A stretch of 64,000 bases of DNA from Laetmonice hystrix (GCA_965235115.1 OZ249437.1:8308001-8372000); one strand, 5' to 3'; counted from the stretch's first letter, positions 1-64,000 are shown. Translations and numbers: made by a program. The notes: generated by a model not told the origin, from the letters alone.

Positions 1-1399
1 CAGTGGAATTGCTGAAATGATTACACGTGAGACCAGCAGTAAAGACCGGGAATAATGTCAGGACACACAGGCCAGCAACTTTGGAACGATCTATGCGTGG
101 GAGTGAGGGTGTACAGTCAGTCTGTAGGATTCCCATTTCTTTTCCCCAAATGTTTGAATTATGTTTGTTTCTAGGTTTCCAGTAGAGGGAATGATACTGT
201 TGGCGTGACTAAACCCGTGATGTGTGGTAGATTATTATATCTCACGGGTGGTTTGTTGGAGGGAGTATGACCTCATGTTGGTAGGTCCTGGTTGGACCAT
301 CCTGGTGAATAACTAAAACTGAAGTCTCATCATGACGTTAGCGGCAGGGGAGATTATAATACAGTAGATTGGTCCCCTGCTGCTCGGCAGTGCCATCATC
401 CCTAAGGTATTGTCCTTAGCGCAGTATTATCATGCATAATTCGCCTCTGGTTTTCCTCACAGTTGAGACTCAGCGTATAAAGTGTCTGATTGATCCACGT
501 TCCTATGGATGGGTGGTTGGCGCCGTGTAAACGAAACTAAATGAAGTTCAGCCATCCGTAACGCGCAGTCAACTTCGACCAGGACCTCACAACCGCCAGA
601 GTTGACAACAACTCTGTGCTATTGACTGCTTGCCGACTGGTATATGCCCCGCCCGGAGAGGGTCAGGAGCCAGATTGTACAGTTCTCGGTCCCTATGGTC
701 TCGTATTGCGGGGTGGTGGTGGTTGGGGGAAGGGGGCGCGTCCCAAGGGGCAACTCACATGAAGTACCAAATCAAATGGCATCAATTACTGGTGCTCACA
801 GGGGGTAGCTGAAGAGACAACGGAGATCGCACGGCCGAATGGACCACCACAAGTAATTGATCCCTACACACTACACATTAAACATACATCCAGACGCGCA
901 AAGTCAAAGCAACAGCCCATCATTGGCAGGTCCCTCAGGCGGACAGGGGCTCATCTTAAACTATTTACCATTGACTGGAAGAGAATTAATTCCCAATACA
1001 GGTCAACCAGGTATACTGGTGTTTCTGACATTGGTACCACAGCTTAGGAAGTAGCCTACAAGCGTCACCAAGCGCCATGTCACAATGATTTAAACCGTTA
1101 GACTTTCGGTTGGAAATATCAGCGAGGTTTTATGTGAATCCATCTCAGCCAGCGAGTTCTAAAAGTGGCTTCAGGTAACTGAAACTAACGTACAAAAGAA
1201 TGTATAAAATGTTGTTATCAGATCATGATGAGAAATACGACCAAGAGACCTTTTAACGCCATTTATCCAACGGATTTTTTTGGACGTCTTTAAACAAAAG
1301 GGAAGGACACGTCACGGGGAGTTGGGCATGAAAGCACGGTTTTAAGTGCAGGGCGAATGATTTTTTTTGCGGTCTGGGCAGGAAAGGGACAATGCGGTG

Positions 1400-2640
1400 A
1401 TGTGGGGAGAGCGTGGTATGGCGTCCATCCCGAGCTCAGGCCCCACATTGACATGCTTCCTGTCAGACGACCGGCCGCGCCGTGGTCGAAATATGCAAAC
1501 GTCAGTTAATGACCTTCTCCTACATGAAAGGCTCACTAGGGGGCGCGTGATGCCAGCAGCATGCAAAGACTTTCAGAGGCACTTAACAACTCGCTCTTCA
1601 TCAACACGCTCGTCGAGAAACCCCTTAAAAACTTTGCCAACCGATGCGTCAGCACATGGCATAGCACATGGCATGACTGGTTTACCTACTACTCTAAAAC
1701 TGATGGAAAGTTCCTTGTTGCTCATGGTCAAAATGCATTCGTGTTTGCAAACCAGAGGCCCTCCACGTGGGATAGGATCGTATACATGTTATTGTCGTGA
1801 CGTCCATGGCCGGGGGGGGGGGAGGGGGTATATGATACGGGAGGGTTATGACTTACATTCCAAGGCCGTAGTCTGGCCCAAATACGCGGGGGGGGGGGGG
1901 GGACAGTGCCTCCTCAGCCAGTACCAAGTGTCAATGCCAGTGTCAATGTTGGGGATCCAGGCCCAATAATAATTCAAAATATGGAAATCGGGGGTGGGGG
2001 GCAGTTGCCCCCTTGCCCCCCCCCCCGCCCCCGCAAGTTACGGCCCTGATTTCCGTGTCGTACCGACTTCATTAGGTCACGTCTATAGAAATTCCTCGAC
2101 TTCCTGATCCCTCGCGTATAATCTTTACATATGATGGCCGCTTCCATCTCCTTGGATGGGATTTATGGGATTAATGATTATCTCACGCATCAGTTTAATG
2201 GGAAGATCCCATTAATGTCATCGATGCAGAATGTTTTAATGACTAGGCCTCGGTTTACGTCGGGAAATGGCTGACCCACTGATGTAAACATGTTTCTGGC
2301 GGAAGTTAATGGTGACATTTAAGGATAGCGATCATTACTGGGACTAGATACTTGATATGTTGTGCAGCAAGACGTGTCCTTGCATGTCGTATACCGATTA
2401 CAGTCATAGGGTCGATGACCAATGGATCAGTGCAATGGACACGGACATTGTTCACCCGGTGGTAATGGCCGATATCTAAAGTATGCCAGTCAGGAAGCCG
2501 GCTCAAACTTACATCCGACATGAGAATAAGCTGTTTGAGTGACTGTCAGTGCGCTGGTCATAACGGGGTAATGAGAGGGACAGTGAGAGGGCCATTACAT
2601 TGGTATCATTCCGCCAGTATACTATCTAAAGCCGACTGTG
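1400..2640 (+). mobile_element. Highly decayed Gypsy-type LTR retrotransposon pol remnant (RNase H / integrase zinc-finger region)
   Basis: PLKTLPTDASAHGIA (TDAS at 1639-1650) resembles the Gypsy RNase H xxTDASxxGIGAVL motif. TYDGRFHLL (2127-2153) resembles YLYGRxFxLxTDH. AGHNGV (~2553-2570) resembles the integrase GHxG zinc finger. The motifs are in the expected order but frameshifted. Confidence 0.4.
1861..2048. mobile_element. Short G/C-tract MITE inserted in the Gypsy remnant
   Basis: Imperfect TIRs CAAGGCCGTAG ... TTACGGCCCTG enclose a poly-G tract, a GGGGCAGTTGCCCC palindrome and a poly-C tract. No TSD recognisable. Confidence 0.55.
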
Positions 2641-3189
2641 TACTGCGACCGAGTCGAGTCGACACAATCGCCCAGTCTATAATAAAAAAGTTGCTTGTCT
2701 TTCTTGACGCGGCAATAAAAACTTAGTTGCCTGGAAATAGAACCATATTCTATTTGGCGCGACTAGTCTCCCGAAACCAACCAATCAGCGCGCTGCACTC
2801 CGTTGGCCGCTATGACGCTGGCCTCATGACGTTTGTGGTTATGTAAGAGAAGATGTGGGGACGAGGAGGGCAGCCCCTACCGGGGGTTTACAGGGTGATT
2901 ACTATATATTTTATACTAGTAATCGATCAACAAGTTTTGTTTGGCCCCGTATCGCCAATTAAACTCAAAATTAGATGTCAGAGGCTACTGATACAGCCAA
3001 CTGATACTGATGAAAGGCGGTGAAAGTGACCAATGGAATCTTTCTTTGAAATCATCATTATTTTCTTTAGGGATCAGTCAGGACTTGAGACACTCGAGGG
3101 AGCACCTCCACCCCACCCCCCCGGCACGCATTTGTGTACAGGTCATCTTCCCTTACATACACCCAGACTCACACGCTAATCCTCCATCG

Positions 3190-3480
3190 GCATCAGCCAT
3201 TTTGTAGGACTGATCGCAGGAAACAGAATGATCGCTACGACCTAGGTTGCCAGTATTGCGTTTGGTACGATTTGTTGTCACAAATTGTCAGTCGCCTTAA
3301 ACGGGGCTGTAGACTCCGGAATCTGTACCAGCGTAGATTATTCGGAGTTGATGTGGGCAGTGGACCATGTTTGTCGGCTCTCTTCAATCTATATGATAGG
3401 TGTACGGAGTGCTGGGTCAGTTATCAAATGGTAACCCTGTTATACCAACGTTACACGCGCAAAGAACCCTAGTCACTTGT
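3190..3480 (+). mobile_element. Decayed non-LTR retrotransposon (LINE) reverse transcriptase fragment
   Basis: The ORF-track peptide RLRNLYQRR...GVDVGSGPCLSALFNLY resembles LINE RT ...NLY...GVxQGCxLSPxLFNLY. Confidence 0.4.
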
Positions 3481-6400
3481 CAAAATGGGTCAGTCATCGA
3501 GTCCGGAGTGCGGGTTTACTACTGATATCGTTATCATTACCGTCCACAATAATGGACAGAAATAATTGAGATGTTCTCGTCGTGAAGACGGTCAACAATT
3601 GCTGACAGGGAGGAGAAGAATCGCTGACTGGTATCAGTGTCATCTTGTATGAGATTGCTTGCTACTGATGACTCTATATGGGGGCAATGACCTCACTTAA
3701 CGAATTCATGTCCGTACGTGTTAAAAATCATCTCGTATGTCTGCCCACTTTTTCCATTGCACTGTGATTGGTTACTTGAAAGGATCTTTTTACCAATAAA
3801 CGTATCTCAGATGTGAACTGTGGGAGGAGATGTTGAATCCAAGTATCCCACACCGAGGAGGCGATCACTTTGTTTCACTATCCATCATTATTAGCCTCTG
3901 ATGTAGGTTCCCTGCTGATGAGCGAACGACCTCCGTATAGTAGTAGCCGCAATTACTTACTCTGTTACTTGCAGCTAATGGTAGATTCACATATTGCTTT
4001 CTCTCTTTTCCAGGTAGGTCAAGCTCAGTGGCGAACGTTACGGTGTATGCTGACTGGTGCTGACGGTAGGGCAACTTATTACACCTCATTATGGTATGAC
4101 CTGAGCAGTGGCGGCAGATACTACATTTAATTAACCGTTGGCTAGTTATAGTTACCTGTGCAGCAAATACAGCAGGAAGATTTACAAAGTCTTATTCTCT
4201 ATCTCTCTTTTGTGAAAACTAATTTGATGATTGATGCAAAGTAATTTCAAACATTCGAAGAGTTGTATATTTTCTATAGCATAAAAATATTGTGGATTTA
4301 TAAAGGTCTTAGTTCTGTTAACACATGGGTAATGAAGTCTCCTTCTGGGGCATAGGAAAAATTCCGCTTCCATTGCGTTTCATGCACATTTAAAAACCTG
4401 AAAACCAAATTGAAGGAAGTTTTACTAAGTTTGAGAGAAAATAAGGGAAGAAAAAACTTTTCAAGGGAGATGAATGTAATTACGGGTAATGGTTCGTTAT
4501 TAAATTTATAAAAGGTGTTGCTGTCTTTTAAAGGAATTTCTTCGTGTACATAACGTAACGTGAAAGGTATTATTTCTTTATGAATTCTAGTAAGTGTTTT
4601 TATGTATGAACGTTAGAAATTATTAGGTATTATAAAAATATTGTTTGTGAAAAAAGTAAAAGTATTACTAGGCCTATATGAATCGTGATGCGTATGAATG
4701 GATTTATATCATGACATTATTCAATAGCGTTCTGATCTTCAATCATTTTGTTCTCAGTCACGGCAAGTTTAAGTCTAAGTTTTTTTAACCGGTGAGGTTT
4801 AAAAGCATTACCCAATTTTCCCTCTAAGAATGTTTGGTTTCTGAGAGAGAAACAAGTCGTTGTCGAAGACGGGGTAAGTGGGGATAGGTTGATTCGTCAC
4901 AGATCCGGATGATGAGGATTCGCCAGGTGTCGACACAGGTCAGCACATTAGGTCACAACGACCTAATGAAAGTAATATAGGGACAATCTAATAACGAGCG
5001 TATATTGCAGTAGCTGATGGACATGGAAGTGTTGTAAGGTGAAGCAACCAAATCAATGACGGCCGCCCAGTGCCTTAAACCGCTATCAACCCAGCGGCAA
5101 CAGGAGATTTAAAAAGCTGTTAGGAGATGAGATGTCATCTTTCTTTGTCGAATTCTGAGCATGACTTCTGGCAACAAAGTACCTGGCATTAACCCGTTGT
5201 AATGTGGTATGGATTGTACAAAGGGGTTGGGGTTGGCTTGGGAGTTAATCACTAAAATTAGGCTGAAACAGTTTTTTGCCCGTAGGCACAGCTACAGAAA
5301 GTTCTGAGATAAAACTTTCTCGAGATTTTCCATGTTTTTGTCTAAAAGTAGTTTTCATATGAAGAGGTCGCTTACGCCCCCACCTTTGCTCGCGCTTTGA
5401 GAGCAACAGTTTCTTCGAAAGGCATTCAGAGACAAAATTTCCTCAACAGCTCATTGCGTCTTAACTGGAGTGGCAGAAAACACCACCTTTACGATCAGAC
5501 AAAACCGTGAAGTCAAGACTATTGCCTTATATTTGTAACAAGCTTCGACAATACCATCAATTTGGCACAATGAATGTAATGTTCGCGACCGCATAGCGTG
5601 GAACTTACTTAAAGAATTGATTGCCGCTACCGTTGTATGCTTCGAGCCAATATGACTACCATTTAGTGAAACCTAACACCATGTAAGAGGTGAGTCATTG
5701 ATTACCCATTGTTTGGCGAAACTATTTTTTATTCGAAGAAAGGCAAAAAATTTCAGGTTGTCCAGGAATTTGTATCAACATGGAAATGACTGATGATTGG
5801 GCAAAACAAGTAATTCTATTTATTATAGGAATGCTGATATCCTAACGGAAAACATGAATCTAGGACAACACATTCTCGTTCAAGAAAAAAAAATCCTGCA
5901 TGAATATTACTATGCATAATGTCTTGTAACCATGAACTAAAGACTGCCATTGCTAATTTGGATCAGCCTATCAATCACTTTATTTATAGGTTTTTTTAAT
6001 AGCAGCCTTATGAAAGTTACCAATATTTGTCGCAGCCAAGGCTGGAGGGTAGGTTTACTATGTTAGCCTTTATTTGCTCTGGATACACACTAAGGATGTT
6101 TAGGTAATGTGCATGGCTGTCTTTTTTTTTATCGGACCTCACGAATGGTAGTGGTATGATAAGATAAAATGGTACTTTACATTCAGGTCTGTGTTTTAAA
6201 AATGAAAATAGACTTTTAGAAACTTAGTTTTTTTTAAGTAAATAGCATTTTATCATATTTTTATGTTACTTCCGATAAAATTGTTGGTTTTATTCATTCA
6301 AGAGTTAGGGACTGATTAGGATATAATCGTGCCTTGAAGCTGAGACACTAATGGACTTTTCAGATGGTAAGAAATAATGTAACTCTTAGATATACAGTTT

Positions 6401-7129
6401 TTTAATGGGTCAATGAAAGTTTTTAAAGTTAAAGTACACTTTAACGTTAAGCCTATGGAACGCCGCAGGTGTAGTTTACGTCCCATACCCCACTATTATA
6501 ATAAATAGACTTTTAAAAGGCTACAGTCCATGAATTGAAAGTATTGTAATACAAACCTCCTATTATCTCAGTGTTTTCTACTTTGACCTTCAAGCATCGC
6601 TTTTTTATCGACACTGTGAACTGTGATTGAGTATATTCACTTCTGCCTTGTTCTCCATTTTCATTGGGAATTTTAGATTAACTGTAATCCGCTTTCTCTC
6701 TGTAGGTTTTCCTCGTAGGGTTTGCAGAGATCTCAAATATATATTTCCCAATGGAATAGTTCTTGATGTAGTTCAGTACTGCAGAAATCAAAAGAAATGA
6801 TTGAAAGCGAAGCGATTCTACTGTTCCCAGTGAGGTTACATTTAACCCATTAACTTTGTATCTTTAATCTTTCCCGGTACATTCCGTGGTCCCACGACTC
6901 TGCGCTGTATTTGGCATCCATGAGATCTGCTATTTCCTACAACAGACAAATAATTGCAAGCATTGTTGTTCACTGAGACTTCAGGGTACTTTTTTACGTC
7001 ATTAACGGAAGTTGGCGACGCTAATATCCAGATCTAAAGTAGGAACTGCTTCATTATACCCCGGTCTGTAAGAGTTGGTGTTTTTGATTAACTTGTATTA
7101 CCTTCGACTTAAGATATTGACTAGGTCAC

Positions 7130-7320
7130 ATAGTTCAAGACAAGAAGAAATGAAAGACGAGAGATGATTTTGTCCACTTGAGAAAAGCGTTTGACCTTCT
7201 GAGAAGCAGTCTTCGTGTCGGTCCATCAAAAGCCGTCATCCTTCGGTCCTGACCCAGCCGTGCTGTCTCACATTACCTTCAGCCATAGTCAGTTCCGCTA
7301 GTTTCCAAAGGTCGAACTAA
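7130..7320 (+). mobile_element. Decayed LINE reverse transcriptase fragment
   Basis: One frame reads QDKKK*KTRDDFVHLRKAFDLL...SHYLQ, resembling the LINE RT motif D(K)GK...FxDLxKAFD followed by SYL. Confidence 0.45.
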
Positions 7321-10110
7321 AAACATCAGAAAGAAAACTCTCGGCCAAGTCCTAATATCACCCACTTTGCGATTCTTTGGTCTAGCAAAAATAATTATCG
7401 AAAATATGTACAGGAAGTATCCGTGACACTGACATTGTTTGCCCACATACAATTTGAGCTTGTGAACTTTCTGAGCGCTGTAGGGGGCATGTCTAGTTAT
7501 TATGTGTAGAAAGGCGTTTTCCCGACTAAGCTGGAATCCCCTGAAACTTCAACTCTGTCTCCTTCCGTGTCTGGCCTGTCATCATTTTTTAAATTCGAAA
7601 AAAACATAGATTTTTTGTCAATTTGGTCGGTGGCCACGGTTATCTGTTATCCTCACCGCAATCGTGCACAATGATTTATTTTGTTCATTACAAAGACACT
7701 TAAGAGTCATTGTTCATGAGACTATTGTTATCACGTATTGTTTCAGTGTGTGCGACAGAATATAGGATGAACATTGCGAACAGAAATTAAGTTATAAACG
7801 TTATACTCTTTGAACACCACAAATAATAACATAAATTAATGGTCAAAACATGACATGAAACAAATGCCATGCAATGCCATTTGCCTCAGTATGTGATTTG
7901 GTCTGCGTTCAAAGACTTTCCTTCTCTATTTACGAATGCTAATTGGGTTATAGTACTTAATAAAAACACCTATAACAATGATGACTACATGAAATGAACA
8001 TTTCTATAAAGAAAATTGTATCACTTTGGTCAAGCAAATGCCATTTCTAAAAGTTGTCATTTCAGCAAGTTTTGCTATTCCAAGACGATTATAATCCTGT
8101 GCAATATAAAAGTGAATTCAGTGCTTAATTCTGTGACTAGCAGCCACCGTTTGGAATTTTCTCAGCTAGTATATTCGTGTTATATCATTCATGTCTCATA
8201 CGGGTCAGGGAAAGGCAGGAAAGCTAATATTTTCTCAAGGTCAGGGAAAAATCGGATAATTTTGACTTTTGCCCAAAGTCAGAGAATCTTGATCTTTTCC
8301 AAAATGCAAAGCTGGCATTCATGGCAATACTTACAATTACGATCTGCCCCTTTCAGTCTCTGCACCCGTTCCCTGTCCGTTACAGTATGAAACGAGAGAA
8401 ATCATCCATGTATATCTTAGTGATGCCGCCAGTCCCCCGTGGCTTTGGATGTGCCAAGTGAACAGAAAATGAGACCGATCAGATTCACTTACTGTTACGG
8501 TAAGGAGATATTCGCACCAAGGTGGCGTCGGATAACACAGTCTGCCATTCTTGTAGATATCTTCTCTTTGAATGTTTCATATACCTTGAGATAATGGTTC
8601 GTTTTTCTGAGATAACAGATGTAAGATAGACTATTATGGATACTCAGATAATCTTTATAGATATAATAATTCATGTATAAGATATGTATAAGATGAGGAC
8701 ATTCGTGACATATTGTCACCTGAAAATAGTCTTAACACGTGCAGTAAAGGGATCGTAGATGGGGATGACGTTATTACTGCTTGAATAATAAGTTGTAATA
8801 GTCTCTTATTAGGATAAATCTTTAGCTCAGGAAAACTTGATGGGTATCCCCTAATCTCTAGAGTGTCAAGATTTAAATGGTTTGTCGGCTGCTTCAAGTT
8901 TAGTTGTCACTCGGTATGATATAAAGCTATCTAAGATACACTCTAATGTCCCATTCACACCACAAACCGAATCGAAACGTTGCGAAGCGCTGCGAACCGT
9001 ACTGCACAATCCACACCATTCTCACTAGCGTACAATGCGCATCAGTATGTCAGGCCAAAGATGAAACAGCCTGACATACTGAACTGAGGGGAAGGTACAT
9101 TATTATGCCATAATGACCGTTTGGGGCTGCTCGCGTTGCAGGTTCTCCTCGGTCTACATCTACCAAGAAGGTTCATGAACATTATCAGAGAACGGTGGAA
9201 AAGTAAACAAAAAAACCGGGCCATGTACTCCTTCTTCGGGCCATGCTCCATCAAGGTTGTTGTACTGTAGGGCGCGTAGTGCAGGAGCCATGGGGTCAGA
9301 GCCCGCACCCCCTTTGGCGCCAGCCCTACTTCTTGTTTCTCTCTGTCTCATAGAGCTTTCTGAAATCAGCCCGTTTGATCTTCTCTGATAGATTTCACCC
9401 CCTGTTCCCCTCCCCCTGGTCCTACGGTATAACCTTACCATTATACCCTCTGTCTGGGTCTGCACTGGGCATTGAAAGGTGTCGGTATGTCTGATGTCTG
9501 GTGTGACGGGGGACAGGACACTGGGAAGAGGGTGGGTATACATCGGTTTCCACCAACTTACCCATTCAGTACGCTTCCATGCGTACAGTACCAGTTGTGT
9601 CATATTGAATTATAAATGGTAGGAGTTGGTGGATGTCTTCCGTGCTTTGGTGGTCTATAAACAACAGATGTATAGCCTTCGGTCGTGCACATTTTGTGTG
9701 TGTCAAAGTCTTCTACCTGAGAGACTGGCGCCACCACAGGACATTCTTTCCGACCAATAATCGACAATGTTCGGTTTGATATGCCTAGCACCATGATCCC
9801 AGATGTCGCAGCGCAAGGCACGCCTCCTTCCGTCCAGGACAGCTTCATCCCCACGCCCCTCCACGCCCACCCCCACGCCCCTCCACGCCCTGCCATGTCG
9901 CCACATTAGTCAGCTTTCAGTCGGAAGCACTGATTATTTGCCTTTTTTGCATTTCGTCATGATCAAGTCCTCTTGACGTGAAAAGGACCCAACAATCAAT
10001 CGCGAAATGACCCATGAAAAGGCCTTTGGCATTGTTACATTTCTCCACGATGGCACCCATTGCATTGCTCCTGACTAAAGCCTGCCTCACTCTACACGAT
10101 TTGGGGCTGC

Positions 10111-10441
10111 GAATGTATAGGACAGTTTTCGTAAACGTATGACAGGTGTCGTCATACTACACTGTTTGCTCCGATGTCCTACGATAACTTCCTAGGATAC
10201 GATACAATACAATGCCCTGCCGTATCTTGGCGAATGTATAGGACAGTTTTCGTGCTGTGTATAAACGTATGACAGGTGTCATCTACACTGTTTGCTCCGA
10301 TGTCCTTCGATAACTTCCTAGGATACGATACAATACAATGCCCTGCCGTATCTTGGCGAATGTATAGGGCAGTTTTCGTGTTATGTATTTACGTATGACA
10401 GGTGTCATCTACACTGTTTGCTCCGATGTATAACTTCCTAT
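10111..10441. repeat. Tandem repeat, ~121-126 bp unit, ~2.7 copies
   Basis: gaatgtataggacagttttcgt...gataacttcctaggatacgatacaatacaatgccctgccgtatcttggc recurs at 10111, 10232 and 10358. Confidence 0.95.
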
Positions 10442-12654
10442 GTGCCAGCAATTGTATGAAACCGGCCTCACACGGTGCGATTTTGCTGCAATATCATGTA
10501 AGTTATTCATAAGTAAGGATGAGTCAGTAGGCCGGCTGAATGCATTTCTAAGTTGAATTTTTCTCCATTACGGCAGCGCTCTCAAGGAAGTAGATGACGA
10601 GAGTGACTGTCTTGGGATCCATTGCTTGGATCAGGTGAGAGGTCATCAGTGGGATTGTAGGATTGATGTTTAGGAGGGATGAAGATACTGCCATTATATG
10701 GTAGTTTCTACCACTCCTAACCGTGCACTAGAGAATACAATGGAGTAACACGGTCGCGCTGTTGGTCTCGACAGCACGCTTAGAGGTTGTAAAACAGAAC
10801 GTGATTGGTTGAACTTGAGAATCTATTGAATAATCAGGTGGCGCATATCAGCATATTGACCACTTGCGTGGCGCCTTTCATACCGTGCTCGGAAATGTAG
10901 AGCTTGTAACTTAACTTGGTAAGCTTTTTTCTTATTTTCTAGTACAGGCAGGCCAGGGTTTAAACATGATTTTCAGTTTGTGGCCCCGGAACGTCGAAGT
11001 CTGAGCGCTGTCATCAGGGGCCTCACACTGAAAATTATGTTTAGTGCCTCATTCATGACCGTATTGCTTCTATACTTTGTACTGTGCTCGGATAACGTGG
11101 AACAGTACGTACAATCTTTTACAGTTACTTGCCATATCGTAACGATTTCCCAAGAGGTTGAAAATAAACCAGAAAGTTATCTTTGAAATATTTACAGCGG
11201 ACTGGTAATTTAATTTAGTAAGAATTCTATATAAATATACATACGTTGGCCTTAGGGAAACATGAAATTTTCATAGAAGATTTCTGGACCGGTAGCCGAG
11301 AGAAAAAAATCTGTTGTCATGCGGCCTGAGGCTAGAACGCGGCGGCCGAATCCTTCCAGGAAATGTGTGGCTTAACGTAAGAAAGGTGATCGTCAGATGA
11401 CTGCTGTCAGGATGCCATGGGTTAATGGAATATTTCTCCAGGCTACTTGTTAGTTTGAACAATACAAATTATGACATGACTGCCAACACGTGGGAGGCTA
11501 GGGCGGGGGTTTCCGCCTGGTGCTCCGGTATCCCCGACTAGTGATAATGACCGCCGCGATATTGAAGTTGCTGCTGCAGAGGTATATCCCCCTGCCATTC
11601 CCCCACCCCCACCCCCACGCCCGACCCCATCCCCACGCCCACACACACCCGACCCCACACCCACGTTGAATGCCATATTCCACAAGCTATTCAAAGACAC
11701 CCTAGCGGGTTCCAGCGACGGCCCCTCAAAGCCAAGGTGCCATTATTAACCACCTGCTGGACAGCTGGGAGACATGAAAGTACCTAGGCGAGGGACTCGT
11801 GCTGAGAGGAGCAAAGTCTATTTCCTTTCACTCTGCTCAAAAATGGACCTTCACCTGTTGCTTGAGACTACCAGGAAACTCTGCCATCTGCAATCATCTG
11901 AACTCATTCACAACAATCTGGACATCTTTGTTTACTGCTTAACCAATGACGTACTTGACGAGTTATAGACTTTCTCCCCCCACTCAGTCAGAGGGAGAGT
12001 AGGACACAGGAATGAGACCACACTCTTAGAGAGGGAGAGGGATAGGGAGAGAGTCTCCAAGAGAGAATAGGACCTGAGAAACCATCATTTGTAACATGGG
12101 CTCCGTATGGTGTGAGTGACGTGAAGATCCTGCTTCTTATTGTCGGTCATAAAACCAAACAAATGATGCGGCACTCAATGTGTTAGGGAGCATCCTCAAT
12201 GCATCACATTCAGCGTGTCTTGAAACAGCAGTTAGATGTCAGGAAGCCATTACCTTGCATGTGCCGGCATCAGAGGGTTCCGAGTGTGGTGGACGTCAGA
12301 GATGGCTTGAGATCTCTCAGAAAGAACGCACATTAGGAGCAATTGTTGTCAGAACTTGACAGGTGTGAACAACTTGGATGATAAGAAAGACAAAAAACTG
12401 GCGCATGGCTACTCTGGAAACGGCAAAAAAACGACGAAAATGTTGTCATTGTCAGTTTACTTATCAGTTTCTTCTTGAGGAACGGAATGGGTGTATTTAC
12501 AGATTGGTGCCTGTACCTCAGACTAATACTGAGTAGAGTAGCTATAGGTTACATAATATTCGGAGGAAACACGGTTCACTAATCAGAGGAAACATGAGGG
12601 AACCATTGTATTTAATAGATAGTACTGTACATGGCCGCGCGGGGTCCAGCCGGT

Positions 12655-12719
12655 ATTATGCCGTAATAATAATGCCATAATATTATGCCGTAATAATAAT
12701 GCCATAATATTATGCCGTA
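12655..12719. repeat. 27-bp tandem repeat, ~2.4 copies
   Basis: tattatgccgtaataataatgccataa repeated. Confidence 0.85.
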
Positions 12720-14049
12720 GGCTTAACCGAGATTATAGGCTGCACAACGCGGATTGTGGTACATCAAAATTAACTAGTTGGTCTATACTTTAGACCTAAC
12801 CCACAGTTAGGTAAGGTCACTTGGTCTATACATCAAACCAAGTCGCTACAGTCAGATGGGATCAGTGGCTCTCATATACATGTACCTGAAATCACCGCAG
12901 TAGGAGTAGGTCATTTTTATATTGTATTAGTAAGATTATTATTAGATGAGTAGAATGTTGGCCGGCATTGAATGATGCCTAGCGTATCTTTTAAAAGAAA
13001 AAAAGTCGATCATTCAGAAAGTCACGGCCATAATTCAAAGGGAAAAGGGAAAAACATAGTTATTAAACCGATACACACATCCTGGTGGACTGATTACAAT
13101 GAAATAAAATCAAGAAATTGGTCTAATTGTAATACGATTTAGTTTCAAATTGGTATTCGAACATTTAGAAAGCCATGGATGCTTAGTAATGGTTGAAATA
13201 TGTGTTTAAAGTGTATTCTTTGACATTGTGCAGTAGGTCTACCCTTTCAGTATAGTTCACACTGACAGTCAGTATTTCTATTTCTACAGTGATGTTAAAG
13301 CCAATACAGTACGGTTCCTTCGCCCTTCTTGAGGTAAAATTTTAACCAATTAAATACAGCTGATTGATAAACAATGTCATTGGCTGAACTATTGTGCACT
13401 TGTGGGAGCATACAATTGACCAATTTCTGCACTTTATAAAGTAGAACTATGCTGTGATGAGGGATTACATTTAGCCAATCATTGTCTTTAATGAGTCCAT
13501 ATTTGATCATTTACCATTACCTAGAACGTGTGAATGCAAATGACATAAGCCAATTAGGTGTCTTGATGACTGCGCATTGTCTGAGCAGCTCACTACAAAT
13601 TCATACGTCGCCATAATTGATGACCATTCTAAGACAAGCTCAATAGATTTTAATCGGATAAAAGGCTGCAAATGAAGGAATCAACATGCCCTAATCCGGG
13701 CAATGTGATTTGGGACGACATCCACAATCTGCATGGGATGTTTACCGCGGCAACTCTAGTTGGTTGGAAAGTTATCATTCGATTAAAGCTTGTGTGTTCC
13801 ATGGGCAAAGAAGGCGCCAATCCTGGGACGTGGGATTTGTGTGTATAGTTTGTCCCAAAACTTGGCCGCTTCTTTGATTTTCCTTGTCAATGGTCTGAGC
13901 AGACTTTAAGACACCCAGTGGTGTCTCCTTTATGGTTGATTGATGGTCTGCCTTTAGTCTACATTCGTCCTCTTCCTTCCTTTTTTTATGGTTTTCATGT
14001 TAGATATTTTGTCTTTAAAGACTCCGTATGCATTTTCTAAACGTGGCGC

Positions 14050-14500
14050 CTTTGTTGAATGGATCGACGAGTTTATAATGGTAAGAAATGTCAGACGTAT
14101 TAGCTGGGCCGTTGGTAGTTACCAGCTGGCCACAGCAGACCGACTTCTGTAGTTCAACAAATGATTGGGAGAAAGACAAGAACATCCGGCAGGGAGGGCG
14201 GGGAGGCTGTATAGGCGACACCCCCCAGCCTTTCATCACTGCTCCATGCAGTTCACTACCGCAGGTCAGAGCCTGATTCGCATTAGCCTCACCTGTTAAA
14301 GCCAATAATGGGCCTATTATCAGATTAACAACACACAGGGGGGAGACATAAGCACATTTTGATAGGTCCATCGCAACGTCAGTGGACCGCTGTTGCATAC
14401 GAGTTGGCCAATGAGACGCTAGCGGGCCGTCAGTACGAACCCATAACACATAGTTACACCGACCGTCACACGAGGCTGACGAGCTGCCTTTTAATTTTAG
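14050..14500 (-). mobile_element. Possible decayed LINE RT fragment
   Basis: The minus-strand peptide HWPTRMQQRSTDVAMDLSKCAY resembles W...V.MDLSKAFD. A later YKLVD only weakly resembles KYxDD. Confidence 0.3.
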
Positions 14501-16489
14501 AACAAGGCAAACGAGGAGCAATTGTCTCCCATAATGGTTTCCGGGTGTGACGTTTTCATTCTAGGGGTAGAGTTGTTTTTTCTGTCAGCAGAATGTAAGG
14601 ACAGAATGAGCGAGGTTCATGGAGACTCGACCCATTCATTGTGAGAATGTCACCGCTATCCCCCATCTATTCCTAGTGTTTACACGAAGCTGCCATGGCA
14701 TGGGATACCAGAATACACTACCAAAACACACACACTGTTGTCCGGATGCTCATCATTATCAGCTTACCTTTTTCTGCTTCATCCTGCGGACAAACACTGC
14801 TATCCCAGCGGTTGTTGACAGTCCCTGTTTCCAAAAAGATTTGGTTGTAGAGTTCTTGACAGCTTCCTATGGGATAGTATGTGTCTGCAAAGTCTGCCCA
14901 TAAGTGGTTTAGTATTGACAGCGGTGACTCGCAGACATTGGGATATGCTGTTCAATTGTTTGAAGTAGCATCTCATTTTTTCCACTCTGATCTGCCTTTT
15001 GCTTTTTTATTTTTTCGAAACGAAATAAGCCCCGAACCGTTTCTGTACCCAAGATATAGCGTTCGGTTCCGTTGGATTTTTTCTTCCCAGTATGTTATGT
15101 GCGCTCATTTCTTTCTACAATTCTCTAATTGTGGTCTGAGAACTTGTGAAATCTAATCACAATTGGCAGGCGTCACGCGATAACATAAACGTTTTCCTGA
15201 CCGGTGGAAAGTTGTCAGAAATCGTTTTATCCCCCCCCCCCCCATACAATGTCTTAAACCGTTATCCCATTCAGAAGGCAATTTTTGTATATTATAATCG
15301 CAGTTTTTTCAAACTTTAATCTCGCAGGCGTCTTGTAAACTTCTGCCTCCTAACTTAGAAACATTTGGTCAGGGTTTATTCCATTTAAAACGCCTATGTG
15401 AAGCTTCTTGTCACAGGTCACCACTTTATCACAATCAGCAAGCATTTTGATTGAAGCTCAGCAGGTATTTAGTATTAGCGTCCGGGATGACACTGTTGAT
15501 TTCAACATCGTTTTTCTTTATGGTCTGATCGGGTAAGAGACTGTTGATGGTCGGGATTTACTGCCTGATACGGAAACAGTCTGAGTCGTTACGAAGGGGA
15601 ATCACCTTGATCACATACCCTGGTCGCTCATGTCGTGTAGGCAGAACGTTGTGTTATTATCACGGAATGGCGGATTCATGATGGAAGCCTGTTCAGGTAC
15701 CCAGAACCACACTTAAACCTCGCTTTAAATCAGTGCAGGCAACAGGTGCAGATTACACTGCAGTACAATGAGGGAATCGGTTAGCCTCGCACATCAAGAT
15801 TGATATGTCCAACTAGATTCTTCTCAGAGAGAGATTATCAAAGTCGTCAGCAAGAACGAGTCGCTAAGCCACAACGAGAGTGCATAGTATATAATCAAAA
15901 AAAACTTCACTTTTGTTAAATTCATTCATGAATTCATTCATACGAGTGACAAATAGTAAGGGGTAGAGCAGGGGGCAAGGGGCTGCTGTGTTCCTATATT
16001 TTAGTGCATTTCCTGTAAAACTCTGTATTTTAATCAAATTCGCATAAACCCACCCCTTTTTCAGCAAAACTCAGATGACAGATGGTATGAGATTAAAAAG
16101 ACAAGTTAAAAGGCAAAATGTACTCATTTTATGCTTAATAAGGCTATTGCAGTCTTCATTTCAGAAACTTGTATCTTGATTACTAACTTGCATAGTTTCA
16201 AATAAGAGAAAATGGAAAAAAATAAAGTTCTTACTTGAAATAAGAGTTTGCAGGACATCGTGAATAAAAAAGTGTGCGTTTTTCTTCATTTACGCTGATC
16301 TTGAAGACTCCAGCGTACCTGGCGCCATGTTATAGTTTCTAAATGATTCCTTTGAAGTAGGTTACAGCAATATTGAGTAAACATCTTTAAAAAAAGACCC
16401 ATTTCCTTTATTAGACACTAGTCGATGTAAACTTCATTATTGACAGTATGCTGCTAGAGGGCCACAGCAGGTCTAAGGCCTCGATGCAC

Positions 16490-16700
16490 TTTTATCGACA
16501 GTGATATATACCAGTCATCCCTAAAAAAGGAAATGAAAAAGGTCTTGAATTAGACAATTCATCGTCTGAACATGATAGACCTTATCCTATGTCGAGGGAT
16601 GTTTAGAAATCAGTTCCCGAAGGCACTTCTGGCAGGCTGAACGACCTGCAGGTTACTTGACAATAGAACTGGTAGAACAATTGATCAGTAACAGGCCCCA
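16490..16700 (+). mobile_element. Possible L1/Tx1-like RT fragment
   Basis: IPVIPKKG followed, after a frameshift, by N*TIHRLNMIDLIL resembles IPKKG...NWRPISLLNxDxKIL. Confidence 0.25.
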
Positions 16701-17811
16701 AAACCCGGATCCGAAAAGGACACATCAGGGTGTTCTTACAGGCCATCTGTGTTTACTTTCCATTTCAGTTCTGACGGTGTGTGTCGGTTTTAGGTGAAAC
16801 CAGGAAGAGGTTAGTCACCAGCCACCAGGCTGAGTGGGGCCGGAGGACTCCTGCGCGACTCGCTCGGACCTTTTTGACTGGGAACGGCTTGGCAAGATCA
16901 AACAGTGACGAGTGGGGCAGACGGACACATTGCCACAGTCCCACTCACAGAGTCACCTGGCCTGGTCAGAGAAAAGGGACAGCCTGCTTGTGACGAGCTA
17001 CATATGAAAGGTTAAAAGGCTGACTCACTTTCTTGTCTATCCTGTGTCAATATCGGAAAGCTTCTGGTCTGGGTTCAGAAAAAAAACCACGGAGATAGCA
17101 TCAGAGCATTGACTTACATGTTGGACCCTGACCAGGCATAGTGCAGCTTTAAAACAGAAGCGAATATTGCTTGGAGGTGATGAAAAGGATTTTTTCATCA
17201 TCTTATTTTTAGGGGTAACTATTGTTAGCGAAAATGGCACAATCGCTACGTTAAATACCTCGCAAAATTACTTGTTATAGAGTATTCTATCATCGTCGTT
17301 GTCGGTGTCAAACTGACTGATAGGTTGAAATTCTTCAACTTGCGACAAATAGGTTTGAAGGAAGTATTCACTATGCGATTGAGTAGATTTGGGAGAAGAT
17401 CAGTATGTTGTCGTGGACCAGGATCATTCGAGATAGGCCAAAATGGAGGACTGCTCCGCTTGGCGGAGGTCTGCGCTCTACTGAACGCCCTCGAATTGCT
17501 ATAAATGTTTGCCTCTAGCCTCATCAGATCAGACTAGCATTGTGGTAGGGACATAAGGTGCTAGCATGTCACCTTAGATTCACCATTTGCTTTCTTTATG
17601 TCTGTATTCATAATACATCAAGGATTAGCATGGGTGTATGGGGACTCTTTGGTTGGTTATTTTGACCGAATTTGGGAGGATAGTTGCGGCCCCAGCCCCC
17701 AGCCCCCCCCCCCGGCTCGTACGCATATAAGGATTAAAAGAAGATGTTCGTAGGTGGTCCCATTCGGCGTGCCGTGTCGATACTAACCCCCAGACACACG
17801 TCACTCACGAT

Positions 17812-19135
17812 ACAACTACCAACCGGCAGCGTCCGTAACAAGACAGAATCTACCAGCGTCTCCTGGCCTTCAATAACGGGGCATGGGTTTGGTAGAGGAA
17901 CAGTTCACCAATACAACTCTACCAACCGGCAGCGTCCGAAACAAGACAGAATCTACCAGCGTCTCCTGGCCTTCAATAACGGGGCATGGGTTTGGTAGAG
18001 GAACAGTTCACCAATACAACTCTACCAACCGGCAGCGTCCGTAACAAGACAGAATCTACCAGCGTCTCCTGGCCTTCAATAACGGGGCATGGGTTTGGTA
18101 GATGAGCAGTTCACCAATACAACTACCAACCGGCAGCGTCCGAACAAGACAGAATCTACCAGCGTCTCCTGGCCTTCAATAACGGGACATGGGTTTGGTA
18201 GATGAGCAGTTCACCAATACAACTCTACCAACCGGCAGCGTCCGAAACAAGACAGAATCTACCAGCGTCTCCTGGCCTTCAATAACGGGACATGGGTTTG
18301 GTAGATGAGCAGTTCACCAATACAACTCTACCAACCGGCAGCGTCCGAAACAAGACAGAATCTACCAGCGTCTCCTGGCCTTCAATAACGGGGCATGGGT
18401 TTGGTAGATGAGCAGTTCACCAATACAACTACCAACCGCCAGCGTCTGAAACAAGACAGAATCTACCAGCGTCTCCTGGCCTTCAATAACGGGGCATGGG
18501 TTTGGTAGAGGAACAGTTCAACAATACAACTACCAACCGGCAGCGTCCGAAACAAGACAGAATCTACCAGCGTCTCCTGGCCTTCAATAACGGGGCATGG
18601 GTTTGGTAGATGAACAGTTCACCAATACAACTCTACCAACCGGCAGCGTCCGAAACAAGACAGAATCTACCAGCGTCTCCTGACAGGCCTTCAATAACGG
18701 GGCATGGGTTTGGTAGATGAACAGTTCACCAATACAACTACCAACCGGCAGCGTCCGAAACAAGACAGAATCTACCAGCGTCTCCTGGCCTTCAATAACG
18801 GGGCATGGGTTTGGTAGATGAGCAGTTCACCAATACAACTCTACCAACCGGCAGCGTCTGAAACAAGACAGAATCTACCAGCGTCTCCTGGCCTTCAATA
18901 ACGGGGCATGGGTTTGGTAGATGAACAGTTCACCAATACAACTCTACCAACCGGCAGCGTCCGAAACAAGACAGAATCTACCAGCGTCTCCTGGCCTTCA
19001 ATAACGGGGCATGGGTTTGGTAGATGAGCAGTTCACCAATACAACTCTACCAACCGGCAGCGTCCGAAACAAGACAGAATCTACCAGCGTCTCCTGGCCT
19101 TCAATAACGGGGCATGGGTTTGGTAGATGAGCAGT
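17812..19135. repeat. Satellite-like tandem array, 101-103 bp unit, 13 copies
   Basis: Unit caaccggcagcgtccgaaacaagacagaatctaccagcgtctcctggccttcaataacggggcatgggtttggtagatgagcagttcaccaatacaactctac. I counted 13 gggtttggtag occurrences. Confidence 0.97.
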
Positions 19136-20393
19136 TTAATGGATGTTAGAACAAAATGTTGGGGTGACACCAATAAAATGTATAGTCTCCTTTCATCAGT
19201 TGGAATGGCTGTCAGATTAGTGTGCCTCATAGCGGTAAGCTTTACACGTCGGCGTCATCAAAGTACACTGCCCTGTTATCAAAGCTGGAAAAAAATACAA
19301 TTTATAAAGACGCAACCAAATTATACTAAATTACTCGGCTTTTCTTAATTAATGGAAGTTTTGTAATGATCAATCGTTGTATTAGGAGGCTAGAGGAAAA
19401 AGAAATGACAAGAACAGAGATATTATCATATAGGAGGACAAAATTATCGTCGTTTGTATTTCTGCATGGGGAATCAAATACGTGCACAAAAGATTGGGAC
19501 TTATTAATATTGAGGTCAATATGGAATGGCTGCTACTTACCACCTACCATGGGAACATTCATTGTCTTTCAAGAATCGGGTTTTTCACAAAGTACAATTA
19601 GAGGAAGAGAAATAGCATCGATCGTTTTTCTTGCACACTGGAGGAGAACCACTTCTATTGTCAGTTAAATAAATGAAAACTTTACTTTCTGTTGTTGCTA
19701 CTATTTCATTTAAACCGCTACTGTTGCTTTCATCGTTGTCAGGAACTACGACATATTTTATGTCACATACGTTTAATGATGAATTATATAACGTACTTTC
19801 TTTAGACTTAATTGTTGTTTCGATGAAAAGAGTTTCTGCATGGGGTTGACATGAGTAGGAATCACAATGAATTGTTAATCCCTCCATTGTTTTTATTATC
19901 AGTGAAGAGAAGCACCGATTCGAGGGAGTAAAAGTTTTCTATTATTATTTAATCATACTCGTTGTGTTTGGGCAGGCACCCACCAACTATGGTACTGGTC
20001 GGGTACTGACGACGTGACGCAGAAGTTAATCCTCGACTGAACTAGATTTAGCCATTCCATTCCAAACGAATCTTTAGAACATTTTGTACTTTTTGTCTCA
20101 GATCTCCGTGGTCTCAGATCTCCGGGAGGTTAGCTGCATCGCCATGTGTTCTAATCTAACTATCCGAAATATCAGGTCTCAGTTGAGTCACACGTAATAA
20201 CTCTCATCTCCTCGGCGATATTTGGTTTACAATTTGCCTATCCAGACTCCACCGCCCATCAGGTAGCAGACGACCGGAGGTGTGAGCCCAAACAGCGACT
20301 CGCGCGTGCCCACTAAAGTCGGATTCAGCATCTAAACAATAGGAATCCATGCACCCGGAGTGCTGAGACCAACGGAGATCTGAGTGCGCGACA

Positions 20394-20623
20394 CAGGTGT
20401 GAACGGAATGTAAGTCCGCCGGTATGGAGGTCCGCCGGACCTGGATTCCTTAGTTATGCAGGTCCTAGTCATCAACTTCGTGGTATAAGACAATACATAT
20501 GTATAATTAAGAAAATCCAAATGAATTAGGGTTAAGGTTAGGATTAGAGATAGGATTATGAAGAAATATGTATATAATACAACATTACGGACTTCAATTC
20601 CTAGGAATGCAGGTCCATCAGAC
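20394..20623 (+). mobile_element. MITE family A, copy 1 (right end truncated)
   Basis: Colinear with 63617-63864 from CAGGTGTGAACGGAATGTAAGTCC through ttagggttaaggttaggattag to ctaggaatgcaggtc. Confidence 0.85.
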
Positions 20624-21143
20624 ATGAGTTGAGACTAGATACAGGCAGTTAGAATGGATCTTACATGAGTTGAGACTAGATACAGGCAGTTAGAATGGAT
20701 CTTACATGAGTTGAGACTAGATACAGGCAGTTAAAATGGATCTTACATGAGTTGAGACCAGATACAGGCAGTTAGAATGGATCTTACAGGAGTTGAGACT
20801 AGATACAGGCAGTTAGAATGGATCTTACATGAGTTGAGACCAGATACAGGCAGTTAGAATGGATCTTACATGAATTGACATACAGGCAGTTAGAATGGAT
20901 CTTACAGGAGTTGATACTAGATACAGGCAGTTAGAATGGATCTTACATGAGTTGAGACTACATACAGGCAGTTAGAATGGATCTTACATGAGTTGATACT
21001 AGATACAGGCAGTTAGAATGGATCTTACATGAATTGACACCAGATACAGGCAGTTAGAATGGATCTTACATGAATTGACACCAGATACAGGCAGTTAGAA
21101 TGGATCTTACAGGAGTTGAGACTAGATACAGGCAGTTAAAATG
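20623..21143. repeat. 41-bp minisatellite, ~12-13 copies
   Basis: Unit catgagttgagactagatacaggcagttagaatggatctta. Confidence 0.97.
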
Positions 21144-22919
21144 GAAATTAAAAACGAAATACCAAGGAAAGCTCGCGTCCGATTGAATCAGATGGATTTG
21201 GCAAGAAGGGTTGGATGCTACCAATGACAAATGTCGTGTCCGGGGTATCAAATCTTAACGAAAAAACAACAACAATTGTTATAACAATAATTTATTTTGT
21301 CCAACATTATCAAAAGCCATTGCTCTGAATTGGGCTTGTGTTTCATGTGAAAGTAGTTTTTTTTCTAGTGTGGCTCTTTGCAAAGTTTCCAGGCATTAAC
21401 ACTTGATATGGCAACTTTAAACAGGTTCCAGGGCGAAGTCTGAGGTTTTTCCTCTTCAGTTTTTTCCATTTCTGAGAAACTAATCCACTTAATTATGACC
21501 AATCCGTAAAAGCGAACATGTTTTTCATTTGACAGAGATTTAAGGACACGTTTCACGGAATGCCTTGGATCTGCATTGTTGAATCACCTTCAGAACCTAG
21601 TCATGTGCCTACGGTCGAGTCAACGCATTGAAAATTGGGAAAGGGGTTCAGTTGTACAGCCTAAGAGTTCGAAAATTATTTTGAATTCATTTCAAATTTT
21701 TTGTTGTAAAATAATACATGAAGAAGTATGACGTCATTTTGTAACAGTGCATGGTTAATATGGTGTCCCAAAAAAGTGCACAACCATATTAGCACACGGG
21801 TCACATTTGCGAGCTTCGCATGTTATGTTATATTTTATATGTCATTTATATGTATACATGTGTATGTACATGTATAAATGTCATAAGTTGACTTTACATG
21901 TCAAATCGTGAAAATGATACTGTGTGGCTGAAACCACCGACTTGGTACGTCCGCCTAGAGTGCATACCGAGTGCCTCGATCGTGACGACCGAAAACAGAA
22001 GCCACTTGGAGAATGTTTTCAGTTGATATTTTTCTCTCTCTCTGTCTGCTCACTGCACATCCGTGGCTCGATGGAAGCCGTAAAAAAACCATGCCTGTGG
22101 GTGGGCTTTATTGGCGAAGTAACATCAACCTACACGAGGCAAGGTTTAAAGACAATGGAAGACTGTCTAGACACAATAATATATCGTGCTTTATGTGACT
22201 AGACTCTCAAATTGATTAATGCATGTGCTTATGAATTGCTGGAAAGGTTATTTCTTTAGCAACCAATGAATATTATTATTATTGTCTGATGAACGTGCAG
22301 AATGGGAAGCTCAATGTTTATAAAGTTTTATTTGTTATCAATGATAACAACAAATAGAAAAAGATTAGTCTTTCACGCGGGAAAGATAGATTAAGAGAAA
22401 AGTGATAACTGCAATTTGAGCTTTTCATTTTCTCAAATTGATCCAGTACATTAGAAAATGCGACAAAAAGGTATTGGCTTGGTGTCCTTCGTTCTCGATG
22501 TGGAATCATATAAACAACTGTTTGACACAGAGAGCTCTTAGATCTTTTTATGGTGTGAGCAAAATTTGAGATAAAATGAAGCACAGTATAATATGTCACA
22601 GGTGAACGAGGGTTTAATATTAACAAGTGTCTGTTTCGTATCTCATATATGTTATTGAAGTATCCAGTTCATCTAGGTATTGGAGCGAAATTGTTTAGCT
22701 TTTGGTTACATTTTGTCCATCTGTACATTGGTCTCTATTGAGCGTTTTCTATATCTAGGGTTAGATATATTATGTGACAATGCTCGACCTCATCTGGTCA
22801 GATATAGCATCTTGTTTAATATCAGATACTGGCAACTGCCCTCATTGTTCTCTGTATTTTTATATCGAAGATGCAGGCTTACGTGTTCTTTGTTTTGTTT
22901 CCAAAATGGCGGGTCCGCG

Positions 22920-23212
22920 TTGGTGGGTGGCGGGTCCCCGTTGGTAGGTGGGTGGGCCCCCGTTGGCGGGTGGAGGGTCCTCGTTGGTGGGAGTGGGGGG
23001 GGGGGGGGTCCACGTTGGTGGGTGGGTAGGTGGGTGGGGGGTCCACGTTAGTGGGTGGGTAGGTGGGTGGGGGGGTCCACGTTGGTGGGTGGGTGGGCCC
23101 CCGTTGGTGGGTGGGTGGGCCCCCGTTGGTTGGTGGGAGTGGGGATCCCCGTTAGTGGGTGGAGGGTCCCCGTTGGTGGGTGTAGGGTTCCCGTTGGTGG
23201 GTGGGTGGTGGT
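22920..23212 (+). repeat. G-rich degenerate minisatellite with G-quadruplex potential
   Basis: Modules cc(c/a)cgttggtgggtgggtggg repeated, with many GGG runs. Confidence 0.85.
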
Positions 23213-23219
23213 CCAGCTA

Positions 23220-23316
23220 GGGTGCGTTTCACAACGATCGTGTGTTAAATTCCCCATTGAAAATACATTGGCTTTCATGATAGGACAAGTTAACGACGGG
23301 TTGTGAAACGCCCCCC
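23220..23316. mobile_element. Miniature hairpin MITE (family B), copy 1
   Basis: TIRs GGGTGCGTTTCACAAC ... GTTGTGAAACGCCCCC; same terminus as 49720-49827. Confidence 0.75.
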
Positions 23317-23859
23317 TGCGTGTTGCCCCAAGTGTAGGGAACAGAGTCATGATGACGTCTACTGTTGCTGATTATTGTCCACACAGATGTACCGATCCCA
23401 TGATAGGTGTCCTGCCATAGCACTATTCCTTGTTGGTCACACACTCTTGGTCTTACCATACATCTGCTAATGGTGCTTTAATATAACGTCACTTTTTCCA
23501 GTCCATCTCACGTTATCGCTGGCCAATGACTGAGGCATTGACCACATAGGTTCTGAGATGTGTAACTGTTAGAGGGTAAAAAGAAATCCCATGAACGATC
23601 CGCTATAGATGCTATTCTGTTGTATTGGCAAAGCTACTACTTGTTCATTCTGATGCAAATGGTGTGGCATGCATTGGTTTAAAGGCCCTCCAGCAAACCG
23701 AGAGGATTCCCTTTGATGTGCGAGTGATACTTGAGATGTCATAAATCTATTCAATATCCAAGTTGAGCAATGGCAGCGTTATGAAGTGCGACTATGGTTG
23801 TTGGCTGATGTGCCAGTGGTAACAGCGCAGGTGTAGAGATACCTGAGGTAGACGAGACT

Positions 23860-24010
23860 AGGGTCCGCTGTCGGGGTGTGTGGTGGTGGTGGTGGTGGGG
23901 GGTGGGGTGTGCATCATACCTGGTAGAGGAGATTAGGGCCCGCTGTCGGGGTGTGTGGACTGTGGTGGTGGTGGGGTGAGTGGTGGTGGTGGTGGTGGTG
24001 GTGGTGGTAT
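23860..24010 (+). repeat. Duplicated ggg(t/c)ccgctgtcggggtgtgtgg module with (GGT)n microsatellites
   Basis: Seen directly. Confidence 0.8.
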
Positions 24011-24416
24011 GGGGGGGGGAGTAATGTAACATTATAATCCCGTGAGGATCGAGTAATATGGCACCCATTACGAGATACCGAGATGGCGGTATTTCTTGCG
24101 AAGGTTACCGCTAGTGTCCATATTCTACCCCCTCCCCCTCATCCAGGGGTGTTGGGGAGGCGGCTGTTATAGTAAAGGGTCTGTACATAACATACTGACA
24201 GGCATTCATGGACCAATTTACAAATAACATCTCACTCCAAAATATTATTTTTGACGTTGCTATATCTCAAACAAAAATGATAATTTAAAATCATTAAAAT
24301 CATTTAATTGTATAGAAATTTCTTCTATCCCGATTTCTAAACAATGGAATGTTTTAGGTTGTTGTTGCTCATAGGATTCCAAGCAATGGAGGGCTGAAGA
24401 CTGACAACTTATACTT

Positions 24417-25026
24417 ATGGACGTGATCCACTTGCGTTGCGATGCTTCCGATTCACCCCTTGCGCGGTCTTACGAGCTCTTCCGAGGGAAAAATTCCAAA
24501 TCGGGAATGCACGCAAGCATTTTAAGTGAATCACGCATTACGAGCGTTCACGGGTGTTCCGAGGGCTTCCGACGTCTTACGAGTGCCAGAGCGCTCTCGG
24601 GACCTCCTTACGAGCAGATCAAAAAGTTAGATAATCGGAAAAGTGCATAGTGCGTGGCCTCGCGTAAGATATCGGAGGATGCATGAAGAGCTCGTAAGCA
24701 CTCGGAAGAGCGCAGAAGGTCTAAAGCGAACCCAAAAACGTCTTCCATTTCTTGTTCCTCACCTTCGGCCAAAAAGGCGAAGGTGAGGGCAATTATTGCG
24801 ACCTCCTCGGGCTTCATTTTAATGTCCTCTGACAATCGGAAGAGCTCTTAAGACCCTACAAGTGGATTATGCTTTTCGATTTTCTTACGATTTTCTTACG
24901 CGGGTTACGCAAGCCTACGATTCCTTACGCGGCCTTACGAGCACTTTTACGTACTTCCGAATCTTCCGAGAGAGAGAAAATCGTAGAGGCGCGGAAGCCA
25001 TCGCAACGCAAGTGGATCACGTCCAT
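24417..25026 (-). mobile_element. Non-autonomous PIF/Harbinger derivative
   Basis: ~34-bp TIRs ATGGACGTGATCCACTTGCGTTGCGATG(G)CTTCCG. The minus strand keeps a transposase-like N-terminus, MKPEEVAIIALTFAFL, then RNGRRFWVR after a frameshift. Flanks are TTA / TTC, close to a TWA TSD. Confidence 0.7.
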
Positions 25027-25183
25027 TCGGTGACCAAGGCGAAATGGTGTTTGCTTCAGCGGCAGTTCCTATTTTTCATAGAGTGCAAATAGAGAGTTTC
25101 AGCAGCGTTTAATGATGCTATGTATGGGTGGTCGAAGATGGACGGATAGACGATGTTTCAGTTGTTTCTGGTTGTGTTTGCAG

Positions 25184-25352
25184 AAAGAGTTCAAGCCGGT
25201 CAAGTACTTCTCCATCGACCGGGTGTTCCGGAACGAGACACTGGATGCCACCCACCTGGCCGAGTTTCACCAGATTGAGGGGCTGGTAGCCGACTTCAAC
25301 CTGACGCTGGGGGATCTTATGGGGATCATCAACCAGTTCTTCATCAAACTAG
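25184..25352 (+). CDS. FARSA: Phenylalanyl-tRNA synthetase alpha subunit, internal exon (169 nt)
   Basis: Acceptor ttgtgtttgcag| and donor CTAG|gtaagt. Translates [56 protein letters not shown]+G, which contains class II aaRS motif 2 of eukaryotic PheRS-alpha (human: [37 protein letters not shown]...). Confidence 0.97.
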
Positions 25353-27368
25353 GTAAGTCCACCCTCACCGGCCGGGGCGGGGAGAGGAGGGGGGCCCTCA
25401 CCGGCCGGGGCGGGGCGGGGAGGGGGGGGGGGCACACCCTCTCTATAACCTTACACTGGGGTCTTATGATCATCAACCAGTTCTTCATCAAACTGGGTAA
25501 GTCCACCCTCACCGGCCGGGGCGGGGAGGGGAGGGGGGCACACCCTCTCTATAACCTCACACTGGGGTCTTATGATCATCAACCAGTTCTTCATCAAACT
25601 GGGTAAGTCAACCCTCATCGGCCGGGGCGGGGAGGGGGGGGGGCACACCCTCTCTATAACCTCACGCTGGGGTCTTATGATCATCAACCAGTTCTTCATC
25701 AAACTGGGTAAGTCCACCCTCACCGGCCGGGGCGGGGAGGGGAGGGGGGCCCTCACCGGCCGGGGCGGGGGGGGGGGGGGCACACCCTCTCTACAACCTC
25801 ACGCTGGGGTCTTATGATCATCAACCAGTTCTTCATCAAACTGGGTAAGTCCACCCTCACCGGCCGGGGCGGGGAGGGGAGGGGAGGGGCCCTCACCGGC
25901 CGGGGCGGGGAGGGGGGGGGGGCACACCCGCTCTACAACCTCACGCTGGGGTCTTATGATCATCAACCAGTTCTTCATCAAACTGGGTAAGTCCACCCTC
26001 ACCGGCCGGGGCGGGGAGAGGAGGGGGGGGGGGGGGCACACCCTCTCTATAACCTCACGCTGGGGTCTTATGATCATCAACCAGTTCTTCATCAAACTGG
26101 GTAAGTCAACCCTCACCGGCCGGGGCGGGGAGGGGGGGCACACCCTCTCTACAACCTCACGCTGGGGTCTTATGATCATCAACCAGTTCTTCATCAAACT
26201 GGGTAAGTCCACCCTCACCGGCCGGGGCGGGGAGGGGAGGGGAGGGGCCCTCACCGGCCGGGGCGGGGAGGGGGGGGGCACACCCGCTCTACAACCTCAC
26301 GCTGGGGTCTTATGATCATCAACCAGTTCTTCATCAAACTGGGTAAGTCCACCCTCACCGGCCGGGGCGGGGAGAGGAGGGGGGGGGGGGCACACCCTCT
26401 CTATAACCTCACGCTGGGGTCTTATGATCATCAACCAGTTCTTCATCAAACTGGGTAAGTCAACCCTCACCGGCCGGGGCGGGGAGGGGGGGGGGGGGCA
26501 CACCCTCTCTACAACCTCACGCTGGGGTCTTATGATCATCAACCAGTTCTTCATCAAACTGGGTAAGTCCACCCTCACCGGCCGGGGCGGGGAGGGGGGG
26601 CACACCCTCTCTACAACCTCACGCTGGGGTCTTATGATCATCAACCAGTTCTTCATCAAACTGGGTAAGTCAACCCTCACCGGCCGGGGCGGGGAGGGGG
26701 GGCACACCCTCTCTACAACCTCACGCTGGGGTCTTATGATCATCAACCAGTTCTTCATCAAACTGGGTAAGTCCACCCTCACCGGCCGGGGCGGGGAGGG
26801 GAGGGGAGGGGCCCTCACCGGCCGGGGCGGGGAGGGGGGGGGCACACCCGCTCTACAACCTCACGCTGGGGTCTTATGATCATCAACCAGTTCTTCATCA
26901 AACTGGGTAAGTCCACCCTCACCGGCCGGGGCGGGGAGAGGAGGGGGGGGGGCACACCCTCTCTATAACCTCACGCTGGGGTCTTATGATCATCAACCTG
27001 TTCTTCATCAAACTGGGTAAGTCAACCCTCACCGGCCGGGGCGGGGAGGGGGGGGGGCACACCCTCTCTACAACCTCACGCTGGGGTCTTATGATCATCA
27101 ACCAGTTCTTCATCAAACTGGGTAAGTCCACCCTCACCGGCCGGGGCGGGGAGGGGGGGGGCACACCCGCTCTACAACCTCACGCTGGGGTCTTATGATC
27201 ATCAACCAGTTCTTCATCAAACTGGGTAAGTCCACCCTCACCGGCCGGGGCGGGGAGAGGAGGGGGGGGGGGCACACCCTCTCTATAACCTCACGCTGGG
27301 GTCTTATGGGAAACATCAACCAGTTCTTCATCAAACTGGGTAAGTCAACCCTCACCGGCCGGGGCGGG
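25317..27368 (+). repeat. Tandem array of the FARSA exon 3' end plus 5' splice site, 18 copies including the real exon
   Basis: cttatg(..)atcatcaaccagttcttcatcaaact(a/g)g|gtaagtc(c/a)accctcaccggccggggcgggga(G-tract)cacaccctctctataacctcacgctgggg, unit ~100-145 bp. I counted 18 copies of ttcttcatcaaact. Confidence 0.97.
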
Positions 27369-27779
27369 AGGAAGGTCGCATCAAGGTTCAATGTTAAATC
27401 CTTGTTTTAAAACATTAATAGCAGCACAGTCAAGTTGACGTTGCGTCAGTATCTTCTGAGGGACACGATTATTGAGATTGATATATAAACATACATGACA
27501 CATGCAACAAGCATACATGCAACAAGTAAACCTAACATTGGGCTATACCCCACAGTGTCTGCCATGTGCTGGGAACTCATTGGAAGTAGTATATTCCCGG
27601 AGCTCAGCGGTCACTCGCGGGCCTAAGTATGATCATAGGTGGTATGATTCTGTCTAACCTTTGACCGCCGACACCGTGTGTCGGCGGTCACCATCGGTAT
27701 CAGTCTCAGTGTGCAACTTGTTAAATTGTGCAACATCGATAACGTAATAATTATTTATCTCCATAATAACAGTTCCTCC

Positions 27780-28140
27780 AGCGTCAACAGGGGACACCGT
27801 ATTCCTCCCTACCGACCTTAACCTGCAAAAAGGTCTTCCTTATATCTCAAGGCAATCCTTCAACACAAAACACAACAACTGATGTAGAAACGGCTGTCGC
27901 GAGCCAGATATCATCCATCGAAACACAGTGTTCTATACAACAATCAGATCCAAGAATTATATCATGTTTAACAGATCTCTAATAAAGATCGGGACTAGTG
28001 AGAATGTCCACTAAATACTCTTCATTCTCCAGCTCGAACTCTCTAAATGATTATAACCCTGCCACAGGCATGGCACCGTTGTCAGGACTAATGTCAACTT
28101 TGTCAAACAACTGCTGCATTTTGGAACACTGCATCAGGAG
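27780..28140 (-). mobile_element. Decayed BEL/Pao LTR retrotransposon RT fragment
   Basis: The minus strand reads ...LVDILTSPDLY*...GLP*DIRKTFLQVKV. These resemble the BEL/Pao motifs LNDCLxTGPxL and ADIxKAFLQ(I/V). Confidence 0.45.
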
Positions 28141-28777
28141 CGTGTCTTAGAATTTGCAGAAAGTATATCTTGAGGACGATCCGTTTTTTTCAAGGGTGTT
28201 GTGTATTGTTCTATGTTCTATGTGTATTGTTGAACGTGATTTCGTGGCATCTGAAAGCCTTGGGCAGCATTTGAATACCCTGAGTTGTTTACACCCCCAG
28301 AGGCAAAGTGAAGAAGTGGACATTGAGATGTCTTGGTGACATACGATGGTCCCGTGGCGTCGTTCACTTATGGCTTGTTCCAATAGTGATCATCAGATAA
28401 CGCCGTCAGACATTGTTAAGAGAAGAACAGTTTAGGGCAGAAAAAGGGTGTGTACGTGGTAGATCTGGGGGTGATTCGTTATAACTCGATAGTCACCCAG
28501 TCTCTGGGGTAATATGGAGCCAGACGACTGGCGAACCAGTCGAGTTTGGGATTTAGGTATTATGGGATGTAGAGTTGGTCGCTTGACGACGGGTGGGGAT
28601 CGATCAACAAGCTCGCCGCCCGGCGGGGGAGGGGGGGGGGGTCTCCTGACATTCCTGTCAGAAAGCTGATCTCGGCTCATGATGCTGGGGACATACCACC
28701 TTACATGAGATCCTCCAGTCTGGTAGGACCCCAGAGACTGTCTGAACAAACAGAAAACACAACTTAGGCCTCTTGGT

Positions 28778-28813
28778 GCAAGTACTTGGTGCAAGTACTT
28801 GGTGCAAGTACTT
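28778..28813. repeat. 13-bp tandem repeat x3
   Basis: ggtgcaagtactt repeated three times. Confidence 0.85.
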
Positions 28814-29060
28814 GCTTTCCGGAGGATGTACAGTGAATCCAACAGAAAGGTTGGGAGTTAAGCCTATCAGGGCCGCCAGGTGGCGCGAATCCTGACCAAT
28901 CCGTTCAACCTTGACCTCTGATTTCAATAACAGTCTGATTTCTACTAAAATTCGATGCCGTCTTTTTGCAGTCTGTCTGCCGTTTGGCCTCGCCGCCGTT
29001 TCTCCTCCTTTTCTGGTTACGACAAAAAAGTTCTTAGCAATAATGTAAAGCGTTTAGAAT

Positions 29061-29868
29061 TACTTGAACTCGTTATTTCAGCTGGAATACATTGTGCAGG
29101 TATCATATTCTACTTTAAAAAAAACTCGTTATTTTACCGGGAATACCGTCTGCAGGTATCATATTTTACTTGAACTCGTTATTTTACCGGGAATACCGTC
29201 TGCAGGTATCATATTTTACTTGAACTCGTTATTTTACCGGGAATGCCGTCTGCAGGTATCATATTTTACTTGAACTCGTTATTTTACCGGGAATACCGTC
29301 TGCAGGTATCATATTTTACTTGAACTCGTTATTTTACCGGGAATACCGTCTGCAGGTATCATATTTTACTTGAACTCGTTATTTTACCGGGAATAGCGTC
29401 TGCAGGTATCATATTTTACTTGAACTCGTTATTTTACCGGGAATACCGTCTGCAGGTATCATATTTTACTTGAAGTCGTTATTTTACCGGGAATACCGTC
29501 TGCAGGTATCATATTTTACTTGAACTCGTTATTTTACCGGGAATACCGTCTGCAGGTATCATATTTTACTTGAAGTCGTTATTTTACCGGGAATGCCGTC
29601 TGCAGGTATCATATTTTACTTGAAGTCGTTATTTTACCGGGAATACCGTCTGCAGGTATCATATTTTACTTGAACTCGTTATTTTACCGGGAATGCCGTC
29701 TGCAGGTATCATATTTTACTTGAACTCGTTATTTTACCGGGAATACCGTCTGCAGGTATCATATTTTACTTGAACTCGTTATTTTACCTGGAATACCGTC
29801 TGCAGGTATCATATTTTACTTGAACTCGTTATTTTACCTGGAATACCGTCTGCAGGTATCATATTTTG
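29061..29868. repeat. 50-bp minisatellite, ~16 copies
   Basis: Unit tgaactcgttattttaccgggaataccgtctgcaggtatcatattttact has an exact 50-bp period from 29171 to 29821, plus two diverged units at the left edge. Confidence 0.97.
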
Positions 29869-30515
29869 CCACGGTGTTTTGTATATTCTCAGTATAGGTT
29901 TTCCAGGTCAACATAAGCATTATAAATATCCAAATAGTTAGTTCAGTGTCTAATTAGCGAATATCAGTTATCAATATATGCAGTTCAAATGTCCAAAAAC
30001 GTAACTCAGTATCCAATTAGCTAAAGCCAAATATCCAAATAGCTAATTTAATATCCAATTAGCTAGCTGAAATGTCCACTAGGGAAATCAAATGTGATAT
30101 TAAATACAGGTAGTGTCATAATTAGGCGCAAAACAAAGCCCTAACACTAGTTAAAGAATATTGTTTGTCCTTATTTCAATCTATTTCTGAAATAATATGT
30201 TTCTTTTGTCCACTTTGTTGTGTTTCTTGAATGTCCACTAGGGAAATCAAATGTATAGTGATTCCAATAATTGTCACGAGTCTTTGAAATGCTTATGATT
30301 TGATGCCAAGAACCCTGGCCACTTCAAGATGGTATCTCCCTGGTCGTAGGTATGATATAGACGCTGTTTATCAGCATCGGAAACCGCTAGTAAGGTAGGT
30401 CTGCTTGTGTTTGTTGCCAAGAGGTATATGAATTCCCTCTGCTACATTTGATCTACCTTTGTGTGAGGTTATGCCCCGGTGGTCTGAGGATTACGTAATA
30501 GTTTCTATTCTGTGA

Positions 30516-30920
30516 ATATTTGACTTCACTAATGACATTTGGTATACCCACCATGATATTTGACTTCACTAATGACATTTGGTATACCCACCATGATATT
30601 TGACTTCACTAATGACATTTGGTATACCCACCATGATATTTGACTTCACTAATGACATTTGGTATACCCACCATGATATTTGACTTCACTAATGACATTT
30701 GGTATACCCACCATGATATTTGACTTCACTAATGACATTTGGTATACCCACCATGATATTTGACTTCACTAATGACATTCGGTATACCCACCATGATATT
30801 TGACTTCACTAATGACATTTGGTATACCCACCATGATATTTGACTTCACTAATGACATTTGGTATACCCACCATGATATTTGACTTCACTAATGACATTT
30901 GGTATACCCATCAGGATATT
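30516..30920. repeat. 40-bp minisatellite, 10 copies
   Basis: Unit atatttgacttcactaatgacatttggtatacccaccatg; nearly identical copies. Confidence 0.97.
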
Positions 30921-31414
30921 GAATTGGTCCAGGTGGACATTTGTTCTGTCTTTTTTCATTGATTGGACATTTGATTTGCCTTTTGACATTTGGGTTACCA
31001 AATATTACATTTGATTTGATATTGAGGACATTTGACCCTATATGACGTTCTATGTCAGGCGTTCGATGGGTGCCGTTTCGCGGAAAGACTGCGCATATAT
31101 GATATTTCTATAAATAACAGCTTAAATGTTTGTTCATGTATAGGAATCCTTTTAACAGGCCGACATTTCTGCTGCGTGTTGAATTGGTCGGACATTTCGT
31201 CATTGCGTCTGTCGTCATCACTGAATGTTGTGACGTTTCAGCTCAGATGGACAGGATAATAACCACGTATCCTGGACAAACATTTATGCTGTTTAAATAT
31301 AAAAAGCAGATGAGGTGACTTTGTTGTCTTTGGCGAAAATGTCCCAAATGTGAAGTGCGTGATGTCTGTATGTAAATGTGGGGTGCCATACCGGCCCTTT
31401 ATCTGGTGTATAGA

Positions 31415-31608
31415 CAATGGCGGATGGGGGGGGGGGGGCTTGGGGGCTCCAACCCCCCAATCCCCGCCAGTTCTGGACGATGTTATTCCTACTTTCTGTT
31501 ATCATCCAATAATGATTATATTTATCATTATGTTTTAGGCCTAGCCCTAATAATATGTTTTTGCCCGATGGTTAGCACCCCCTGATAAAATGCCTGGATC
31601 CGCCCATG
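31415..31608. mobile_element. Short G/C-tract MITE
   Basis: CAATGGCGGAT ... GGATCCGCCCATG imperfect TIRs enclose poly-G and ggggctccaacccc. Confidence 0.5.
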
Positions 31609-32689
31609 ATATCCTAGAAATACCATTAGAATTGACAGGGCAGGGTGCTGATATTCTGCCGTGCATGGAGTACATAAAAAGGGCAGCTGAACCTCGTTTC
31701 CACTATTCCAGGTTAAGTTAAGGTTTTTTTCTAAGCTTCACCTGAAAGTCCAGAAACCAGGTTTATTTATGATATTCTACATGATAGACGTTCTTTCATG
31801 AGAATTTAAGTTAAGCAGGGAAGGACTCTCCTTGTTGACTTCTGGATTACCACTGTTCATGAAATGTGATTTGATTTAGTGCTCCCCTCTTACTCCGGCT
31901 CGTTTAAGTTTGAATCTGCTGGCAGAAGTATTGTCAGAAATGGTTCCGATTGATTCGATGAAGTACAGGAATTAACGCTGAAATCGGTTCGGACATTCCC
32001 ATAATGTTCTTTTTATTTCTTTTTTTCTCTCATTCAGGAAGTGACATTTTCACATATTCTAGGAAATCATTAAAAGAAAATAGAAAATCTGTAAAAGTTG
32101 AATGAAGAGGGCCCTCAGAGACTTGAATGATGATTCTTGACAGGCTGTAATCACCTTTGATGGATTTGTGACATCAGATGTCCTTGGGCTGAGACCACCA
32201 GCGTACTTGTGCACTGGGTTGCCAACGGTGTATCCCATTGTCTCCTAACTACTGGAGCGACGGGACATCAAAGGCTGCAGCGTTTGCCTACAGGCTACAC
32301 ATATACCCCAGAGAATTATAACTTACAATTAAAGCTAAAAGCTGGTGCAGTCAGGCGTTTGGTTCAGGTGAGATGATTACAGTAGGCCCTACTGGTGACA
32401 GATTGACAAAGCAATATGAAAATACGAATAATACGACGTCGCGTATTAAAGGTTGCTGGAGAAAGAGGAGTATTAATGACAGATTGGCTCTTGGACAAGA
32501 AAATTTCGAAAAGCAAGAATGGGTGTCATCCTACATTAAAAAGAGAACGGAAAACAAATTCATCTGATCCAGAAGACGGTAAAACTCATTTTATTCATAT
32601 TTCCCTGTCAAATGGCCTCCCGCATTCCGAAGTCATTCGGAGTTAAAGGTGCTCCCGCACAACGTGAAACCATCTAAATGTGTCAAATG

Positions 32690-32880
32690 TACCCTTACCC
32701 AGGGTAAAATCGAACAAATAAGTCTGACTGGGGTAAGAAACCGGAGTACCGGGGGAAAATGACTGATCATGCAGCAAGTAAATGACAAAGTTATCACAAG
32801 AGGGGAGTAACGGACTGAACTTAGACGTGAGAGCTCCTTTGATCATCAGTCAGAGACATATCTCATCGAGGCGCTGTGGT
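32690..32880 (-). mobile_element. Degenerate SINE with V-type core
   Basis: The minus strand has TTTTCCCCCGGTACTCCGGTTTC preceded by TGATAACTTTGTCATTTACTTGC. This resembles the conserved TTCTCCGGGTACTCCGGTTTCC central domain of V-type SINEs. The tRNA head is not clearly recognisable. Confidence 0.5.
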
Positions 32881-33795
32881 CTCTTTATGAAACCTTTATT
32901 ACAGTTACTAGGAATAAAGTACGTCGCTCACATTGGGTCAGTTTTTCTCGTCTCTCACTTGCTGGAAACAGTTTTACGCTGACAAAAGCTTTTCATTCTG
33001 ATATAAAATATGTTTTGATCCCGTCTGTAGTTTACTCAGGTCTGCTCCTCGAGTTTGCATGTCGCTTGAGAGCTAGTTGTCTGCTGTGAAACTCTACACG
33101 TGTTTTGACCTTTAGTTTGGAAAATAAAATCTAGTGAAGACACTCGGCAAACGATTTCGATAGATTCTTTCAACTAGCAGACGCTGGGTAACAGCGCCAG
33201 CCAGAAAGCGTGGGCACAAAGACACCACAATTCCATCTCTCGTTGTGGGATAAAAGCACATTATCACTAAAAAGAGATTTGTATCAAAGATCCCCCTTCC
33301 ACCGAGCCCTGCGGCCACCATGGGGCTCTACACAAGGACGCCCCTGGGATCATCATCACAGCCAACACAGACACATCCATTGGGTTGTTACTATTTGCCA
33401 GCCAGATCCGGTCGTCCTTTTCATGGCTTCTTTCATTTTTTCTGACAGATGTTTTATAAAGCCGTCATCAATGGATTAACATTTATATGGCACAACGTTC
33501 CGAATTATGATAGCTTGGAGCTGTGTTCGTAATTTCTGCCTGCCGTCAGAGACTCCTTTGATACGAGGCAGAAACGCATTAGTGGCGCTAGCAGAAGTGA
33601 TAAACCCGTTCCGTGTTACCAAAAGTTCTGTCTCGTCACAAGCCAGCCCATGGAGAAGTTGCCTGATGTGGGCTTGTGGAACTAATAAAATGGTGGCAGT
33701 TCCACGGTCAAGACCCCGTTATCCCGACTGGTCATGTCGCTCAAGATGACCGGTTAAAACGGCAGGACAGCGAGCTTTACATGCTGCAGATTTAA

Positions 33796-34326
33796 AGGGG
33801 CATATTATGAGGAAATGCGAAAAATCTGTATTTTAAAGAACTTTTGCTGTTTTCATAACGAGATCCTTCGTTAAAGTTGCTTGGTAAACAAAGACAGACT
33901 TATCAGTTTCATTTTGCTTGAGAAATCGAAGTTTATGAAGCTCCCTTGCCTGCTTCTCTGCCGATTTCGTAAAATATTTTTTTGGGTGGCATTCTGATGC
34001 CAGACGATGGAGTGCAACTGATGACTTGTTTACAACTAAACGAAGCACGTGACTAAGCACATGCAGAGAGTGCACACGCAGGAGGTGACGCAGTATGCAA
34101 ATACACGGGTTGATGGTATAGGTTGTCTACCAAATTATGGCGGGAGATGTGCTATCGGGAGAAATCTATAAGTTTGGTCGTATAGAACCTACTTGTGCTG
34201 CATACGCAGCGAAAACACGTCGGAGGACAAAATGCTGTGGTAGGATTATTTACTTGGATCCCTAGTACACGGTCATGTTGGATAATTGCCGGAAATCCTC
34301 AAAAACGTGTTTCATAGCATGCCCCT
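33796..34326. mobile_element. Non-autonomous Kolobok-type DNA transposon (531 bp)
   Basis: TTAA|AGGGGCATATTATGA ... TCATAGCATGCCCCT|TTAA: a TTAA target duplication with AG...CT termini. Confidence 0.8.
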
Positions 34327-37067
34327 TTAATTAAAGTGAAGGTTGTGTCACACGTTAGGAGAACGGGACGGGGACACGGAATCTGATTTGGAGTTGGATT
34401 TGGATTGAGGAATATTAGAGATGACCACTGTACAGCTTGACCTGGCGTCATCGGTTCTGATTTGAAAATGCTCCCAAACATGTTTATGATAGTCTTACTT
34501 TCCGTTTGCCGGAAGAACAGGGAAAAACATTGTATTCATGCAAGGGCGCCATCCCCCAGGTGTCTTGTCTTGGTATATAAAACCAAATATGAAAGGTAAA
34601 TATATTGTAAATACTGTAAGAAATATTATATGAAAAGTATTCTATAAAAAAGGTCGTGTTAAATTCATTTGTTTTCTTGCCCAAAACCACCAAATGCTTG
34701 GAAAGGAACGCACAATTTTAAACTTCTTCTCTGGGATGCCCCTCTACCACCTCACCTTCACCTTCATTGCGATCACTACGACTCATCAATTCACCCCCCC
34801 CCCCGTGTACCTTTCAGGTGCCACACGGCAGGATGTTATATTGAAATACATTTGTAGTTTAACTTAAATCCGCCTTGTGACCTCGGTGACCCACGTCACT
34901 ATATCTGTGAAGCAGTGTAAACCCAACAAATATAACCGTGGAAATCAGACATGAAACACTGCGGAGAAGTCAGCCTCGAAAGTAGTATATCGGGAACGAT
35001 GAGATCGGCATACATCGTGACGTTATGAATCAATTTGTATTAACAATTCGACTGACCTAGTTGAACTAATCTAGTTTTTCAGCCAGAGTATGGCCGACAC
35101 TTGCTGAGAGGGCGTAAAAATATTCTTTTTAATTTCAAACACTATAAGGATTGGTACTGACTGAAGAAGTCAGGAGCGTGCGAAAGGTCGCACTCCTTAT
35201 CCTGATTCTCCATAACGCCCACTCCACATTCCTTGGAGAGCTAAAGTAAGGTGGTACGGCCTAAAAATGGGCTGTCCTATTAGGGACCATTCAGCGTCCC
35301 AGGGGCCTAGCTGTCAAAAGCCATTGTTCTCAAGGGCGGAATTTCTTATGCATTTTGACAGAACTGTTATGGTGTTAAACCAATTGTGTTGGCTAGAGGA
35401 GTGGGAGTTGGGGATTAAATGTAAAAAGAGTTGGTTATGAGACTGGCGAGGGGAAGTCAATATCTCCGGGGTAAACCAACATGTAACTGATGCCATTGAC
35501 TGGAATTCATGAACGGAGAGAAAAATAATAATAAGGTTATGCATTTTTCACTCTTAATTTCCATAATATTATTGGAGAAGTAGTGTCAAGTCACATTGAC
35601 GCTAAACAAGCAGAGAATCGTCGTTGGGTTCTGTGTGTCGTCAAGGTCTACACCGCCCCACTGTGTGCGAGTCTCTCAGTCTCTTTATGCCCAGGTCTTT
35701 GTAATTAGGGGACAACATTCCTCCAGGGTAGAGCTTCCTTGGAATGTATGTATGTATTTATCACAAGATAATAGTAGCTTTTCCAAAGGCTGTTACAGGT
35801 ACATACATTACCTGAAGCTTGTACCCGGTGACTGTAGACGTCATTGTCAAACAGTGAAGTTTTGGACCTACTGACTGTATTAGGGAGATTGTAAAATTAT
35901 TTCATGATTTCTCTAGGTCAATCTCATATATCTGCGAGTATCATTTCTTGGAACTCGATATTGTCACATTGAAACTTTCCATGGCTGTAGCATTCAGCAA
36001 GAGTTTTTTTTACAGACTTCGCTCCTTACGGCTGAATCCGGTTGAAGTGTAGGATCTTCCAGTAATATGGAAGACTGGTTTTGGTGGATTTATAAACTCT
36101 CACATGTTAGAATTACAGGGTGACCCTGTAATTCTAACATGGACCCTGGGTCCATTGCTAAAGGTCGCAGTGAGACCCGACCAGAGATATATGAGAGAAC
36201 TCCGTACCACAATACTCAGATTCACAGGGTTAAGATTGGAAGAGAGACATTCGACTTGAATAAATCCGGTAAACACTTTACAGGAGGTCAGAGGGTCACT
36301 TTTGTAGTCCTGATTAAATTGTGAACATGGATCAAAAAGTTCCTGTTTTGATTAAACTGTCTAGACCTGCAAACTGTAAGAGATTTAGTTACTACAGCTG
36401 GCGAAACTCTGGTCATGATACAGATTGCTTGCAGTAAATTTGGAAGATGAACTGTTTAAACAACACGAAATGCCGGCATCAGTAAAATGAGTTTCACGCG
36501 GCTCAGTTGATTTTTCTCACACTGCGCCAAAAAGAGCCACAGCAGATTGCGCCCAATGCAGCATGGTTGGTTGTGAAGGCAGTTCATTGATCGCCACACC
36601 TCGGTATCAGGTCAGCTCACCAAGAACCGTTCTAGTGACACAAGTATTTAGGACGGTTCACGCAGACACAGTTGGTCTGCCGACAGAACGGAACTCCTTG
36701 AAGTGACCACTCACAGGGCTTGTCGAGCCTTTGGATTCTACTGCTCGTAATAAGCCCACTTTTTGTTCCCCCGAGTTCCAGCTTTTCAAGAGTAAAATCT
36801 TGGAGGTGGAGTGTAAAGCCAGGAATGTGTGTGTCCGTATTGCGTAGTGTGTAATCAAAGCATTATCGTAATCGTAATCAAGCGCACACTACGCACTCAT
36901 GGATTCATGGCTTATTGGTGCTTACTGGCACAGTTTCCACCTTTCAGCCCTGTTCAGCGTCTTTGGCACACCTAGTAAAAGCTGAGTGCTAGTATATTCT
37001 GTTGCTAAGGTTATTAAGAAAGGAGGATGAATCGTCAGAGTACTAGGAGAGTACAGTACGAGAAAGT

Positions 37068-38101
37068 CGTAGAACTTGGACTGGTTGGTTTCCGTAGATG
37101 AGACAGTGTTTGACATGAAAGGACAGCGTAGAACTTGGACTGGTTGGTTTCCGTAGTTGAGATGAAAGGACGGCGTAGAACTTGGACTGGTTGGTTTCCG
37201 TAGTTGAGATGAAAGGACGGCGTAGAACTTGGACTGGTTGGTTTCCGTAGATGAGATGAAAGGACGGCGTAGAACTTGGACTGGTTGGTTTCCGTAGTTG
37301 AGATGAAAGGACGGCGTAGAACTTGGACTGGTTGGTTTCCGTAGTTGAGATGAAAGGACGACGTAGAACTTGGACTGGTTGGTTTCCGTAGATGAGATGA
37401 AAGGACGGCGTAGAACTTGGACTGGTTGGTTTCCGTAGATGAGACAGTGTTTAACATGAAAGGACGGCGTAAAACTTGGACTGGTTGGTTTCCGTAGATG
37501 AGACAGTGTTTAACATGAAAGGACGGCGTAAAACTTGGACTGGTTGGTTTCCGTAGATGAGACAGTGTTTGACATGAAAGGACGGCGTAGAACTTGGACT
37601 GGTTGGTTTCCGTAGTTGAGACAGTGTTTAACATGAATGGACGGCGTAGAACTTGGACTGGTTGGTTTCCGTAGATGAGATGAAAGGACGGCGTAGAACT
37701 TGGACTGGTTGGTTTCCGTAGATGAGATGAAAGGACGGCGTAGAACTTGGACTGGTTGGTTTCCGTAGATGAGACAGTGTTTAACATGAAAGGACAACGT
37801 AGAACTTGGACTGGTTGGTTTCCGTAGATGAGATGAAAGGACGGCGTAGAACTTGGACTGGTTGGTTTCCGTAGATGAGATGAAAGGACGGCGTAGAACT
37901 TGGACTGGTTGGTTTCCGTAGATGAGACAGTGTTTGACATGAAAGGACGGCGTAGAACTTGGACTGGTTGGTTTCCGTAGATGAGATGAAAGGACGGCGT
38001 AGAACTTGGACTGGTTGGTTTCCGTAGATGAGATGAAAGGACGGCGTAGAACTTGGACTGGTTGGTTTCCGTAGATGAAACAGTGTTTAACATGAAAGGA
38101 C
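37068..38101. repeat. Minisatellite with 47-bp and ~59-bp unit variants, ~20 copies
   Basis: Unit gaaaggacggcgtagaacttggactggttggtttccgtagatgagat; the long variant inserts cagtgtttaaca. Confidence 0.97.
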
Positions 38102-38257
38102 GTTCCGGACGTCGGGTTTGTGAAAGTAATCTATGGATTAATCTACTGCCCTGTGTTTTCAAAATGTATTTCTATAACAAATGGTCTACCCGTGAACCCG
38201 GTGACCCCATCAAAAAAAAAGCTCCCATCGAGTCCAGTTGAATTGTTCAGTCTGGAC

Positions 38258-39967
38258 GGAGCTATAGATAACTCTGCTGGGTGTGGATGGAGGTATAGAT
38301 AACTCTGCTGGGTGTGGATGGAGGTGTAGATAACTCTGCTGGGTGTGGATGGAGGTATAGATAACTGCTGGGTGTGGATGAAGGTATAGCTAACTGCTGG
38401 GTGTGGATGGAGGTGTAGATAACTGCTGGGTGTGGATGGAGGTGTAGATAACTGCTGGGTGTGGATGGAGGTGTAGATAACTGCTGGGTGTGGATGGAGG
38501 TATAGATAACTGCTGGGTGTGGATGGAGGTATAGATAACTGCTGGGTGTGGATGGAGGTATAGATAACTGCTGGGTGTGGATGAAGGTATAGATAACTGC
38601 TGGGTGTGGATGGAGGTATAGATAACTGCTGGGTGTGGATGGAGGTATAGATAACTGCTGGGTGTGGATGGAGGTGTAGATAACTGCTGGGTGTGGATGG
38701 AGGTATAGATAACTGCTGGGTGTGGATGGAGGTATAGATAACTCTGCTGGGTGTGGATGAAGGTATGGATAACTGCTGGGTGTGGATGGAGGTATAGATA
38801 ACTGCTGGGTGTGGATGGAGGTATAGATAACTGCTGGGTGTGGATGGAGGTATAGATAACTGCTGGGTGTGGATGGAGGTGTAGATAACTCTGCTGGGTG
38901 TGGATGAAGGTATAGATAACTCTGCTGGGTGTGGATGAAGGTATGGATAACTGCTGGGTGTGGATGGAGGTATAGATAACTGCTGGGTGTGGATGGAGGT
39001 GTAGATAACTGCTGGGTGTGGATGAAGGTATAGCTAACTGCTGGGTGTGGATGGAGGTATAGATAACTGCTGGGTGTGGATGAAGGTATAGATAACTGCT
39101 GGGTGTGGATGGAGGTATAGATAACTGCTGGGTGTGGATGGAGGTATAGATAACTGCTGGGTGTGGATGGAGGTGTAGATAACTGCTGGGTGTGGATGGA
39201 GGTATAGATAACTGCTGGGTGTGGATGGAGGTATAGATAACTCTGCTGGGTGTGGATGAAGGTATGGATAACTGCTGGGTGTGGATGGAGGTATAGATAA
39301 CTGCTGGGTGTGGATGAAGGTATAGATAACTGCTGGGTGTGGATGGAGGTATAGATAACTCTGCTGGGTGTGGATGGAGGTATAGATAACTGCTGGGTGT
39401 GGATGGAGGTATAGATAACTGCTGGGTGTGGATGGAGGTATAGATAACTGCTGGGTGTGGATGGAGGTATAGATAACTGCTGGGTGTGGATGGAGGTATA
39501 GATAACTGCTGGGTGTGGATGGAGGTATAGATAACTGCTGGGTGTGGATGGAGGTATAGATAACTGCTGGGTGTGGATGGAGGTATAGATAACTGCTGGG
39601 TGTGGATGGAGGTGTAGATAACTCTGCTGGGTGTGGATGGAGGTATAGATAACTGCTGGGTGTGGATGGAGGTGTAGATAACTGCTGGGTGTGGATGGAG
39701 GTATAGATAACTGCTGGGTGTGGATGGAGGTATAGATAACTGCTGGGTGTGGATGGAGGTATAGATAACTGCTGGGTGTGGATGGAGGTATAGATAACTG
39801 CTGGGTGTGGATGGAGGTATAGATAACTCTGCCGGGTGTGGATGGAGGTATAGATAACTGCTGGGTGTGGATGGAGGTATAGATAACTGCTGGGTGTGGA
39901 TGGAGGTATAGATAACTGCTGGGTGTGGATGAAGGTATAGATAACTGCTGGGTGTGGATGGAGGTAT
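38258..39967. repeat. 29-bp (variant 31-bp) G-rich minisatellite, ~58 copies
   Basis: Unit agataact(ct)gctgggtgtggatggaggtat. Confidence 0.98.
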
Positions 39968-40889
39968 CACCTGTGTTGAGAATATGAGAAGTCCCGACCA
40001 GGGTAATGAATGGCCAGTTCCTTAGAAGAGCGTCGTCCTGACAAGGCCGACCACGGACGACTCGTCTTTTGTCAAATCGAGAGTGATGTGCCGATTCCTG
40101 GCGTGCTCTCGAACTGCGTTCGCCAAGCTTGCCTTGCCTTTTGAAGGAAATCCCAGCAGGCACTAAAGGCCACTCTTCCTGGTCAAATGGAGGGTGAAGG
40201 GGGCTTAGCAATTTTACGAACATTAGTATTTATCATATTGCTGTCAGTCATTCCCGAACCGTCCAATTAATTTACCCGATTTTAAATCATGTCAAGTGTA
40301 ACGATACTTTTGCGCAATGCTGGAGCTGCTGGAGTAAAATGTTCACCAAACATCAAAATTTGCGACTAAAAAATGCAGTTCGTAATATTTTGTTTATGTT
40401 TATTTGACTCAAAACGTAAAGGGGGTCTCACAGAATGTAAAAAAAGACGAGATATCAGATTATTATATGTTTCAGGTCCTTATATGGTAAAGTACAGGAC
40501 AACCTCAAACTACAAAGTGCAGCCCCGTAACCAGGATTATTTTTAGGGGGGGGGGGGGCAACAACAATAAACGGAAAGACCACTTCAATTTTTTACACGG
40601 GTAAATTTTGGACAACTTAAAAAATAAAGTAAAATAAAAATAAAAAGGGCCCCCGCAAATATCTTCACCTCAAAAACGTAACTATTCACTTCAAAAGCGG
40701 AACTGTTGTTTGCCGCAGATGGGGGTAGGTCGAGCCTCCAGAACTACCCATTTTGCAAGACCGCATTTAACGTTTTGAGTGTTTTTTTTGGCTTGAATAT
40801 TTACCTTTTGGGAACATTCTTATGATATGAGGTCTTACAGGGGCTGGATCTATTAGCCATTTAGTATCTTACTTTGTTTCCCCCCTTTG

Positions 40890-42613
40890 ATGGTTAGTGA
40901 AATGAGGGGGTGGTTGGGCTCCGTGTCCGGGACCTGTCAGAGACACGTGGAGATGGTGGTGGGGCTCCGTATCCGGGACCTGTCAGAGACACGTGGAGAT
41001 GGTGGTTGGGCTCCGTATCCTGGGCCTGTCAGAGACACGTGGAGATGGTGGTTAGTGGAATGATGGGGTGGTTGGGCTCCGTATCCTGGGCCTGTCAGAG
41101 ACACGTGGAGATGGTGGTTGGGCTCCGTATCCTGGGCCTGTCAGAGACACGTGGAGATGGTGGTTAGTGGAATGATGGGGTGGTTGGGCTCCGTATCCGG
41201 GGCCTGTCAGAGACACGTGGAGATGGTGGTTGGGCTCCGTGTCCGGGACCTGTCAGAGACACGTGGAGATGGTGGTTGGGCTCCGTATCCTGGGTCTGTC
41301 CGAGACACGTGGAGATGGTGGTTGGGCTCCGTATCCTGGGGCTGTCAGAGACACGTGGAGATGGTGGTTAGTGGAATGAGGGGGTGGTTGAGCTCCGTAT
41401 CCTGGGCCTGTCAGAGACACGTGGAGATGGTGGTTGGGCTCCGTATCCTGGGCCTGTCAGAGACACGTGGAGATGGTGGTTGGGCTCCGTATCCTGGGCC
41501 TGTCAGAGACACGTGGAGATGGTGGTTGGGCTCCGTATCCTGGGGCTGTCAGAGACACGTGGAGATGGTGGTTGAGCTCCGTATCCTGGGTCTGTCCGAG
41601 ACACGTGGAGATGGTGGTTGGGCTCCGTATCCTGGGGCTGTCAGAGACACGTGGAGATGGTGGTTAGTGGAATGAGGGGGTGGTTGAGCTCCGTATCCTG
41701 GGCCTGTCAGAGACACGTGGAGATGGTGCTTGGGCTCCGTATCCTGGGCCTGTCAGAGACACGTGGAGATGGTGGTTGGGCTCCGTATCCTGGGCATGTC
41801 AGAGACACGTGGAGATGGTGGTTGGGCTCCGTATCCTGGGCATGTCAGAGACACGTGGAGATGGTGGTTGGGCTCCGTATCCGGGACCTGTCAGAGACAC
41901 GTGGAGATGGTGGTTGGGCTCCGTATCCTGGGCCTGTCAGAGACACGTGGAGATGGTGGTTGGGCTCGGTATGGTGGTTGGGCTCCGTATCCTGGGCCTG
42001 TCAGAGACACGTGGAGATGGTGGTTGGGCTCCGTATCCGGGGCCTGTCAGAGACACGTGGAGATGGTGGTTGGGCTCCGTATCCTGGGCCTGTCAGAGAC
42101 ACGTGGAGATGGTGGTTAGTGGAATGAGGGGGTGGTTGAGCTCCGTATCCTGGGCCTGTCAGAGACACGTGGAGATGGTGGTTGGGCTCCGTATCCTGGG
42201 CCTGTCAGAGACACGTGCAGATGGTGGTTGGGCTCCGTATCCTGGGCCTGTCAGAGACACGTGGAGATGGTGGTTGGGCTCCGTATCCTGGGTCTGTCAG
42301 AGACACGTGCAGATGGTGGTTGGGTTCCGTATCCTGGGTCTGTCAGAGACACGTGCAGAAGGTGGTTGGGCTCCGTATCCTGGGCCTGTCAGAGACACGT
42401 GGAGATGGTGGTTGGGCTCCGTATCCTGGGCCTGTCAGAGACACGTGGTAATGGTGGTTGGGCTCCGTATCCTGGGCCTGTCAGAGACACGTGGAGATGG
42501 TGGTTGGGCTCCGTATCCTGGGCCTGTCAGAGACACGTGGAGATGGTAGTTAGTGGAATGAGGGGGTGGTTGAGCTCCGTATCCTGGGCCTGTCAGAGAC
42601 ACGTGGAGATGGT
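40890..42613. repeat. 46-bp G-rich minisatellite with a recurrent 20-bp insert, ~35 copies
   Basis: Unit gggctccgtatcctgggcctgtcagagacacgtggagatggtggtt; insert agtggaatga(g/t)ggggtggtt. Confidence 0.98.
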
Positions 42614-44219
42614 TTGCATGGCCTGTTCACACGGAACTGTTGGTGACATCACTGACGTGACGTTATTCGAGTGGGTGGGAGGATTGTTTGCGAAGAGACA
42701 AGCCGAAAGGGGTTGTAAGGGTCCTCCCGTTAGACACGTTTAGGGAAAGTCATCAGAACCAGAGATTGTTCAACTAAAAATATTGGCCCCCAAGGTTTTG
42801 CCGTTAAGAAATGGGGTGTAATGGGCATGCTAAACATTCTTTTCAATTTGATGTGCTCTAGTAATTGGTAGAGATCCGGTTAATTAGGGATGTTGACTGG
42901 ATGGTGGGCGCAGTGATGACTGATAGTTCCTTGTGTTGAAATACTCTCCAAGTTTGTGATGATACATAATCCTTGGAGTTTTCTACCATCACACAGTTTA
43001 TTTACTAAGTCATCCCTCCTCGACCGGACTAAATACAAATAACAGACGACGTTTTCATCCCAAGCTCATGTATTAATGCCCCTAACTCCCCGGCAAGGAT
43101 TGAGTTTGAAGTGATTGATAGATTCATTAGATCCTGTCGTTAAGGTGTGTCTTCTCCTCCAATGAATAATGTTATTTAACCAACATCATCCTGGGCGCGA
43201 TGATCGTGAACCGTGATTTGCTCAAGAAGGTACGATTGCTAAGCTTGGCTGACAGGAACAAAAATCGCCTTCATATTTCTTTAATTGTGATAGTAATTTC
43301 TAGTTAGGAAGCAAAAGGACGTATAGCTTGCCAGAGTTGGCGTATTAACCATCAAGTTTCTAAGTGAATCTGAAGAAATGCAAACTTGATGTGTTTGACG
43401 GTAAAGTTTTGATGTTATCTTGTACTAATGAGACATAGTAATATTTCCGTAACGATGATAGATGGATACTTTCTTTCTAACTTGCGATATCAGCAGAATG
43501 AACATATTCACAAAATTAAAAATCTAACAGAGCACCTTTCGATATTATATTTATAATGTATTATATTTAGCTCGTTTTCCATGCACGTTGCGGTGTCTTC
43601 AATTGGACATCTGTTATTGTTTCAAACTGAGTTAAATAGTTTGCTATTAGGTTGTTATTAGGTTTCTTGGCTAGCTTGTCCATCTGAAGTAATACAAATT
43701 TCCCTCGGATACCTGTAAACAACGTACAGAGGGAGGAGCAAATGTTATGTTGGTGCAAGAACCTTTGAGAAAGACACCGAGTACTTAGTGCATCTCATTG
43801 ACTGAGATTCAGCAGCTTAAGGAATACGGCTGACATGCACTACTTAACCTTAGCAAAGCTTTGTGCTCCACAGCAGGCCATGACTACCTGCCGTAAACCC
43901 AGACGTAACATTTCAAAGATAAACATTAACCCTTCTCCTATGGGGGTAAGTACTTCCATCCAAAACACCCTAAGGGTGTTCCCCCTTCAATAGAAACACT
44001 TGAGTTAGTCTAGAATGACCAATCCTGCATGGGATAAAAACAACTTGAGACGAACGCTGGGTCGGGCAGTGTTGTGACGATTCGGGACTGGTATCACTTA
44101 CTTATGATCGGATTTACAAGGTCGTGACTGTTGGTAAAGGTCGCACTTGGCGTTAATCAACAGATTATCCATCAAACACGTGTCTTCGTGTCATGGTATA
44201 CATGCGTTCCCCGATTGAA

Positions 44220-44341
44220 AGTTTTCCGTGAATTTGTAAAGAATTGCTCGGTATTTGTCCTGATAGAAGCGGGGCTAGCAAGTTTTCCGTGAATTTGTAA
44301 AGAATTGTTTAGTATTTGTCCTGATAGAAGCCGGGCCAGCT
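44220..44341. repeat. ~61-bp direct duplication
   Basis: agttttccgtgaatttgtaaagaattg..tatttgtcctgatagaagc occurs twice. Confidence 0.85.
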
Positions 44342-45060
44342 GCCAACGGCTTCCACCATTCTCGTCAGGTTACTACACATGAGATGGCACACACCGGAAC
44401 ACCTTGAGCGAACTCGCCAGTCACGACATTCCTCACAGCCATCATTGAAGATGACACGGAAGTCTTGGAGATGGTCACAATGGCTTGGTTGACGATGATC
44501 TTGTCGATCGAGGAGAGACGTTGAGTTGACTACCCCTCCCTCCCTACCACGTCTGAACTCCTAGTTAAGGGTAGTAATATGGGAGGCGGCGTGAGCTCGG
44601 GGACCAGGATCCAGGAGGCAGGATGACAGACAATGGCCACTGATGGCGTCTAAAGATGATCCATCTTTTTCTAAATGAATCCCATGGTAATGTTGTAAGA
44701 GGGGGTGAGACGTAATTATCCCCCCCACCCCTCTCCAGCCTAACCCGGAGAGGGAAGCTTACTGTGGAATGATTGTTTACCGTCGCTGTGGTCAAGATGC
44801 CCGTCATCCAAGGTCAAGATGCCCGTCATCCAAACGTTTACCACTGGAGCTTCAGACCAAGTTGAAAATAATGTTAAAAATTTCAACAACAAAAAACGCG
44901 CGACGTATGCCTAATGTATAGTGGTGTATGTTCTCATAGAGATTATATACAGGATTGTTGTGACTACTGACCTGAGAAACGTTGGTATCGACCACAAAAT
45001 TACTAACTCTATCGAGAACACACGTTTTCTACCGCTCACGGTGTACTTTAGACACGAACA

Positions 45061-45321
45061 CAGGCGCGTGGATATTCAGCAGGAAATCTTAAAAAATTAG
45101 AAGGTCTGTGACGCGATTTCTCACAATTTAGGGCCATTTTAGGGCAATATATTTTGTGGATTCATCGCTCAACGGGTTCAAACGGTGGGAATGCTTCGTA
45201 CTTGCTTGTTTGACGTTATTCCGATGAAGCTTAAGCAAAAAAAGTCTATGCTCTGGGGGAGCAGGGGGTCCGGACCCCCTGCACCCCCACCCCCACCTCC
45301 ACCGGACCGGACACGCGCCTA
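45061..45321. mobile_element. Short G/C-tract MITE
   Basis: CAGGCGCGTG ... CACGCGCCTA termini with an internal ggggtccggacccc palindrome. Confidence 0.55.
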
Positions 45322-45949
45322 AAACATGGCGCATTCAAATTTATTTGAAATTAGATATTTTTAAAATAACAACAAACGTTTAGTTTGCAGGCGATGTAAA
45401 GGATCTTAACTCTTTCTGGAAGATACTGTCAGGAAGTCTGCTGGGAATTGCGATGTAGACAGAAATTCATTCGAGCCGGTAGTACTAATGAGATTGATCA
45501 ATACGAAATCCTATATGTGTAAACGAGGGGACAGCTTGCCTGTGTGCCGTGTTCGCCAATCTGCGGTGGCACACTGCTATGGCTGCCGCCAGTCGAGGCC
45601 CAGGTGACGGGTTGACAGATAGACCAGGTGTAGTCACAGTGTGACCACACCGCTGTGACCAGATACATGACGCTTACTGTACACGAATTGTATTCCCATC
45701 TGGAAATGTCCTTCTGTAAATCTCCAGTCGCCGACATTAATGTCAGAGTCATAGGCAGCCTTTCGTGTAATTTCAGACACGTCTCAACACAGTATTATTA
45801 CATGAAGCGGTTGGAGTGACGAGTGACCAATTATGTTTTTATGTGTCCATAGATCTAAGGTCTCCCGTATTTTAGATTTAGTATGGTGATCTTATTGCAT
45901 CATTTATTCTCCAGATTAATTCGAAATAGATTTTTTTTAAATAGTAGAG

Positions 45950-46320
45950 TCGTATTTGTGTTAAAAATTTCCGCAGACGGTCCCATCTTGGCAACATTAT
46001 TTTAATAGTATTTTATTTATATAGAATTAGTGAATTAGTATTAGTATTAGAATTAGTATATATTACTGCCCCCTGTGAGTATAAATAGTCACGTGTACTC
46101 TCCTATACATCGCCATTAGCCGCGCAGTGTACTCCCGCGAGTTGGGTCTTTAACTCTACTATACCGCAGTTTGCAGCCAGGTTTTCTAATATCAATTTAT
46201 ACCGTCCTGTACAATGAATCGTTCAGAACGCAGCAAGTGGAGTTTTAGTCTATTTGAATTCATTGACTGTGAATAAACATTATTATTTAAAGCAACTAGT
46301 CCAGAGTATATTTTCGGGGT
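45950..46320 (+). mobile_element. Possible solo LTR
   Basis: TATAAATA (46080) lies ~190 bp before AATAAAC (46272), an LTR-like spacing. No TG...CA ends, TSD or PBS could be confirmed. Confidence 0.2.
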
Positions 46321-49102
46321 AGGAATAGCTAAGATTTATTTTTATGTTTCACTAAATACAATCGGAATTTCCATTCGGAGAAGGGTTGTCTCTTTTATTG
46401 ACCAGAGTTTGAGCGACGGGTGTGCGTTATCTGGATTAAGGTTGCCTGCGAGGGTCACTGTGTCAGTAGGACTCGGTTATTTCCGCCTCTTGATCCTTAT
46501 AGACATGTTGAGGCTAAGAACACCCAACATGATCTGTCAAAAACTGAGGGGTGGGATCACTCTCCCGATCCCCCACTAAGCCCACAAACTTGCCATTCAT
46601 CACTCAGCCTATGTCAGCTCACAGCAGCTTGGCTACAGGCACATATCCCCTGTCCATGTACAGAAGTTGTTTCAAGGTGTGGCCAGAGTCAAGGATCCTG
46701 CAGGCTCCTGTAGGCTCGGGCCTGTGGCATGGACTCACTAATCAAGTAGAGTTGTAGATCTATTCAAGATGCGAACTAACAGCCTCTAAAGTGTAAATGG
46801 TCCATCCAGCATGGTTGCGTGTTTCCACGTTAGGAATATGGAGCATCTGATTAATCCTTTAATCTCCGCTGCGAACATGGCCATAACAGTAAGACTGACA
46901 CCCGAGACATGGCCGTAACAGTAAGACTGACGCCCGAGAGGTCAAGAGTGCAACTCTTCTTACAAGAGTTATTGTAAAGTGAGATTCTGTACCCTGTCAG
47001 AGGGAGGCAAAGCCTCAAAGTTATGGGAAGGTCGTGTATTGTATTCCTAATCTCTATACGGAAGATTCGAGACAATGGAATACCATCAATTGTAACAATA
47101 GTTGGTATCGGGCTTGTTGACGAGTATTGTATAACATGGCGTCCATGACGGAAGGTCCTCGAGGTCTGGGCTGGCCTGGCGCTGTGAACGGACCGCAGCC
47201 GGCCCGGCTTTATTCTCCTAATAGTTCTCCTTCATTTCATCATGACACTAATGTATCTGTCTGTGGCACGTATTATGTACGACTGGTAATCGATAGGGAA
47301 TCAGTCCCACCGGCTTCTACTGCTGTTGCTTGGACCACTGTGTAGCTTTTCTGGGCCCGAGCAAGATATACAGTCAGCGCCTACCCGTGCCCATACATCA
47401 TAAACTATTGTCTCGCTCTCGCTCTCGCTCTCGCTCTCGTAGCGGCCTTTAAATTCTTGAGAGGTTCTGTAAAATCCTTAGAAAATCATTTTAACTCCTT
47501 GCAAAGATGCGAGCAAAGATGTGTGCATAAGCATTTCTGTAGGGCTATTTATGAGGGATGTGTAGGCGCATGTGCTATTTATGAGGTATGTGTTGGCGCA
47601 TGTGTTATTTATGAGGGGCCAAAGCTGGGGTTGATACCGTGACGACTGCTGTTATTTGTGATAGATAGGAGGAAGGGTGATGGTACTTTTATTGTTATGA
47701 GGTTGTATGAGATTACCACCATTAGGCCATTGTTGCCGGGCGTACGGTCCCCTGACTTGGGGTATATTTGTCACCTTCCTGACCGACAAAGACAAAGACA
47801 GGTGGTATGTACGACGGTCGGCGTGTGGCAGGTGATCAGGGCTGGTATATGGCGGAATTAATGGATCCTGTAGGATTATGGATGGCAGTTAAGGTTTTTC
47901 TTCATGAAGAAAGTTGTCTTTAGGAATGAAACTAAAACGGGGGAAAATGAAATGTGCGGCACGGCGTTATGACCAGGATGAAGGGCCATTCACACTGTCA
48001 CGATTCCTGACACGACTTTTGTGAACGAAGTTCGTGAGCAATTAGTTAGTATTAACACCATCAAACTCGGTTATTTTCATACGAATTTCAGTCGACGGAA
48101 AAGGACAAGCGAGCGAGTTATTTCTTTTGGTTAGATAGGACTTTGTCCCCAATGTGCACGGGTATTGCATACCTGGAATGGAACCCTGGCCACTACTGCA
48201 CCCATCCGGATAGCGTTATGTATCAACACCCGCTCGGCCACCGCCACTTAAAGGGAAGTTTTGGTGGTCGGTAGCACTTACACGGCTGAACAAACCAGTG
48301 CCTTTACCCAGTTGCGGAGCACTGGGGAGGGCCAACGAGAGAAACGTTATGGACGTGGACTGAAATAATTATGGATGAACAAACAGATATTTAATGTAAC
48401 TGTGGTCCTCTGTTAGATGCGTGTGCCCGTAGCCTGGTCCCCGGTGCCTACCATACGCATCCGCTATGTTAGGCCCGGTGATGGCTAACAGAAAGCTGTA
48501 AAACGGAAGTGGTTAACTCCAAGCACTTCCGCCTCGGAGCTAATCACTTCCGCCTCCGGCGTTAACAGAGTGATCGACTTCTGCTTGGAGTGTGGCCGGG
48601 AGTGGCCAACATGCGACTGCGTATGCAGACCGTAGCAGGTGTGGGGACTGGTGACACTATGTTTACATCCAGAAAAGCGAGGACATTTAACACTTGTATT
48701 TTAAAGGGATTAACGAAAATATTTGTATCTTGTTGGGGAAATACGGAGGGTACGGAACTATACCTCGTTTGCGTCCATGTTTTCGATGGGCCAATCACAA
48801 CGCTTGCTTCGATTGGCCGTCACCAGGCTCTATATACGAAGTCAATATAGAGCTGGGGAGCCGGCTACGTGTGCCCGTTTACAGATCATGTGACGCCACA
48901 ATAACGGTATAAAAAACTCCGATTCGTGCGATTATTGCGTGCCGATAGTCCAGGGTTGACAATGCCTGTCTGTCATGTTTCTTTGGTATCAATTTGAGAC
49001 ATGAGTCGCTTACTGCTCATTATTATAAATTGCCTTAATCACAGTGTTTAGAATAACTACTTTTCAAACTGATTATTTAGAACAACAGTACTGCTTGTTT
49101 AA

Positions 49103-49617
49103 AGGAGGCCTATATCCAATACATTCTGGACACATTTCTCCCTCAAATCCATATCCACAGGATTTCGTTTTATTTTCATTGAATTTATATGAGTAATTTC
49201 TCATCATGCTCTGAAATGTGTAGAGTGGCCTTGGCAACTGTCTCGTTACTTTTCACGCAGGCGAAAGAGTCGCGAAAACGCGGGGTTCCCGTGCTCTGGT
49301 TAGTTCCGATACTGACCGCTAGGTGGCATCGACGAAGCAAGCAGATGTTTTAAGTGGAACTATCTACCGCTAGAGGTACGGGGATTTCAAACAAGGTTTG
49401 AAATCCCTTAGAAGTTTGGGCGAGTGTGAAATGAAGCCATATACCACTCCCCGGGGATAAGCTGTCAAGCAGACACTTTCTTAATTTTTAAATCTCACAT
49501 TTAAACAAAAATATGGTCTATGAATAACATGAACATATTACATGAATATAATAGCGTGACAGGACTATTATAAAAGCACCCATGATACATGTTACCTTGT
49601 TAGGGTATAGTCCTCCT
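49103..49617. mobile_element. Non-autonomous Kolobok-type DNA transposon (515 bp)
   Basis: TTAA|AGGAGGCCTATA ... TATAGTCCTCCT|TTAA. Confidence 0.8.
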
Positions 49618-49719
49618 TTAAAGAGAGCTCTACCGATTAGTACGGCACCCAATTACAAGAAGGCATTTTAATGCGTGAACTAATCGCATATATAATGGAG
49701 CTGTGAAGATATATCAAGT

Positions 49720-49827
49720 TCTGGGGTGCGTTTCACAACCTGTCGTTAGCTTGTCGTATACACTGGTGTATTAAATAGAGATTTTAACGCACGACATTAT
49801 AACGATGGTCATGAAACGCACCCCAGA
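49720..49827. mobile_element. Miniature hairpin MITE (family B), copy 2
   Basis: Perfect 16-bp TIRs TCTGGGGTGCGTTTCA ... TGAAACGCACCCCAGA. Confidence 0.8.
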
Positions 49828-51422
49828 TGACCATACATCGGACCGATATAACTACTACAGGCTTTTTTTTTTGGGGGGGGGGGCATTTTTGGGTGGGGGC
49901 TGTTACGTAAACCCTGCGGTAGAGGTAAGAGAGTTTCTAGCGAGCCTCGAAACTTCCGTGTCTTGTGGAACTGGGCCTTTAGGATCACATCCAACTGTGC
50001 CTCTGGCATGGCTGCCCCGCCCTTGTCTGACTAGACAAAAAGGAAGTTGTTGTCTTTCCTACACAGCCAGTACCAGGTGAACAATGAACAGGTAATGATG
50101 AACGACCTAGCAGGTTTGTGCTGGTAGAGATGAAGGTATGTATGGAGGCCAGGTGCATTCCAGGAACTACACAGGACGGCATGTTCAAAGGTCTCAGATT
50201 GAGCAACCAATCAATGGTGACATATGTTGGGTCCCGACAGGCTGAGTTTGAGCCAAGACCACAACTCCCGTTTCCCTTCTATAGAGGCTAGGTCGGAAAA
50301 TGTTCACAGTTTGGGGGGTGGGGGTGCGATGCCAAGCCCCCCCCCCCTCCCTCAAGTCAAGAGTTCAGGTTCAGGTTGCGCCCCCCTTTTGTTCCCCCGG
50401 TACTGGCGCCTAACATGTATAAACATGTATGTGATACAATACTACTACCTATCCTGTAAGATTTAGATACATATAAACGATCCATGAAAGGCAATATATT
50501 ATGTTTATGAAAAACCTAGCTTCGATCCTCAAAACATTAGAAGCCTCTTTGCGTACTTGGCCTTGGGTATCATTGCAATTTTTCAAACACATAAACTTGG
50601 ATACAGCCTTCATGAAAGCTGCCAACAGTTTTCTGCCCGGGTCATCATACCGATAGAGGATGGAACCATTTCCCAGAGCAAGCATGCTATCAACATTTTG
50701 GAAATGATTTCAATGAAATGATTTTAGGTGATGTGTCCCAGCGTCCTATACTCTGTTGATACTTGGCCGCAGCCTCGCCCATCCCAGCCACGACTTTCCT
50801 GGCTCCCTTCCTGCCTATGTCCGTAACGATGTGTTTTTCAGAAGGTACTTCACTGCACTGGCAGTGGGATTTCATGGCATACTGAACAACAACAACAAAA
50901 ATATTCTAGGAATAGATGCGGTTGATGCAGCTAAACTGAAGTTTACTGGCAGTCGAAGTCCGGTTACTTGTATCATTTCACTGTTATAGTGTCGGTGCAA
51001 ATATTGACAAATCACTAGTTTTAGAACTCGTGATATCCTGGTCGGAGAACCTAGCCACAAAAACAGCGGCACTGGAAACACCAAGGACTAGCCGCAGTGT
51101 CTCGGGCTACAGGTAGTAGGGTGCAGTTGGCCGTGCAAGAAGTGTACTGATCTGTGAACGGATAGCTTTTGAAGGCAACTGTTGTGTTGGAGCTCAGCAT
51201 TTGTTACGTTCGCAGCTAACCACTAATTTTCTTGAATCAAGTCCAGAACACATGATAAGCAGACAATCAACCCGCCTTATTCGTCCAATACCTGTATGAA
51301 GATGTTGTGCTTGTGTACTCGGCAATTTCAAGCAATGATTGCCTTGTGCCTGAACTTTATTTTGGCTTAACATAACTTAATAAAGACGGTGGGTGTCTTG
51401 TTATGTGACGACCGCATACAGA

Positions 51423-51618
51423 NNNNNNNNNNNNNNNNNNNNNNNNNNNNNNNNNNNNNNNNNNNNNNNNNNNNNNNNNNNNNNNNNNNNNNNNNNNNNN
51501 NNNNNNNNNNNNNNNNNNNNNNNNNNNNNNNNNNNNNNNNNNNNNNNNNNNNNNNNNNNNNNNNNNNNNNNNNNNNNNNNNNNNNNNNNNNNNNNNNNNN
51601 NNNNNNNNNNNNNNNNNN
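51423..51618. other. Assembly gap (196 N)
   Basis: Run of n characters. Confidence 1.
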
Positions 51619-52844
51619 GTTTCCCTAAGCCTGAAAGCTGCCTGTCTGATTGTAAAATGGGTCACGGAGACGGAAGTGACGCAGACACAGTCAGGCGTAA
51701 ACCGGAAGTGGGGGATGAGGATTACAGGTGACGCGGGAAGACTTTGAGTGGTCAAGAATGTCAGGGTAAAAGGTTACTGTCCATTTGGCAAAAAGAAAGG
51801 GAAGCATTTACGAGATTCTGTACGAGTTGCTGCCATTCCTGGAGACCGTTATCCTGGTCTCTGAAGTTGAGCGTGTGCGTACGCGTGTGCGTGCGAGGAC
51901 AAAAAATACACTAATGATAACTAGCTTTGAAGTTATCGGTGACAGCGTCTGTTTTGCTGCAATAATCGATCTAATCCAGGATCTAATCAAAGAGATAGAA
52001 ATCCTAGGGTCATGTTCGGAAGGTTGTCAACGGAAAACTGGAAGACTAGACGGGTAAATGGAGTCCCCTAACAAAGCCAGCTTCAAAGAACCCACCTTTG
52101 TGTTTTTCGGTTCCTTCTTTTAATAGCATGAACTCTCAGTAACATGAGAGTTGCGGAAAACACGATTACTGAGATTTATAAGACATACCAACGGGAAATA
52201 ATAGCTTTGTGAATACGTGCGGTTAGGTCTCGAGGAGAAACGACCCCTTACACCAGAGAAGTACAGAAATGTCTCCAAGAGACCACAGATCATGACAGGT
52301 TCCGTCCCGTACAGTAATACTGTAAGGCACACACCATTTCCCTTTTATTGGAGATGCGGACGGATAATCAAATAGTTTCAGACGTAATCAATGAGAAACA
52401 CGGCACACTGAGGCGTGTTTTACTATACTACTTGAGGTGGCCCAGGTTCGCGCATCTCCTGGCAAAAAGCAAGACAAATCTTGGCCAGGCGCGCAAGCAG
52501 TTCTTATTGATTTGTTGAGAAGATGGAGGCAGTTGACTTCTACGTAAAAAAATTATTCGGAACAATTTATCCGGCATGTAGAAAGTTTCGTTTATCACAT
52601 AGATATTATTGTCATGATGTCTATCAAATAAAAAGTGTGCCCCCTACACGTATTTCCTCTTAGATTGAATTCCCCGTCCTTTGGTACCAGGCGATGTATT
52701 TGATTCTGTCTTCCAGTAGATATATATTTTCCTTACCCTGTTAGTTTACTCATTTTGAAGATACCTTTTCATTTTTGAATTTTAAAAAAAAAATATTGCC
52801 GATTGATTTATCGCTTGTCTGACAGTGTGCAGAACCTATGACAT

Positions 52845-53270
52845 TATAAATTGCGGCGTGCTTGAGTTACACAGGACTTTTACGTTCGTGTACACTCCAG
52901 ATAAAACTAACAGTGTAAACATTGCGGCGTGCTTGAATGGGTTACACATGACTTGTACGTTCGTGTACACTCCAGATAAAACTAACAATGTTAACATTGC
53001 GGCGTGCTTGAATGGGTTACACAGGCCTTGTACGTTCGTGTACACTCCAGATAAAACTAACAATGTATAAACATTGCGGCGTGCTCGAATGGGTTACACA
53101 GGCCTTGTACGTTCGTGTACACTCCAGATAAAACTAACAATGTATAAACATTGCGGCGTGCTTGAATGGGTTACACAGGCCTTGTACGTTCGTGTACACT
53201 CCAGATAAAACTAACAATGTATAAACATTGCGGCGTGCTTGAATGGGTTACACAGGCCTTGTACGTTCGT
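52845..53270. repeat. 72-77 bp tandem repeat, ~5.6 copies
   Basis: ttgcggcgtg starts at 52851, 52923, 52997, 53074, 53151 and 53228. Confidence 0.95.
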
Positions 53271-53280
53271 GGAAACGGCT

Positions 53281-53378
53281 AGCGCATGCCTACACGGTCT
53301 TAGTGCCTGCCTACGCAGTCTTAGTGCCTGCTTAGGCAGTCTTAGCGTATGCCTACACGGTCTTAGCGCGTGCCTACA
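53281..53378. repeat. 21-bp degenerate tandem repeat, ~4-5 copies
   Basis: ttag(t/c)g(c/t)(c/a)tgcctac(a/g)cggtc modules. Confidence 0.85.
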
Positions 53379-54173
53379 AGGTCCACCTTCTGTACGTAAA
53401 CAAGCACGTGTGAGAAATGGGCGTGTTTGTATTCTCCGACTGTCAAAGTCATGTTGCTTTTTCTTCACTCGGGATGGTGATATTTAGCGCTGTTTGTTTG
53501 GAAAATAATTTAACTGGAAGACAACATCATAGAAACAACAGAAGAATTATGATATAAGGCCCTTAGAAATTCCCTTTTAACAAAGAGGGGACTGGTATTT
53601 TGCGTGACAGAAGAACTCTCGCCAGCTGCTCCTCAACACCTAGCTTGTTCGAACATTATGCAGTCAGCGTGGAAACGTAGAGTTTTGAATCAGACGCCGA
53701 TTTGGTGCAGGTGTTATATTGAATTGTTCTCGCGATCATACTGGTAGCAACGATCCAGTTTGTCGCCGTCAATGGAAGAGCTCAGCTGAATGATGGAAGG
53801 ATCGATTACCAGGTTGCATTTTCTCTAACTAAACATGCCGTGGGAACCATTGAAACGTGGAATTAACAATTATTGCGGAAAGAATCAGGAAGACCAGTTG
53901 TCCACAGGTTTCATGCAGAAGGTATTGAAGTAACAATACATGTTACACCGCGACTCTGTCGTTACAATAAGAGACAATGACACTTTGATTATTAGTATTC
54001 ATACCGCCCTAGCTGTCCACAGTCGCTGTAACTCAATTAACAGATTCACACTTCATTAGTACTAAAGACGACCATGCGTCAGTCAGGTAGCGGTGTCGTC
54101 TGGCGACTCGAGAATGGCGGGAAGATGTCCTATGTAGTGCGTTAACTGTGCACACCCGCTCATCCCCGACATA

Positions 54174-55032
54174 CAGGGTGGCCCACAAAAATCTACCCAT
54201 TTTTCTTTGTTGATATTTTCAAGGAAAATAAATATTTTCTTTTCATTTTAAGGTGAACTGTTAACACGACCAGTCGAATTTGTGTGATACGAAAATTGAC
54301 GCAGTACATCAATTTTCGGGGCACGAAAGGACAAAGATTCTTGAAAGCTATTTTTCAACAAAATCAGTGGTTGTAACACGGAGGGCATTTCGGAAGAAAT
54401 TTCCTGGGAGAAAGGTTACATGCAGAAAAACCATAACGAAGACGACTGTCTCAGGATGTTGGCATCTCAAGGGCAACTGTGCAAGAGTAATTCATAATGA
54501 CTTAAAATTGTTTCCTTATAAGGTGCAAATCCTCCAGAAACAAAGTGATTCAAATAAAAGAGAACGGGTCTAATTTTGCCAGAGCACTAGTGAAAGAATT
54601 GAGAACAACCCAGGTGTTCTCGACTTGATTCTATTCAGTGATGAAGCCCATTTCCATCTGAGTGGGCATGTCAACAAACAAAACATGCGGTTTGGGGCAT
54701 CTCAACAGCCCCATGAACATTTCCCACACAGCCAGTGTTCCTCAATTTCTCTACAATGTTGAATGTTCATTATCATTTTTCTGCATGGAACCTTTCTCCC
54801 AGGAAATTCCCTCCGAAATGCCCTCCGTGTTACAACCACTGATTTGGTTGAAAAGTAGCTTTCAAGAATCTTTGTCCTTTCGTGCACTGAAAATTGATGT
54901 ACTGCGTCCTTTTTGGTTTCACACAAATTCAACTGGTCTTGTTAACAGCTCACCTGAAAATTAAAAGAAAATATTTATTTTCCTTGAAAATATCAACAAA
55001 GAAAAATGGGTAGATTTTTGTGGGCGACCCTG
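54174..55032 (+). mobile_element. Internally deleted Tc1/mariner element of the rosa (DD41D)-like group with ~260-bp TIRs
   Basis: TA|CAGGGTGGCCCACAAAAA ... TTTTTGTGGGCGACCCTG|TG. One frame reads FSGHERTKILESYFSTKSVVVTRRAFRKKFP (DUF4817-like N-terminal HTH) ... DLKLFPYKVQILQ...*...ILFSDEAHFHLSGHVNKQNMRF, the first catalytic Asp motif typical of rosa-like transposases. The second and third catalytic residues are missing. Confidence 0.85.
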
Positions 55033-56652
55033 TGCACGTACCACAAACTTCGTCTGCCCCCACAAACGAGTAAAACCCTCGGAGCGTTCATGGTAAAACT
55101 GCCGCCATGAAGACAACCAAAAACTATTAGGATGCTGTCGTATATTGTTTTTGTGACATGGAGCTTTTATACAAGGCCGCTGCAATCGTTGTCAGTAGAT
55201 CTAATGATAAACCAATAGACGAACCACTCCGACCGTCCGAATATACCTGCATTACTGGGTTCAAGTGGTTGGTGTGATCGGCACGTGTATACAGGAGGTC
55301 AAAGTTAAACATTACATTGGTTTTATTGTTACCCATATATAATAGACTGAAGTATGAATATAGTATATCTGTATCTGATGACATTTTAAAGACTTCGTTT
55401 ATGTCTACATTTAATGTACAACGGGCAAACATACCCATGATTTTCATGATACTCGCGGTGCGACGCGCTAAATACGGCCCTTTAAGTGGAAGGCTATTTT
55501 TGACACTCCATGTAGGAGTCTCCTCAAAGGAACCATTCCTGGCATTCTGGTAGATAAACTCCGGGTTCCCAAGGGATTAAATATATAAGTGAGCATTTGC
55601 CCAACCTCTGCTTGGAGTAGTACGCCTTAATTTAGCCAAAGATTGCGGCTGAGGCTGTTGTGCTGGGAGAAATCGTCTGGGGGGACAGTAAACGGTGGCG
55701 ACAGACATCAGACGTGAGGATATTCACAAAGTGTTTTTGTCGTAGTGTGGTGAATCTTCACTGCAGGCCTCCATCTGTAGATAGGTGAGGAGAGGCTGGT
55801 GCCTCGCGGAGATTGACAGGAAATCTTGACGTTGTCCGAGCTGCCAACTGCAGCCGTATCGGAACGTAATTCGGATTGATTTTGTACGAAAAGTCTCCGT
55901 GTCAAACAGAAGTGAAAAGACATGTGTGTGGGTAACTATAACCAGGCCCATGTCGTCAGAACTGTTGCTTGTGAACTGGAGAAGTCAATCAGTGTGACCT
56001 TCGGGTCACAGTGAATGTCAACAGTAAATAAAGCCATGCCGTATGGTCTGTCACATTACATCAAAATCGGCTAGATTTACATACAATACCCAGAGTACCC
56101 AGTTCATACATCCCACTCAGTTTATTAATCCGTCATGACTACTGATTTCTTATATTTATTGATAAACAAAACCTGATTGTGACATTAGTTCATCTTACAC
56201 CTTAAGTATCATTATAATGCCAAAAGGACGTCAAATCAACAATTCACCACCCCACCACTATAATACCCGTGTCACACTTAACCCCAGGAATCGCCTTGAA
56301 GCCAATTTATGCGCATTCTAGGATCATTTAGACTCTCTATCTAATACGCATTATGACCGAATTCTTTGTATGTCAGTTCGCATTGATGTCAATGATGTGG
56401 ATTTTGTAGCAGATCGCTGTGTTTGATCGCAGATCGCAGTTTGTATTGAGAAAGGGCTTACATGTTAATTACTTCATTCAGACAACGTAATTGTGGCATT
56501 TGTTGCCCTGAGGTAAATGCTGGTGTTTCATTTGGTTTACGAAACATTATTTGCCGTGTGGGTTTTCCATCCCTTCAATCATATATACTACCAGGGGCCA
56601 CATCTGTTACAACAAAACAAAAATCTCTTGACAGGTTTGCTTTTACTCCATG

Positions 56653-56720
56653 TAAATTGACAATAATCCACCTGAATTGACAATAATCCACCTGAATTGA
56701 CAATAATCCATGTAAATTGA
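56653..56720. repeat. 20-bp tandem repeat x3
   Basis: aattgacaataatccacctg. Confidence 0.85.
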
Positions 56721-57166
56721 CTATCTTCGCAATCAGTCAAGGTTCATGTGACCAGAACTGTGAATACTTCACGGATACACAGAAATGTAATCAAGACTTT
56801 ACAAATTCTCCTTACATGTATCATCTGTCCTGTGTGTTTGAAACGTTTCCATTTGGCATGAAGCCAGGTAGACAGTAACACGGTACTTCAGATTGATTCT
56901 GACAAAAAAACGGATGGATGTAGGAGATTTTTAATATGTGCTGCCTACTTCATACCTGTCGACGTTATGCGGACTGTCATTCAGTGTTTGACGATATCAC
57001 GGTGGTCTTTCTGACAGGTGACACAAGTAGATCTGAGGATGACCTCGCTTCAAATAGACGTGTGATTGTTAACGCAAACTAAAGGCCCAACCTGAAATTG
57101 GATTTCTCGACTGATTTACCACATACTGTAAATATTCTGGCTGAAAAATTTGTTTTACTGTGCAGA

Positions 57167-57344
57167 GGCCAGTTGCATGACTCTCCGTTCGTTAATTCCC
57201 CCACGTATTTTCAATGAGAATTCTAACGAACGGACATTCATGCATTAGGGCCAGTTGCATGACTGTCCGCTCGTAAACATTCTCATTGAAGTATGAATAT
57301 AGTACATGGGGAAATTAACGAACGGAGAGTGTAGAAATTGGGCC
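57167..57344. mobile_element. Double-hairpin miniature element (two hairpin MITE units sharing a central GGCC)
   Basis: Four ~30-bp modules (GGCCAGTTGCATGACTCTCCGTTCGTTAA type) in > < > < orientation. Confidence 0.7.
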
Positions 57345-58464
57345 GGAGCAGTAGAATTTACAAACTAATAACTGACTGCAACAAGAGCAATTATTGTACC
57401 GTTCTTCACATTTTTTGAGAAAAACACCTAATGGAGCATATAAAGATCGTACGCATCCATCCTTTGTAATTGTGATTCATAAGGGGAAGTTTCTGCCTGG
57501 CTCCCGCCATATAATTATATTATGGTGTCTTAAATTCGTGTTACACATTTCACAACAAACATAGTGTTCTGATCGCTTTTTGATAGTGTAGTCCATCTTG
57601 ATTTTGACGTTTTTAAAAGAGATATAACTGGGTGAATAAAAATCAGCTGTAGTTGAATCCAGGAAGTCACTGTATGCATTTATTTCTTAGTCGTGACGTC
57701 ACAAAAACACTATAACATAAGAAGATGTCACAATGGCACATTATTAAATTGGATTGTGAAATTAAATCATAGCTTTGCCTTCAGTTTACCACAAATACAA
57801 TTCTGGATTTGAACATATCATTGCAGGCCAAACACATTTCATTCGTAAGCCATTCCTGCAAGTTTCCCTTTCATGGACTGTGTACAGGCTACACGAATTA
57901 AAGGTCAAGTACACAGAAAAGTAGAGTTATAAATCCAGGAGAATGGATGAGCACATCATATCCTGAGCGAACGCTGGGTAATGCCGGGAAAACGCGATCG
58001 AGAGCAATTTGTTAATGGCCATTCGATGGCTGACGTACTTGTAACACTAGAAATCTGTTCTTAACCATGCGAAATGTTGAAAGAAATAACAAAGTGAGTG
58101 GGTGGGCAGACGGTGGCGGCTTCAGCCGACGCATTCTTCAGATGGGGGTGAAGGGCTTACCTTCATCACTTTTAAAGGCTTTGAATACTCCTGTGGTAAC
58201 AATAACTGTGTTTTTATCTGACAAATATTGAGAGCATCAGGTGAAGGAAGAGTGTCAGAGGACTCAGTTGACCGTAAGATCGCAGTCAATTTGTTATATC
58301 CTCGGCACCAGATCTCGAGATTAGCATCATTGGTACGATGGAAGTGTATGAAACGGTTGATGTTGAATCATCGACTTCCATGTGCCTGCTGCTGGCTGTA
58401 GATCATATCGAAGAAGTCAGTGGTTCTACAGACAGTCAAAATGGTCTGCGCTTAACGTCGTTAT

Positions 58465-58630
58465 CTGGTGTGAACGGAATCCAAGTCCCCCTGAAATACA
58501 GGTCCGACAGACCTGCTATCCCTGAAGTACAAGTCCGACGGACCTGCATTCCTAGGACTTGAAGTCCGTGATGTTGTATTGTATACATATTTCTTCATAA
58601 TCCTATCCCTAATCATTGTAGTTCTTAACC
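58465..58630 (-). mobile_element. MITE family A, copy 2 (partial, inverted, one extra internal sub-repeat)
   Basis: Matches the reverse complement of 63720-63864: ggacctgcattcctaggacttgaagtccgtgatgttgtatt. Confidence 0.85.
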
Positions 58631-59280
58631 TTGCACAGAGTGTACACGATCGGGCATCTTTATGAGATTCGTACATCTCGATTTGCGCCCTCAAGGTATT
58701 TACGATCTGCCCCCCCCCCCCTTTGCACTTTCAAAATCAGTTGATTTCCACGTGTATGCCTACAAAACACGTGACGTGTTGCTTGTTGTATGTGGCGCCA
58801 TCTGTTTCGTTTTATCTCACTCTGTATCAATAAAGGCGTGCACAGTTGCAATGTATAAAACAACTTGACGACTTAGGTTTCAGTATAATTCTTGATATTA
58901 TGTTCTGTCAATCCCAACTCGTCTAAGGGAAGGACAACGTTCGCCCCTCCCTCTGCCTGTCTACCTCTGTCTGTCTGTCTCTATCTCTGTCTCTCTCTGT
59001 CTCTGTCTAATACAAGACGCGGTATTGGAGTTCTATCGAAAACTACACGCCTCAAGTTACAGTGTATTCTGGGAGGTTGTCTTTTGAGGCAGAGTTCGTC
59101 TTCGTCATATTTCTAATTAGGGACTCGTCATTCTTATATTTGGACATTCGGGGGAGGTATATGACAGACAGCTTTCTGAAATGATCATTTGCCGTACAAG
59201 GCTATAGAAACATCCTTTCTGTGTGCTGTTGTTGTGCTGATATTAGTGGTATTTAATGTCTCTGTCATGCTGTGTTTCAG

Positions 59281-59358
59281 GCATTAAAAAGTTGCGCTTC
59301 AAACCGGCCTACAATCCTTACACGGAGCCCAGCATGGAAATCTTCAGCTACCATGAGG
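59281..59358 (+). CDS. FARSA: Phenylalanyl-tRNA synthetase alpha subunit, next internal exon (78 nt)
   Basis: Acceptor gctgtgtttcag| and donor GAGG|gtaggt. Phase-1 join to the previous exon gives [27 protein letters not shown], matching eukaryotic PheRS-alpha (human [27 protein letters not shown]). Confidence 0.97.
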
Positions 59359-59469
59359 GTAGGTCACCATCCATTACCGAACCAACTATTACTTCATAAT
59401 CCGCGAAATCTATTTTTACTAGAATGGTATACTTTAGGCATAGGTTTTGTAAATATTTTCTCGGAAAAT

Positions 59470-59796
59470 AGATAAGCGTCCACATGCTCCCGGCTTGCGG
59501 CGTACGGCGATTTTCATTTGTTACATTATTTGCGCAGGCCGTGTGTATGTGAAAGCACCTTTACACGTTAACCATGTACAGTATTATGAAGTCAAAACTT
59601 GGAGAGCGAAAATGTTATTATAAGTTACAATTTATACATTGTGTTGTTATAAGTTACAATTTAAACATAATGTACCACGTCGATCACCCCATGCAATGGG
59701 TGACTCTATACGATGATATTAAATAATATAATATGATAAAAATATATCGTAAAAATGAAAATCGGCGGACTGTGTGGACCAGCATTATGTGCCCCT
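59470..59796. mobile_element. Degenerate Kolobok-type element just downstream of the FARSA exon
   Basis: The right end ATGTGCCCCT|TTAC resembles the 33796 element terminus. Subterminal inverted pair CGATTTTCATTT (59508) / AAATGAAAATCG (~59753). The left terminus is eroded. Confidence 0.4.
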
Positions 59797-61038
59797 TTAC
59801 GCAGTCTTAGTGAAGAGAACGTATGACTTAGGTACCAATCCCTTCAAGAAACAAGCGCAAGTAACGCCCCCAGATTTATGGAACTTTTATAATCATATTC
59901 GAGTCAGCAGAAGTAAATTATTGGAGAAAATTTAATCATCTGTTTAGCGGTGATAACTACAGTAGCACCGCGGGAAAGTGCTCTTAGCGTAGGTTACAGC
60001 CTACTGCATCCACTACCTGCTGACGGGCACCAGCGAATTGAACACTCTTTCTAGTTTGAAAGTAAAAAACAACTGTAAATTAAGTCAGATACATTTTTGC
60101 TGGAAGGGGATTTCCAGCTCTCAGCTCTAGAAATCCCTTCATTCATTTATTGCGCCAAATGTGCAACATGTTTGGGGCTTGACATTTTTGATGAACATTG
60201 GTAATTATGAAGTTAGTCACGGCTGCATTCAGGTACATTACTGGCAATTATTATCGTAGCGGTGTCGGGGTATGTAATTTACTTGAAAGATTGGTATGAT
60301 CAGTCGTGGCAGCTTCCCCATGTCTACTCGGCAGTGCCAGGCACAATGACGGACAGCGATAATGACATATAAGTATAAGGTGTGAAAACATGCCTTCTGA
60401 GAGCTGTGACTAATGAGTCTAACGGACGGGTAACACGAGTTGTCATTATTAAAATTATATTTTAATCTCAGCACATGTTAGCACTTGGAAAATGTTGCCG
60501 TATAGTTTTTGTTCGTGCTGGAATATCAGCTGGAGATGCTGATTGCGGACATAGAAGTTAATGGTAAAAGAATGATGAAGGAAGTTCTGTTGGGCCTGGA
60601 ATATATTTTCTCGTACAACAGTGAGTTGGGGTAACTTAACTGTGATGCGTGATTATGACTGCACTAAAATCCAACTCTTCTTTAGATTACTAATGAAGCT
60701 TTGCCGTAATAAGGAGACAATTAGCAATCAGAGCTGATATTTACAAGTGGAGTCATGTCACATTCAATCCATAATTACTAACAATCTGTGCAGCTTTTCC
60801 CTTCTGCTGTCAAAAGGATGCAATCATTGACCGTCCAGGCATTAACGGTCCCTGTAGAGCATGGAATGCTGGCTATTGTTCACATTTTTACGACTTATTC
60901 CCTGCCCAGATATCGGATCGAGGCCAGCACTGTATAGATATTCGTATAGAGTAATCCTCACAACGTTTGTGTTTGACATCGGAGCTGTGTCTGTTTTACG
61001 TCTGAGTTGATTTCATTGGTCACAAAACCAACATCTAA

Positions 61039-61838
61039 GTCGGGGTTATCGTGTTAGCTGTGGAACATGAGCGATAACTTGGCCCGTTGGTGTCGGTTAT
61101 ACAGTCGGTCAGAGAGCAATCAATCCTATATGGTACCTGTGTTAAATAAACACACAGTATGACCGTCAGGGTTATCGTGTTAGGAGTGAAACATGAGGGA
61201 TAACTTGGCCCGTCAGTGTCCGTTATACAGTCGGCCAGAGAGCATTCAATCCTATGTTATATCAACATATGGTACCTATGTTAAATAAACACACAGTATG
61301 ACCGTCGGGGTTATCGTGTTAGGAGTGAAACATGAGCGATAACTTGTCCCGTTGGTGTCCATTATACAGTCGGTCAGAGAGCAATCAATCCTATGTTATA
61401 TCAACATATGGTACCTATGTTAAATAAACACACAGTATGACCGTCAGGGTTATCGTGTTAGGAGTGAAACATGAGCGATAACTTGGCCCGTTGGTGTCGG
61501 TTATACAGTCGGCCAGAGAGCAATCAATCCTATATGGTACCTGTGTTAAATAAACACACAGTATGACCGTCGGGGTTATCGTGTTAGCTGTGGAACATGA
61601 GCGATAACTTGGCCCGTTGGTGTCCGTTATACAGTCGGCCAGAGAGCAATCAATCCTATGTTATATCAACATATGGTACCTGTGTTAAATAAACACACAG
61701 TATGACCGTCAGGGTTATCGTGTTAGGAGTGGAACATGAGCGATAACTTGGCCTGTTGGTGTCCGTTATACAGTCGGCCAGAGAGCAATCAATCCTATAT
61801 GGTACCTATGTTAAATAAACACACAATATGACCATCCG
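61039..61838. repeat. Satellite-like array, ~126-140 bp unit, 6 copies
   Basis: Unit gggttatcgtgttag...catgagcgataacttggcccgttggtgtc(c/g)gttatacagtcgg(c/t)cagagagcaatcaatcctat(gttatatcaacat)atggtacct(a/g)tgttaaataaacacacagtatgaccgtc. Confidence 0.96.
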
Positions 61839-63489
61839 GGGAAGGGGAGATCCAGGGTCCTCCAACTCTTAAACTGGGGGTTACCCCCTCCAGTAGGGGC
61901 ATCAGATATATAATTCTAAACTGTTAAAGCTTTACGGCCCAGGATGGTATCGAAGTGCCCCTCCCCCCCCCCAACTGTTAATACTGGTCTGCGAATATCT
62001 TACCGTACCAATGTTTAATTACTTTTAACAAGCTGAACGCGCCACCTGTCTATTTGATTACATAATGGTGATAAGATATCAATTGGCATAGTGAAGCTGG
62101 AATTAACGATTACAATGTCAGCCTTTATACAGGCTCGAAGATTAGATTACATGTAATAATTCTAATATCTGTTTGAAGTTGATGTAGAATTTTCTTCCAT
62201 GCCCTTACTGACGTCCGACCCATTTGGGAAATAAGTTTCAACATATATATATGTTTGGGAATGAGCAAAGTTGTATTCTTTGTTTCGGTGTTGCTCAGAG
62301 ACGATGTCAATAATAGATGATGACTGAAGCTTACTTGAAGTGCGTTAGAACCCTGGGGAGACGGAGATAAAGTTGTATCACAGAATAAGCCCGGACAGCC
62401 GGAATCCCACATCGCATGGGTTGGCGGGCCCATGTGGTAAAGGCCAGGGCCGTTACAAGGCACGTGCCGCGCCCTGCCTTCCTGGGGCCTCTCCACCGTC
62501 CGGTAGAGCGTGATGCCCAATCCCTGGTCTGAATTATACATGGCCAGACCTGGTTCTGGTGCACAACATGCCTGGTCACTCGCCCAACTCCTTTCGACCT
62601 ATATGCCAAGATAGCGTTATCAATTATGCATGATACTGAGATTTCTGTGAATGAGAGGACCGTGTCCTGGACCCTCTGTAAAGTGTAATTTTCTTCGACG
62701 TCCTTTTTATGACCAGAGTGGGGCACCCAGACCAGGATACGGTGCCGTTTGAAGAGTTTTGTGTTCCAAATAAATTTGCCAGCTGCGCAGCTGAGTTGGA
62801 TCAAGTTTTACCGTCTCTTTACTGGGACTATTTCTAGCTGATCCTCTGTCTGGATATGAAGGCGTGGATCGGTGACAACTTTGGTATACGATCTGCCATG
62901 CGCAACGTGACCCCGCATAGTGGATTCTCAATTTTCTGTCGGAGTCGAAGGAGGGGGAAGGTTAAGTCGGGTTGTTTAGAGTATTGGGGGTATACTTGGT
63001 CAGTTTATTCCACGTCAGGGTGTAAGGGGTTCGGATGGAGTCAGATTAACATATAACCGTACTACCATCACATGTATCAGACTGCTGATTATAAAGTAAG
63101 TTCTGCCAATTTCTGACCATGATTCTTGTATAACAACTTTACAAGATTAAGCTCTCACGTTATGGTAATGAGGGTACAGTTATCCAACTGACAGGATTCG
63201 GTGTTACTTGCTGTCAGAGACATCTCATTAAGTACACTTTATTGGGGAAGCCTATCCATGTAATCAATGTAATATAATGTAATATAATGGAGTAAGACAC
63301 GATGGTCGTATCTTTAGATTGAGAATCGATATCTGAGGTGTTGCGACCTGTCATGGTCCGAGAGCGGGCCCGTAGCCAGGAGTCTAGATGCTGTGAGTAG
63401 TATATGGAAACGGTGGTCAGGATCAGGCTGGAGTCGTATGTATTCTGATATAGGCAGGGAGAGATTCTCATTCATGTTGCATGGTCGTA

Positions 63490-63548
63490 TGCATACATGT
63501 AATCATATGCATACATGTAACCCTATGCATACATGTAACCCTATGCAG
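63490..63548. repeat. 18-bp tandem repeat x3
   Basis: atgcatacatgtaaccct. Confidence 0.8.
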
Positions 63549-63616
63549 GTATATGCACTCATTCATACATGGGTCCAGACTTGTGGGAATCATGAACTTG
63601 AAATTCGACTTGAAGA

Positions 63617-63864
63617 CCGGTGTGAAGGGAATGTAAGTCCGCCGGAATGGAGGTCCGCCCGACCTGGATTCATTGGTTATGCAGGTCGTCATCAACTTCG
63701 TGGGATAAAATAATTAAGAAAATACAAATGGATTAGGGTTAAGGTTATGATTAGGGATAGGATAAAGAAATATTTAAATAATACAACATCACGGACTTCA
63801 AGTCCTAGGAATGCAGGTCTGTCGGACCTGCATATCATGGGGACTTGTATTCCTGTCACACCGG
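63617..63864 (+). mobile_element. MITE family A, copy 3 (apparently full length, 248 bp)
   Basis: Imperfect 24-bp TIRs CCGGTGTGAAGGGAATGTAAGTCC ... GGACTTGTATTCCTGTCACACCGG (20/24), with a telomere-like ttagggttaaggttatgattaggg core. Confidence 0.8.
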
Positions 63865-64000
63865 CTTATACTGGAATCAGGGTTTGTGTCTGAACGTCGC
63901 ATTGTTTTAGCAGACAACCCCTCGTGAACGTGTCATGTTTGACATACTCGGATGAAATAAAACGCTAATGAGACGCCAGCGTCTCAAGTACGAGCTACCA

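What the first reader, a model, noticed from the sequence alone, without database searches (positions are those of the whole stretch)
25317..27368. FARSA exon end and 5' splice site amplified into an 18-copy tandem array
Seen: the last ~30 nt of the exon (CTTATG..ATCATCAACCAGTTCTTCATCAAACT), the GTAAGT donor and the adjacent G-rich intron start are reiterated 17 more times over ~2 kb. The last copy (27301-27370) keeps CTTATGGG like the real exon, as expected if the array grew by unequal exchange between two founding copies. Established: FARSA is an essential housekeeping gene, and donor choice follows U1 complementarity and exon definition. Inference: the pre-mRNA presents 18 consensus donors in a row at the start of a 34-kb intron. 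These could act as decoys, a source of alternative donors, or a tunable length polymorphism. An expanded minisatellite built from a coding exon-intron junction is unusual.
Basis: partly seen in the sequence, partly recalled or inferred. Interest (0 to 1): 0.8.

Follow-up and report, generated by a model that had tools for sequence, protein, structure and literature searches.

The report
Minisatellite copying a FARSA splice donor
A 2-kb tandem repeat at the start of a FARSA intron copies the exon's last 56 bases and its splice donor 17 more times; this is a known oddity ("mirage" minisatellite), common in this genome, and the one RNA-type contig uses the true donor.

Summary
The window has 18 GGTAAGTC donors between 25352 and 27339. 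One is the authentic donor of a FARSA catalytic-core exon (25184-25352). The other 17 lie in a tandem array (25297-27368) of 102-144 bp units. Each unit carries about 51 nt derived from the exon's last 56 nt (not about 30), the donor, a G-rich intron start and a 13-nt linker. The unit occurs nowhere else in the 627-Mb assembly.

Inner copies are homogenised in a three-unit repeat of about 358 bp. Both edge copies are diverged, as unequal exchange predicts.

The extra donors pair with U1 almost as well as the real one (TGG|GTAAGT against TAG|GTAAGT; -10.3 against -10.5 kcal/mol). Donor 2 would add 48 residues in frame. Donors 3-18 would give premature stops.

One run from the same sample behaves like RNA. 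It has a 1598-nt contig that matches exactly 25181-25353 and has no depth in the array, so the dominant transcript uses the first donor.

This is a "mirage" minisatellite, known from amphioxus Adh3 and globin genes and from the human F7 intron-7 VNTR. The human ABCA7 intron-18 VNTR is a close relative.

The scan has already noted at least 11 such arrays on other DNA of this genome. The array is most likely a tolerated by-product, not a regulator. Its copy number and polymorphism were not verified.

The parts
25184..25352 (+). FARSA exon of 169 nt ([33 protein letters not shown]...FFIKL, plus the first base of a Gly codon), part of the class II catalytic core
   Evidence: Pfam PF01409 at 70 bits. 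Aligns with human FARSA 3l4g_A residues 343-398, E 1e-24. The acceptor cag is at 25181-25183. An RNA-type contig covers exactly this stretch.
25297..25352 (+). Exon tail of 56 nt, the coding part of the founding repeat unit
   Evidence: An alignment of the 18 junctions shows homology with the copies starting at CAACCT and none upstream of it. The TRF row of period 498 starts at 25297.
25353..25358 (+). Authentic 5' splice site, TAG|GTAAGT
   Evidence: It is the only donor with A at -2, and its duplex with the U1 5' end is -10.5 kcal/mol. The contig from run X4 ends its match at 25353.
25353..25844 (+). Array units 1-4 (144, 106, 105 and 137 nt), the slightly diverged 5' edge. Unit 1 is in frame and free of stops (+48 aa if donor 2 were used).
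   Evidence: This stretch is 92% identical to the reference three-unit block.
25845..26202 (+). Three-unit block 1 (long unit, then GAGAGG/TATAACC unit, then GTAAGTCAACC unit)
   Evidence: 97% identical to 26203-26562. Unit types are shown.
26203..26562 (+). Three-unit block 2, used as the reference
26563..26766 (+). Two short 102-nt units that interrupt the three-unit pattern
26767..27121 (+). Three-unit block 3
   Evidence: 98% identical to 26203-26562.
27122..27368 (+). Last block: units 16 and 17 plus the truncated unit 18 (27340-27368). The exon-derived piece before donor 18 keeps the ancestral GGG of CTTATGGG.
   Evidence: Unique intron sequence follows from about 27369.
59281..59358 (+). 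Next FARSA exon ([27 protein letters not shown]), joined to 25352
   Evidence: PF01409 profile positions 148-180 match at C2:8367259.

Best explanation
This is a boundary-spanning ('mirage'-type) minisatellite. A tandem duplication of about 100 bp covered the last 56 nt of the FARSA exon, its donor and the first 40-50 nt of the intron. The downstream copy lay inside the intron and was free to change: it lost 5 nt and changed -2 A to G. Unequal exchange or replication slippage then amplified it to 17 copies, most recently in a three-unit register of about 358 bp.

The G-rich, G-quadruplex-prone part of the unit may add to its instability. That step is inferred.

Splicing pairs the first donor with the acceptor at 59280. 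This donor lies 169 nt from the upstream acceptor and has the best U1 match. All 17 look-alike donors are removed inside the 33.9-kb intron.

The array is therefore a tolerated by-product of a genome that makes minisatellites everywhere. Any rare use of donors 3-18 would give premature stops and probably nonsense-mediated decay.

Shown here: the anatomy, uniqueness in the assembly, the homogenisation pattern, the strength and reading frame of each donor, and use of the first donor in the dominant RNA-type contig. Inferred: the order of events, the role of G-quadruplexes, neutrality, and decay of minor isoforms.
For: There are 18 donors and three unit types in a three-unit repeat. Blocks are 97-98% identical to each other, and the 5' edge block is 92% identical. 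The edge copies J01 and J18 are diverged and the inner copies homogenised. This is the pattern reported for amphioxus mirages (PMC3087553).

The unit is unique to this locus. FARSA is single-copy: this exon matches only once in the assembly, and the C18 hits look like a separate paralogue, probably mitochondrial FARS2 by inference.

Run X4 has a 1598-nt contig whose positions 1014-1186 match exactly 25181-25353. X4 has no depth from 25372 to 27515.

Tandem arrays with TRF score of 300 or more cover about 11.1 of the 64 kb, in 11 arrays. With about 17% coverage, the chance that at least one of four junctions lies in an array is about 0.5 (my arithmetic).

The eight variable columns of the unit alignment avoid the 9-nt donor, but chance alone would do this with probability about 0.47. 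So nothing shows constraint on the extra donors (my arithmetic).

In human F7, identical downstream pseudo-donors stay silent because the most upstream site is chosen (PMC1557585). The scan has at least 11 independent notes of such arrays in this genome.
Against: The extra donors are nearly as good as the real one for U1 pairing (-10.3 against -10.5 kcal/mol), so their silence is not explained by weakness.

The RNA evidence is a single assembled contig from a run whose type is not on record. Contigs drop rare isoforms. This contig also carries the non-reference alleles at 25276 and 25312, so it may come from the other haplotype, whose array state is unknown.

No long read, second individual or related species could be examined. 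Copy number, polymorphism and age are therefore untested.
Confidence: 0.8

Rival explanations
1. The array has a function in RNA processing. Its 17 strong U1 sites and 21 G-run clusters would act as a U1 snRNP landing pad. This could speed use of the authentic donor or protect the 34-kb intron from premature cleavage and polyadenylation. Alternatively the array is a dosage valve that diverts part of the transcripts to donors 3-18 and so to nonsense-mediated decay.
For: All 17 donors keep a perfect GTAAGT and near-full U1 pairing. The exon sits between introns of about 170 kb and 33.9 kb, where extra U1 binding could help. In ABCA7, the length of a VNTR that includes the exon-18 donor correlates with exon skipping and lower expression, and one extra unit is sometimes retained (PMC5954066).
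Against: The copies are too young and too homogenised for donor conservation to mean anything (probability about 0.47 by chance). The RNA-type run has no depth in the array. Other junction arrays in this genome copy acceptors as often as donors, which fits random duplication better than a U1-specific role. In the F7 model the pseudo-sites have no effect on the choice of the first site.
Confidence: 0.08
2. Donor 2 (25497) gives a real second protein isoform with a 48-residue insertion ([13 protein letters not shown]...[11 protein letters not shown]) in the catalytic core.
For: Unit 1 is 144 nt, in frame and free of stops. The insert ends with the same FFIKLG as the exon. The resulting exon would be 313 nt, still within usual exon-definition range.
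Against: No contig supports it. The insert falls after residue 398 of the conserved class II core. No protein among the listed database hits extends into the repeat. Only one of the 17 extra donors is both in frame and stop-free, which chance readily gives.
Confidence: 0.03
3. The array, or its length, is an assembly artefact, for example an over-expanded or mis-joined repeat.
For: No listed read or contig spans the array. All four runs come from the one sample that probably gave the assembly. Short-read contigs break at both edges, 25350 and 27362. The amphioxus paper reports that a mirage was aberrantly assembled in a genome draft.
Against: The units show ordered variation: three types, a 33-nt internal duplication, differing G-run lengths and diverged edges. 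Artefactual expansion does not produce this. Contigs from the DNA runs lie in 29 of 30 bins, including the array. Breaks at exactly the array edges are what a true repeat gives.
Confidence: 0.05

Closest known systems
'Mirage' minisatellites of amphioxus (Adh3, Canestro et al. 2002, as cited in PMC3087553; globin genes BflGb6 and BflGb9, PMC3087553)
   Same: These are tandem repeats whose units span an exon-intron boundary. Units are 10-160 bp and many carry AG/GT signals. Regular splicing is kept. Copies evolve in concert inside the array while the boundary copies are excluded from homogenisation. The suggested mechanism is unequal crossing-over.
   Different: This array is in a different, non-chordate-looking genome, according to earlier notes that were not tested here. 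It has more copies (17 extra, against 1-6 in the globin genes) and a three-unit higher-order repeat. Allelic length variation was shown in amphioxus but could not be tested here.
Human F7 intron-7 37-bp VNTR (Borensztajn et al. 2006, PMC1557585)
   Same: The first repeat element spans the exon-intron boundary, so the authentic donor is followed by a row of functional pseudo-donors that stay silent. Only the most upstream site is used.
   Different: F7 has 5-9 units of 37 bp with pseudo-sites identical to the real one. Here there are 17 units of 102-144 bp, and the pseudo-sites differ at -2 (G for A). Splice-site choice was tested by mutagenesis in F7. Here it rests on one RNA-type contig.
Human ABCA7 intron-18 25-bp VNTR (De Roeck et al. 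2018, PMC5954066)
   Same: This intronic VNTR directly abuts an exon and includes its donor. Use of a cryptic donor one unit downstream gives a frameshift and nonsense-mediated decay.
   Different: The ABCA7 repeat starts at intron position +1 and holds no exon sequence. Its length correlates with skipping of the next exon and with lower expression. No such effect is shown here.
G-quadruplex-forming minisatellites (my own recollection of human CEB1 and CEB25, not checked here; the SLC6A3 VNTR that forms G-tetrads is PMC9909461, seen as a search-list abstract only)
   Same: The units are G-rich with four or more G-runs on one strand: 21 motifs in 2 kb, against 8 in the other 62 kb. Such sequence is known to be unstable.
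   Different: G-quadruplex formation and its role in instability are inferred here, not tested. The other arrays in this window are not G-rich.

Membership tests
Mirage (exon-intron boundary-spanning) minisatellite | The repeat unit spans an exon-intron boundary, and the authentic junction is the terminal unit of the array | tested here: met
   Each unit holds about 51 nt derived from the exon's last 56 nt (25297-25352), the donor and the intron start. The authentic junction is copy 1.
Mirage (exon-intron boundary-spanning) minisatellite | Minisatellite-scale units in head-to-tail array | tested here: met
   There are 17 extra units of 102-144 bp, with TRF scores up to 2254.
Mirage (exon-intron boundary-spanning) minisatellite | Regular splicing is kept and the extra splice signals are not used | tested here: met
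   The 1598-nt contig of run X4 matches only 25181-25353, and X4 has zero depth in the array. The caveats are that this is one contig, the run type is not on record, minor isoforms are invisible, and the contig carries the non-reference alleles.
Mirage (exon-intron boundary-spanning) minisatellite | Concerted evolution inside the array, with boundary copies left out | tested here: met
   Inner copies are identical within each unit type. Copies J01 and J18 carry the ancestral GGG and private changes. Blocks are 97-98% identical, against 92% for the 5' edge block.
Mirage (exon-intron boundary-spanning) minisatellite | Length polymorphism or instability between alleles | not testable with these tools
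   Only one sample holds the locus, as short-read contigs. The joints seen inside the array have flanks under 31 nt and are not reliable.
F7-type silent pseudo-donor VNTR | [quoted passage not shown] | tested here: not met
   The authentic site is TAG|GTAAGTCC. The copies are TGG|GTAAGTC(C/A). They differ at -2, although U1 duplex energy is nearly equal at -10.5 and -10.3 kcal/mol.
F7-type silent pseudo-donor VNTR | Only the most upstream donor is used, and pseudo-sites work when it is removed | tested here: inconclusive
   Use of the first donor is supported. Whether the pseudo-sites are functional can only be tested by mutagenesis in a minigene.
   No RNA contig uses them, but contigs cannot show rare isoforms, and no raw RNA reads exist for this organism.

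The most novel reading that the evidence does not exclude
The junction array is kept because it does something. A dense pad of 17 near-consensus U1 sites and G-runs sits at the head of a 34-kb intron, in an essential gene whose exon lies stranded between introns of about 170 kb and 34 kb. Such a pad could secure recognition of the authentic donor or suppress premature intronic polyadenylation. Its copy number would then tune FARSA output, as reported for the ABCA7 VNTR. More widely, the many junction arrays in this genome could be a lineage-specific way of buffering splice sites in repeat-swollen introns.
Probability: 0.06. Interest if true: 0.6.

Novelty: new member of a known kind. Interest (0 to 1): 0.25.

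Why it matters
On its own this is one more example of a described oddity, so it matters little. It is a clean natural test case, though. Eighteen near-equal donors compete for one acceptor 34 kb away in an essential single-copy gene, and the first donor wins in the one contig available. This matches the rule that the most upstream site is chosen, worked out on human F7, and it appears to extend that rule to a distant animal lineage.

Together with the scan's other notes, it adds to the case that this genome produces junction-spanning minisatellites on a large scale. That bears on how splice-site choice stays robust, and on the old idea that such duplications can create new introns or exons.

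Tried and rejected
RNA runs: two searches found only four runs, all from one sample, and none is on record as RNA. Only the contig-level inference from X4 was possible.

Read support for copy number: the single read-laying run gave short contigs only, and none spans the array. The summed word depths cannot give a copy number. Joints inside the array (25782 to 27247, 26043 to 26482, 26501 to 27039) have flanks of 21-22 nt and were discounted.

Other species: a search with the 164-aa read-through ORF returned 1171 FARSA fragments. None of the 120 listed extends into the repeat, and the best reach 80-86% identity over the exon only. So no close relative was available and the orthologous intron could not be compared. 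The DNA of the contig that encodes P0001 is not held.

Source of the 13-nt linker CACACCCTCTCTA: it has no other copy in the window, so a templated-insertion origin could not be shown.

RNA structure as the reason for donor choice: local folding gives the authentic donor a higher unpaired probability (0.064, against at most 0.010 for the copies). However, all donors are predicted to pair with the same exon-derived CUUAU stretch, and G-rich RNA folds are unreliable. I give this little weight.

CpG island or promoter reading: there are 23 GGGGCGGGG boxes, but CpG observed/expected is only 0.45 and nothing shows transcription from the array. I dropped it.

The in-array ORFs of up to 182 aa on both strands have no Pfam match. 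They are by-products of the periodicity.

The Canestro et al. 2002 paper (PMC117041) is not held. It is cited only through PMC3087553.

Full report
**1. What is there**

Reading 25100-27700 and counting motifs shows 18 exact GGTAAGTC sites from 25352 to 27339. The core CAACCAGTTCTTCATCAAACT occurs 17 times exactly; an eighteenth copy has one substitution. Tandem Repeats Finder reports the array as 25297-27368, with periods of about 102-106, 137-142 and 358 and scores up to 2254. Cutting the region at the donors gives 17 full units of 102-144 nt and a truncated eighteenth of 29 nt, after which unique intron sequence follows.

**2. The gene**

The exon is 25184-25352, behind a tttgcag acceptor. 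Its 56 codons match Pfam PF01409 (class II tRNA-synthetase core F) at 70 bits. They align end to end with human FARSA residues 343-398 in 3l4g_A, E 1e-24.

The next coding piece, [26 protein letters not shown], starts at 59281 behind tttcag and ends at 59358 before GTAGGT. The intron is therefore 33,928 nt. It includes a 196-N masked run at 51423-51618, which I left alone.

Genome-wide, this exon matches only once. The other PF01409 hits on contig C18 look like a separate gene, probably the mitochondrial paralogue FARS2 (inferred). The preceding FARSA exon lies at C2:8163522-8163638, about 170 kb upstream of our exon. This small exon thus sits between two very large introns.

**3. Anatomy of the unit**

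I aligned the 18 junctions from 66 nt upstream to 34 nt downstream of each donor. Homology between the real exon and the copies begins at CAACCT, near 25297, and there is none upstream of it.

- Each unit derives from 56 nt of exon, not about 30. The copies have lost GA and GGG, which leaves about 51 nt.
- After the exon-derived part come the donor, a G-rich intron start (CCACCCTCACCGGCCGGGGCGGGGAGGGG...) and a 13-nt linker, CACACCCTCTCTA. The linker has no other copy in the window.
- Long units carry an internal 33-nt duplication of the CCCTCACCGGCCGGGGCGGGG segment.
- There are three unit types: long; GAGAGG...TATAACC; and GTAAGTCAACC. They recur in the same order in units 5-7, 8-10, 13-15 and 16-18, giving a higher-order repeat of about 358 bp.
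- Blocks are 97-98% identical to each other. The 5' edge block is 92% identical.
- Both edge copies are the odd ones out. The exon copy is held by coding constraint.
- Inner copies homogenised and edges left out is the classic signature of unequal exchange. The same pattern is described for amphioxus arrays (PMC3087553).
- The 360-bp block has no match anywhere else in the 627-Mb assembly. It is a local amplification, not a dispersed element.

**4. The donors**

The authentic site is TAG|GTAAGTCC. All 17 copies are TGG|GTAAGTC(C/A). Predicted duplex energy with the U1 5' end (AUACUUACCUG, from established knowledge) is -10.5 kcal/mol for the authentic site and -10.3 for the copies.

- Donor 2 would add 144 nt, in frame and free of stops (+48 aa).
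- Donor 3 would shift the frame.
- Donors 4-18 would run into the TAA of donor 3 at 25604-25606. Such transcripts should be targets of nonsense-mediated decay (inference).

Across the inner copies, 8 of about 100 alignment columns vary and none falls in the 9-nt donor. Chance alone would give that with probability about 0.47 (my arithmetic). Donor conservation is therefore not evidence of selection.

The only YAG in each unit is CCAG, 23 nt before each pseudo-donor, and it has a poor pyrimidine tract. The copies therefore cannot be defined as exons of their own (inference).

**5. Which donor is used**

No run on record as RNA holds the locus. All four holders come from one sample.

Run X4 held half of the exon's words but only 6% of the words from the 3-kb stretch. 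When laid on 24300-28300 it gave a 1598-nt contig whose positions 1014-1186 match exactly 25181-25353, while the rest of the contig lies elsewhere. X4 has no depth from 25372 to 27515.

The three extra matched bases on the left (CAG) and the one on the right (G) are what the neighbouring exons would supply. The orthologous upstream exon in L010 ends in CAG, and the exon at 59281 starts with G.

I read X4 as RNA-type data and the contig as the FARSA mRNA spliced at the authentic donor.

Caveats:
- This is a single contig, and contigs hide rare isoforms.
- The contig carries the non-reference synonymous alleles at 25276 (ATT to ATA) and 25312 (GGG to GGC). It may come from the other haplotype.
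- The three DNA runs are short-read contigs that break at 25350 and 27362, exactly the array edges. None spans the array.
- The array is thus supported as a repeat in the reads, but its copy number rests on the assembly.

**6. Context**

With a TRF score of 300 or more, the window holds 11 separate arrays covering about 11.1 kb, or 17%. If arrays fell at random, the chance that at least one of the window's four exon junctions lies in one is about 0.5 (my arithmetic).

The scan's notebook lists at least 11 other reports of junction-spanning arrays in this same genome, copying donors and acceptors alike. Several have follow-ups reaching the same reading. These notes gave me the term "mirage" and the F7 lead, and I then checked both in the papers.

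**7. Known relatives**

- Ebner et al. [quoted passage not shown] 2002. Units are 10-160 bp and many carry AG/GT signals. Splicing is normal, alleles differ in length, and evolution is concerted with the boundary copies excluded.
- Borensztajn et al. 2006 (PMC1557585) show that the human F7 intron-7 37-bp VNTR puts 5-9 identical donors in a row. All are functional, yet only the most upstream is used. Downstream sites with up to 91% consensus value do not compete.
- De Roeck et al. 2018 (PMC5954066) describe the ABCA7 intron-18 VNTR, which includes the exon-18 donor. There a one-unit retention isoform exists and repeat length correlates with exon-19 skipping.

The present array meets four of the five mirage features I could list. 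The fifth, length polymorphism, cannot be tested here.

**8. Mechanism**

Most likely (about 0.8): a duplication of about 100 bp across the junction put a second junction into the intron. That copy drifted, losing 5 nt and changing -2 A to G, and was then amplified by unequal exchange or slippage, lately in three-unit steps.

The sense strand of the array has 21 G-quadruplex motifs, against 8 in the rest of the window. It also has 23 GGGGCGGGG boxes, and its GC content is 63% against 44% for the window. Such sequence is prone to replication trouble, which may have helped expansion. This is inference from general knowledge of G-rich minisatellites.

Splicing takes the first donor. It is the only one 169 nt from the acceptor, and it has the best U1 match. 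The array then leaves with the intron.

Rivals are a U1-pad or dosage-valve function (0.08), a real +48-aa isoform (0.03) and an assembly artefact (0.05).

**9. Verdict**

It is a new member of a known kind, already seen many times by this scan in the same genome. Interest is 0.25.

Noticed in passing
window 10132-10429, 17810-19136, 20622-21145, 29060-29867, 30516-30920, 37110-38102, 38253-39967, 40903-42613, 52850-53271, 61039-61841: Ten further minisatellite arrays lie in this window, with units of 29-139 bp and up to 58 copies. With the FARSA array, tandem repeats cover about 17% of the window.
   Followed up: partly
window 24300-25030: A very high-copy dispersed repeat lies here. Summed word depth is about 10^4, against about 40 in the unique flanks, with many variant contigs and opposite-strand joints. 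It ends about 155 nt upstream of the FARSA acceptor. The RNA-type run X4 also has depth here.
   Followed up: no
G000:C2:8161532-8163638 compared with window 25184 (C2:8333184): The 5' exons of FARSA are packed within about 2 kb. An intron of about 170 kb then precedes the exon studied here, and one of 34 kb follows it. The gene's geometry is very uneven.
   Followed up: partly
P0001 (ENA sample ERZ25070167, 28-kb contig); L010:335-425 compared with L010:465-555 (Logan SRR28400124): Two other organisms carry a partial duplicate of the acceptor side of this same FARSA exon just upstream of the real one. P0001 reads LKVLCVFVLQKEFRPVKY(S/F)SIDRVF twice in tandem. L010 has a diverged copy with its own CCAG acceptor about 130 nt upstream. 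Junction duplications at this exon thus recur in other lineages.
   Followed up: partly
window 25276 and 25312: There are two synonymous variants in the exon: T to A (Ile) and G to C (Gly). They are seen in runs X2, X3 and X4 but not X1, all from the same sample, so the individual is probably heterozygous here. The right flank 27362-27485 also shows two alleles.
   Followed up: partly
window 51423-51618: A run of 196 N lies inside the FARSA intron.
   Followed up: no
window 25362-25427, 25717-25781 and the long units at 25845, 26203, 26767: A nested 33-nt duplication (CCCTCACCGGCCGGGGCGGGG...) inside some units creates the long unit type. It is a repeat within the repeat.
   Followed up: yes
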